Shown here: positions 1 to 4,733 of the stretch, one piece after another
How the letters are laid out: each line of letters begins with the position of its first letter
Position numbering within the stretch: the stretch's first letter is position 1
Source: a virus
Lineage: Duplodnaviria > Heunggongvirae > Uroviricota > Caudoviricetes
IMG/VR virus record: IMGVR_UViG_3300029450_000024
Direction: 5' to 3' (one strand)
DNA: 4,733 nucleotides
Made by a program: the position numbers and the translations under genes
Notes under the pieces: generated by a model
Told to the model about the DNA's origin: nothing
Databases searched by the model: none
The model's input: only the letters and a program-made list of their open reading frames with translations

Positions 1-69
1 CGGTGGAGCTGCATGACAAAGTCATCGGGCATTATCTGAACATAAAACACTATCAATAAGTTGGAGTCA

Positions 70-225
70 TTACCCTGACGTGCATTGCTCAAGTTTTTTA
101 GCCAGCACAAAACTGGCTTTTTTATAGCCATTGAAAACCAGCCGTAAGTAGCCAGGTGTTGAGCCAACTTTTCCGGCCAACTCGCCCTGCTGTTCTTTGG
201 TTAAAGAGTCCCAATACGCTTTCAT
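70..225 (-). CDS. Cro-like small HTH transcriptional regulator (51 aa), divergent from the repressor gene
   Basis: Minus-strand ATG (rc of 223..225) lies 7 nt downstream of a GGAGG Shine-Dalgarno (rc of 236..240); stop is rc of 70..72. Product MKAYWDSLTKEQQGELAGKVGSTPGYLRLVFNGYKKASFVLAKKLEQCTSG resembles short Cro/YdaS-type HTH proteins. Divergent position opposite a CI-like repressor. The provided ORF (70..528) is longer, but its upstream part runs antisense through the repressor gene and lacks an RBS. Confidence 0.65.
   Translation of the reverse strand: MKAYWDSLTKEQQGELAGKVGSTPGYLRLVFNGYKKASFVLAKKLEQCTSG
99..123 (+). terminator. Terminator-like hairpin plus T-tract on the plus strand, embedded antisense within the cro-like coding region
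   Basis: AGCCAG (100..105) / loop CACAAAA (106..112) / CTGGCT (113..118), with six T in a row at 118..123 (the first is the closing stem base). On the minus strand the stem is followed by A-rich sequence, so it is not a minus-strand terminator. Confidence 0.3.
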
Positions 226-227
226 AC

Positions 228-252
228 AATATGTACCTCCGGTGTACATATT
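228..252. promoter_or_regulatory. Operator-like palindrome AATATGTAC-N7-GTACATATT (OR1-like), overlapping the cro RBS/transcript start and the -10 of the leftward promoter
   Basis: Inverted repeat with 9-bp arms (228..236 and 244..252) around a 7-bp spacer, read directly from the sequence. Same core as the 281..299 palindrome. Confidence 0.55.
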
Positions 253-275
253 ACATGATTGAAATGAACCTTCAA
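248..275 (-). promoter_or_regulatory. PR-like sigma70 promoter for the cro-like gene (leftward)
   Basis: On the minus strand: -35 TTGAAG (rc of 270..275), 16-nt spacer, -10 TAATAT (rc of 248..253). Predicted start lies about 15 nt upstream of the cro ATG, leaving room for the GGAGG RBS. Confidence 0.4.
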
Positions 276-279
276 GATA

Positions 280-300
280 CTTGTACCTTAGCGGTACAAG
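280..300. promoter_or_regulatory. Operator-like palindrome CTTGTACC-N5-GGTACAAG (OR3-like), overlapping the -35/spacer of the rightward repressor promoter
   Basis: Perfect 8-bp inverted arms (280..287 / 293..300). Core TTGTAC-N7-GTACAA matches the ATGTAC-N7-GTACAT site at 231..249. Confidence 0.55.
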
Positions 301-309
301 GGTTTTAAT
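281..309 (+). promoter_or_regulatory. PRM-like promoter for the repressor gene; predicted leaderless transcript
   Basis: -35 TTGTAC (281..286), 17-nt spacer, -10 TTTAAT (304..309). The ATG at 316 sits about 7 nt after the -10, and no Shine-Dalgarno is present upstream (GGTTTTAATTTCGTTATG). Confidence 0.4.
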
Positions 310-315
310 TTCGTT

Positions 316-990
316 ATGAAAACAATCCATGACATCCGGCGGTCTAACGCCAGAAAACTGAGAGATGGTGTTGGCGGGAATTCTTCCTTTGCCACTATGA
401 TTGATCGCGAGCCAACCCAGACCAGCAGGTTTATGGGAGATGGGGCTACTAAAAATATCGGTGACAGCATGGCACGACACATCGAAAAATGTTTCGACCT
501 GCCTGTCGGATGGCTCGATCAAGAACACCAGACAACGAACATCACAAAAAAACCTGATGTTTCAATCACTAATAAACAAATCACATTAGTCCCTGTCATA
601 TCATGGGTACAGGCCGGAGCATGGAAAGAAGTTGGATATTCTGAGGTTGATTTGAGCACAGCAGAAACGTATCCCTGCCCTGTACCCTGTGGGGAAATGA
701 CTTATATCTTGCGGGTGATAGGTGATTCAATGATTGATGAGTACCGCCCGGGAGACATGATTTTTGTCGATCCTGAAGTACCTGCCTGCCACGGTGACGA
801 CGTTATTGCATTGATGCACGATACAGGCGAAACCACCTTCAAAAGGTTGATAGAAGATGGGACACAGCGTTATCTCAAAGCGTTAAACCCAAACTGGCCT
901 GAGCCTTACATTAAGATCAACGGTAATTGCTCTATAATTGGTACAGTGATTTTCTCCGGAAAACCAAGAAGATACAAAATCAAAGCCTAA
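316..990 (+). CDS. CI/LexA-like prophage repressor: N-terminal HTH domain plus C-terminal S24 peptidase (autocleavage) domain, 224 aa
   Basis: Intact 224-aa ORF. C-terminal domain carries the S24 signature: a Ser-Lys dyad (GDSM, Ser138 at nt 727..729; FKRL, Lys176 at nt 841..843) and an Ala-Gly candidate cleavage site (VQAG-AW, Ala100-Gly101 at nt 613..618). Divergent from the cro-like gene, with operators between them. Confidence 0.9.
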   Translation: MKTIHDIRRSNARKLRDGVGGNSSFATMIDREPTQTSRFMGDGATKNIGDSMARHIEKCFDLPVGWLDQEHQTTNITKKPDVSITNKQITLVPVISWVQAGAWKEVGYSEVDLSTAETYPCPVPCGEMTYILRVIGDSMIDEYRPGDMIFVDPEVPACHGDDVIALMHDTGETTFKRLIEDGTQRYLKALNPNWPEPYIKINGNCSIIGTVIFSGKPRRYKIKA

Positions 991-1004
991 TCAATGTTTA
1001 TGAA

Positions 1005-1025
1005 CCTGCTTCGGCAGGTTTTTTT
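1005..1025 (+). terminator. Rho-independent terminator downstream of the repressor gene (tImm-like)
   Basis: Stem CCTGC (1005..1009) / loop TTCG / GCAGG (1014..1018), followed by a run of 7 T (1019..1025), 15 nt after the repressor stop codon. Confidence 0.7.
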
Positions 1026-1029
1026 ATAC

Positions 1030-1057
1030 TTGACAATGTACCTTTGAGATACATAAT
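1030..1057 (+). promoter_or_regulatory. PL-like strong sigma70 promoter driving the rightward early operon
   Basis: -35 TTGACA (1030..1035), 16-nt spacer, -10 CATAAT (1052..1057), placed immediately after the terminator. Confidence 0.6.
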
Positions 1058-1073
1058 GTACCCAACCGAAACA
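1036..1073. promoter_or_regulatory. OL-like operator sites overlapping the PL-like promoter
   Basis: ATGTAC-N7-ATACAT at 1036..1054 (one mismatch to the GTACAT half-site) lies in the promoter spacer and -10. A weaker ATGTAC-N7-AAACAA follows at 1055..1073. Confidence 0.45.
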
Positions 1074-1264
1074 ACGAACAGGCAGGACGCCCACGAAGTA
1101 GCCGCCTAGGGCATATGAAGTCCAGGATGATTCGTTGAGTCATGTTGTGCCACCAGGCAATCATGTTAAAGCAGGTGTATGAAATGAAAGTCCAGATTTT
1201 AAACAATAACTGTGAAGTCGTTTGGGCGTAAAACATGACCGCGCGTAGACCAAGGGAGGAAAAA

Positions 1265-1441
1265 GTGGGAATAGTTAGAAATCAAGCAGATATATTGAAA
1301 ATCAGCTCTGAATTACTTGGAGTTTTGAAAAGTGAGCTCACCGCACATGGCATCGAGCCCACTGACGAAAACTTAAGTTGGGTTTTGTCGATTATTCAAC
1401 AATCACTCAAGCCCAGCCTCAGCAAACTTTTTATCGAGTAG
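1265..1441 (+). CDS. Hypothetical small protein (58 aa), first ORF downstream of the PL-like promoter
   Basis: GTG start at 1265, 5 nt after a strong AGGGAGG Shine-Dalgarno (1253..1259); stop TAG at 1439..1441. No recognisable domain and no arginine-rich N-like motif. The provided ORF's ATG at 1235 has no RBS. Confidence 0.4.
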   Translation: MGIVRNQADILKISSELLGVLKSELTAHGIEPTDENLSWVLSIIQQSLKPSLSKLFIE

Positions 1442-1594
1442 TGCTTCGAACTTATCGTAAAGCTTGCTTATGTCGTCTATCGGGTTTTCTGACGTACTGT
1501 AATTTTTATCTGATGTCATGGCAGCAGTCTGATATGCAGTGTGAGTCTTAACCGATAGTTGGAATAAATAAAGAATTTTTTCTTCTTTGGTCAT
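1403..1594 (-). CDS. Hypothetical small acidic protein (63 aa), convergent with and overlapping the 3' end of the 1265..1441 ORF
   Basis: Minus-strand ATG (rc of 1592..1594) preceded by AAGGAAA about 7 nt upstream; the provided ORF's further-upstream start has no RBS. Product MTKEEKILYLFQLSVKTHTAYQTAAMTSDKNYSTSENPIDDISKLYDKFEALLDKKFAEAGLE has no transmembrane segment. Confidence 0.4.
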   Translation of the reverse strand: MTKEEKILYLFQLSVKTHTAYQTAAMTSDKNYSTSENPIDDISKLYDKFEALLDKKFAEAGLE

Positions 1595-1810
1595 AACTAT
1601 TTCCTTCTTGGCTATATGAAAACACCAAGATACCACCGAGCCTGAAGTGGTGAAAAGACAGGCACATAACAGCTAAGTATTTTCAACCAAAGAGAATCCT
1701 TAGCGTTGTGGTGAATGCGGCTCAGCGCACGCGGGTTAAGGTTGAGGCTGACAGTCGACCTTCTGTGGATACCCACCCGTCTGGTGTGCAACCTTCGCCA
1801 GGCACCGGGA

Positions 1811-1831
1811 GGCACCCGGCACCCGGCACCA
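1811..1831. repeat. Tandem heptamer repeat GGCACC(C/A) x3, with a further GGCACC copy at 1801..1806
   Basis: Direct reading: GGCACCC (1811..1817), GGCACCC (1818..1824), GGCACCA (1825..1831), inside a GC-rich non-coding island. Confidence 0.6.
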
Positions 1832-1855
1832 CAACTTTATGCTGTGTGTAGTCCT

Positions 1856-1902
1856 GGCGGTACCAGTTTGTACCCTTGCTTCCGGCTGGTACCGTCCTTT
1901 TT
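1856..1902 (+). terminator. Terminator-like hairpin (tL1-like) upstream of the yfdP homolog
   Basis: Stem CGGTACCAG (1858..1866) pairs with CTGGTACCG (1886..1894), extendable by G1857-U1895 and G1856-C1896; 19-nt loop; then C + TTTTT (1898..1902). Plus-strand only. The long loop makes its efficiency uncertain. Confidence 0.45.
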
Positions 1903-2039
1903 ACAAAACAGAGAAGAGCATCACCGGACGACGGGCTCATAACCCAATCCATCCGGGCGGCTGCCACCGCAGGTGTTCTTCTCTGTTTTGTGGAGAAACT
2001 AATCGGCCTTGCAGGGTCGATATGATGAGGAGCAGCAAA

Positions 2040-2402
2040 ATGGCTAGCGAACGCAGTACTGATGTGCAGGCATTTATCGGGGAGCTGGACGGCGGCGTAT
2101 TTGAAACCAAAATCGGCGCAGTTCTCAGTGAAGTCGCTTCCGGTGTGATGAACACGAAAACCAAAGGTAAGGTCTCACTCAACCTGGAAATCGAACCATT
2201 TGATGAGAACCGTGTGAAAATCAAACACAAACTCTCATATGTTCGCCCGACTAACCGCGGGAAAATTTCCGAAGAAGACACCACCGAAACGCCGATGTAT
2301 GTCAATCGCGGTGGTCGCCTGACTATTCTGCAGGAAGACCAGGGACAGTTACTGACTCTTGCCGGTGAACCTGACGGAAAACTCCGCGCAGCAGGTCGTT
2401 AA
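2040..2402 (+). CDS. yfdP: YfdP-like prophage protein of unknown function (120 aa)
   Basis: ATG at 2040, 6 nt after GAGGAG (2028..2033). The provided 187-aa ORF starts further upstream in GC-rich sequence with a Cys/Arg/Pro-rich, low-complexity extension and no RBS. Assignment is from recalled length and sequence of the K-12 CPS-53 protein and needs BLAST confirmation. Confidence 0.75.
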   Translation: MASERSTDVQAFIGELDGGVFETKIGAVLSEVASGVMNTKTKGKVSLNLEIEPFDENRVKIKHKLSYVRPTNRGKISEEDTTETPMYVNRGGRLTILQEDQGQLLTLAGEPDGKLRAAGR

Positions 2403-2467
2403 TATCGTTTTTAATTAACTGATTATTTATCTCATCACTGAATATCTTTATATAGTGAGGACTTATT

Positions 2468-3292
2468 ATGTCTCAGAACTTAGACGCAACCGCAATTAAT
2501 CAAATCCATGCCCTTATTTCTGCTCAGGGTGTTAATGAAATTATCAGTAAGATTGGTGCCGATGCTGTGGCATTGCCTGAGAATTTCCGCATTCATGATC
2601 TGGAAAAATTTAATTTAAATCGCTTCCGTTTCCGTGGTGCGCTTTCCACTGCCAGCATCGATGACTTTACCCGTTATTCTAAAGATCTTGCAGATGAAGG
2701 CACCCGCTGCTTTATCGATGCTGATAATATGCGTGCCGTCAGTGTGCTTAACCTGGGTACTATTGATGAACCAGGTCACGCAGATAACACCGCCACTCTC
2801 AAACTGAAAAAGACAGCACCGTTCTCTGCTCTGTTGTCTGTTAACGGCGAGCGTAACTCCCAGAAGTCACTGGCAGAATGGATTGAAGACTGGGCCGACT
2901 ACCTTGTGGGCTTTGATGCTAATGGTGACGCCATTCAGGCAACAAAAGCGGCTGCGGCAGTCCGTAAAATCACAATTGAAGCGAACCAGACTGCTGATTT
3001 TGAAGACAATGACTTCAGCGGCAAACGCTCCCTGATGGAGTCTGTCGAAGCGAAGACCAAAGACATTATGCCAGTGGCATTTGAATTTAAATGCGTTCCG
3101 TTTGAAGGCCTGAAAGAACGTCCATTTAAATTACGACCCAGCATTATCACTGGCGATCGTCCTGTACTGGTTCTGCGCATTATTCAGCTGGAAGCGGTGC
3201 AGGAAGATATGGCTAACGAATTTCGTGATCTGCTTGTTGAGAAATTCAAAGACAGCAAAGTAGAAACCTTTATTGGTACTTTCACCGCCTGA
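2468..3292 (+). CDS. yfdQ: YfdQ-like protein (DUF2303 family by recall), 274 aa
   Basis: Long intact ORF; ATG about 7 nt after GTGAGGA. Matches by recall the K-12 CPS-53 YfdQ length and N-terminus ([12 protein letters not shown]...). Confidence 0.85.
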
Positions 3293-3304
3293 TTTCATTA
3301 CTGC

Positions 3305-3330
3305 AAATGCCCCTGCGGGGGCATTTATGG
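3305..3330 (+). terminator. GC-rich hairpin with a weak U-tail between the yfdQ and yfdR homologs (possible attenuator or partial terminator)
   Basis: AAATGCCCC (3305..3313) / loop TGCG / GGGGCATTT (3318..3326), a perfect 9-bp stem, followed by ATGG rather than a clean T-run. Confidence 0.35.
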
Positions 3331-3419
3331 AAACGTAATTAACTCAATAATCACCGGATGGTGAGGGCTTCCTTTTACCCAAACTCAGCGCGGTGCAGCG
3401 CATATACGTGGAGAACAAA

Positions 3420-3956
3420 ATGTCATTTATTAAAACTTTTTCCGGGAAGCATTTTTATTATGACAGGATAAATAAAGACGACATCGTGATTAACGATATC
3501 GCGGTTTCCCTTTCAAATATCTGCCGCTTTGCCGGTCATCTTTCTCACTTCTACAGTGTCGCCCAACATGCGGTGCTTTGCAGCCAGCTGGTGCCGCAGG
3601 AATTTGCTTTTGAAGCGTTAATGCATGATGCAACAGAAGCGTATTGCCAGGACATCCCCGCACCACTGAAACGCCTTCTTCCTGACTATAAACGGATGGA
3701 AGAAAAAATAGATGCAGTAATCCGTGAGAAATACGGGTTACCTCCTGTTATGAGCACGCCAGTGAAATATGCCGATCTCATTATGCTGGCAACCGAACGC
3801 CGTGATCTCGGGCTTGATGATGGCTCTTTCTGGCCTGTACTGGAAGGCATCCCGGCAACAGAGATGTTCAACGTGATTCCACTGGCACCGGGTCATGCCT
3901 ACGGGATGTTTATGGAACGTTTTAACGATTTATCGGAGTTACGCAAATGCGCATGA
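3420..3956 (+). CDS. yfdR: HD-domain phosphohydrolase, YfdR-like (5'-deoxynucleotidase family), 178 aa
   Basis: HD-superfamily motifs: His50 in SVAQHA (nt 3567..3569) and His69-Asp70 in LMHDATE (nt 3624..3629). ATG at 3420 preceded by GGAGA; the GTG at 3393 used in the ORF track has no RBS. Length matches K-12 YfdR by recall. Confidence 0.88.
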   Translation: MSFIKTFSGKHFYYDRINKDDIVINDIAVSLSNICRFAGHLSHFYSVAQHAVLCSQLVPQEFAFEALMHDATEAYCQDIPAPLKRLLPDYKRMEEKIDAVIREKYGLPPVMSTPVKYADLIMLATERRDLGLDDGSFWPVLEGIPATEMFNVIPLAPGHAYGMFMERFNDLSELRKCA

Positions 3957-4309
3957 ATGTTTTCGAAATGGAAGGGTTTCTTCGCGGGAAATGTGTACCG
4001 CGAGATCTGAAAGTGAACGAAACAAATGCTGAGTACCTGGTACGTAAATTCGACGCGCTTGAAGCTAAATGTGCGGCACTGGAAAACAAAATAATACCAG
4101 TGTCAGCTGAACTGCCACCAGCAAATGAAAGTGTTCTGTTATTTGATGCTAATGGAGAAGGCTGGCTGATTGGCTGGCGTTCTCTCTGGTACACCTGGGG
4201 ACAAAAAGAAACCGGAGAATGGCAGTGGACATTTCAGGTTGGGGACCTTGAAAACGTCAATATCACTCACTGGGCAGTTATGCCAAAAGCACCGGAGGCT
4301 GGAGCATAA
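3947..4309 (+). CDS. yfdS: YfdS-like protein of unknown function (120 aa)
   Basis: ATG at 3947 overlaps the yfdR stop (ATGCGCATGA, TGA at 3954..3956); GGAG lies 9 nt upstream. Trp-rich C-terminal half. Recalled K-12 homolog is 120 aa. Confidence 0.8.
   Translation: MRMNVFEMEGFLRGKCVPRDLKVNETNAEYLVRKFDALEAKCAALENKIIPVSAELPPANESVLLFDANGEGWLIGWRSLWYTWGQKETGEWQWTFQVGDLENVNITHWAVMPKAPEAGA
4115..4122 (-). other. Chi octamer (5'-GCTGGTGG-3' on the minus strand)
   Basis: Plus-strand CCACCAGC at 4115..4122, inside the yfdS-like gene. Confidence 0.5.
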
Positions 4310-4614
4310 TGACCACATTTACCAATAAAGAACTGATTAAAGAAATCAAAGAACGAATCAGCAGCCTAGAGGTTCGAGACGATATTGAGCGCCGTGCTTA
4401 TGAAATCGCACTCGTATCTCTGGAAGTAGAGCCAGATGAACGCGAAGCCTATGAATTATTCATGGAAAAGCGTTTCGGTGACTTAGTAGATCGTCGGAGA
4501 GCAAAAAACGGCGATAACGAATACATGGCATGGGATATGACTCTCGGTTGGATCGTCTGGCAGCAACGAGCTGGTATCCATTTTTCAACAATGTCACAGC
4601 AAGAGGTGAAATAA
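4309..4614 (+). CDS. yfdT: YfdT-like protein of unknown function (101 aa)
   Basis: Start ATG overlaps the yfdS stop (TAATG at 4307..4311). Recalled K-12 homolog is 101 aa. Confidence 0.8.
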   Translation: MTTFTNKELIKEIKERISSLEVRDDIERRAYEIALVSLEVEPDEREAYELFMEKRFGDLVDRRRAKNGDNEYMAWDMTLGWIVWQQRAGIHFSTMSQQEVK

Positions 4615-4733
4615 TGGAGCCATACAGCCTGAACCGCCCCGGGTTTCCTGGAGAGTGTTTTATCTGTGAACTCAGGCTGCCAGATCATCGTTTCCGATGG
4701 AAGCATAATAAGCTTTTTCTGCTTCTGCCGGAG
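4614..4733 (+). CDS. Partial CDS (N-terminal 40 codons, continues beyond the window), hypothetical protein with a CxxC motif
   Basis: ATG at 4614 overlaps the yfdT stop (TAATG); GAGGTG Shine-Dalgarno at 4603..4608. Open to the window end: MEPYSLNRPGFPGECFICELRLPDHRFRWKHNKLFLLLPE... Confidence 0.5.
   Translation, partial: MEPYSLNRPGFPGECFICELRLPDHRFRWKHNKLFLLLPE

Follow-up and report, generated by a model that had tools for sequence, protein, structure and literature searches.

The window, by which we mean the whole 4,733-nt stretch of DNA that was analysed, differs at one position (1 mismatch) from nucleotides 3719153-3723885 of E. coli strain 81 (NZ_CP088131.1), where the host locus is a decayed lambdoid prophage adjoining tRNA-Thr and proA. 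The first 73 positions (1-73, plus strand) are the right-hand terminus of a copy of IS1A. Read on the opposite strand, 1-74 begins with GGTAATGACTCCAACTTATTGATAG, the IS1 terminal repeat, the IS1A transposase CDS is annotated in NZ_CP088131.1 as far as window position 59, and prophage homologs without IS1 align with the window from position 74 onward only. A truncated croE/ymfT-like gene occupies 70-225 on the minus strand; compared with the intact 66-aa YmfT of strain N9, its translation retains 51 of 66 codons and ends at a stop codon supplied by the IS1 terminal repeat. A CI-type repressor gene of the ymfK/cohE type (224 aa, annotated ymfK, "LexA family protein") follows at 316-990 on the plus strand. 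Beyond the repressor, the order is terminator, promoter, yfdP-yfdQ-yfdR-yfdS-yfdT, and then xis and int.

Strain N9 carries an uninterrupted relative, with ymfT, ymfL, replication genes, Q and others to the left of the repressor. The full cro gene and the lytic operon are retained in such intact relatives (strain N9, SfV), and genes of the PR operon beyond the truncated cro are absent from the window. Intact YmfT, which is Cro-like, gives weak Pfam matches to YdaS and HTH_3, and YmfL is a CII-like (Phage_CP76) protein. The region had been put forward in the preliminary description as a compact bistable switch; because the IS1 insertion has cut cro off after codon 51 of 66 and taken the place of the lytic arm, this copy is no working switch.

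The C-terminal part of the repressor (residues 93-212) is matched by Pfam Peptidase_S24 (PF00717, E = 1.5e-26), and the C-terminal domain is also similar to lambda cI C-terminal domain chains (E = 1.9e-9). Predicted autocleavage features are found at VQA100-G101, at Ser138 in GDSM and at Lys176 in TFKRL, the aligned counterpart of TFKKL in lambda cI. Residues 1-92 have no match in Pfam or NCBIfam, and no sequence similarity to the lambda cI N-terminal domain is detectable. An N-terminal profile of 16 orthologs recovers a repressor chain, 5d50_A (residues 1-77, E = 3.2e-5), and a phage CI chain, 7nkv (E = 3.3e-3). The N-terminal domain is a putative HTH domain, assigned by remote homology (E = 3e-5). 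Chain 5d50_A ("Repressor") is presumably Rep of Salmonella phage SPC32H, and among solved structures this protein (PDB 5D50) is the one most closely related to the N-terminal DNA-binding domain of the window repressor. SPC32H Rep is inactivated by an antirepressor, and its DNA binding is reported to be tetrameric and non-canonical in mode (PMC9638917). The two differ in their C-terminal domains, that of the window repressor being of the self-cleaving S24 type, unlike SPC32H Rep.

Two palindromes are read directly from the sequence between the cro remnant and the repressor gene: ATGTAC-CTCCGGT-GTACAT at 231-249 and TTGTAC-CTTAGCG-GTACAA at 281-299. With its flanks, the right palindrome has perfect 8-bp arms (280-300), and the left one extends to an imperfect repeat with 15-nt arms (222-236 / 244-258). 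The earlier statement that both have a common TGTAC-N7-GTACA core and lie at these places is borne out. Sites of the form TGTAC-N7-GTACA with at most one mismatch are found three times in the window (at 232, 282 and 1037) against an expectation of 0.07, and none of 200 dinucleotide-preserving shuffles of the window reaches three sites. The sequence also contains, letter for letter, TTACAT (251-256) and ATGAAC (264-269).

For comparative footprinting, repressor homologs with their flanking DNA were collected from one genome per species, giving 24 loci, 19 of them encoding 73-100% identical proteins. The divergent phages Hafnia yong2 and Edwardsiella EPP-1 were added, bringing the set to 21 loci from approximately 15 genera, and an anchored alignment was made of 20 loci (the window plus the 19 footprinted loci). 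All 21 loci have two upstream sites with starts exactly 50 bp apart, and all 21 have one site around 50 bp past the stop codon, with none further in the 3.6-kb loci. The refined consensus is TGTACC-N5-GGTACA, with 2.0 bits per column in the half-sites and 0.2-0.8 bits at the five central bases. This pattern of invariant half-sites and free spacers across approximately 15 genera suggests that the palindromes serve the neighbouring 224-aa repressor as operators, in line with the preliminary description. Individual sites were scored with a weight matrix built from other genera, that is from loci other than e14. Across the 37-kb SfV genome, scores above 20 bits are seen at the three strong sites only, and the next score, 9.7 bits, falls at the OL2 position. 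A LexA (SOS) box, the consensus of which is CTGT-N8-ACAG, was considered and rejected, as no CTGT...ACAG can be placed in register with sites that read TGTACC-N5-GGTACA.

Back-to-back promoters are associated with these sites. The cro promoter, PR, is predicted at 248-275 on the minus strand, with a -35 of TTGAAG (275-270), a 16-bp spacer and a -10 of TAATAT (253-248); across the 20 aligned loci, conservation is seen in its -10, which reads ATATTA or, in Edwardsiella and Rahnella, ATTATG, and in the TTG at the -35. The repressor promoter, PRM, lies at 281-316 on the plus strand, with a -35 of TTGTAC (281-286), a 17-bp spacer, a -10 of TTTAAT (304-309) and a start at 316. In the alignment, a conserved TAAT precedes the ATG by 6 nt (by 7 nt in Edwardsiella), and a Shine-Dalgarno sequence is lacking. 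Differential RNA-seq of K-12 places ymfK among only five leaderless mRNAs, and in its supplementary table the e14 ymfK start site is at distance 0 from the start codon (PMC4681348). As the e14 start is at the ATG and the sequence is identical here, the PRM start corresponds to window position 316, the A of the ATG. The portion of the dRNA-seq supplement examined (PMC4681348) lists no start site for PR or PL; their starts are predicted close to 240-243 (minus strand) and at about 1064 (plus strand), respectively.

The cro remnant and the repressor gene are 90 bp apart, with three conserved sites between them that overlap predicted PR and mapped PRM. Operator a (OR1-like, TGTACC-TCCGG-TGTACA, 232-248) has no mismatches, scores 26.4 bits and is at the same position in all 21 loci. 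Within it lie the region where PR is predicted to start and the Shine-Dalgarno sequence of cro (GGAGG, 240-236, minus strand). The left site had been described as overlapping both the -10 and the ribosome-binding site of cro; the overlap with the Shine-Dalgarno sequence is upheld, and the site abuts the predicted PR -10. Operator c (OR3-like, TGTACC-TTAGC-GGTACA, 282-298) is a perfect match to the consensus with no mismatches (22.7 bits), and its half-sites have 2.0 bits per column as against 0.3-0.6 in the spacer. The earlier placement of the right site in the repressor promoter proved correct, since it falls within the PRM core, the start of which has been experimentally mapped at the ATG in e14 (PMC4681348). 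With the PRM start at 316, site c (centre 290) lies at -26 and site b (centre 273) at -43.

Operator b (OR2-like, TGAACC-TTCAA-GATACT, 265-281) is weak. It overlaps the PR -35, abuts operator c without a gap and scores 11.8 bits; the best scores of shuffled windows have their 95th percentile at 9.4 bits. Its left half, TGAACC, has a deviant A for T that is invariant in all 19 footprinted loci other than the window, its right half is GGTACT in most loci and genera, and it is 83% identical to the OL1 region. Part of this conservation could come from the overlapping -35 elements of PR and PRM. A weaker everted pair, TTACAT..ATGAAC (251..269), had been suggested as the middle element. This pair was rejected as a third operator, as the conserved unit is 265-281 (TGAACC-N5-GATACT) and 248-253 is the predicted PR -10. 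The 251-269 pair forms no unit because ATGAAC is the left half of site b and TTACAT overlaps the predicted cro -10.

A second set of operators is found downstream of the repressor gene, at the early-left promoter. The intrinsic terminator of the repressor gene (1002-1028, plus strand) has an 8-bp stem followed by a T run. Its stem pairing is kept in other genera through compensatory changes (ACCTGC/GCAGGT, ACCCGC/GCGGGT, GCCTGC/GCGGGC), and it is annotated in the SfV and Ayreon records. It is followed by a PL-type early-left promoter (1030-1057, plus strand; TTGACA, 16 bp, CATAAT), which matches the promoter consensus at 11 of 12 positions, is invariant across the 20 loci and is annotated as a promoter in phage Ayreon. 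Operator OL1 (TGTACC-TTTGA-GATACA, 1037-1053) lies between the PL -35 and -10, with 1 mismatch and a score of 26.3 bits, and is found in every homologous locus. The arrangement TTGACA-ATGTACC-N5-GrTACATAAT-GTACC follows the terminator in 20 of 20 loci (the window and the 19 footprinted ones). Operator OL2 (TGTACC-CAACC-GAAACA, 1057-1073) is weak, with an invariant left half and a partly conserved right half. Beginning with the final base of the -10, it extends over the point where PL is predicted to start, and the centres of OL1 and OL2 are 20 bp apart. OL2 scores 9.7 bits in e14 and SfV and <6 bits in the window, and better copies are seen in Edwardsiella and Trabulsiella. The conserved PL leader (1064-1170) was also considered as a structured RNA, and was discarded because it folds no better than shuffled sequences (z = -0.9).

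The linkage of motif and repressor was followed in both directions. A reverse search of IMG/VR with the PL/OL pattern alone returned at least 120 contigs. Among the matches listed, a repressor homolog with 74-100% identity is directly upstream in all 103 contigs that have at least 900 bp of upstream DNA, and the three-site OR architecture is present in 98 of these 103, in 42 distinct sequence variants. Phage SfII served as a swap control: it has downstream genes in common with the window, and the conserved leader after PL, with an unrelated cI N-terminal domain. SfII has no site within 3 mismatches of the TGTACC-N5-GGTACA consensus, and in the equivalent places it carries a different repeated motif of the TTGCG/TCACGCAA type. 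The preliminary description had proposed that the motif should be sought together with repressor homologs in prophage genomes, and the two do occur together, in 21 of 21 loci in the forward direction and, among the matches listed, in 103 of 103 contigs in reverse. Thus, from co-occurrence in both directions and absence from SfII, the motif goes with the repressor allele, which is how operators that determine immunity specificity should behave.

The immunity module (74 to approximately 1120) is around 99% identical to that of K-12 e14 (ymfT/croE, ymfK/cohE) and 95-99% identical to those of SfV, SfIV, PhiR29/R49, Ayreon, cdtI and a set of Stx2c phages, with 97.8-98.9% for SfV, SfIV and PhiR29. 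Beyond 1120 the window diverges from these relatives, which marks a mosaic boundary. All five sites are present in e14, and within them e14 departs from the window only by G291A, which falls in the site c spacer. From cro to approximately 90 bp past the PL promoter e14 is like the window, and it is in e14 that the leaderless ymfK transcript has been mapped; downstream of PL the two differ, with ymfJ-intE in e14 and yfdP-yfdT in the window. The integration site of e14 is icd. That of the window prophage is the tRNA-Thr beside proA, and the IS1 that cuts cro in the window is likewise not the e14 arrangement. In contrast to the window, SfV, SfIV, cdtI, Ayreon, PhiR29 and the Stx2c phages are complete and inducible, with cro and the lytic operon intact.

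The operator region is already known: it is the e14 immunity region of K-12, and it is pre-marked in the SfV record U82619.2, in which the feature at 26377..26445, labelled "putative operator region", coincides exactly with window positions 231-299. The palindromes had been described earlier as a distinct operator sequence; they are indeed unlike those of lambda, but as the e14/SfV immunity region they are not new. Given the SfV record and the identity to e14, their recognition is a correct rediscovery of a known, predicted regulatory region. According to its abstract, the e14 analysis of Mehta et al. 2004 reportedly recognised the sites bound by repressor and Cro through a comparison with SfV. 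In the records of the SfV group, the individual sites, the middle site and the OL sites are unmarked. What is added here is the resolution of five predicted sites, their consensus, their conservation across genera and their tie to the mapped leaderless start.

The layout resembles lambda in many respects: cro and cI are divergent with three operators between them, PL operators lie past the cI terminator, the cI mRNA is leaderless, the sites are 17 bp and dyad-symmetric, and a weak middle site lies approximately 42-43 bp upstream of the PRM start, lambda OR2 being at about -42 from its PRM start. The C-terminal domain of the repressor is homologous as well, with AG/Ser/Lys autocleavage features. 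The operator sequence here, however, is unrelated to that of lambda, which is TATCACCGCCAGTGGTA-like. Spacing of the three operators is 33 + 17 bp compared with 24 + 23 bp in lambda, two OL sites rather than three are found, sites b and c abut as they do not in lambda, and, again unlike lambda, no N or nut system was identified here. The autoregulatory layout analogous to lambda OR that had been proposed for this region is therefore largely right, except that its middle site was misplaced and the two sites on the PL side (1037-1073) were missed.

The palindromes are very probably operators of the e14/SfV type (TGTACC-N5-GGTACA), to which the CI-type repressor encoded next to them (YmfK/CohE) would bind as dimers. 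In the searchable literature, no experiment was found on the binding of YmfK or YmfT to these sites, only statements of a "putative repressor". We infer binding itself, the order of occupancy, activation from site b and the start sites of PR and PL. Site a would act where transcription from the leftward cro promoter begins and where ribosomes bind, and repressor dimers at a and b together would block PR. Site b would be a deliberately weakened copy over the cro -35, at which repressor may stimulate PRM, the position being that from which lambda cI at OR2 does so. When site c, between the PRM -35 and -10, is filled, PRM would be turned off, and the repressor would thus limit its own synthesis. 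At OL1 and OL2, repressor would block the near-consensus PL that drives the yfdP-yfdT/xis/int operon. DNA damage would lead to RecA-stimulated self-cleavage of the repressor at Ala100-Gly101, and repression would be lifted. In intact phages, the Cro-like YmfT would presumably bind the operators also.

The centres of a and b are 33 bp apart, or approximately 3.1 helical turns, and so lie on the same face of the helix. Dimers at a and b may pair cooperatively, as may those at OL1 and OL2 (20 bp, approximately 1.9 turns), and sites b and c (17 bp between centres, approximately 1.6 turns) would be on opposite faces. As site c is the best copy of the consensus and yet sits in the PRM core, a lambda-like occupancy order of a, b, c is an assumption. 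In K-12 transcriptomes the e14 genes form a co-regulated, stress-induced module (PMC10602906), and SOS induction of e14 functions is known (bioRxiv 10.1101/2020.11.19.390815); the model of SOS-induced self-cleavage fits both. In the window, what can remain of the circuit is an autoregulated repressor that keeps PL off and confers superinfection immunity, the circuit itself being vestigial.

The sites may be operators of the same repressor that work by a logic other than that of lambda, with a higher-order oligomer bridging a and c, or OR and OL, or with b and c as an exclusive toggle; such a logic is conceivable, although we consider it rather unlikely. The abutting of b and c, with centres 17 bp (approximately 1.6 turns) apart, would suit it, as would the invariant 50 bp from a to c and the location of site c, the best copy of the consensus, inside the core of PRM. 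For SPC32H Rep, the nearest relative of the N-terminal domain with a solved structure, tetrameric and non-canonical DNA binding is reported (PMC9638917), so that higher-order binding by the window repressor is possible. Since b and c abut on roughly opposite faces, occupation of one might exclude or antagonise the other. It can be suggested tentatively, with the odds against it, that occupancy of b and c is mutually exclusive and makes a direct activate/repress toggle at the leaderless PRM, with a pairing with b across the 16-bp gap. The lambda-cI/LexA-like C-terminal domain of the repressor, unlike that of SPC32H Rep, argues for the lambda-like reading instead, as do the a-b and OL1-OL2 spacings near whole helical turns and the centre of site b at -43 from the mapped PRM start, which matches lambda OR2.

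It is improbable that the main protein on these sites is one other than the repressor, for example YmfT (Cro-like), YmfL (CII-like) or some factor of the host. In intact phages cro and ymfL travel with the same module, so that co-occurrence by itself does not fully tell them apart from the repressor. However, OL sites and repressor gene are linked in 103 of 103 contigs among the matches listed, and in the window all sites are still intact with cro truncated and ymfL absent. Cro and CI share operators in lambdoid phages, so Cro binding would add to repressor binding rather than replace it.

A role of the palindromes as RNA hairpins, terminators or attenuators is highly improbable. A simple scan does list 280-300 as a terminator-like stem-loop, followed by GGTTTTAATT, but OL1 sits between a -35 and a -10, and the operator stems never covary, unlike the true terminator at 1002-1021. 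Transcription of 280-300 is not expected, as it lies upstream of the mapped ymfK start and of the predicted PR -35. As an intrinsic terminator, 280-300 was accordingly rejected, being upstream of that start, with an invariant stem without covariation and a tail of only four T. That the palindromes arose by chance or as a by-product of GTAC-rich composition, for which there is nothing beyond the general frequency of short palindromes, can be practically dismissed given 0 of 200 shuffles, positions conserved across genera while spacers diverge, and absence elsewhere in the 37-kb SfV genome.

Taken as operators of the adjacent repressor, the five sites have some practical uses. The e14/SfV type, which includes e14 of K-12, is among the commonest prophage immunity types of E. 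coli: of 5,426 complete genomes of the species, 1,324 (24%) carry its module. The operator map helps to predict which prophages have a common immunity, shows which e14 genes are under direct repressor control, the SOS-inducible division inhibitor ymfM included, and helps to correct mis-annotated start codons of repressors. The arrangement is a textbook lambdoid one, and no new type of system is revealed.

Elsewhere in the window, within the PL operon, a candidate structured RNA is seen at 1898-1996, in a stretch annotated as a frameshifted pseudogene. Its predicted fold is a very stable three-way junction (-51.2 kcal/mol, z = -7.8). An Rfam scan of the whole window gave no family covering 1898-1996, with one sub-threshold STnc100-like match just upstream (1683-1904). 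The first inner hairpin is CGGGCUCAUAACCC, which we take to resemble the anticodon arm of initiator tRNA; no tRNA was found by an ARAGORN tRNA scan. The element is found in 106 of 153 loci, SfII among them, in 46 sequence variants, and compensatory double changes are seen in 8 of its 38 predicted pairs. This RNA is unrelated to the operators, and it appears to be the more interesting of the two.

A strongly folding RNA is predicted at 1898-1996 on the plus strand, as a three-way junction closed by a stem of about 25 bp (-51.2 kcal/mol, z = -7.8), and its stability is rated very high. It lies upstream of yfdP, in the operon driven by the predicted early-left promoter PL, within a stretch that is annotated as a frameshifted pseudogene. 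The RNA is found in 106 of the 153 loci compared, including phages of another immunity type, and compensatory double changes are seen in 8 of the 38 pairs of the fold. Its inner hairpin, CGGGCUCAUAACCC, resembles the anticodon arm of initiator tRNA-fMet. When the window was scanned with Rfam, no family covered 1898-1996. Possible roles for the RNA are an RNase III processing site, a mimic or decoy of a tRNA arm, or an sRNA.

The interval 1683-1904 (+) matches STnc100 (RF02076), a family of prophage sRNAs, over the full length of the model but below the threshold (E = 8e-4, 30 bits versus a gathering score of 47). STnc100 has been linked to the PasD prophage sRNAs (2026 preprint). The predicted PL transcript opens with ~50 nt (1070-1120, ACGAACAGGCAGGACGCCCACGAAGTAGCCGCC...) that are conserved across phages of other immunity types and hosts, namely SfII, Citrobacter phiNP, Klebsiella Kp4866-6, Pantoea AH07 and Yersinia YeP1-3. 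Folding of this leader gave no significant RNA structure (z = -0.9).

The window differs from its best database match, NZ_CP088131.1, only at 241, where the window has G and NZ_CP088131.1 has T. This position falls in the non-conserved spacer of putative operator a, one of the predicted repressor sites between the cro-like and repressor genes, and G is also present at the equivalent position in the cryptic prophage e14 and in strain N9. Phage SfII, which has a different cI, carries a repeated motif of its own (TTGCGCG / TCACGCAAT / TTGCATAT.TCGCAA), both between cro and cI (1527-1623 of the SfII locus) and past the cI terminator (2317-2440); presumably this is the SfII operator family.

In two of the relatives, the annotated repressor start conflicts with a conserved ATG located 6-7 nt past a conserved TAAT. 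The start is placed 22 codons early, within the operator region, in Edwardsiella phage EPP-1 (L007 1520-2254), and 39 codons late in Hafnia phage yong2 (L006 1833-2390). Both starts are probably mis-annotated.

At the left end of the window, an IS1A insertion (1-73) cuts the cro-like gene (70-225) after codon 51 of 66, with the stop codon supplied by the IS1 terminal repeat. Left of the IS1A end, IS elements and fragments stand in place of ymfL and the replication, Q, lysis and structural genes. In strain N9, YmfL (ymfL, L002 5357-5908) matches Phage_CP76, the phage CII regulatory protein family (E = 1.2e-13). This is at odds with the SfIV genome paper, according to which SfV-type phages have no cII.

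Follow-up and report, generated by a model that had tools for sequence, protein, structure and literature searches.

The intergenic region that follows the repressor gene in a 4,733-nt stretch of viral DNA (the window, by which we mean the whole stretch analysed) very probably marks the left edge of the immunity region in a lambdoid prophage of the e14/SfV type, at which the repressor transcription unit ends and is followed by a predicted early-left promoter, PL, together with two putative operators, OL1 and OL2 (Table 1). In the repressed state, the transcript of the repressor gene (316-990) would stop at the terminator, at 1021-1027, short of the early-left genes, and repressor dimers bound at OL1 (between the -35 and -10 hexamers) and at OL2 (from the -10 to about +10) would keep RNA polymerase off PL. 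Upon DNA damage the S24 repressor would cleave itself, PL and the divergent PR would be released, and transcription would run rightward from about A1064 through small mosaic ORFs and the homologues of yfdP/Q/R/S/T towards xis and int, beyond the window. The repressor binding, promoter activity, start point and terminator efficiency in this account are what we infer from the sequence.

Table 1 Features of the junction and its surroundings. Coordinates are those of the window unless a locus is named; regulatory roles are predicted.
Feature	Position	Strand	Description
Right end of IS1 copy	1-73		Truncates the cro-like gene
Truncated cro-like gene	76-225	minus	Weak HTH_3 match; homologue of e14 ymfT/croE and SfV cro
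OR site A	231-249		ATGTAC-CTCCGGT-GTACAT; perfect palindrome; over the cro ribosome-binding site and the putative PR start
Candidate PR	248-275	minus	TTGAAG-N16-TAATAT; 8/12, below scan threshold; directed toward cro; putative
Possible third OR site	264-282		ATGAAC-N7-ATACTT; 3/12 mismatches; weak, putative
OR site B	281-299		TTGTAC-CTTAGCG-GTACAA; perfect TGTAC-N7-GTACA core
CI-type S24 repressor gene	316-990	plus	224 aa; YmfK/CohE of e14, cI of SfV
Intrinsic terminator of the repressor transcript	1002-1025	plus	8-bp GC-rich stem, UUCG loop, U7
PL	1030-1057	plus	TTGACA-N16-CATAAT; 11/12
OL1	1036-1054		ATGTAC-CTTTGAG-ATACAT; spans the -35/-10 spacer plus the first half of the -10
OL2	1056-1074		ATGTAC-CCAACCG-AAACAA; weaker; last two -10 bases to about +10
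Predicted transcription start (A)	1064	plus	7 nt past the -10; equals K-12 1202185, minus strand; placed from promoter geometry
Start of early-left leader	1075-1136	plus	Conserved in SfV, e14 and SfII; outside immunity-specific DNA
Small ORF	1235-1441	plus	phrog_15476 (unknown-function family); convergent with the next ORF, 3′ ends overlapping
Small ORF	1403-1594	minus	phrog_2605 (unknown-function family)
Further downstream genes			Homologues of yfdP, yfdQ (DUF2303), yfdR (HD phosphatase), yfdS (DUF551) and yfdT
C4/isrK matches in other phages	SfV (L001) 1312-1500; Ayreon (L002) 1312-1500; mEp460 (L084) 323-511; Lys8385Vzw (L085) 628-813; WGPS2 (L086) 268-456	minus	

Bases 74-4630 of the window are 96-98% identical by megablast to the Shigella phages SfV and SfIV, to several Escherichia phages and to Stx2c-converting phages. 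Matches to the ymfT-ymfK region of E. coli prophages cover the first 1.3 kb, and from the start codon of the cro-like gene to about position 1100 the identity with e14, the cryptic prophage of K-12, is 99%. This e14/SfV immunity type is carried by K-12 and by roughly 850 of 5,426 complete E. coli genomes, as well as by serotype-converting phages of Shigella and several Stx2c phages. Homology of the SfV type begins at position 74; the 73 bases before it have thousands of matches across E. coli genomes and carry a PGAP annotation of IS1A transposase. The closest complete genome, that of E. coli strain 81, carries the element as a remnant adjoining tRNA-Thr/proA in which IS1 fuses the truncated cro to a partial tail gene, leaving the whole right arm of the prophage missing. 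Strain 81 also carries an IS3-family element after the yfdT homologue (about 4615-4733 of the window). The element is an IS1-truncated remnant, so that "lytic" transcription is a nominal term here.

The repressor gene is 99% identical in nucleotide sequence to K-12 ymfK. Its product matches Peptidase_S24 at residues 93-212 (E = 1.5e-26), its C-terminal domain aligns with that of lambda CI (E = 2e-9), the lysine of FK(R/K)L included, and the translation contains the cleavage motifs Ala100-Gly101, Ser138 (GDSM) and Lys176 (FKRL), features that place the predicted protein in the LexA/CI class of autocleaving S24 repressors. The divergent cro-like gene next to it, of which the window keeps a truncated copy, is named ymfT in intact relatives and lies at 2452-2652 of the SfV locus (L001). 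We note that the repressor gene is devoid of a Shine-Dalgarno sequence and that TTTAAT (304-309) stands 7 nt before its AUG (window 300-318, plus strand). By analogy with lambda cI transcribed from PRM, the maintenance transcript may be leaderless, in which case OR site B would overlap the -35 and spacer of the maintenance promoter.

The putative terminator was found by a pattern scan as a stem, GAACCTGC/GCAGGTTT (1002-1021), closed by a TTCG loop and followed by a T7 run (1019-1025) whose first three T residues double as the last three bases of the stem. It folds with -11.6 kcal/mol (z = -3.9), and none of 200 shuffled sequences was as stable. Stem and loop are unchanged in all 33 variants of this stretch that we collected (see below); the one exception within the element, L032, differs in the T-run, apparently by length. 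A rho-independent terminator is already annotated here in SfV (U82619, as "putative") and in Ayreon. These observations point, at the level of sequence, to a terminator of the repressor transcription unit. A second match of the terminator scan, at 280-300, is the palindrome of OR site B instead.

No 3′ end is given for the ymfK terminator in the Term-seq tables of K-12, which may be due only to low expression of ymfK. The same lack of an in vivo 3′ end, and the presence of a minus-strand gene (1403-1594) that faces the region, could be taken to mean that the hairpin chiefly serves to stabilise the repressor mRNA at its 3′ end, or to block antisense transcription from the right, and does not insulate. 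However, the U-run exists on the plus strand only. The minus-strand flank reads UUCAUAAAC and offers no terminator tail, so that a bidirectional terminator was ruled out, and the minus strand has a hairpin of its own, with a T-rich tail, at 1094-1078. Moreover, the terminators of SfII, mEp460 and Lys8385Vzw lie on the plus strand at the same spot, and a stabilising role would supplement termination, not displace it. We therefore regard a hairpin of this non-insulating kind as highly improbable and retain its reading as the terminator of the repressor transcript. As to the hairpin at 1078-1094, its strand specificity comes from G-U pairs, the SfII copy has a better T-run, and it may halt leftward transcription from mosaic genes before this reaches PL and the repressor gene.

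The -35 hexamer of PL (TTGACA, 1030-1035) begins after only four bases (ATAC, 1026-1029) past the T-run and is paired with a -10 hexamer CATAAT at 1052-1057. This is the best match in our promoter scan, and no other promoter match in the window reaches 11/12. When dinucleotide shuffles were made of the whole window, about 10% contained a match of at least 11/12 somewhere (0.10 matches per 9.5 kb of strand), and a match on the same strand within a few bases of the terminator is thus very unlikely to arise by chance. Each of the two hexamers is altered in only 1 of the 33 variants, and the annotation of phage Ayreon (MF807953) labels PL as "promoter". Taken together, these findings point to a predicted sigma-70 promoter that faces away from the repressor gene and towards the early-left genes. 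The earlier note on this DNA had proposed a strong terminator at 1005..1025 with TTGACA-N16-CATAAT within 5 bp of it; both elements are borne out by the fold (z = -3.9, with the stem starting at 1002) and by the gap of 4 bp ahead of 1030-1057. No mapped 5′ end, footprint or reporter for PL was found in the literature examined, and the supplements of the ROSE in vitro transcription study and of Reg-Seq contain nothing on ymfJ or ymfK. The window also contains a second promoter-like match, TTAAGA-N16-TATAAT (10/12, 911-938, plus strand), which lies within the 3′-terminal part of the repressor gene, some 60 nt upstream of the terminator, and is probably a chance match.

The putative operators that overlap PL match the operator sequences at OR. 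Sequences of the form TGTAC-N7-RTACA, with at most one mismatch, occur exactly four times in the window, twice at OR and twice at OL, and for the 12-position motif, again with at most one mismatch, 0.003 occurrences are expected per shuffled window and two are seen. OL1 and OL2 are spaced 20 bp from centre to centre, and the right half of OL2 matches at 3 of 5 core positions. On the other side of the repressor gene, reading the minus strand gives the hexamers TTGAAG (275-270) and TAATAT (253-248) for a candidate PR; OR site A begins at the final 2 nt of the -10 of this putative promoter, and OL2 has the same geometry at PL. The block of OR sites falls within the "putative operator region" annotated in SfV, and the OL operators are unannotated in the records examined, those of SfV and Ayreon included. 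No third operator is found at PL, even with 3 mismatches allowed. The earlier note had described an ATGTAC-N7-ATACAT sequence across the spacer and -10, which is indeed present at 1036-1054, and a second ATGTAC "half-site"; the latter is there too, as the left half of a complete, weaker 19-bp site (1056-1074). For the e14/SfV immunity type, the analysis thus provides a specific operator consensus, TGTAC-N7-(G/A)TACA, together with a predicted start for PL.

We compared the putative operators among homoimmune loci, using 80 viral contigs fetched from IMG/VR, every one of which encodes a repressor 100% identical to that of the window. Together with SfV, Ayreon and e14, these gave 33 variants of the 100 bp past the repressor stop codon and about two dozen distinct OR-region sequences. 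Variable positions are concentrated in the N7 spacers (12 of 28) relative to the 5-bp half-site cores (5 of 40; Fisher's exact p = 0.009), and four of the five variable core positions are changes in single loci. At OL1 the half-site cores are invariant and the spacer varies at 5 of 7 positions; at OL2 the right half is invariant, the spacer is highly variable, and the left half is altered in three single loci. The sole common half-site change is G244A in OR site A, which converts GTACAT to ATACAT, the right half of OL1; the OR of SfV carries the ATACAT form. OL1 is hence allele-equivalent to the right-hand operator, and not a mismatched copy of it.

The edges of the immunity-specific DNA coincide with these sites as well. 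Mosaic junctions among homoimmune loci lie at about 1088 (Ayreon), at about 1136 (the e14 type, 61 loci) and at 1236-1252 (the SfV type, 14 loci), with none in 991-1074, and the homology of heteroimmune SfII picks up again at about 1073-1075, the outer edge of OL2. In the phage collection, repressors were either at least 95% or less than 60% identical, save for two records at 60-80%; the footprint within the type and the comparison with heteroimmune phages were used in place of repressor-operator covariation. The footprint, the G244A allele and the edge of the immunity DNA together support, from comparative sequence evidence, the designation of these sites as operators.

The same data bear on whether PL might instead be a constitutive "moron" promoter that serves the small mosaic genes free of the repressor, its ATGTAC motifs being due to chance or shared ancestry. 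The DNA past the leader is mosaic, with three different inserts among homoimmune loci: the insert with the ORFs at 1235-1441 and 1403-1594 is present in 5 of the 80 loci, and e14, SfV and Ayreon have different inserts at this position. Mosaic inserts often bring their own signals, and promoter-like matches overall are not enriched in the window (5 observed against 7.3 expected). Nevertheless, PL lies within the immunity-specific block and outside the mosaic inserts, the operator motif is rare in shuffled windows, half-sites and spacers contrast in conservation, and ymfJ of e14 remains silent up to a late stage of the SOS response. We consider a promoter of this sort very hard to credit, and PL is treated below as the repressor-controlled early-left promoter.

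A junction of this layout is also found in heteroimmune relatives. In SfII and mEp460 a terminator stands right after the repressor gene and two TTGCA-N5-CGCAA sites follow within about 11-20 bp, the same motif being present in the OR regions of both phages. In Lys8385Vzw the terminator is accompanied by an operator of that phage's own type (ATGTAGGATA-type) and by a PL with TTGACA-N18-TACATT, and its PL and PR have identical hexamers and spacing. All three resemble the window in that a plus-strand terminator after the repressor gene is followed 10-40 bp on by operator copies, and they share with it, as does Stx2a_WGPS2, an early-left module made up of a terminator, a large hairpin and yfdP/Q/R. 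They differ from the window in their repressors and operator motifs; in addition, the promoters of SfII and mEp460 match the consensus more poorly than PL of the window does, and that of Lys8385Vzw lies farther from the terminator. As judged from these sequences, the junction is a standard design of this phage group, in which the recognition sequence is swapped together with the repressor.

The right arms of several of these phages, a region absent from the window, contain a further element. On the minus strand of SfV, Ayreon, mEp460, Lys8385Vzw and WGPS2 we found Rfam matches to C4 antisense RNA (75-84 bits) and isrK (59-67 bits), all above the gathering score. They fall within a gene annotated "immunity region" in SfV and Ayreon and "peptidase" in Lys8385Vzw; in mEp460 and WGPS2 the gene is labelled "transcriptional regulator", and its annotation mentions similarity to a putative antirepressor. 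The matches suggest that these phages may use antisense control of an antirepressor like that of P1 immI.

Expression data for e14 in K-12 are consistent with repressor control of PL. The first gene downstream of PL in e14 is ymfJ, whose log2 fold changes under ciprofloxacin are 1.34, 4.05 and 4.83; those of ymfM, in the other arm of e14, are 1.44, 4.00 and 4.77, and both genes rise late in the SOS response, after the LexA-controlled genes (PMC11002266). Both arms belong to one iModulon (peak activity: fur mutant, H2O2), for which the authors credit YmfT as the regulator (PMC10602906, PMC12132413). Cleavage of YmfK/CohE that frees two promoters would, we infer, explain the "YmfT iModulon" and the late-SOS induction more simply; the ymfM paper calls control by the CI-like repressor of e14 only "likely". 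In uninduced K-12, Term-seq also detects strong 3′ ends on the same strand farther downstream, implying some rightward transcription in lysogens.

The iModulon assignment raises the possibility that the sites are bound chiefly by the Cro-like YmfT, with PL subject to Cro-type turn-down or activation and not to CI-type repression. Cro and CI share operators in lambda, and by this analogy the Cro-like protein, truncated in the remnant, probably shares the sites here too. However, ymfT is itself within the induced gene set, as expected of a gene that is derepressed and not of the sensor, and the late-SOS kinetics suit slow autocleavage of a CI-like protein. YmfK has the Ala-Gly, Ser and Lys motifs and a C-terminal domain like that of lambda CI, and in the window the cro-like gene is truncated by IS1 while the repressor gene, OR and OL are intact. 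Control chiefly by YmfT is therefore quite improbable in our estimation. Binding by both YmfK and YmfT is likely, and is compatible with PL being repressed by the CI-like protein.

Among known loci the closest counterpart of the junction is the intergenic region between ymfK (cohE) and ymfJ of e14 (NC_000913.3, about 1202185-1202258, minus strand), which is essentially the same DNA: the two have the same repressor and cro-like genes, are 99% identical from OR through the repressor gene and its terminator to PL, OL1 and OL2, and differ at only three bases in 991-1090, two of them in the OL2 spacer. Past about 1136, e14 has ymfJ/ymfI where the window has small ORFs, and e14 retains the right arm, ymfT-L-M-N, that the window has lost to IS1. 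The cI-orf33 junction of SfV (U82619 / NC_003444) is about 97% identical to that of the window and differs from it in spacer bases of OL1 and OL2 and in the first downstream gene, orf33; at this position the SfV record is annotated with neither a promoter nor operators.

Transcripts from PL would have to cross two conserved RNA elements. At 1683-1904 (plus strand) the window has a sub-threshold match to Rfam STnc100 (30 bits, gathering score 47); the copies in SfV and SfII reach 39.5 bits, and that of e14 also has a weak DicF match (28.5 bits, gathering score 48). The element closes with a strong terminator at 1856-1904 (-20.5 kcal/mol, z = -3.1), and a frameshifted ymfH-like ORF is annotated across the element by PGAP. 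Term-seq in K-12 has mapped in vivo 3′ ends at the e14 positions that correspond to about 1665, 1839 and 1904, so that an sRNA-like transcript probably exists at 1683-1904. A put-like element in two copies was considered and rejected, as the STnc100-like Rfam match is confined to the left arm. Directly 3′ of the terminator, at 1900-1994 (plus strand), 95 nt fold into a hairpin that has a stem of some 23 bp plus two inner arms (-49 kcal/mol, z = -7.2). This hairpin is kept in every homoimmune and heteroimmune locus examined; in its e14-type copies, G-U/G-C and C-G/U-G changes preserve the pairing. It may serve as a site of processing by RNase III before yfdP.

SfV, SfII and SfIV lack N, cII and cIII (PMC3851460). 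None of the downstream ORFs in the window has a Pfam, NCBIfam or PHROG match to an N-type antiterminator, and folds of 1064-1145 and 1064-1270 on both strands (z from +0.3 to -1.4 against shuffles) show no structured leader or nut/put-like RNA; neither nutL nor an N-type antiterminator was found as a first function past PL. By eye only, a 5-bp leader stem has a possible compensatory change between e14 and SfV. The distal e14 genes intE and xisE are co-induced with ymfJ. It is possible, though we think it unlikely, that the conserved block formed by 1683-1904 and 1900-1994 is a cis-acting RNA module that would gate the N-less early-left operon by processive antitermination or processing, with no need of an N-like protein, or, as a related option, that the C-terminal domain, like that of lambda CI, would let OL and OR, only about 0.8 kb apart, act cooperatively through a DNA loop. 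The conserved block of sRNA-like element, terminator and very stable hairpin, which transcripts from PL must cross in phages without N, is the only thread with more potential in this locus. The dicA/dicB operon of Qin, with DicF, is a repressor-controlled early-left operon that has an internal sRNA-like element and terminator and is read through to its distal genes. The early-left operon of the window is like it in holding an sRNA-like element and a terminator ahead of the distal genes, although the likeness to DicF itself is weak, as the score of the e14 copy given above indicates.

A well-known design of this order and logic is the tImm-OL/PL region of lambda, in which the terminator of the repressor transcript is likewise followed by a strong early-left promoter on the same strand with operators like those at OR. 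In lambda, rexA and rexB lie between cI and tImm, about 200 bp separate tImm from PL, there are three 17-bp operators, N and nutL are the first functions past PL, and the repressor is inactivated by RecA-stimulated self-cleavage. The window differs in having no rex genes, a terminator that is 4 bp from the -35, and two 19-bp operators in place of three. The reading of the junction as a lambda-like tImm-PL/OL region thus stands as to the layout and the shared operators and fails as to three operators, rex, N/nut and an intact host element. What the window offers is a new, uncharacterised instance of a well-known design, parts of which are already annotated publicly; it leaves the understanding of phage regulation unchanged, and its practical value is modest. 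On the evidence of sequence and comparison, the lambda-like reading is supported, and the junction amounts to an ordinary control point of the lambdoid kind, in a prophage type that is very common in E. coli and Shigella.

What the first reader, a model, noticed from the sequence alone, without database searches (positions are those of the whole stretch)
1058..1902. No recognisable N-type antiterminator between the PL-like promoter and the first downstream terminator
In lambda and P22 the first gene after PL encodes an arginine-rich antiterminator acting at nut sites. Here the only well-supported plus-strand ORF in that position (1265..1441, 58 aa) lacks an arginine-rich motif, and I found no convincing boxA/boxB pair. 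Yet a terminator-like hairpin (1856..1902) sits before yfdP. Early expression may therefore depend on RNA-based (put-like) antitermination, on terminator read-through, or on a non-canonical factor.
Basis: inference. Interest (0 to 1): 0.45.

Follow-up and report, generated by a model that had tools for sequence, protein, structure and literature searches.

The report
N-less prophage leader with conserved RNAs
The stretch after this defective prophage's early promoter has no N-type antiterminator or nut site; it carries two conserved folded RNA elements, one an unannotated motif that sits behind the repressor gene of many enterobacterial prophages and may let transcription pass terminators by RNA alone, which is untested.

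Summary
An operator-flanked sigma-70 promoter (1030-1057) follows a LexA/cI-type repressor gene. The small ORFs match no N family, and the leader has no boxA or boxB. A strong intrinsic terminator (1856-1902) lies before yfdP. The window is an IS-truncated SfV/SfII-like prophage remnant, and lack of N in that phage group is already published.

The new result is that the leader holds two conserved structured RNAs.
- Block A (1072-1137) starts about 10 nt into the transcript. It has a 26-nt core that is identical in more than 120 viral contigs and in 50 enterobacterial species. Two of its helices covary strongly. It lies just after the repressor gene, has no Rfam match, and is never annotated. 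It occurs in 1,457 of 5,426 complete E. coli genomes.
- Block B (about 1705-1835, plus the terminator) is a divergent relative of the STnc100/PasD sRNA family.

A covariance model of HK022/HK639 put finds nothing here, so put membership is refuted.

My best reading, at about 0.4 confidence, is RNA-based protection of the early-left transcript by block A, with block B plus the terminator acting as an attenuator and sRNA module. Leaky termination, or a trans-acting factor lost from this remnant, remain serious rivals.

The parts
316..990 (+). cI/LexA-type (Peptidase_S24) prophage repressor gene, transcribed in the same direction as the early-left operon
   Evidence: Pfam PF00717 at E 1.5e-26 and phrog_4. 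PGAP annotates it as 'ymfK LexA family protein'.
1002..1021 (+). Intrinsic terminator ending the repressor transcript
   Evidence: 8-bp stem with a GCTTCG-type loop and a T-run.
1030..1057 (+). PL-like sigma-70 promoter, TTGACA-16-CATAAT
   Evidence: 11 of 12 consensus positions. Operator palindromes lie at 1037-1053 and 1057-1073, of the same type as those at 232-248 and 282-298.
1072..1137 (+). Block A, a conserved three-helix leader RNA. P1 pairs 1074-1078 with 1131-1135. P2 pairs 1081-1083 with 1089-1091. P3 pairs 1105-1109 with 1122-1126. The invariant 26-mer spans 1081-1106. It begins about +10 in the PL transcript. The window copy has one A·C mismatch in P3, at 1108/1123.
   Evidence: Model R2 scores it 87.6 bits, E 2e-29. 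Covariation: 98.4% of cells paired against 77.4% in shuffles, with 7 pairs showing double changes. RNAalifold finds the same helices. An independent set of bacterial genomes gives 97.1% paired. There is no Rfam match.
1265..1441 (+). Small ORF of 58 aa (68 aa if started at ATG 1235). It is a rare moron and not N-like.
   Evidence: phrog_15476, unknown function, with no Pfam hit. Found only in SfII among phage records. Other block-A phages carry unrelated ORFs at this position.
1403..1594 (-). Antisense 63-aa ORF. It converges on, and overlaps, the 58-aa ORF.
   Evidence: Annotated by PGAP. phrog_2605, unknown function.
1640..1663 (+). Hairpin GCCUG-N14-CAGGC with an A-rich loop, conserved upstream of block B in SfV-type contigs, phiES15 and LLS
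   Evidence: Read directly. The stem does not vary, so covariation gives no information.
1705..1835 (+). Block B, a multi-helix RNA closed by P1 (1705-1713 with 1827-1835). P4 pairs 1779-1785 with 1797-1803. P5 pairs 1805-1809 with 1815-1819. It carries the family core CACCGGGAGGCACCCGGCACC and the GGUGAAU motif. It is a divergent relative of STnc100/PasD. A 7-nt tandem duplication, CACCCGG, lies at 1820-1826.
   Evidence: Rfam RF02076 matches 1683-1904 at 30 bits (gathering score 47), E 8e-4. The 21-mer occurs in more than 120 viral contigs. P4 and P1 covary across 103 sequences. The folded structure keeps P1, P4 and P5. The duplication is also present in L207.
1856..1902 (+). Strong intrinsic terminator directly after block B
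   Evidence: -20.5 kcal/mol, z -3.5, 13-bp stem followed by U5. It is the strongest terminator candidate in the window.
1900..1994 (+). Very stable long hairpin with a stem of about 23 bp. It starts in the terminator's U-tract and ends 45 nt before yfdP.
   Evidence: -49.1 kcal/mol, z -7.5. It is conserved in ST64B, mEp460, LLS and Stx2c phages, and ST64B shows compensatory stem changes.
2040..2402 (+). yfdP, the first gene of the yfdP-yfdQ-yfdR... early-left cluster
   Evidence: PGAP annotation and phrog_204.

Best explanation
Region 1058-2040 is the largely non-coding leader of the early-left (PL) operon of an SfV/SfII-type lambdoid prophage. This phage type has no N/nut system.

In place of N/nut the transcript carries cis-acting RNA modules.

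- **Block A.** About 10 nt after the start site the RNA folds into block A (1072-1137), a three-helix element with a 26-nt invariant core. It is found at this same position, directly behind the repressor gene and its promoter, in a large lineage of enterobacterial prophages, whatever genes follow.
- **Proposed role of block A (inferred).** I propose that block A acts on the elongation complex or a host factor to protect the long untranslated leader and operon from termination. That would be RNA-based processive antitermination or anti-Rho activity, like put in function but unrelated to it in sequence and fold.
- **Block B.** Block B (about 1705-1835) with the terminator at 1856-1902 is an attenuator module. 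Polymerases that stop there release an STnc100-family structured RNA. Polymerases that pass continue into yfdP...xis/int.

Shown here: the absence of N, nut and put; the existence, conservation, position and covariation of both RNAs; and the terminator. Inferred: that block A promotes read-through, and that block B yields a stable RNA.

In this particular strain the system is vestigial. IS1 has removed the right operon and the late genes, block A has one P3 mismatch, and block B has a 7-nt duplication.
For: **No protein antiterminator.**
- The small ORFs have no Pfam or N-type PHROG match.
- ORF68 occurs only in SfII.
- The first ORFs after block A in ten other contexts are unrelated and of unknown function.
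- SfV regulators scanned against Pfam and PHROGs include Q but no N.
- The literature says SfII, SfV and SfIV lack N.
- No boxA was found.

**Block A is a real functional RNA.**
- 98.4% of cells are paired against 77% in shuffles and 22-46% when partners are slid, and 7 pairs show double changes.
- RNAalifold predicts the same helices independently.
- The result is replicated on genomes from about 45 species.
- mEp237 shows a C-G to U-A swap in an otherwise invariant P3 pair.

**Block A is in the position of putL or nutL.**
- 81 of 134 distinct upstream regions carry a strong sigma-70 promoter, against 11 of 134 in the control. The -10 hexamer ends 13-16 nt before P1.
- 67 of 93 ORFs immediately upstream are S24 repressors.
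- Downstream genes vary: yfdPQR, kil/recE, or morons.

**Relation to other leader modules.**
- Block A and put occupy nearly exclusive sets of N-less phages: 1 of 134 block-A contexts has put, and 1 of 117 put contexts has block A.
- 17 of 134 block-A leaders add a canonical boxA about 20-30 nt downstream. BoxA is a known antitermination module.

**A need for read-through exists.**
- A -20.5 kcal/mol terminator lies between PL and yfdP...int.
- About 800 nt of mostly untranslated plus-strand RNA precede yfdP.
- 70 of 111 block-A loci have at least one strong sense-strand terminator within 3 kb.
Against: - No functional data exist for block A.
- One contig (L234) has block A immediately followed by a bona fide put. 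That argues the two are not simply redundant.
- Phages LLS and mEp460 have the same block B-terminator-hairpin-yfdP arrangement without block A, put or N. Block A is therefore not required for that architecture.
- Sense-strand terminators downstream of block A are no more frequent than antisense ones: 0.80 against 0.85 per locus.
- Block-A phages share an immunity-region lineage. A CII(CP76)/YmfL-like gene is present in 52 of 80 block-A loci against 2 of 59 put loci. Part of the co-occurrence pattern may therefore be ancestry rather than function.
- Canonical STnc100 copies occur in tandem arrays in late regions and are treated in the literature as trans-acting sRNAs of unclear role.
Confidence: 0.4

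Rival explanations
1. There is no processive antitermination. The terminators in the leader are attenuators that leak enough for yfdP...xis/int, or those genes use other promoters such as a CII-activated one. Block A would then have a different role, such as 5'-end stabilisation, binding a host RNA-binding protein, or sensing a signal. Block B would simply be an sRNA gene of the STnc100/PasD family ended by its own terminator.
For: - LLS, a viable phage, and mEp460 lack N, put and block A, yet keep two terminators or block B plus a terminator before yfdP.
- Sense-strand terminators are not enriched downstream of block A.
- STnc100 and PasD are described as Hfq-associated sRNAs.
- Canonical copies form tandem arrays in late regions.
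- SfV-type phages encode a CII(CP76)-like activator.
- Block A carries two GGA motifs: the AGGAC loop of P2, and GGAUGA after P3. These resemble CsrA sites. This resemblance comes from my own knowledge and was not tested.
Against: - A 26-nt core that is invariant across genera as distant as Xenorhabdus, Yersinia, Erwinia and Escherichia, placed at a fixed distance from unrelated promoters, is more than a stabilising hairpin would need.
- No conserved expression platform follows block A, which argues against a classical riboswitch.
- The terminator is strong: a 13-bp stem and U5.
Confidence: 0.3
2. Block A is a nut-like recognition site for a trans-acting, non-N antitermination or RNA-binding protein. 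That protein would be encoded elsewhere in the intact phage, for example in the right operon that IS1 has deleted from this remnant, or would be a host protein.
For: - An invariant junction sequence flanked by covarying helices is typical of protein-binding RNAs.
- N-like proteins can be encoded away from PL, as with mEp021 Gp17 in the right operon.
- Block-A loci are enriched for a particular right-operon gene set, including CII(CP76)/YmfL-like in 52 of 80 against 2 of 59.
- 17 of 134 leaders carry a boxA, which points to Nus-factor involvement.
Against: - Only one copy of block A occurs per locus, with no second copy in the right operon.
- No gene is universal to block-A loci apart from the repressor.
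- SfV regulators show no RNA-binding or N-like family.
Confidence: 0.15
3. The 58/68-aa product of 1235/1265-1441, or the 63-aa antisense product, is a cryptic N-type antiterminator.
For: - It occupies the first-gene position after PL.
- The 68-aa form starts MTARRPREEK, which has three arginines.
Against: - It matches no Pfam or N-type PHROG family.
- The protein is not basic overall and has no nut partner.
- It is present only in SfII among 50,697 phage records. SfV, SfIV, ST64B and others share the leader RNAs but carry unrelated ORFs, or none, at this position.
- The 63-aa ORF is on the opposite strand.
Confidence: 0.03
4. The leader contains a member of the HK022/HK639 put RNA family.
For: - The phage lacks N.
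- Block A shares two short strings with put, CGAAC(A)GGC and GGAUGA.
Against: - A put covariance model built from 27 sequences scores putL and putR at 47-95 bits. In the window its best score is 7.4 bits (E 0.15), at an unrelated site on the other strand. It finds nothing in SfV, ST64B, mEp460, phiES15 or LLS.
- The shared strings sit in different structural contexts: hairpin loops in put, but helix and junction in block A.
Confidence: 0.01

Closest known systems
HK022/HK639 put RNAs (putL, putR), cis-acting RNA polymerase-binding antiterminator RNAs
   Same: - Found in N-less lambdoid phages.
- Block A, like putL, lies at the very start of the PL transcript and is followed by terminators.
- It is a self-contained, roughly 65-75-nt structured RNA whose downstream genes vary.
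- The two elements occupy almost mutually exclusive sets of phages.
   Different: - There is no sequence or structure homology (put model: 7.4 bits).
- Block A is a three-helix junction closed by P1. Put has two stem-loops.
- Block A occurs once per phage, whereas HK022 has putL and putR.
- One contig carries block A and put in tandem.
- Activity, and dependence on the beta-prime zinc-binding domain, are untested.
Lambda/P22 N protein with nutL (boxA + boxB)
   Same: - The genomic slot is the same: immediately downstream of PL/OL and the cI gene, upstream of terminators and of the recombination/excision genes.
- Some block-A relatives carry a canonical boxA.
   Different: - There is no N-family protein, no arginine-rich motif, and no boxA or boxB in this window.
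- The conserved element is far larger and more constrained than a boxB hairpin.
STnc100 (Rfam RF02076) / PasD prophage sRNAs
   Same: - Block B shares the GGUGAAU motif, the 21-nt core CACCGGGAGGCACCCGGCACC, the closing helix P1, helices P4 and P5, and a following intrinsic terminator.
   Different: - It scores 30 bits against a gathering score of 47. Its P2 differs and its middle domain is larger.
- It lies in the early-left operon leader before yfdP. Canonical copies lie between Q or stxB and the lysis genes.
- The window copy has a 7-nt duplication in the core.
BoxA-only, Nus-factor antitermination (rrn leaders, CRISPR arrays)
   Same: - It concerns protection of long untranslated transcripts from Rho.
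- 17 of 134 block-A leaders have GCTCTTTAA(CAA) about 20-30 nt after block A.
   Different: - This window has no boxA.

Membership tests
Lambda-type N/nut antitermination | An N-family protein, basic and with an N-terminal arginine-rich motif, encoded just downstream of PL | tested here: not met
   The small ORFs match no Pfam family and only unknown-function PHROGs. ORF68 occurs only in SfII. The ARM screen of ORFs downstream of block A found nothing plausible.
Lambda-type N/nut antitermination | A nut site, meaning boxA (CGCUCUUA or GCUCUUUAACAA) next to a boxB hairpin in the leader | tested here: not met
   CGCTCTTA with up to 1 mismatch gives 0 hits. The best boxA-like match has 3 mismatches, at chance level.
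Lambda-type N/nut antitermination | Terminators between PL and the distal early genes | tested here: met
   The 1856-1902 hairpin is -20.5 kcal/mol followed by U5.
put antiterminator RNA (HK022/HK639) | Sequence and secondary-structure match to put: stem I with the AACGGCG loop, UAAACCAUGCGUCGG, and stem II with GGCAAU | tested here: not met
   Model R1 scores controls at 47-95 bits and the window at 7.4 bits or less.
put antiterminator RNA (HK022/HK639) | Location just downstream of an early promoter in a phage without N | tested here: met
   Block A starts 16 nt after the -10 hexamer here, and 13-16 nt after it in most relatives.
put antiterminator RNA (HK022/HK639) | Terminator read-through in cis that depends on the RNA polymerase beta-prime zinc-binding domain | not testable with these tools
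   This needs reporter assays or in vitro transcription with rpoC mutants.
STnc100 (RF02076) | Covariance-model score at or above the gathering score of 47 bits | tested here: not met
   30.0 bits, E 8.4e-4, for 1683-1904. SfV, ST64B, mEp460 and phiES15 copies are also below the gathering score.
STnc100 (RF02076) | Core motifs GGUGAAU and CACCGGGAGGCACCCGGCACC, with helices P1, P4 and P5 | tested here: met
   The exact 21-mer is present. In the window P1 pairs 9 of 9 positions and P4 pairs 7 of 7. P4 covaries across 34 arm types. LLS shows a compensated P5.
STnc100 (RF02076) | An intrinsic terminator at the 3' end | tested here: met
   The terminator lies at 1856-1902 and is included in the Rfam alignment.
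STnc100 (RF02076) | Accumulates as a discrete Hfq-associated RNA | not testable with these tools
   No expression data are available here.
Block A leader motif (defined here) | P1 and P3 helices around the invariant core GGCAGGACGCCCACGAAGUAGCCGCC, at the 5' end of the transcript that follows the repressor gene | tested here: met
   Model R2 scores the window at 87.6 bits.

The most novel reading that the evidence does not exclude
Block A is a new class of cis-acting antiterminator or anti-Rho RNA. On this reading it is a functional analogue of put that evolved independently. It would act on RNA polymerase or Nus factors from the first 75 nt of the PL transcript, and it would be used by a large lineage of N-less lambdoid prophages: present in about 27% of complete E. 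coli genomes and in at least 50 enterobacterial species.
Probability: 0.3. Interest if true: 0.85.

Novelty: new variant of a known kind. Interest (0 to 1): 0.62.

Why it matters
It is an open question how N-less lambdoid phages of the SfV, ST64B and LLS type get their early-left transcripts past terminators and Rho. A 2025 paper could only guess at put for LLS (PMC12315714), and I find neither put nor block A there.

This window points to a concrete and very widespread candidate. It is a 66-nt RNA with strong covariation and extreme sequence constraint, sitting where nutL or putL would be, absent from Rfam, and unannotated in about 1,450 complete E. coli genomes.

If block A does modify elongation, it would be a second family of RNA-only antiterminators in Enterobacteria. 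Even if it does not, it is a well-defined new structured RNA family with a fixed regulatory position, and it is easy to test with SfV, ST64B or mEp237.

The analysis also shows that early leaders of these phages are mosaics of exchangeable RNA modules: block A, put, boxA and STnc100-like elements.

Tried and rejected
1. **Put by eye, then by model.** Short shared strings (CGAAC(A)GGC, GGAUGA) suggested kinship. The covariance model rejects it.
2. **HK639 leader as a degenerate block A.** The HK639-type leader upstream of putL looked like a degenerate block A (CGAAGUUAGCC...GAUUCGG). Model R2 finds nothing there.
3. **Same promoter, different module.** I first thought contig L305 had the window's promoter type with put in place of block A. 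BLAST shows no homology, so I withdrew the claim.
4. **Terminator enrichment.** If block A were an antiterminator, sense-strand terminators might be enriched downstream. They are not: 0.80 against 0.85 per locus for antisense.
5. **N-like ORFs near block A.** An arginine-rich screen returned only out-of-frame ORFs. The one ARM-like first ORF (L227, MNAAQRRRAYHK...) has no PHROG match and is unique.
6. **Hammerhead-like core.** I considered a hammerhead-type core (AUGA/CGAAG) by inspection. The order of the elements does not fit, and no ribozyme family in Rfam matches.
7. **Canonical STnc100 as the PR' leader.** This may fit some contigs where a promoter directly precedes the element. It does not fit 933W, VT1-Sakai or Evi, where the element lies after stx or a moron. 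I left this open.
8. **Literature.** Full-text searches for the core sequences found only STnc100 qPCR primers. King et al. 2011, on put-like RNAs, is not held.
Full report
**Origin and layout**

The window is identical to E. coli strain 81 chromosome positions 3719153-3723885. It is a remnant of an SfV/SfII-like prophage next to tRNA-Thr. IS1 truncates it on the left (window 1-59) and an IS3-family element on the right, from about 4672.

On the plus strand the order is:
- a cro-like gene on the minus strand (70-231);
- a Peptidase_S24 repressor gene (316-990);
- a terminator (1002-1021);
- a promoter (1030-1057);
- a leader of about 980 nt;
- then yfdP, yfdQ, yfdR and onward towards xis/int.

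The plus strand therefore corresponds to the leftward early operon of lambda.

**Checking the observation**

The promoter TTGACA-16-CATAAT matches 11 of 12 consensus positions. A 17-bp palindrome, TGTACC-N5-RNTACA, lies inside the promoter (1037-1053) and just after it (1057-1073). The same palindrome occurs twice between cro and the repressor gene. That is 7 strand-matches against 0.08 expected. This is a genuine PL/OL arrangement.

The plus-strand ORF 1265-1441 has a GTG start and a GGGAGG ribosome-binding site, with an alternative ATG at 1235. The minus-strand ORF 1403-1594 also exists. Neither matches any Pfam family. Both hit only unknown-function PHROGs.

ORF68 is found in a single other phage, SfII, among 50,697 records. 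SfV carries an unrelated orf33 in that position. No boxA is present.

The hairpin at 1856-1896, followed by C and UUUUU, folds at -20.5 kcal/mol with z -3.5. It is the strongest terminator candidate in the window.

The absence of N, cII and cIII in SfII, SfV and SfIV is already in the literature (PMC3851460). My scan of SfV's regulators finds a CII(CP76)-like protein, Ash, PerC-like, LexA-DBD and KilA-N proteins, and Q, but no N.

**Block A (1072-1137)**

BLAST of the leader against related loci showed a block that begins just after the start site. It persists behind unrelated promoters and ahead of unrelated genes.

It also occurs in representative genomes of 50 species. These include Escherichia, Shigella, Enterobacter, Kluyvera, Phytobacter, Serratia, Yersinia, Erwinia, Pantoea, Xenorhabdus and Photorhabdus.

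Seventy distinct copies align without gaps. The proposed structure is P1 closing the element, an invariant P2 hairpin with an AGGAC loop, and P3.
- 98.4% of cells form standard pairs, against 77.4% in column shuffles (0 of 500 shuffles reach it) and 22-46% when partners are slid.
- Seven of 13 pairs show changes on both sides. P1, for example, appears as ACGAA/UUCGU, GCGAA/UUCGC, GCAAA/UUUGC, CCACC/GGUGG and UCAUC/GAUGA.
- RNAalifold predicts the same helices independently.
- A covariance model (R2) recovers the element in the genome set. There 97.1% of cells pair and nine pairs show double changes, although that alignment is fitted to the model.

All sequences were selected by the exact core, so the invariance of the core within these sets is by construction. 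Its exact recurrence across such distant genera is not. mEp237 shows that even a 'fixed' P3 pair can change, compensatorily, from C-G to U-A.

The window's copy scores 87.6 bits and has one A·C mismatch in P3.

Rfam has no match, even with lax filters on 111 nt. Block A is never annotated in 45 phage records or in 1,457 of 5,426 complete E. coli genomes. A full-text search for the sequence finds nothing.

**Context of block A**

- Of 93 distinct ORFs ending within 300 nt upstream on the same strand, 67 are homologues of the S24 repressor. Several others are HTH proteins or morons.
- Of 134 distinct upstream regions, 81 have a promoter scoring at least 9 of 12, against 11 in the reverse-complement control. 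These involve 30 different hexamer combinations. The -10 hexamer ends 13-16 nt before P1.
- The RNA therefore starts at about +6 to +10 of PL transcripts.
- Downstream genes differ widely: yfdPQR, kil-recE (mEp237, SPN3UB, ZF40), or assorted unknown small ORFs.

This is the slot that nutL occupies in lambda. HK022 putL likewise lies just downstream of PL.

**The put test**

I recovered HK022 putL and putR, and the annotated HK639 putL. The put family is itself widespread: I found 82 distinct put-like sequences in viral contigs.

A model built from 27 put sequences scores known sites at 47-95 bits. It finds nothing in the window (best 7.4 bits, elsewhere and on the other strand). It also finds nothing in SfV, ST64B, mEp460, phiES15 or LLS. 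Put membership is refuted.

Block A and put are almost mutually exclusive: 1 of 134 block-A contexts has put, and 1 of 117 put contexts has block A. The single exception, L234, has block A followed 12 nt later by a full put (81 bits).

Seventeen block-A leaders have a canonical boxA about 20-30 nt after the element. Two contigs fuse put stem I to the same boxA. Early leaders in these phages are thus mosaics of RNA modules.

**Block B (about 1683-1904)**

Rfam gives a sub-threshold STnc100 hit: 30 bits against a gathering score of 47, E 8e-4.

The element shares the GGUGAAU motif and the exact 21-mer CACCGGGAGGCACCCGGCACC with a very large set of phage sequences.

Across 103 distinct copies:
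- the hairpin immediately 5' of the core (P4) has 34 different arm sequences that stay complementary, averaging 6.63 of 7 pairs against 5.52 with permuted partners;
- the closing helix P1 averages 7.65 of 9 pairs against 6.91.

The window conforms, with P1 at 9 of 9 and P4 at 7 of 7. LLS has a fully compensated P5, GGUGG-AGGCA-CCACC.

The window-type subfamily comprises SfV, ST64B, phiES15, mEp460 and LLS. All score below Rfam's gathering score. All sit in the early-left leader, and most are directly followed by a terminator.

Canonical STnc100 copies lie in late regions: after stxB in 933W and VT1-Sakai, and between Q and the holin gene in Evi and Klebsiella phages. They sometimes form tandem arrays of 4-6 copies near tRNA genes. 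Their function is described as unclear.

The window copy carries a 7-nt duplication, CACCCGG, at 1820-1826, which is also seen in L207. This duplication is probably why PGAP calls a 'frameshifted hypothetical protein' over 1708-2025.

**Mechanism**

The following are shown:
- there is no N, no nut and no put;
- two constrained RNAs lie in the leader;
- a strong terminator and long untranslated stretches lie between PL and the yfdP...xis/int genes.

The following are inferred. Block A, because of its position, autonomy, extreme constraint and near-exclusive distribution relative to put, is the best candidate for an RNA that protects the PL transcript from termination. Block B plus its terminator acts as an attenuator that can release an STnc100-type RNA.

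Against this reading:
- L234 carries both block A and put;
- LLS and mEp460 manage without block A;
- sense-strand terminators are not enriched after block A;
- block-A phages share an immunity-region lineage, marked by a CII(CP76)/YmfL-like gene in 52 of 80 loci against 2 of 59 put loci, so ancestry confounds the distribution argument.

I put the RNA-antitermination reading at about 0.4, leaky attenuation with another role for block A at about 0.3, and a trans-acting partner at about 0.15.

In strain 81 itself the module is vestigial. The right operon and late genes are gone.

**Comparison and novelty**

The absence of N is already known. Block B is a new, divergent member of a known family. 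Block A works, at most, like put, but it is not a member of that family or of any Rfam family.

I could not read King et al. 2011. I therefore cannot exclude that some block-A-like sequence was noted there, and the novelty claim is limited to what the held libraries show.

Noticed in passing
window 1900-1994: A very stable long hairpin (-49.1 kcal/mol, z -7.5, stem of about 23 bp) starts in the terminator's U-tract and ends 45 nt before yfdP. It is conserved in ST64B (with compensatory stem changes), mEp460, LLS, cdtI and Stx2c phages. It looks like an RNase III-type processing site or a barrier element. Its function is unknown.
   Followed up: partly
window 1820-1826 (also L207): A 7-nt tandem duplication, CACCCGG, lies inside the most conserved core of block B. 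It is absent from SfV and other copies. It coincides with PGAP's 'frameshifted hypothetical protein' at 1708-2025, which is probably a spurious protein call over a structured RNA.
   Followed up: partly
window 1-59 and about 4672-4733; L003: The prophage is a remnant. IS1 replaces everything beyond the cro-like gene, and an IS3-family element interrupts the left operon after yfdT. An integrase gene and tRNA-Thr lie just beyond.
   Followed up: yes
window 1403-1441: The 58/68-aa plus-strand ORF and the 63-aa minus-strand ORF converge and overlap by 39 nt. Each has its own PHROG family. PGAP annotates only the minus-strand one.
   Followed up: partly
L234 8764-8911: One viral contig has block A followed 12 nt later by a complete put element (81 bits). 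It is the only tandem case among 134 block-A contexts.
   Followed up: partly
L304 and L322 (put loci): Put stem I is fused directly to a canonical boxA (GAACCGCTCTTTAACAATCTGG) in place of stem II. The same boxA string follows block A in L021-type leaders.
   Followed up: no
L409 (phage LLS) 3090-3670: LLS was proposed in PMC12315714 to use put. It has neither put nor block A. It has two terminators and a divergent block B, with a compensated P5, before yfdP.
   Followed up: yes
L016 2265-3380; L066 4349-5513 and 8357-8555: Tandem arrays of four to six STnc100-family elements lie in one orientation near tRNA genes in viral contigs. Each copy has a different variable domain.
   Followed up: no
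L005 (ST64B) about 2735-2885; also L131, L134, L154, L188, L200, L220, L222, L227: A third conserved leader segment starts ACAGGUGUCUUCGGGAGGGG and can pair with CCCCGCCCGAAGAUACC about 130 nt downstream. It may be another structured domain. It is not in this window and has no Rfam hit at the gathering score.
   Followed up: no
L236 7604-7792 (SfV), L004 323-511 (mEp460), L005 407-595 (ST64B): isrK and C4 antisense RNA (Rfam, above gathering score) lie side by side in the right operon of these phages. This points to a P1/P7-type c4-ant immunity module alongside the cI/cro switch.
   Followed up: no
L410 (mEp237) 2640-2700: About 60 nt after block A's subfamily-specific tail lies a miniature block-B-like element (GGUGGUGAAU...GGCACCACC). 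It contains a boxB-like hairpin, GAGUGAAAAAGCUC. mEp237 comes from a collection described as Nus-dependent.
   Followed up: no
window 1640-1663; L006, L409, many L0xx: The hairpin GCCUG-(A-rich 13-14-nt loop)-CAGGC is conserved upstream of block B. In LLS it lies directly after PL.
   Followed up: no

What the first reader, a model, noticed from the sequence alone, without database searches (positions are those of the whole stretch)
1265..1594. Convergent, 3'-overlapping pair of small ORFs immediately downstream of PL
A 58-aa plus-strand ORF and a 63-aa minus-strand ORF each have a good RBS and overlap by 39 bp at their 3' ends (1403..1441). Convergent overlapping small genes in the early region of a prophage are typical of accessory cargo such as superinfection exclusion, anti-defence or toxin/antitoxin-like pairs. 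The arrangement also enforces mutual antisense interference. Neither product has an obvious known fold, so function is open.
Basis: inference. Interest (0 to 1): 0.5.

Follow-up and report, generated by a model that had tools for sequence, protein, structure and literature searches.

The report
Paired small genes in prophage sieB slot
Both small convergent ORFs are real, always-linked genes that sit where phages P22 and lambda carry their sieB exclusion gene, behind the same conserved antisense-RNA region, so they are probably an uncharacterised exclusion gene and its partner.

Summary
A (+, 1265-1441, 58 aa, GTG start, GGGAGG ribosome-binding site) and B (-, 1594-1403, 63 aa) overlap by 39 nt at their 3' ends.

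Both are genuine genes. About 14 diverged lineages (E. coli, Kluyvera, Serratia, Klebsiella, Edwardsiella phages) keep both frames open. Properly aligned dN/dS is 0.04-0.38. Among 174 fetched loci, A-domain and B profiles hit exactly the same 84, always convergent, overlapping by 12-39 nt.

The main result lies just outside the given coordinates. The roughly 80 nt upstream of B (1589-1672) is more conserved than either gene. It precedes about 20 unrelated small cargo families in phage contigs. It also matches the region upstream of sieB in lambda and P22, including the 3' part of the published P22 sas antisense RNA.

So B occupies the sieB slot: opposite to PL and convergent with the first PL gene. 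A is that first PL gene, and its transcript must run antisense through B.

My inference, not shown here: B is expressed in the lysogen and may exclude other phages, and A is its early-expressed cognate partner or antidote. No fold or family match gives either protein a biochemical function.

The parts
1030..1057 (+). PL-like sigma-70 promoter (TTGACA-16-CATAAT). It overlaps a repressor-operator-like 17-mer, TGTACCTTTGAGATACA, at 1037-1053.
   Evidence: Promoter scan gives 11 of 12 matches. The 17-mer recurs at 232-248 and 282-298 between the cI-like and cro-like genes. It lies just after the cI terminator at 1002-1021. The same layout is seen in SfV and SfII.
1163..1231 (+). A 22-codon stub identical to the 5' end of SfV orf33 (MLKQVYEMKVQILNNNCEVVW...), followed by a stop. 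It marks the left recombination junction of the A-B cassette.
   Evidence: Comparison of the SfV orf33 translation and DNA with the window.
1265..1441 (+). Gene A: 58 aa, GTG start, GGGAGG at 1254-1259. It is the first intact gene on the PL strand. Predicted two-helix hairpin, acidic (pI 5.2).
   Evidence: Homologues are 58-59 aa and start at this position. dN/dS is 0.05-0.37. It matches PHROG 15476. AlphaFold2 pLDDT is 74. PGAP does not annotate it in strain 81.
1403..1594 (-). Gene B: 63 aa, ATG start, AAGGA ribosome-binding site. Soluble and acidic (pI 5.0), predicted two-helix hairpin. It sits in the position that sieB holds in lambda and P22.
   Evidence: Annotated as WP_000159356.1 and as SfII_36. 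It matches PHROG 2605. dN/dS is 0.04-0.38. Only 16 representative clusters exist among 1.84 billion proteins, all 48-94 aa. AlphaFold2 pLDDT is 76.
1403..1441 (.). The 39-nt 3' overlap of A and B, including both stop codons.
   Evidence: Coordinates. Overlap length across relatives is 39, 36, 33, 27, 24 or 12 nt, always convergent.
1589..1672 (+). sas-like antisense scaffold on the PL strand. Its 5' part is complementary to B's start codon and ribosome-binding site. Helix H1 is TCTTGG 1606-1611 with CCAAGA 1625-1630. Helix a is CCAC 1633-1636 with GTGG 1647-1650. Helix b is GCCTG 1640-1644 with CAGGC 1659-1663. The a-b-a'-b' order gives a pseudoknot topology.
   Evidence: A 35-nt core is 94% identical to lambda 34394-34428 and to P22, just upstream of sieB. 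It aligns with the published 127-nt P22 sas RNA (PMC13397905 Table 2; alignment). Compensatory arm variants are listed. The core motif is unique in the window, with 0.01 matches expected by chance.
1627..1635 (-). Candidate extended -10 promoter element for B (TGgTATCTT on the minus strand). This is an inference.
   Evidence: 11 of 13 scaffolds found without using this motif keep TGnTAT(C/T)(T/C)T. SfV keeps TATCCT even though its H1 arms differ. P22 and lambda lack it and use an annotated PsieB further downstream. The consensus promoter scan did not report it.

Best explanation
A and B are a co-inherited two-gene accessory cassette (about 1229-1631). It has been swapped into the sieB slot of an SfII/SfV-type prophage.

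Shown: both are protein-coding genes under purifying selection. They always occur together, convergent and overlapping at their 3' ends. B is preceded by the conserved region that lies upstream of sieB in lambda and P22, and that region contains the scaffold of the P22 sas antisense RNA. A is the first intact gene downstream of the repressor-controlled PL. No terminator-like site lies between PL and the scaffold, so a PL transcript carrying A continues antisense through all of B and through the scaffold.

Inferred: in the lysogen PL is shut, and B is made from its own promoter, probably the extended -10 inside the scaffold. B would then act as a prophage-expressed accessory factor, most likely excluding or aborting heterologous phages, as SieB does. 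When PL fires, on induction or fresh infection, the A mRNA with its long anti-B 3' region and sas-like end would stop B translation. A protein, whose domain is found only alongside B, would act as B's cognate partner, most simply an Esc-like antidote that protects the phage from its own B.
For: Both genes are real:
- Homologues exist down to 37-40% identity with intact frames.
- dN/dS is 0.04-0.38 on aligned codons.
- In same-length pairs, the non-overlapping parts give 0.09-0.53 for A and 0.05-0.42 for B.
- The alternative frames are full of stop codons.

Strict linkage:
- A-domain and B profiles hit the same 84 of 174 loci, with none carrying only one of them. All pairs are convergent.
- The cassette sits next to different repressors and different early-left genes: yfdP, rdgC and others.
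- It is present in 63 of 5426 complete E. coli genomes, always at full length.

Cassette swap:
- SfV has orf33 plus an unannotated 81-aa antisense cargo gene at the same place.
- The window retains a 22-codon orf33 stub.

sieB-slot identity:
- The scaffold matches lambda and P22 just upstream of sieB. There sieB is convergent with N or gene 24.
- The published P22 sas sequence covers the same block.
- sas switches SieB translation during P22 lytic growth (PMC12197685).

Generality:
- The same scaffold precedes about 20 unrelated cargo families.
- Where the overlap is short, each cargo family has its own partner family or domain. These are optionally fused to shared N-terminal modules: PHROG 1744, or a ClpX-type zinc finger.

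PL:
- The promoter overlaps an operator-like repeat.
- No + strand terminator-like site lies between 1058 and 1680.
Against: - Nothing was measured here. There are no expression data for A, B or a small RNA in this prophage.
- Neither protein matches any family of known function, defence-system model, solved structure or fold.
- B is unrelated to SieB and has no conserved internal start for an Esc-like product.
- Strict A-B co-occurrence could be a by-product of physical linkage. Overlapping 3' ends and flanking recombination hot spots would produce it without any functional coupling.
- The scaffold helices are short, and single-sequence folding is no better than shuffled sequence (z about -0.5). 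Wobble pairs do not discriminate between the strands.
- B's promoter is only a motif and fell below the consensus scan threshold.
- This copy lies in an IS-disrupted prophage remnant.
Confidence: 0.5

Rival explanations
1. Linkage only. A and B are both functional but unrelated in function. A is an ordinary early-left gene and B is an independent moron. They travel together only because their 3' ends overlap and recombination occurs at the conserved flanks, namely the sas scaffold and the upstream module boundary.
For: Exchange junctions fall in conserved flanks: the orf33 stub and the scaffold. N-terminal modules of the partner proteins are shuffled independently of the cargo. In lambda and P22 the convergent neighbour of sieB is the antiterminator N or gene 24, which is not known to be functionally tied to SieB.
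Against: The A-domain is retained with B across lineages where the proteins have diverged to about 40% identity and synonymous sites are saturated. There are 0 exceptions in 84 loci. The overlap length changes (12-39 nt), so the junction itself is evolvable. The A-domain occurs as a free-standing gene with its own ribosome-binding site and also as a fusion, yet never without B. Other short-overlap cargo families also have private partner families.
Confidence: 0.2
2. A toxin-antitoxin or addiction-type pair that stabilises the prophage, with no role in phage exclusion. One protein is toxic, and the other protein, or the antisense RNA, neutralises it.
For: The pair is small, strictly linked and evolves as a unit. 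Antisense RNA control of a small ORF resembles type I systems. The prophage remnant in strain 81 has kept the pair intact despite IS damage on both sides.
Against: Both proteins are hydrophilic or only mildly hydrophobic, acidic helical hairpins with no transmembrane segment. They give no hit to PADLOC, Pfam or NCBIfam toxin or antitoxin models. The genes are convergent rather than an autoregulated operon. A is repressed in the lysogen if it depends on PL, which is the wrong logic for a constitutive antitoxin.
Confidence: 0.13
3. A regulatory pair for the phage's own lysis-lysogeny or induction decision. For example, B would damp early-left expression or a host factor in the lysogen, and A would relieve it.
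For: The pair lies between the repressor gene and the early-left operon. B transcription converges on PL, so it could interfere with it. In Salmonella ST64B, two genes downstream of CI rise with lytic induction (PMC7067206).
Against: The slot holds about 20 unrelated cargo families in otherwise similar phages, and SfV manages with a different pair. That is typical of dispensable accessory cargo, not of core regulators. Neither protein shows a DNA- or RNA-binding signature.
Confidence: 0.12
4. A is the antiterminator of this phage, the positional equivalent of lambda N or P22 gp24. B alone is the cargo.
For: A occupies the place of N or gene 24: first PL gene, convergent with the sieB-slot gene. 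A strong terminator-like hairpin lies downstream on the PL strand at 1856-1904.
Against: A has no arginine-rich motif: 5 K+R in 58 residues, pI 5.2. It is predicted to be a folded helical hairpin rather than disordered. It is replaced by unrelated proteins in SfV and other phages that share the same downstream region. It co-varies with the cargo, not with the downstream operon.
Confidence: 0.03
5. One or both ORFs are chance reading frames, and only an RNA is functional.
For: PGAP annotates only B. Both are short. The window has 52 ORFs of at least 30 aa.
Against: Both frames are intact in all lineages, with dN/dS well below 1 in the non-overlapping parts and several stops in the alternative frames. 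The start position is conserved.
Confidence: 0.02

Closest known systems
P22 / lambda sieB-esc-sas superinfection-exclusion locus (Ranade and Poteete 1993, as summarised in PMC12197685, PMC7067206 and PMC10883804; sas sequence in PMC13397905)
   Same: - The position is the same: a gene on the strand opposite to PL, convergent with the first PL gene, and 3' ends that abut (lambda), lie 20 nt apart (P22) or overlap (here).
- The upstream block is the same. A 35-nt core is 94% identical, with an equivalent H1 hairpin carrying compensatory changes.
- That block is part of the PL-strand sas antisense RNA that covers the start of the slot gene.
   Different: - B (63 aa, soluble) is unrelated to SieB (184 aa in lambda).
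- There is no conserved internal start that could give an Esc-like product. The candidate antidote here is a separate convergent gene (A).
- In P22 and lambda the annotated PsieB lies about 40 nt further downstream, in an insertion that is absent here. B's promoter must therefore lie inside or upstream of the scaffold.
- Expression and exclusion were not tested for this locus.
Prophage defence genes with cognate self-immunity next to the repressor (the BstA/aba type; recalled from my own knowledge of Owen et al. 2021, not checked here)
   Same: A lysogen-expressed accessory gene close to the immunity region, paired with a phage-encoded element that spares the phage itself.
   Different: BstA is a large protein and its antidote is a DNA element inside the gene. 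There is no sequence relationship to A or B, and no PADLOC hit.
Type I toxin-antitoxin loci with convergent or overlapping antisense RNAs (txpA/ratA, ralR/ralA; recalled from my own knowledge)
   Same: A small ORF whose mRNA is fully complementary to a convergent transcript, located in a prophage.
   Different: Type I toxins are usually small hydrophobic or nuclease proteins, and the antitoxin is only an RNA. Here the convergent transcript also encodes a protein under purifying selection, and B is hydrophilic.
Lambdoid 'morons' (autonomously expressed accessory genes inserted between core genes)
   Same: B has its own upstream control region, is flanked by conserved sequence, and is replaced by unrelated genes in sister phages.
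   Different: This is not a free-standing promoter-gene-terminator unit. It shares one conserved antisense scaffold with many other cargo genes and comes with a cargo-specific convergent partner.

Membership tests
sieB-slot accessory gene (positional and regulatory class defined by P22 and lambda sieB) | Lies on the strand opposite to PL and is convergent with the first PL gene | tested here: met
   B (1594-1403, -) faces A (1265-1441, +), which follows PL at 1030-1057. In lambda, sieB 34482-35036 (+) faces N 35438-35037. In P22, sieB faces gene 24.
sieB-slot accessory gene (positional and regulatory class defined by P22 and lambda sieB) | Preceded by the conserved block found upstream of sieB | tested here: met
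   Window 1632-1666 matches lambda 34394-34428 and P22 at 94% over 35 nt, E = 3e-6 in 2.3 Gb.
sieB-slot accessory gene (positional and regulatory class defined by P22 and lambda sieB) | Expressed from the prophage in the lysogen and excludes superinfecting phages | not testable with these tools
   No expression or phenotype data are available. This remains an inference.
SieB protein family | Sequence similarity to SieB | tested here: not met
   No Pfam, NCBIfam or PADLOC hit for B. The PHROG hit is family 2605, of unknown function. B is 63 aa; lambda SieB is 184 aa.
SieB protein family | In-frame internal start producing Esc | tested here: not met
   B's only internal Met (position 26) is Leu in the Edwardsiella homologue and lies in a gapped region in L051.
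sas antisense RNA (P22) | Sequence homology to the published sas RNA, on the PL strand, complementary to the start of the slot gene | tested here: met
   The P22 sas sequence contains ...CGAGAACCACCGAGCCUGACGUGGUUAAAAGACAGGCACA.... Window 1625-1666 reads CCAAGATACCACCGAGCCTGAAGTGGTGAAAAGACAGGCACA.
sas antisense RNA (P22) | Conserved secondary structure | tested here: inconclusive
   Compensatory arm variants exist for H1 (at least 7 arm pairs) and for helix b (GCCUG/CAGGC, GCCCG/CGGGC, GCCGGG/CCCGGC). However, most sequences were retrieved with a pattern that fixes some arms. The MFE z-score is -0.5 to -0.6. No covariance model or controlled covariation test was run.
sas antisense RNA (P22) | A discrete small RNA made during lytic growth that switches translation | not testable with these tools
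   This needs a Northern blot or RNA-seq of an SfII-type lysogen.
Type I toxin-antitoxin | Small hydrophobic or membrane toxin, with an antitoxin that is RNA only | tested here: not met
   B has GRAVY -0.56 and A has +0.21. Both are acidic helical hairpins. A is under protein-level purifying selection.
Type II toxin-antitoxin | Co-directional two-gene operon with recognisable toxin or antitoxin domains | tested here: not met
   The genes are convergent. No domain hits were found.
Lambda N-type antiterminator (considered for A) | Small basic protein with an N-terminal arginine-rich RNA-binding motif | tested here: not met
   A has pI 5.2 and 5 K+R in 58 residues. The upstream MTARRPREEK extension is not conserved.

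The most novel reading that the evidence does not exclude
The sas scaffold is not a P22 curiosity. It would be the common control element of a widespread modular system in enterobacterial temperate phages. In that system a lysogen-expressed cargo gene, drawn from about 20 or more unrelated and uncharacterised families, sits opposite PL. The scaffold-bearing PL transcript silences it at the RNA level. A cargo-specific domain of the convergent first PL gene neutralises it at the protein level. A-B would be one such new exclusion-plus-self-immunity pair, and the slot would be a rich, unannotated source of small anti-phage effectors and their antidotes.
Probability: 0.3. Interest if true: 0.8.

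Novelty: new variant of a known kind. Interest (0 to 1): 0.6.

Why it matters
If the model holds, it turns a 30-year-old single-phage observation (P22 sieB/esc/sas) into a general, recognisable architecture. A short conserved DNA motif would then flag lysogen-expressed accessory genes, together with their likely self-protection partners, in thousands of enterobacterial prophages. Nearly all of these genes are currently 'hypothetical' or, like A here and the SfV cargo gene, not annotated at all.

This would give a cheap way to mine new small exclusion or abortive-infection proteins and their inhibitors. It would also provide a test bed for combined RNA-level and protein-level self-immunity.

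If only the conservative part holds, the finding is still a useful correction of annotation: gene A and the sas-like element are missing from RefSeq, and a probable non-gene is called at 1708-2025.

Tried and rejected
- **Family and structure searches for A and B.** Pfam, NCBIfam, PADLOC, PDB sequence profiles and Foldseek against PDB gave nothing significant. PHROGs gave only unknown-function families.
- **Exhaustive profile search with B.** It found only 16 short representatives and no fusion to a known domain.
- **Rfam.** The only match in the window, at E up to 1, was a sub-threshold STnc100 hit at 1683-1904. Nothing was found at the scaffold.
- **Single-sequence RNA folding of the scaffold, on either strand.** It is no better than shuffled sequence. 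I therefore do not claim thermodynamic support.
- **Wobble-pair counts to decide the strand of the helices.** There were too few to be informative.
- **MAFFT alignment of 18 scaffolds (A5).** Variable loops put helix arms out of register, so I did not run the count of structure pairs or build a covariance model on it. The helix evidence rests on my alignment-free arm tabulation.
- **The consensus promoter scan.** It did not find a promoter for B. The extended -10 is my own reading.
- **'Cargo-specific partner domain' for cargo families with long overlaps.** I first read the partner analysis this way for families such as the Zn-ribbon cargo (168-nt overlap). I rejected it there, because the partner ORF is mostly the antisense frame of the cargo gene. 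The claim is kept only for short-overlap families.
- **One pair (L001 against L012).** It gave pN/pS of about 1. This is an indexing artefact from a one-codon length difference. The properly aligned value is 0.33.
- **Literature searches for a description of this cassette system.** They found only the P22 sieB/sas work and reviews. Absence from the held library does not prove novelty.
Full report
**Setting**

The window is 100% identical to E. coli strain 81 (NZ_CP088131) and about 98% identical to Shigella phage SfII. It is the immunity and early-left region of an SfII/SfV-type prophage. In order, it contains:
- an IS1-truncated cro-like gene (70-228, -);
- a LexA/S24-type cI repressor (316-990, +; Peptidase_S24 E = 1.5e-26);
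- its terminator (1002-1021);
- a PL-like promoter, TTGACA-16-CATAAT, at 1030-1057;
- then yfdP, yfdQ, yfdR, yfdS and yfdT.

The promoter overlaps a 17-mer (TGTACC..N..ATACA, 1037-1053) that recurs twice in the cI-cro intergenic region. This fits a repressor-controlled PL.

**The observation**

- A runs 1265-1441 on the + strand: GTG start, 58 aa, with GGGAGG 5 nt upstream.
- B runs 1594-1403 on the - strand: ATG start, 63 aa, with AAGGA upstream.
- They overlap at 1403-1441, 39 nt.

PGAP and the SfII record annotate B only. A PHROG family (15476) exists for the 68-aa extended form of A. However, homologues are 58-59 aa and start at the position of GTG 1265, so the 58-aa form is the gene.

**Are they genes?**

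Protein searches found B relatives down to 64% identity and A relatives down to 64%. A tblastn search found a 40%-identical B in Edwardsiella phage EPP-1. At that locus the gene convergent with B and overlapping it by 33 nt encodes a 121-aa protein. Its last 51 residues are 41% identical to A.

Further loci from genomes and IMG/VR gave about 14 distinct lineages: E. coli, Kluyvera, Serratia, Klebsiella, Edwardsiella and metagenomic phages. In every one, both frames are open and convergent. The Buttiauxella locus L013 keeps only a short A-like frame.

Nei-Gojobori dN/dS on aligned codons is 0.05-0.37 for A and 0.04-0.38 for B, with synonymous sites often saturated. Restricting to the non-overlapping parts gives similar ratios for same-length pairs. 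The other two frames of each gene carry 2-10 stops. Both are protein-coding genes.

**Linkage**

- 84 loci contain the A-domain and 84 contain B, and they are the same 84.
- The two are always on opposite strands.
- The overlap is 39 nt (61 loci), 27 (12), 33 (5), 24 (4), 36 (1) or 12 (1).

Many of these loci are redundant E. coli copies or the same contig fetched twice, so the independent evidence is the roughly 14 lineages.

The pair sits beside different repressor types and different early-left genes: yfdP in E. coli and Klebsiella, rdgC in Kluyvera and EPP-1. In complete E. coli genomes the cassette is rare (63 of 5426) and always full length.

**The cassette was swapped in**

SfV shares the flanks but carries orf33 (98 aa, +) after PL. 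The window keeps the first 22 codons of orf33 (1163-1231), followed by a stop. On the other side, identity with SfV resumes inside the conserved block upstream of B. SfV also has its own unannotated 81-aa minus-strand gene there, overlapping orf33 by 83 nt. So a pair consisting of the first PL gene and a convergent cargo gene has been exchanged as a unit.

**The key finding: the block upstream of B**

When I lined up the 200 nt upstream of B in 12 lineages, the last 75-80 nt before the ATG were nearly invariant, even between phages whose A and B proteins are only 40% identical.

In these, the motif is followed, at a fixed short distance after a ribosome-binding site, by about 20 unrelated small ORF families. 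None of the ten representative cargo families I scanned has a known function or a PADLOC hit.

A blastn search against phage genomes placed the core of the block in lambda (34394-34428), P22, HK620 and many others. In lambda and P22 it lies just upstream of sieB. There sieB is on the strand opposite to PL and convergent with N or gene 24, with 3' ends abutting in lambda and 20 nt apart in P22.

A 2026 RNA-seq paper gives the P22 sas antisense RNA as a 127-nt PL-strand sequence. It starts opposite the sieB start codon and runs through exactly this block...UUUCUCGCUGUAGGGGUACACGAGAACCACCGAGCCUGACGUGGUUAAAAGACAGGCACAAUCUUU... (PMC13397905). According to reviews of Ranade and Poteete's 1993 work, sas pairs with sieB mRNA and switches translation from SieB to Esc, which lets P22 escape its own exclusion system (PMC12197685; PMC7067206). 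[quoted passage not shown]

**Anatomy of the element in the window (PL strand, 1589-1672)**

- The 5' part is complementary to B's start codon and ribosome-binding site.
- Hairpin H1 is TCTTGG 1606-1611 with CCAAGA 1625-1630.
- Helix a is CCAC 1633-1636 with GTGG 1647-1650.
- Helix b is GCCTG 1640-1644 with CAGGC 1659-1663.
- The a-b-a'-b' order gives a pseudoknot topology.

Across relatives, H1 appears as:
- UCUUGG/CCAAGA;
- UUCUCG/CGAGAA (P22, lambda);
- CUCCAU/AUGGAG;
- UCCUG/CAGGA;
- UGCUGG/CCAGCA;
- CCUUUUA/UAAAAGG (SfV);
- UUCU/AGAA.

Helix b appears as GCCUG/CAGGC, GCCCG/CGGGC and GCCGGG/CCCGGC.

These compensatory changes argue for a structured nucleic acid, with three caveats. Most sequences were collected with a pattern that fixes some arms. 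Single-sequence MFE is not better than shuffles (z about -0.5). I did not obtain a clean alignment for a controlled covariation test.

On the B strand the block contains TGgTATCTT, an extended -10. It is kept in 11 of 13 scaffolds found without using the motif, and in SfV as TATCCT although H1 differs there. I take it as B's likely promoter, which would give a leader of about 30 nt. P22 and lambda lack it and have an annotated PsieB in a roughly 40-nt insertion downstream. This promoter assignment is an inference.

**What A is**

The proteins convergent with the various cargo genes are modular.

Many begin with a shared module: PHROG 1744 (MDKQEPKII...), a ClpX-type C4 zinc finger (PF06689, E = 1e-6), or an EPP-1-type module. 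They end in a domain that goes with the cargo:
- the A-domain (PHROG 15476) occurs only with B;
- PHROG 23433 occurs only with a 78-aa cargo family;
- another domain occurs only with a 71-aa cargo family;
- distinct 60-64-aa partners go with two further cargo families.

The window's A is the bare A-domain with its own start.

For cargo families with long overlaps (83-197 nt), the 'partner domain' is largely the antisense frame of the cargo gene, so I do not count those.

A is acidic (pI 5.2), has no arginine-rich motif and is predicted to be a helical hairpin. It is therefore not an N-like antiterminator despite its position.

**What B is**

B is a soluble, acidic 63-aa helical hairpin. It is unrelated to SieB. 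Its family has only 16 representative clusters in 1.84 billion proteins, all 48-94 aa. No fold or family match was found.

**Mechanism proposed**

Shown:
- B is in the sieB slot, behind the sas/PsieB block.
- A is the first PL gene.
- No terminator-like site lies between PL and the block on the + strand. A PL transcript encoding A is therefore complementary to the whole of B's mRNA and ends in, or passes through, the sas-like scaffold.

Inferred, by analogy with P22:
- In the lysogen PL is repressed and B is made.
- When PL fires, the anti-B RNA blocks B translation.
- A protein deals with pre-existing B, or otherwise works with it.

I rate the structural and positional part as very likely. 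I rate the 'exclusion effector plus antidote' part at about even odds or less. The main rival is that A and B are linked only physically.

**Comparison and novelty**

The kind is known: the sieB/sas locus of P22 and lambda, and more generally prophage morons with self-immunity.

What differs here:
- the cargo protein is new;
- the putative antidote is a separate convergent gene rather than an in-frame Esc;
- the promoter arrangement differs.

What seems not to be described in the held literature is that the sas scaffold is shared by many unrelated cargo genes with private partners. I cannot exclude prior description elsewhere.

**Verdict**

This is a new variant of a known kind, of moderate to high interest. 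Function remains untested.

Noticed in passing
window 1683-1904 (+): A structured GC-rich region gives a sub-threshold Rfam STnc100 match (30 bits against a gathering score of 47, E = 8e-4). It ends in a 13-bp hairpin plus U-run at about 1856-1904, an intrinsic-terminator-like site on the PL strand before yfdP. MFE z is -1.8. A 2026 preprint relates STnc100 to the PasD prophage sRNAs. PGAP calls a 'frameshifted hypothetical protein' (1708-2025) and SfII calls SfII_35 over this region, which is probably not coding.
   Followed up: partly
window 1-66 and about 4615-4733: The window starts inside an IS1 terminal repeat that truncates the cro-like gene (70-228, -). It ends at an IS3-family element. 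In strain 81 the prophage is an IS-riddled remnant next to tRNA-Thr/proA.
   Followed up: partly
L003 (SfV, U82619) 3123..2878, minus strand of the locus: An unannotated 81-aa gene (MTFDEKELDNAINK...) sits behind the same sas-like scaffold. It is convergent with orf33 and overlaps it by 83 nt. Homologous cargo (PHROG 3311) occurs in IMG/VR contigs paired with orf33-like partners.
   Followed up: partly
L005 (GCA_050769255) 4303-5391: Two tandem cassettes follow PL, each with its own scaffold copy (4878-4895 and 5372-5391). The first is a 108-aa partner with a 69-aa Zn-ribbon cargo, and the second is the A-B pair. The slot can therefore be iterated.
   Followed up: no
IMG/VR loci L053-L172: Partner proteins of several cargo families carry a ClpX-type C4 zinc finger (PF06689) or the PHROG 1744 module at the N-terminus. 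These modules are shuffled independently of the cargo-specific C-terminal domain. The function of the modules is unknown.
   Followed up: partly
window 232-248, 282-298, 1037-1053: Three copies of a 17-bp partially palindromic TGTACC-N5-(G/A)(G/T)TACA motif are likely operators of the cI-like repressor at OR and OL. The cI reading frame (224 aa) is intact although cro is truncated.
   Followed up: partly
P22 (L174 2540-2600) and lambda (L173 1240-1285): Between the scaffold hairpin and the sieB start, P22 and lambda carry a roughly 40-nt insertion with a direct repeat of CCCCTACAG that contains the annotated PsieB -10. It looks like a duplication that moved the promoter relative to the majority scaffold type.
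   Followed up: no

Follow-up and report, generated by a model that had tools for sequence, protein, structure and literature searches.

A pseudoknotted, e14-type relative of the STnc100/PasD small RNAs in the early-left operon of lambdoid prophages

The plus strand at positions 1707-1902 of the window (the whole 4,733-nt stretch of DNA that we analyzed) encodes a structured non-coding RNA of the STnc100/PasD superfamily, folded with a pseudoknot. That superfamily is already known. What is new here is the subtype, which we call the e14 type, and which is found in the early-left arm, 3′ of the repressor gene, of lambdoid phages similar to e14, SfV, ST64B, and phiES15. The initial annotation of this DNA had singled out a GC-rich, non-coding segment that might encode a structured small RNA within the yfdP-yfdT operon leader, a proposal that the comparative evidence supports. 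The composition is also as described: the GC content is 0.60 at 1701-1900 and 0.57 at 1801-2000, against 0.365-0.46 in the flanks, and the open reading frames of this island, overlapping across the two strands, abound in Arg, Pro, Gly, and Cys. What had been overlooked is that the island consists of two separate structured modules with a terminator between them. The first module is a core RNA at 1707-1833 (plus strand) formed by the helices P1, P2, P2b, P4, and P5 and a pseudoknot; the second is a long hairpin that we call hairpin B. The features of the region are the following.

1030-1057, plus strand: pL-like sigma-70 promoter, TTGACA-16-CATAAT (11/12 match), with TGTACC-type operators
1707-1713, plus strand: 5′ strand of P1, UGUGGUG, pairing with 1827-1833 and followed by the invariant junction AAU (1714-1716)
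1717-1732, plus strand: P2 hairpin, GCGGC-UCAGC-GC(A)CGC, with A1729 bulged
1733-1778, plus strand: P2b, GGGU (1733-1736) with ACCC (1775-1778), enclosing the 5′ strand of the pseudoknot and a variable region (1745-1774)
1738-1744 with 1789-1795, plus strand: pseudoknot, AAGGUUG with CAACCUU of the P4 loop, with complementary alleles
1779-1803, plus strand: P4 hairpin, 1779-1786 with 1796-1803 in the MFE fold, its loop holding the 3′ strand of the pseudoknot
1805-1819, plus strand: P5 hairpin, CCGGG-AGGCA-CCCGG, 99.7% paired, with a loop almost invariant in the family
1820-1826, plus strand: extra heptamer, a third GGCACCC unit arising as a slippage duplication at the P5/P1 junction
1827-1833, plus strand: 3′ strand of P1, CACCACA, from the covariation alignment and the MFE fold
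1836-1855, plus strand: conserved single-stranded linker UUUAUGCUGUGUGUAGUCCUG, unpaired in the MFE fold
1856-1902, plus strand: intrinsic terminator, an 11-13 bp stem (its arms carrying the two GGTACC sites), a 19-nt loop, and U5
1900-1994, plus strand: hairpin B, a 23-bp basal stem and a branched tip with the conserved ACGGGCUCAUAACCCAAUC
1988-1997, plus strand: second 10-mer TTGTGGAGAA, closing the 3′ arm of hairpin B and holding the relic of a P1 5′ start from a second core missing here
2027-2042, plus strand: start of yfdP, the first gene after the RNA modules, with RBS GAGGAG (2027-2032) and ATG at 2040 (the RefSeq yfdP start)

The fold of the core and its family

The covariation analysis recommended in the initial annotation finds that the helices covary strongly in sets of 66-174 diverse sequences from Enterobacterales prophages. 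For P1, P2, and P5 taken together, 96.5% of the cells are paired vs. 81.7% in shuffles (0/500), and the covariation score is 0.387 vs. 0.130; slid controls give 36-51%. The outer pairs of P1 covary (UA/CG/UG and GC/AU in 66 sequences). P2 is paired in 99.1% of its cells, and three of its five pairs change on both sides, between CG, GC, and UA. P2b covaries, appearing as GGAA/UUCC in locus L159 and as GGGGAAA/UUUCCCC in locus L008, and the base pairs of P4 are realized by many pair types across the alignment. In P5, whose motif CACCNGGAGGCACCNGGCACC is present across Enterobacterales, a G-C pair becomes U-A in 13 of the 66 sequences (CCUGG/CCAGG).

The pseudoknot was evaluated with an alignment-free test that compares own with cross pairings. 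At least 6 contiguous Watson-Crick pairs are formed in 55% of the own pairings vs. 8.6% of the cross pairings, and we observe more than 30 distinct complementary allele pairs, always at the same position. Counting columns in a MAFFT alignment finds only 45% of the pseudoknot cells paired, because there are register shifts of 1-2 nt between subtypes. The G-U pairs together with the T tract fix the strand as plus. Some 30 positions show little or no variation across Enterobacterales; they concentrate at the junctions and in the P5 loop. As a single sequence, 1700-1905 folds modestly better than shuffles (z = −1.8). Neither the pseudoknot nor the hairpin B motif was found described in Rfam or in the literature that we searched.

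STnc100 (RF02076) is the only Rfam match in the window, on the plus strand, with 30.0 bits (E = 8e-4), below the gathering score of 47 bits. All e14/SfV/ST64B-type sequences score between 29 and 41 bits (SfV 39.5, phiES15 40.6, ST64B 35.1, K-12 e14 29.2), and canonical STnc100 copies score 57-147 bits. The match is collinear and full length, model positions 1-206 falling at 1683-1904, and the invariant 5′ GGUGAAU and 3′ CACCGGGAGGCACCCGGCACC are common to the window and the canonical copies. STnc100, which includes EcOnc27/sRNA103 of EHEC, shares with the window element its prophage location, the helices P1, P2, P4, and P5, the position of the pseudoknot, and a Rho-independent terminator that comes next. 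On the other hand, P2 is GCGGC...GC(A)CGC in the window, the e14-type counterpart of the CCCCC...GGGG hairpin in canonical copies, and P2b is an extra helix; the window element belongs to the early-left (repressor-side) operon, whereas canonical STnc100 is found in the late, stx, or tRNA region; and canonical STnc100 has a promoter of its own, TTGACA-17-TAAATT, ending ~7 nt before P1, whereas none was detected for the window element. The core is a divergent relative of the known STnc100/PasD sRNAs, and a conserved prophage small-RNA gene.

Several members of the superfamily have been studied. According to Zhu, Shabalina and Storz (bioRxiv 10.64898/2026.05.13.724894), PasD and STnc100 have a common ancestry and structure; PasD1/2 depend on Hfq for their stability, give Northern bands, and have RIL-seq targets (PMC8550237). 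EcOnc27/sRNA103 is an sRNA that binds Hfq and overlaps STnc100 (PMC12711010), and in EDL933 there are 11 annotated STnc100 copies with transcriptome reads, one of them confirmed by Northern blot (PMC5331693). By description only, PasD1/PasD2 of EPEC E2348/69 resemble the window element in being prophage sRNAs that have a terminator and are stable in dependence on Hfq; the place of PasD is in the late region, close to Q and lpxR, unlike the early-left position seen here. Linkage to tRNA genes was considered as a general feature and rejected: a same-strand tRNA lies within ~300 nt upstream of 22 of the 205 canonical copies and of 1 of the 100 e14-like copies. No tRNA or tmRNA is present in the window.

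The expectation that this locus would hold something not yet described is thus borne out in part. The RNA falls in a superfamily of described sRNAs, STnc100/PasD, but the subtype is below the Rfam threshold everywhere, and RefSeq annotates a CDS or a pseudogene in its place. Literature searches found no e14 or ST64B sRNA at this position, and searching by sequence strings matched only a primer (PMC12370729).

The extra heptamer, the terminator, and hairpin B

The four GGCACC repeats noticed early on are confirmed, starting at 1801, 1811, 1818, and 1825, and TRF reports 2.9 copies of GGCACCC at 1811-1830. It had escaped attention that the heptamer array has one copy more than in almost all relatives. 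The linker between P5 and P1 is 0 nt long in every other copy seen; the extra heptamer is missing from SfV, ST64B, phiES15, and K-12 e14, and of 231 loci examined, only that of the strain to which the window belongs carries it. Identity to the query is at least 99% in only 10 of the 2,788 matching E. coli records. Through the duplication, the Rfam score drops from the 39.5 bits of SfV to the 30.0 bits of the window. The window copy may be functionally impaired, because of the 7-nt duplication at a junction otherwise without a linker and because it sits in an IS-bounded prophage remnant.

The linker at 1836-1855 is kept in e14, SfV, ST64B, sal3, and phiES15 despite the differing terminator stem next to it, and is a candidate seed or Hfq-binding stretch. 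The hairpin with a T5 tail is as the initial annotation had it: 1856-1866 pairs with 1886-1896 (11 bp, or 13 in the MFE fold), T1898-1902 come next, and the two GGTACC sites are opposite arms of one stem. ST64B and phiES15 have wholly different stem sequences in the same place, and both retain a hairpin and U tract.

Hairpin B, an independent RNA motif directly before yfdP, has an MFE of −49.1 kcal/mol (z = −7.4). Between the window and ST64B there are compensatory changes of G-C to A-U, and the same architecture recurs with other stem sequences at loci L122 (in two copies), L140, L003, L002, and L227 (z from −3.8 to −7.7). As for the small stem-loop GCGG-CTGCCA-CCGC, it is real and lies at 1957-1970, not at 1967-1980 where it had been placed, and the pairing that relatives conserve there is CUG...CAG instead. 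Judging from the shape of the hairpin alone, hairpin B is probably an RNase III-type processing hairpin and a 5′-leader module. Early transcripts of phages carry RNase III hairpins in the lambda N leader, in sib, and in the T7 R sites. Hairpin B is like them in its ~20-bp duplex and in its setting, the leader of an early operon, with an RNA on its 5′ side and the first downstream gene on its 3′ side; to our knowledge, the motif of its branched tip, ACGGG.UCAUAWCCCAAUC, is absent from the lambda N leader, sib, and the T7 R sites.

The near-identical 10-mers that appeared to bracket the island (TTGTGGWGAA) are a real pair, with 2 occurrences vs. 0.06 expected, and 2 of 200 shuffles reach 2 matches. 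The second is at 1988-1997 as given; the first is at 1706-1715, one position before the 1707-1716 first reported, and it is the invariant 5′ strand of P1. In L122 and L140, hairpin B runs straight into the TTG(T/C)GGTGAAT of a next core. By homology, the second 10-mer is the relic of the P1 start of a tandem core copy, lost here and present in L122 and L140.

Expression, function, and competing readings

The pL-like promoter at 1030-1057 is the only promoter-like site in 950-2100, and it comes after the repressor gene and its terminator (1002-1021). As for a promoter of the element's own, no promoter-like site is seen between 1058 and 2100. The likely source of the element's transcript is this pL-like promoter. 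Being controlled by the repressor, it would transcribe the RNA upon cleavage of the LexA-like repressor, and transcripts stopping at 1902 would yield an RNA of ~200 nt. The 3′ hairpin, the U tail, and the upstream U-rich single-stranded stretch would make a typical Hfq module, so that the sRNA would work in trans, as its relatives PasD and EcOnc27/STnc100 do. Read-through transcripts would be cleaved within the long stem of hairpin B, and the cut would separate the sRNA from the yfdP-yfdT message (xis-int in e14). By homology, the likeliest role is that of a small RNA of the Hfq type, induced by SOS and derived from the early-left transcript. We consider it probable, although well short of certain, that the whole of this explanation is right: an sRNA gene of the STnc100/PasD superfamily, its terminator, hairpin B, and the SOS/Hfq-type role.

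An sRNA in a repressor-controlled early operon of a defective lambdoid prophage is found in DicF, from the dicB operon of the Qin prophage. Processing and termination free DicF from a polycistronic transcript, and it is 53 nt long and unstructured apart from its terminator. We know of no sequence or structural similarity between DicF and the window element.

When the linker and the variable region are tested for duplexes with the window's ten translation-initiation regions, the best z values (−2.55 and −1.97 in 20 tests) are at chance level. For a base-pairing sRNA the architecture is unusual, with its pseudoknot, its variable interior, and its ultra-conserved nucleotides in junction and loop, and a protein- or ligand-binding RNA would account for it at least as well. 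The core could be an aptamer, decoy, or scaffold that depends on its fold and not on pairing with mRNAs, directed for example at a host or phage protein or serving counter-defence, with the variable interior setting the specificity. This would suit the ~30 near-invariant positions, a pseudoknot combined with four or five helices, the presence of some canonical copies in arrays with tRNA genes, and what looks like cassette exchange in mEp460 and L008, where a different core occupies the same slot and flanks. It would also suit the report that an overexpressed K-12 "ymfH" clone (the same element, annotated as a protein) triggers the retron-Sen2 toxin RcaT (bioRxiv 10.1101/2020.06.22.160242). However, relatives have been recovered with Hfq and in chimeras with mRNAs, the retron effect was ascribed to a protein clone, and an upstream tRNA accompanies only the 22/205 canonical and 1/100 e14-like copies counted above. 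We regard this reading as unlikely, if one to be taken seriously. A bolder version is doubtful: the STnc100-like core would be no ordinary base-pairing sRNA but a widespread phage RNA fold binding a specific protein or small molecule, with exchangeable interior cassettes that determine the specificity, and hairpin B would be a dedicated processing hairpin, not described before, that excises it from operon transcripts. Such a fold would be pictured as a coaxial stack of P1 and P5 with the pseudoknot and the invariant junction and loop nucleotides, and anti-defence or control of host machinery are examples of its use.

The core might alternatively be a cis-acting, riboswitch-like attenuator that decides between stopping at the 1856-1902 terminator and reading into yfdP-yfdT (xis-int). 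The core lies directly 5′ of the terminator here and directly 5′ of an RBS in L090-type relatives, the two classic layouts of an expression platform, and in L122 and L140 the 3′ arm of hairpin B overlaps the 5′ strand of P1 of the next core, so that the two are mutually exclusive there. But canonical members stand alone as genes, each with a terminator and a TTGACA-17-TAAATT promoter of its own, the latter starting at P1, and the terminator stem changes in ST64B and phiES15 without covariation upstream, so that antiterminator pairing between core and terminator finds no support. The chances of an attenuator seem to us small.

That the locus encodes a protein we find very improbable. E. coli K-12 annotates the same element as YmfH (ymfH, 103 aa), and RefSeq has either a CDS or a pseudogene ("frameshifted hypothetical protein"); moreover, ymfH is listed as induced in K-12 expression data, where "ymfH", ymfJ, xisE, and intE respond to AZT in dependence on LexA cleavage (PMC11228462). 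However, the frame that begins at GTG1708 stops after 11, 12, 16, 19, 27, 47, 75, or 103 codons depending on the variant, so that no conserved intact gene spans the segment, and the K-12 frame reaches 103 codons only because the P5 loop, invariant elsewhere, has lost 1 nt there. Counted by codon position, the variable sites number 8/12/10, without third-position bias, and the ymfH frame has no match in Pfam or NCBIfam; a protein gene was rejected on these grounds. Compensatory base-pair changes run throughout, and the terminator hairpin lies inside the supposed ORF. In the curated genomes of SfV, ST64B, and phiES15, the segment is unannotated.

Equally hard to sustain is a mobile miniature repeat or insertion with a 10-bp target-site duplication, or the scar of one, as the initial annotation had suggested for the segment between the 10-mers. 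Two 10-mers with 9/10 identity do exceed chance, the GC content is atypical, and the element is present in about half of the complete E. coli genomes, in up to 5 places in each. But a junction query with the segment between the 10-mers deleted gave only two-piece matches (spanning 494-511 nt) among the best matches listed for 5,426 complete E. coli genomes, so that neither an empty site nor a related prophage missing exactly this segment appears among those matches, and the insertion reading was rejected. The prophage position does not vary between copies; in each of five annotated phages or prophages, the element lies 3′ of the repressor gene, on the same strand. Terminal inverted repeats are absent, the first 10-mer is internal to the RNA and base-paired, and the second is explained by the lost tandem copy. 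Finally, a put-type processive antitermination RNA, as in HK022, has next to no credibility: the immunity region here is HK022-like, the put RNAs being cis elements of early operons in a phage with that type of region, the operon has terminators, and no N-like gene is evident, but putL and putR (two stems, ~70 nt) are unrelated to the core in sequence and architecture, with no similarity to 1707-1833, none of the family motifs matches the HK022 genome, and a separate put-like sequence is found at 1070-1140.

Implications for prophage RNAs

Recognizing the e14-type RNA corrects the annotation in about half of the complete E. coli genomes, including K-12, in which "YmfH" or a "hypothetical protein" before yfdP or xisE are RNA genes. 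Phenotypes published for ymfH clones, the retron-Sen2 trigger among them, may have to be reinterpreted; if the binding-fold reading were true, the retron-triggering activity of "YmfH" would be an RNA effect. The STnc100/PasD family widens into a larger Enterobacterales superfamily with subtypes that Rfam thresholds miss, and its fold with a shared pseudoknot is more elaborate than expected for a sRNA made of a seed and a terminator. Hairpin B is a second recurrent RNA motif, and may mark processing sites in these operons. The finding places an STnc100-like RNA in an SOS-induced early-left operon, before the excision and early genes, and makes it a candidate for post-transcriptional control during prophage induction.

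Setting of the GC-rich island

The window represents the left arm of a lambdoid prophage of the e14/SfV kind. Insertion sequences bound it at 1-74 and about 4630-4733, and their presence at both ends makes it a prophage remnant: an IS1 end (RefSeq IS1A transposase, last base at position 59) cuts off the cro-side operon, and an IS3-family element starts just 3′ of yfdT. The features are, in window order:

Minus strand, first in order: cro-like ORF
316-990: ymfK, LexA-type repressor gene
1002-1021: terminator of the repressor gene
1030-1057: near-consensus promoter, TTGACA-16-CATAAT
1235-1441: ymfJ-like ORF
1403-1636: ymfI-like ORF, convergent to the ymfJ-like ORF
1707-1833, plus strand: core, a structured RNA with helices P1, P2, P2b, P4, P5 and a pseudoknot
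1856-1902: terminator
1900-1994: hairpin B
From 2040, 3′ of the GC-rich island: yfdP, then yfdQ, yfdR, yfdS, yfdT

The true start of yfdP is uncertain, as in-frame ATGs occur at 2022 and 2025, 5′ of the annotated one. Upstream of the core, GCCTGAAGTGGTGAAAAGACAGGCACATAACA (1640-1672) is conserved even in phiES15 (L004) and locus L110 despite differing downstream sequence; it is a candidate for the end of an antisense ymfI-like unit or for another signal. On the minus strand, at the opposite side of the immunity region, the related phages SfV (L005, 189-377) and ST64B (L003, 407-595) encode two further RNAs that exceed their Rfam thresholds, a C4 antisense RNA and an RNA like isrK; these two genomes are rich in regulatory RNAs.

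Every feature that the initial annotation named in the island exists. GC content is 0.60 and 0.57, versus 0.37-0.46 in the flanks; GGCACC occurs four times (TRF reports GGCACCC × 2.9 at 1811-1830); the hairpin with a T tail spans 1856-1896, followed by T5; and the near-identical 10-mers lie at 1706-1715 and 1988-1997, with a chance expectation of 0.06 matches. The small GCGG/CCGC stem-loop is also there, but at 1957-1970 and not at 1967-1980. Two features had gone unmentioned: the island consists of two structured modules with a terminator between them, and a hairpin with a 23-bp stem occupies 1900-1994. As a non-coding locus the island is real and looks functional, and the proposal of a structured small RNA in an operon leader was right.

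Family and fold of the core

Scanned against all Rfam families, the window matches only one, STnc100 (RF02076), over the full length of the model on the plus strand at 1683-1904, with 30.0 bits and E = 8e-4, where the gathering score is 47. All scored copies of the e14-type subtype fall under that score (phiES15 40.6, SfV 39.5, ST64B 35.1, L159 32.8, window 30.0, L128 29.4, K-12 29.2), and canonical copies score 57-147 bits. Canonical copies have a P2 of the form CCCCC...GGGG, and often their own promoter (TTGACA-17-TAAATT, ending ~7 nt 5′ of P1) and their own terminator. The architecture of the two is nevertheless the same, pseudoknot included, and thus the element is a homologue beyond the curated family boundary. 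When the window is aligned with K-12 e14, SfV, ST64B, 118970_sal3 and phiES15, the blocks TTGTGGTGAATGCGGCT.AGCGCACGCGGG, CACCGGGAGGCACCCGGCACCACAA and TGCTGTGTGTAGTC are nearly invariant in nucleotide sequence. In ST64B and phiES15 the terminator has a completely different sequence, yet a hairpin plus a U tract is always kept.

The secondary structure can be evaluated using an alignment of 66 non-redundant cores. Helices P1, P2 and P5 together have 96.5% of cells paired versus 81.7% in shuffled alignments (none of 500 shuffles reaches the observed value), and a covariation score of 0.387 versus 0.130; slid controls for the same helices are 36-51% paired. In P1, GUGGUG/CACCAC changes to GCGGUG/CACCGC or AUGGUG/CACCAU; in P2, C-G changes to G-C or U-A at three pairs; and in P5, CCGGG/CCCGG changes to CCUGG/CCAGG. 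The G-U pairs and the T tract place the transcript on the plus strand.

The pseudoknot joins a segment 3-6 nt 3′ of P2 to the P4 loop, in the window AAGGUUG (1738-1744) with CAACCUU (1789-1795). There are more than 30 distinct allele pairs, all at the same position, such as AAGGCUG/CAGCCUU in phiES15, CAGUUAA/UUAACUG in the L090 type, AGACUGACAAA/UUUGUCAGUCU in L136, and CCAGUC/GACUGG and AUCAGCA/UGCUGAU among canonical copies. Among 174 non-redundant sequences, an unbroken run of 6 or more Watson-Crick pairs occurs in 55% of own versus 8.6% of cross pairings, and a run of 7 or more in 34% versus 2.6%. Counting on fixed columns of the MAFFT alignment under-reports the pseudoknot because of register shifts of 1-2 nt.

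Copies number in the hundreds across Enterobacterales in pattern scans of IMG/VR and one genome per species, in genera that include Escherichia, Salmonella, Enterobacter, Klebsiella, Citrobacter, Kosakonia, Pantoea, Erwinia, Rahnella and Serratia. Some canonical copies (L127, L135, L142, L310, L319) lie in arrays with phage tRNA genes, and in L310 and L319 the distance from the P1 3′ strand to the start of a tRNA is 8-11 nt; a same-strand tRNA lies within about 300 nt upstream of 22 of the 205 canonical copies. STnc100 is described as a prophage sRNA, with 11 annotated copies having transcriptome reads in EDL933, one of them Northern-confirmed (PMC5331693), and it overlaps the Hfq-binding sRNA EcOnc27/sRNA103, 3′ of stx2 (PMC12711010). 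Common ancestry of STnc100 and PasD has been reported (bioRxiv 10.64898/2026.05.13.724894), and the sRNAs PasD1/2 depend on Hfq for their stability and have RIL-seq targets (PMC8550237). The kind is therefore already known, that of the STnc100/PasD prophage sRNAs. We found no prior description of the e14 subtype or its early-operon context, of the pseudoknot and the companion hairpin, or of the YmfH mis-annotation.

That mis-annotation concerns the K-12 e14 copy (89% identity to the window), which lies directly 5′ of xisE-intE and is annotated as YmfH, 103 aa. The exact-match strain (NZ_CP088131) has 1708-2025 as a 'frameshifted hypothetical protein', and the curated SfV, ST64B and phiES15 genomes leave the segment without annotation. 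A protein gene is contradicted by direct tests: the frame from GTG1708 stops after 11, 12, 16, 19, 27, 47, 75 or 103 codons depending on the variant, variable sites among close relatives number 8, 12 and 10 at codon positions one to three, and Pfam and NCBIfam have no match for any of the frames. The 103-codon frame is opened by the loss of a single nucleotide from the P5 loop, which otherwise invariably reads AGGCA. In K-12 e14 (L002, 4069-4380) this lost A is the only reason why the 'ymfH' ORF exists, and the 3′ strand of P5 has a G-to-A substitution as well; with both changes, the K-12 copy looks like a decayed RNA gene.

Hairpin B, tandem units and the extra heptamer

Hairpin B has a 23-bp stem and a branched tip (MFE -49.1 kcal/mol, z = -7.4). 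Six more examples, with other stem sequences and the conserved tip ACGGG.UCAUAWCCCAAUC, have z from -3.8 to -7.7, and the stem differences between the window and ST64B are compensatory or wobble changes. No Rfam family matches hairpin B.

The initial annotation had also offered an inserted element, and here it was mistaken. We joined 1600-1715 directly to 1998-2110 and searched 5,426 complete E. coli genomes for an empty site. The best-listed matches include none, only two-piece matches spanning 494-511 nt, so among these the segment is always present; partial matches beginning at 1855 are not empty sites. A mobile insertion is contradicted by this test. The same slot in mEp460 (L352, 2340-2497), with flanks AGCGTTGTGGTGAATGCG ... 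CACCACAAC, terminator and hairpin B, holds a different core, as does the L008 upstream copy; this core has another P2 (GCGCAGGCUGAUGCGC) and another 3′ hairpin (CCGGAGAUCAGCACCGG), and this third subtype has no RF02076 match at E ≤ 1. Sequence comparison suggests cassette exchange between conserved flanks.

Nor are the 10-mers a target-site duplication. The first corresponds to the P1 5′ strand, and the second forms the end of hairpin B. L122 (two units) and L140 have a hairpin B that shares the tip motif but not the stem sequence, and it continues directly into the TTG(T/C)GGTGAAT of the next core, whereas in the window, e14 and ST64B the following core is missing and TTGTGGAGAA alone is left. 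The likeness of the 10-mers is thus homology of tandem-unit starts. In L122 (1628-1728 and 1905-2000) and L140 (10095-10182), the hairpin B 3′ arm overlaps the P1 5′ strand of the next core by 5-6 nt, which makes the two structures mutually exclusive there; judged from sequence, such an overlap could act as a switch in folding or processing.

In all other copies the P5 3′ strand runs without a gap into the P1 3′ strand, giving GGCACCC-GGCACC. The window contains an additional GGCACCC (1820-1826), a private 7-nt insertion found among 231 loci only in the window's own strain; only 10 of 2,788 matching E. coli records have at least 99% identity to the window. It costs ~9.5 Rfam bits relative to SfV. 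As every other copy seen lacks a linker at this P5/P1 junction, the heptamer must form a 7-nt bulge there or else expand the invariant pentaloop to 12 nt. Our reading is that it arose by replication slippage in an IS-bounded prophage remnant undergoing decay.

Expression and possible function

There is no promoter-like site between 1058 and 2100, and in K-12 'ymfH', ymfJ, xisE and intE are AZT-induced in a LexA-cleavage-dependent manner (PMC11228462). From these two observations we infer that, upon prophage induction, the RNA would be made from the pL-like promoter, and that stopping at 1902 would release an RNA of ~200 nt. The terminator hairpin with its U tail, and the U-rich single strand 5′ of it, would form an Hfq-type module, with the conserved linker 1836-1855 as the best seed candidate. 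Read-through transcripts would be processed at hairpin B, which, judging by its shape and position, may be a processing site specific for double strands, and would extend into the genes downstream. K-12 shows that read-through takes place, since xisE and intE lie 3′ of the same terminator there and are induced.

A serious alternative, to which we assign a small probability, is that the core binds a protein or ligand: a base-pairing sRNA would need neither so elaborate a fold nor such conserved junctions. The probability that the core is a cis-acting attenuator is likewise small, and the core does not covary with the terminator. Identity of the core with the HK022 put element is contradicted by direct test.

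Taking the core as a prophage sRNA gene, a reported effect may be reconsidered. Overexpression of a K-12 'ymfH' clone is reported to trigger the retron-Sen2 toxin RcaT (bioRxiv 10.1101/2020.06.22.160242); since what was cloned is an RNA gene, the RNA could be responsible. Finally, just 3′ of the pL-like promoter, 1070-1140 (plus strand) reads AACGAACAGGCAGGACGCC...GTCCAGGATGATTCG, with ends like those of HK022 putL/putR (ACGAAC.GGC ... CAGGATGA), and the second of its stems shows covariation between the window, K-12 e14 and ST64B. This segment may be a put-type antiterminator, and if so, it could explain how polymerases initiated at pL read through the terminator at 1856-1902.

Follow-up and report, generated by a model that had tools for sequence, protein, structure and literature searches.

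The window analysed here, a stretch of 4,733 nt, is matched at 100% by NZ_CP088131.1 and contains a known early operon, yfdP-yfdQ-yfdR-yfdS-yfdT, from an E. coli prophage remnant of the SfV/CPS-53 type. Near-identity and gene order both place it with the cluster b2359-b2363 of K-12 and orf32-orf28 of SfV: positions 2021-4630 are 98.9% identical at the nucleotide level to the yfdP-yfdT region of E. coli K-12 CPS-53, and the SfV segment orf33-orf28-xis-int aligns at about 97% identity, covering 89% of window positions 1000-4630. All five genes lie on the plus strand, namely yfdP (2040..2402; PF27127/phrog_204), yfdQ (2468..3292; DUF2303, phrog_210), yfdR (3420..3956; HD-domain phosphohydrolase, phrog_318), yfdS (3947..4309) and yfdT (4309..4614; a variable accessory gene, phrog_660), and their products share 118/120, 272/274, 177/178, 120/120 and 100/101 residues, respectively, with their K-12 counterparts. 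Insertion sequences bound the prophage DNA on both sides. The end of an IS1 element (1..73) truncates it on the cro side (the RefSeq IS1A transposase ends just before, and IS-free genomes match from 74), and the end of an IS3-family element occupies 4631..4733 (IS-free genomes match no further than 4630, after which RefSeq places an IS3 family transposase), with a matching inverted end and a flanking repeat, gcc, that marks a duplication. The further ORF starting at 4614, which the original prediction counted among the small unknown proteins, turns out to be the beginning of the excisionase gene xis, 17 nt long (4614..4630, plus strand) and fused to this IS end, as established by alignment with SfV and with strain M8, whose prophage is intact; the remainder of xis lies beyond the IS in the source genome. 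Intact relatives such as the M8 prophage have the order yfdT-xis-int-tRNA-Thr, and in the source genome the IS-split xis is likewise followed by int and tRNA-Thr, which places xis and int beside the attachment site, as in a PL-type operon.

The control of this early operon by a repressor, as originally predicted, is borne out by the upstream part of the window. On the minus strand, a cro/YdaS-like helix-turn-helix gene (73..225; weak HTH_3 and phrog_35 'transcriptional repressor' matches) has had its 3' end cut by IS1, and intact relatives carry a 200-nt ymfT/cro gene at this position. A cI-type repressor gene of the LexA/S24 peptidase family, ymfK, follows on the plus strand (316..990; Peptidase_S24 92.8 bits, phrog_4 transcriptional repressor, 'LexA family protein' in RefSeq), and the cro-cI interval contains two operator-like palindromes of the form TGTAC-N7-GTACA (232-248 and 282-298), located by pattern search, which coincide with the 'putative operator region' of SfV. 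Immediately 3' of cI are an intrinsic terminator on the plus strand (1002..1021; an 8-bp stem, UUCG loop and T-run in our scan, in agreement with the SfV annotation) and a co-oriented PL-like sigma-70 promoter, TTGACA-16-CATAAT (1030..1057, plus strand; promoter scan 11/12). A third copy of the operator, with one mismatch, is found at 1037-1053, inside the spacer of this promoter; the window thus holds three matches to the pattern versus 0.07 expected by chance. A promoter that lies 3' of cI, in the same orientation, and is overlapped by a copy of the cI-cro operator marks the region as a PL-type, early-left operon, belonging here to a lambdoid prophage that is now degraded. No N-type antiterminator or nut site was found, and the ORF that comes first 3' of the promoter (1235-1441), which lacks an arginine-rich motif and is assigned to no annotated family, was rejected as an N-like antiterminator. 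The path from the promoter to yfdR is taken to include three terminator-like hairpins (one 3' of cI, one at 1856-1896 and one following yfdQ), and read-through past them is assumed here.

The leader carries two small convergent ORFs (1235-1441 on the plus strand and 1403-1594 on the minus strand; phrog_15476 and phrog_2605, with the minus-strand ORF also present in RefSeq), followed at 1683..1904 (plus strand) by a sub-threshold relative of the STnc100 prophage sRNA that has a terminator-like hairpin at its end and scores 30 bits against Rfam RF02076 (E 2e-4 to 8e-4; gathering threshold 47), the SfV copy reaching 39.5 bits. Directly 5' of yfdP, folding and covariation define a structured RNA leader (1856..2021, plus strand) made up of the terminator-like hairpin (1856-1896), a long hairpin of ~25 bp (1898-1995) and a small hairpin (2002-2021), with a folding energy of -92 kcal/mol (z -5.6). 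The structure is present in 86% of 65 homologous loci, with 95.4% of cells paired and 51 double changes versus 13.2 in shuffles. This conserved RNA of ~170 nt, which is absent from Rfam, is new here. Judged by eye, it bears no resemblance to HK022 putL, and was rejected as an antitermination RNA of the HK022 put type.

A second conserved RNA element is the stem-loop that begins immediately 3' of the yfdQ stop codon (3293..3345, plus strand). Its core at 3305-3326, AAATGCCCC-TGCG-GGGGCATTT, is the GC hairpin of the original prediction; it is terminator-like, with a short U-tract, and it is not a canonical intrinsic terminator, which by our cut-off requires a GC-rich stem with 5 or more T among the 8 nt directly behind it: only 4 T occur in the tail ATTTATGG, and the scan made no call. 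Taken from the window by itself, the yfdQ-yfdR spacer of 136 nt is not outstanding (z -1.2 versus dinucleotide shuffles); the significance of the hairpin comes from the comparison with relatives only. Among unique homologues, the flank after yfdQ folds at -13.3 kcal/mol or below in 62/62 (mean -19.9 kcal/mol, median z -3.9), compared with -4.6 kcal/mol after yfdP and -12.1 kcal/mol after yfdR, and compensatory changes are observed at 9/16 pairs of the stem-loop. The conservation of this hairpin, with its compensatory changes, is also new here. A second small hairpin in the same spacer (3351..3364, plus strand; TCACC-GGAT-GGTGA) recurs in phiNP and Eeyore with its stem changed to CGCC/GGCG, in a comparison of three sequences.

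Co-occurrence counts were taken from a one-genome-per-species scan of the yfdQ loci of 71 species; an IMG/VR scan, which returned 99%-identical yfdQ loci only, was used for the variable tail of the operon and not for distant synteny. The gene yfdP accompanies yfdQ in 69/71 species, directly 5' of it in each of these, and is its obligate upstream partner; yfdR is found in 58/71 species. The P-Q-R order also occurs in Pseudomonas phage LPPA56, phiNP and Eeyore, YfdP homologues are 48% identical in a Pseudomonas phage and 39% identical in a Vibrio phage, and the trio is reported to be frequent among lambdoid early-left operons (PMC12315714). The yfdP-yfdQ pair would thus form a conserved core with yfdR as a frequent partner, and the conserved RNA structures around it probably separate its expression from that of the downstream genes. 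YfdQ is a clear member of DUF2303 (PF10065, residues 7-272; 304.6 bits versus a gathering threshold of 26.6) and matches PDB 9o7m, 'YfdQ Protein', at E 7e-44. The existence of this 36-chain YfdQ structure is a further new element; a literature search on the code, YfdQ and DUF2303 found no publication for it. AlphaFold models of YfdP and YfdQ gave no informative fold match.

The tail of the operon is variable. The co-occurrence profiling proposed with the original prediction finds yfdS near yfdQ in only 5/71 species and yfdT in only 4/71. YfdS combines an Ead/Ea22-type N-terminal segment, of which ~45 aa match the start of the HK022 Ea22-like protein p35 and of many Stx-phage genes, with a C-terminal DUF551 domain (PF04448, residues 50-117) that is marginally above its gathering threshold (22.2 versus 22 bits). 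An H2O2-sensitivity phenotype and redundancy with YfdT have been reported for YfdS. Paralogy of YfdS and YfdT, which would explain this genetic redundancy, was rejected (BLASTP E 0.33), and the two genes may be interchangeable accessory genes of the Ea22 region. The gene overlaps are located where the original prediction had placed them. At 3947-3956, ATGCGCATGA contains the yfdS ATG (3947), a second ATG (3953) and the yfdR TGA (3954-3956), while TAATG at 4307-4311 joins the yfdS stop to the yfdT start and TAATG at 4612-4616 joins the yfdT stop to the next start. Every downstream start has a GGAG/GAGG Shine-Dalgarno sequence inside the upstream gene, and the overlaps probably give translational coupling. 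They are ordinary phage-operon compaction: by a count of the annotation table, 18 of the 35 other same-strand adjacent gene pairs in the intact M8 prophage overlap, by 1-44 nt.

YfdR is an HD-domain protein, as predicted, with an intact H...HD...D motif. It matches the HD protein PDB 2gz4 (E 1e-13), with which H50, H69-D70 and D128 align, and these residues are invariant in true homologues down to 38% identity, which places YfdR in the HD superfamily. It scores 19.9 bits against the YfbR equivalog NF003009 (cut-off 122) and 24.3 bits against the Pfam YfbR-like family PF12917 (gathering 25.9), and has been described as a structural homologue of YfbR with much lower nucleotide affinities; its published activity as an HD phosphohydrolase, on nucleotide monophosphates, is weak (PMC4776307). 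Because both family cut-offs failed and the reported affinities are low, the RefSeq label '5'-deoxynucleotidase' overstates YfdR and stands on weak grounds. Conservation of the catalytic residues nevertheless suggests that the phosphohydrolase chemistry is also used.

The function of the cluster, held in the original prediction not to be established, had in fact been addressed in 2016, when a form 98-100% identical to the one described here was shown to inhibit initiation at oriC on overexpression. Extra copies of yfdQ and yfdR together with either yfdS or yfdT block oriC initiation, on overexpression only, and YfdR binds domain I of DnaA via Phe46, in moderate competition with DiaA and DnaB; deletion of yfdQRST leaves initiation unaffected, and the authors allow for an overexpression artefact (PMC4776307). 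YfdR has relatives in 337 phage records, among them those of large lytic phages that infect Caulobacter, Bacillus and other hosts and are without yfdQ, yfdS and yfdT, and because of these relatives DnaA binding cannot be a general function of the YfdR family.

Our preferred reading, to which we assign a probability of about 0.55, is that this early-left operon acts as a host-takeover module. The prophage, of the SfV/CPS-53 type, is a degraded lambdoid element at the tRNA-Thr site of E. coli strain 81, with a cI-type, SOS-cleavable repressor and its terminator followed by a strong promoter that carries the cI-cro operator palindrome. The predicted transcript would run from a 1-kb leader through yfdP-yfdQ, the conserved stem-loop, yfdR, yfdS and yfdT to the IS-broken xis and int, and on induction the operon would hold back initiation of the host chromosome and so contribute to host takeover.

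A competing explanation, possible if on balance unlikely, is that YfdR is mainly a nucleotide-pool enzyme, an early phage (d)NMP phosphatase whose DnaA binding is a side effect of overexpression. The invariance of the HD catalytic residues and the many lytic or jumbo phages that encode the family without yfdQ, yfdS or yfdT fit this proposal, as does the reported phosphatase activity on nucleotide monophosphates, CMP included, although CMP yield is reportedly unchanged by a yfdR knock-out. PHROG 318 bears the name 'deoxyribonucleoside 5' monophosphate phosphatase', which also suggests a putative link with the phage T5 deoxynucleotidase Dmp; the true substrate may nonetheless differ, as YfdR falls below both YfbR-type cut-offs, and a nucleotide-pool role leaves unexplained why the published phenotype genetically needs yfdQ plus yfdS or yfdT. 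An accessory role for yfdP-yfdQ, with or without yfdR, in phage DNA replication, recombination or repair, with YfdQ in a large assembly, is doubtful. Consistent with it are the 36 YfdQ chains in PDB 9o7m, the reported effect of YfdQ production on plaque production by phage SW1 and the weak MMS and H2O2 sensitivity of a yfdQ deletion (PMC4776307). In Vibrio phage 36E38.1 the pair has SSB as its neighbour on one side and, on the other, genes for an Erf-like annealing protein and for RecE-like and DnaQ-like exonucleases, and in Stx phage PA2 RecT and an exonuclease precede it; this proximity counts for little because early-left operons carry such genes anyway, and the trio is also present in phages with a complete, separate recombination module and has been judged unlikely to encode recombinases (PMC12315714).

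The step from overlapping genes to a protein complex, taken in the original prediction, finds no support in the comparison with relatives. It is highly improbable that YfdR, YfdS and YfdT, with or without YfdQ, form a complex whose HD enzyme breaks down nucleotide immune signals or counteracts defence in some other way. An early operon, within the variable region beside xis where accessory genes gather, would be a suitable place for such a function, and the published phenotype does genetically require yfdS or yfdT with yfdQ and yfdR. The overlapping codons with internal Shine-Dalgarno sequences exist, but overlaps are the norm in such operons, the -10 overlap junction at the 3' end of yfdR also precedes an unrelated 292-aa gene at 9 loci, and yfdS and yfdT accompany the module in few species and are unrelated in sequence yet genetically interchangeable. 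In pull-downs, YfdQ, YfdS and YfdT showed no high affinity for YfdR or DnaA, and no stable YfdR-YfdQST complex was seen (PMC4776307). None of the seven proteins was matched by PADLOC, whose scope is defence systems only, the literature searched yielded no link between YfdR and defence, and neither tools nor literature supported degradation of nucleotide signals; the nearest sequence relatives of YfdR are monophosphatase-type HD proteins. We also consider it quite unlikely that the real unit is a self-contained two-gene cassette, yfdP-yfdQ, conserved across prophages of Enterobacterales and phages of Pseudomonas and Vibrio, bracketed by the two conserved non-Rfam RNA structures, with YfdQ as a large assembly and usually accompanied by YfdR, and that the whole is an uncharacterised module for host takeover or counter-defence, directed at the replication initiator or at nucleotides.

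With the K-12/SfV cluster named, and the overexpression phenotype and DnaA-binding subunit published in 2016, the finding as originally put forward matters little. Residual interest attaches to the role in phage development of the widespread yfdP-yfdQ(-yfdR) module. The present comparison separates a conserved core (yfdP, yfdQ, the 3' stem-loop, usually yfdR, and the structured leader) from a variable tail (yfdS and yfdT), and so indicates the genes and RNA elements with which deletion experiments should begin.

Compared with K-12 CPS-53 (KplE1), the window is identical in gene content, order and overlaps across b2359-b2363, with proteins 98-100% identical. CPS-53, however, has lost the repressor, promoter and leader RNA, keeping nothing beyond 19 nt 5' of yfdP, and resides at argW with torI as its excisionase, whereas the window retains the cI-PL-leader context, belongs to a thrW site and carries IS1 and IS3-family insertions. 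With the early-left operon of Shigella phage SfV it has cI, the terminator, the gene order and the STnc100-like element in common; SfV is a complete, functional phage with intact xis and cro, in contrast to the degraded prophage described here, and its leader differs in part between the promoter and ~1700 (two BLAST pieces). The lambda PL operon likewise has its promoter 3' of cI, with a cI operator, ends in xis-int and includes host-takeover functions (Kil, Gam), but it has no sequence relation to the operon in the window, in which no N protein or nut site was found. YfdS resembles the lambda Ea22/Ead family, in particular Ea22 variant V2 with DUF551, in its N-terminal segment, C-terminal DUF551 and position just 5' of xis, and is much shorter (120 aa). 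YfdR has the HD fold and H...HD...D metal site of the E. coli 5'-deoxynucleotidase YfbR, with weak local similarity at residues 41-104. As a ligand of DnaA domain I, it uses Phe46, as do E. coli DiaA and DnaB, and B. subtilis SirA uses the equivalent Phe49; DiaA and SirA are unrelated proteins, while YfdR is a phage-borne HD enzyme with only moderate inhibition in vitro. Lambda P also inhibits DnaA, a comparison drawn by the authors of that work, and is reported to act on domain III, where YfdR acts on domain I (PMC4776307).

The features read from the sequence are real and belong to a known gene cluster in a normal phage context. They are best explained as an early-left operon under repressor control (the lambdoid operon that runs from a promoter downstream of cI to xis-int), in which the HD protein YfdR would interfere with DnaA, the replication initiator of the host. 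All 4733 bases of the window match E. coli strain 81 (NZ_CP088131.1, 3719153-3723885) at 100% identity, within a lambdoid prophage at tRNA-Thr, adjoining proA, as judged from the RefSeq annotation of strain 81 and the intact relative in E. coli strain M8. The strain 81 prophage is a remnant only: an IS1 element (1-73) cuts the cro-like gene, leaving a truncated cro remnant on the minus strand (225..73), and an IS3-family element (from 4631) splits xis after its first 17 nt. Bracketed by these two insertions, the prophage is defective, and it is probably unable to excise normally. Between them lie a cI-type repressor gene (316-990) with a terminator after it (1002-1021), the best promoter of the window (TTGACA-16-CATAAT, 1030-1057), a 1 kb leader and then, in order, yfdP, yfdQ, yfdR, yfdS, yfdT and the first 17 nt of xis, followed by the IS. 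The further open reading frame that the original prediction placed at 4614 is an artefact, as alignment with M8 and the Shigella phage SfV identifies 4614-4630 as the start of xis; homology to both stops at 4630, where the IS starts, and the remaining part of xis is found beyond the IS, after a gcc target duplication.

Control of the operon by the repressor, also part of that prediction, is supported by operator-like palindromes together with the S24 peptidase domain of the repressor, a domain like that of SOS-cleavable phage repressors. Two copies of the palindrome TGTAC-N7-GTACA (232-248 and 282-298) lie in the interval that separates the repressor gene from the cro remnant, where an operator region is also annotated in SfV, and a third copy with one mismatch (1037-1053) falls within the spacer of the promoter at 1030-1057; these three matches in the window compare with 0.07 expected by chance. 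The predicted reach of transcripts from this promoter to yfdR is an assumption: terminator-like hairpins lie between the two, at 1856-1896 and after yfdQ, and neither an N-like protein nor a put-like RNA was found in the window. The leader also carries two small convergent open reading frames with overlapping 3' ends, 1235-1441 (+) and 1403-1594 (-), both assigned to PHROGs without an assigned function; the former occupies the position of lambda N and is not N-like in appearance.

Directly upstream of yfdP, covariation across 26 species supports a structured RNA on the plus strand (1856-2021), which consists of the terminator-like hairpin (1856-1896), a small hairpin (2002-2021) and, between these, a long stem (1898-1995, about 25 bp) whose flanks, TTTTTACRCA and GTGTGGAGAAAC, are conserved. 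The region 1840-2045 folds at -92 kcal/mol (z -5.6 versus dinucleotide shuffles), and a similar degree of structure is seen in the 200 nt that precede yfdP at 86% of 65 unique homologous loci. Pairing in the long stem and small hairpin reaches 95.4% over 26 sequences, compared with 30-61% in slid controls, and there are 51 double-change cells versus 13.2 in shuffles, a number reached by none of 500 shuffles. Rfam contains no family for this leader RNA; the prophage sRNA family STnc100 gives a sub-threshold match at 1683-1904 (+; 30 bits, against a gathering score of 47), which ends at the first leader hairpin, and the SfV copy of the STnc100-like element scores 39.5 bits. The leader RNA could be where the transcript is processed, or could stabilise its 5' end or act as an attenuator. 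The RefSeq label 'frameshifted hypothetical protein', given to 1708-2025 in many genomes, more probably marks a non-coding RNA. Among other phages, Pseudomonas phage LPPA56 has a strong Rfam match to RT-15 RNA (172 bits) downstream of its yfdPQ-HD module (L086, 7838-8028), and SfV and phage 2H10 have matches to C4 antisense RNA and isrK in their early-right regions (L003, 886-1074; L004, 2412-2600).

A second conserved structure flanks the gene pair on its other side. The GC hairpin originally noted after yfdQ exists (AAATGCCCC-TGCG-GGGGCATTT, 3305-3326); it is unremarkable in a single sequence and conserved as a structure. It is without a full U-tract and was not called in the terminator scan, and the whole 136-nt yfdQ-yfdR spacer folds no better than dinucleotide shuffles (z -1.2). 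Among relatives, all 62 of 62 unique 60-nt flanks after the yfdQ stop fold at -13.3 kcal/mol or lower (mean -19.9), with a median z of -3.9 and z below -2 in 92%, compared with -4.6 kcal/mol (z +0.5) for control flanks after yfdP and -12.1 kcal/mol (z -0.3) after yfdR; these flank z-scores all derive from mononucleotide shuffles. The stem sequences differ widely between lineages, compensatory double changes affect 9 of the 16 stem pairs in an alignment of 29 closer relatives, and the G-U pairs indicate that it is the coding strand which forms the structure. The hairpin is kept even in loci without yfdR (L098, L100 and L102), and may act as a weak terminator or 3' stabiliser that separates expression of yfdPQ from that of the downstream genes. 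The spacer holds another small hairpin at 3351-3364 (+; TCACC-GGAT-GGTGA, then GGG), which recurs in phages phiNP and Eeyore with the changed stem CGCC/GGCG.

The stop/start overlaps are located exactly as first described (ATGCGCATGA at 3947-3956; TAATG at 4307-4311 and 4612-4616), and since a GGAG/GAGG motif inside the upstream gene precedes every downstream start, coupled translation is plausible; the suggestion that overlapping codons imply a protein complex is unsupported. Such overlaps are not unusual, as 18 of 35 other same-strand neighbour pairs in the M8 prophage overlap by 1-44 nt (our own count from the annotation table). The gene 3' of yfdR is itself variable: in 80 viral contigs with yfdQ 99% identical, it has a YfdS-like N-terminus in 61, encodes an unrelated protein of 292 aa, with an identical -10 overlap, in 9, and is a different short open reading frame in the remaining 9. 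A one-genome-per-species collection gave 71 loci with YfdQ 40-99% identical: 69 have yfdP immediately before yfdQ, 58 have yfdR no more than 1.5 kb downstream (usual gap 55-147 nt), 5 have a YfdS-like gene and 4 a YfdT-like gene. Phage LPPA56 has the yfdP-yfdQ pair with an HD homologue one gene further on; in Vibrio phage 36E38.1 the pair, without yfdR, is flanked by Erf, RecE-like and DnaQ-like genes and, on the opposite side, by SSB. Relatives of YfdR are present in 337 phage records, large lytic phages accounting for many of these, and YfdQ in 184. This pattern points to P-Q, often with R, as the conserved unit, S and T appearing as interchangeable Ea22-region accessory genes. YfdS, which the literature relates to one Ea22 variant as a DUF551 protein, joins a marginal DUF551 domain to about 45 N-terminal residues of the Ead/Ea22 family; this N-terminal segment has hits at the start of HK022 p35 and in many Stx and P22-like phages. 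YfdS is unrelated to YfdT. Published pull-downs suggest that YfdQ, YfdS and YfdT are without high affinity for YfdR or DnaA (PMC4776307), which, together with the co-occurrence pattern, argues against a dedicated YfdR-YfdS-YfdT complex.

The same study renders out of date the earlier statement that no function is established for the cluster. In multiple copies yfdQRST suppress the over-initiating hda-185 mutant, which is how the genes were isolated; YfdR binds DnaA in dependence on domain I Phe46 and competes moderately with DiaA and DnaB, and in vitro oriC replication is inhibited by extracts with YfdQRST (Noguchi and Katayama, 2016; PMC4776307); deletion of the genes is without effect, and the authors allow for an overexpression artefact as the cause of the phenotype (PMC4776307). 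The literature treats YfdR as structurally homologous to the 5'-deoxynucleotidase YfbR and gives it much lower affinities for nucleotides; CMP phosphatase activity has also been cited for it. Its H...HD...D residues, in keeping with the HD-domain assignment, align with those of the HD protein Atu1052 (PDB 2gz4, E 1e-13) and persist in homologues as distant as one from a Pseudomonas phage at 38% identity, so that the protein probably retains phosphohydrolase chemistry. It falls below the curated YfbR cut-offs (NCBIfam, 19.9 versus 122 bits; Pfam, 24.3 versus 25.9 bits), and it is an HD phosphohydrolase rather than an established YfbR-type deoxynucleotidase. The product name given by RefSeq, '5'-deoxynucleotidase', has no backing from these curated models and appears to have been carried over from K-12 naming. 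PADLOC defence models gave no match among the seven proteins scanned, and there is no evidence for the anti-defence role once suggested.

YfdQ clearly belongs to the DUF2303 family (304.6 bits), and a PDB sequence search returned a 274-residue homologue, 9o7m ('YfdQ Protein', E 7e-44), whose 36 chains imply a large YfdQ assembly. AlphaFold2 models of YfdQ (pLDDT 77) and YfdP (pLDDT 71.5) had no informative structural neighbours in a Foldseek PDB copy without 9o7m. In a preprint, production of YfdQ triggers plaque formation by SW1, another lambdoid prophage.

New here are the conserved RNA structures that flank yfdP-yfdQ and the division into a conserved core and a variable tail. Compared with known systems, the window region is about 97% identical to SfV orf33-orf28-xis-int, and likewise to SfIV and several Stx2c phages. 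Positions 2021-4630 are 98.9% identical to the cryptic prophage CPS-53 of K-12 MG1655, with residue identities of 118/120 for YfdP, 272/274 for YfdQ, 177/178 for YfdR, 120/120 for YfdS and 100/101 for YfdT; because this homology starts only at 2021, the leader present in the window has been lost in K-12.
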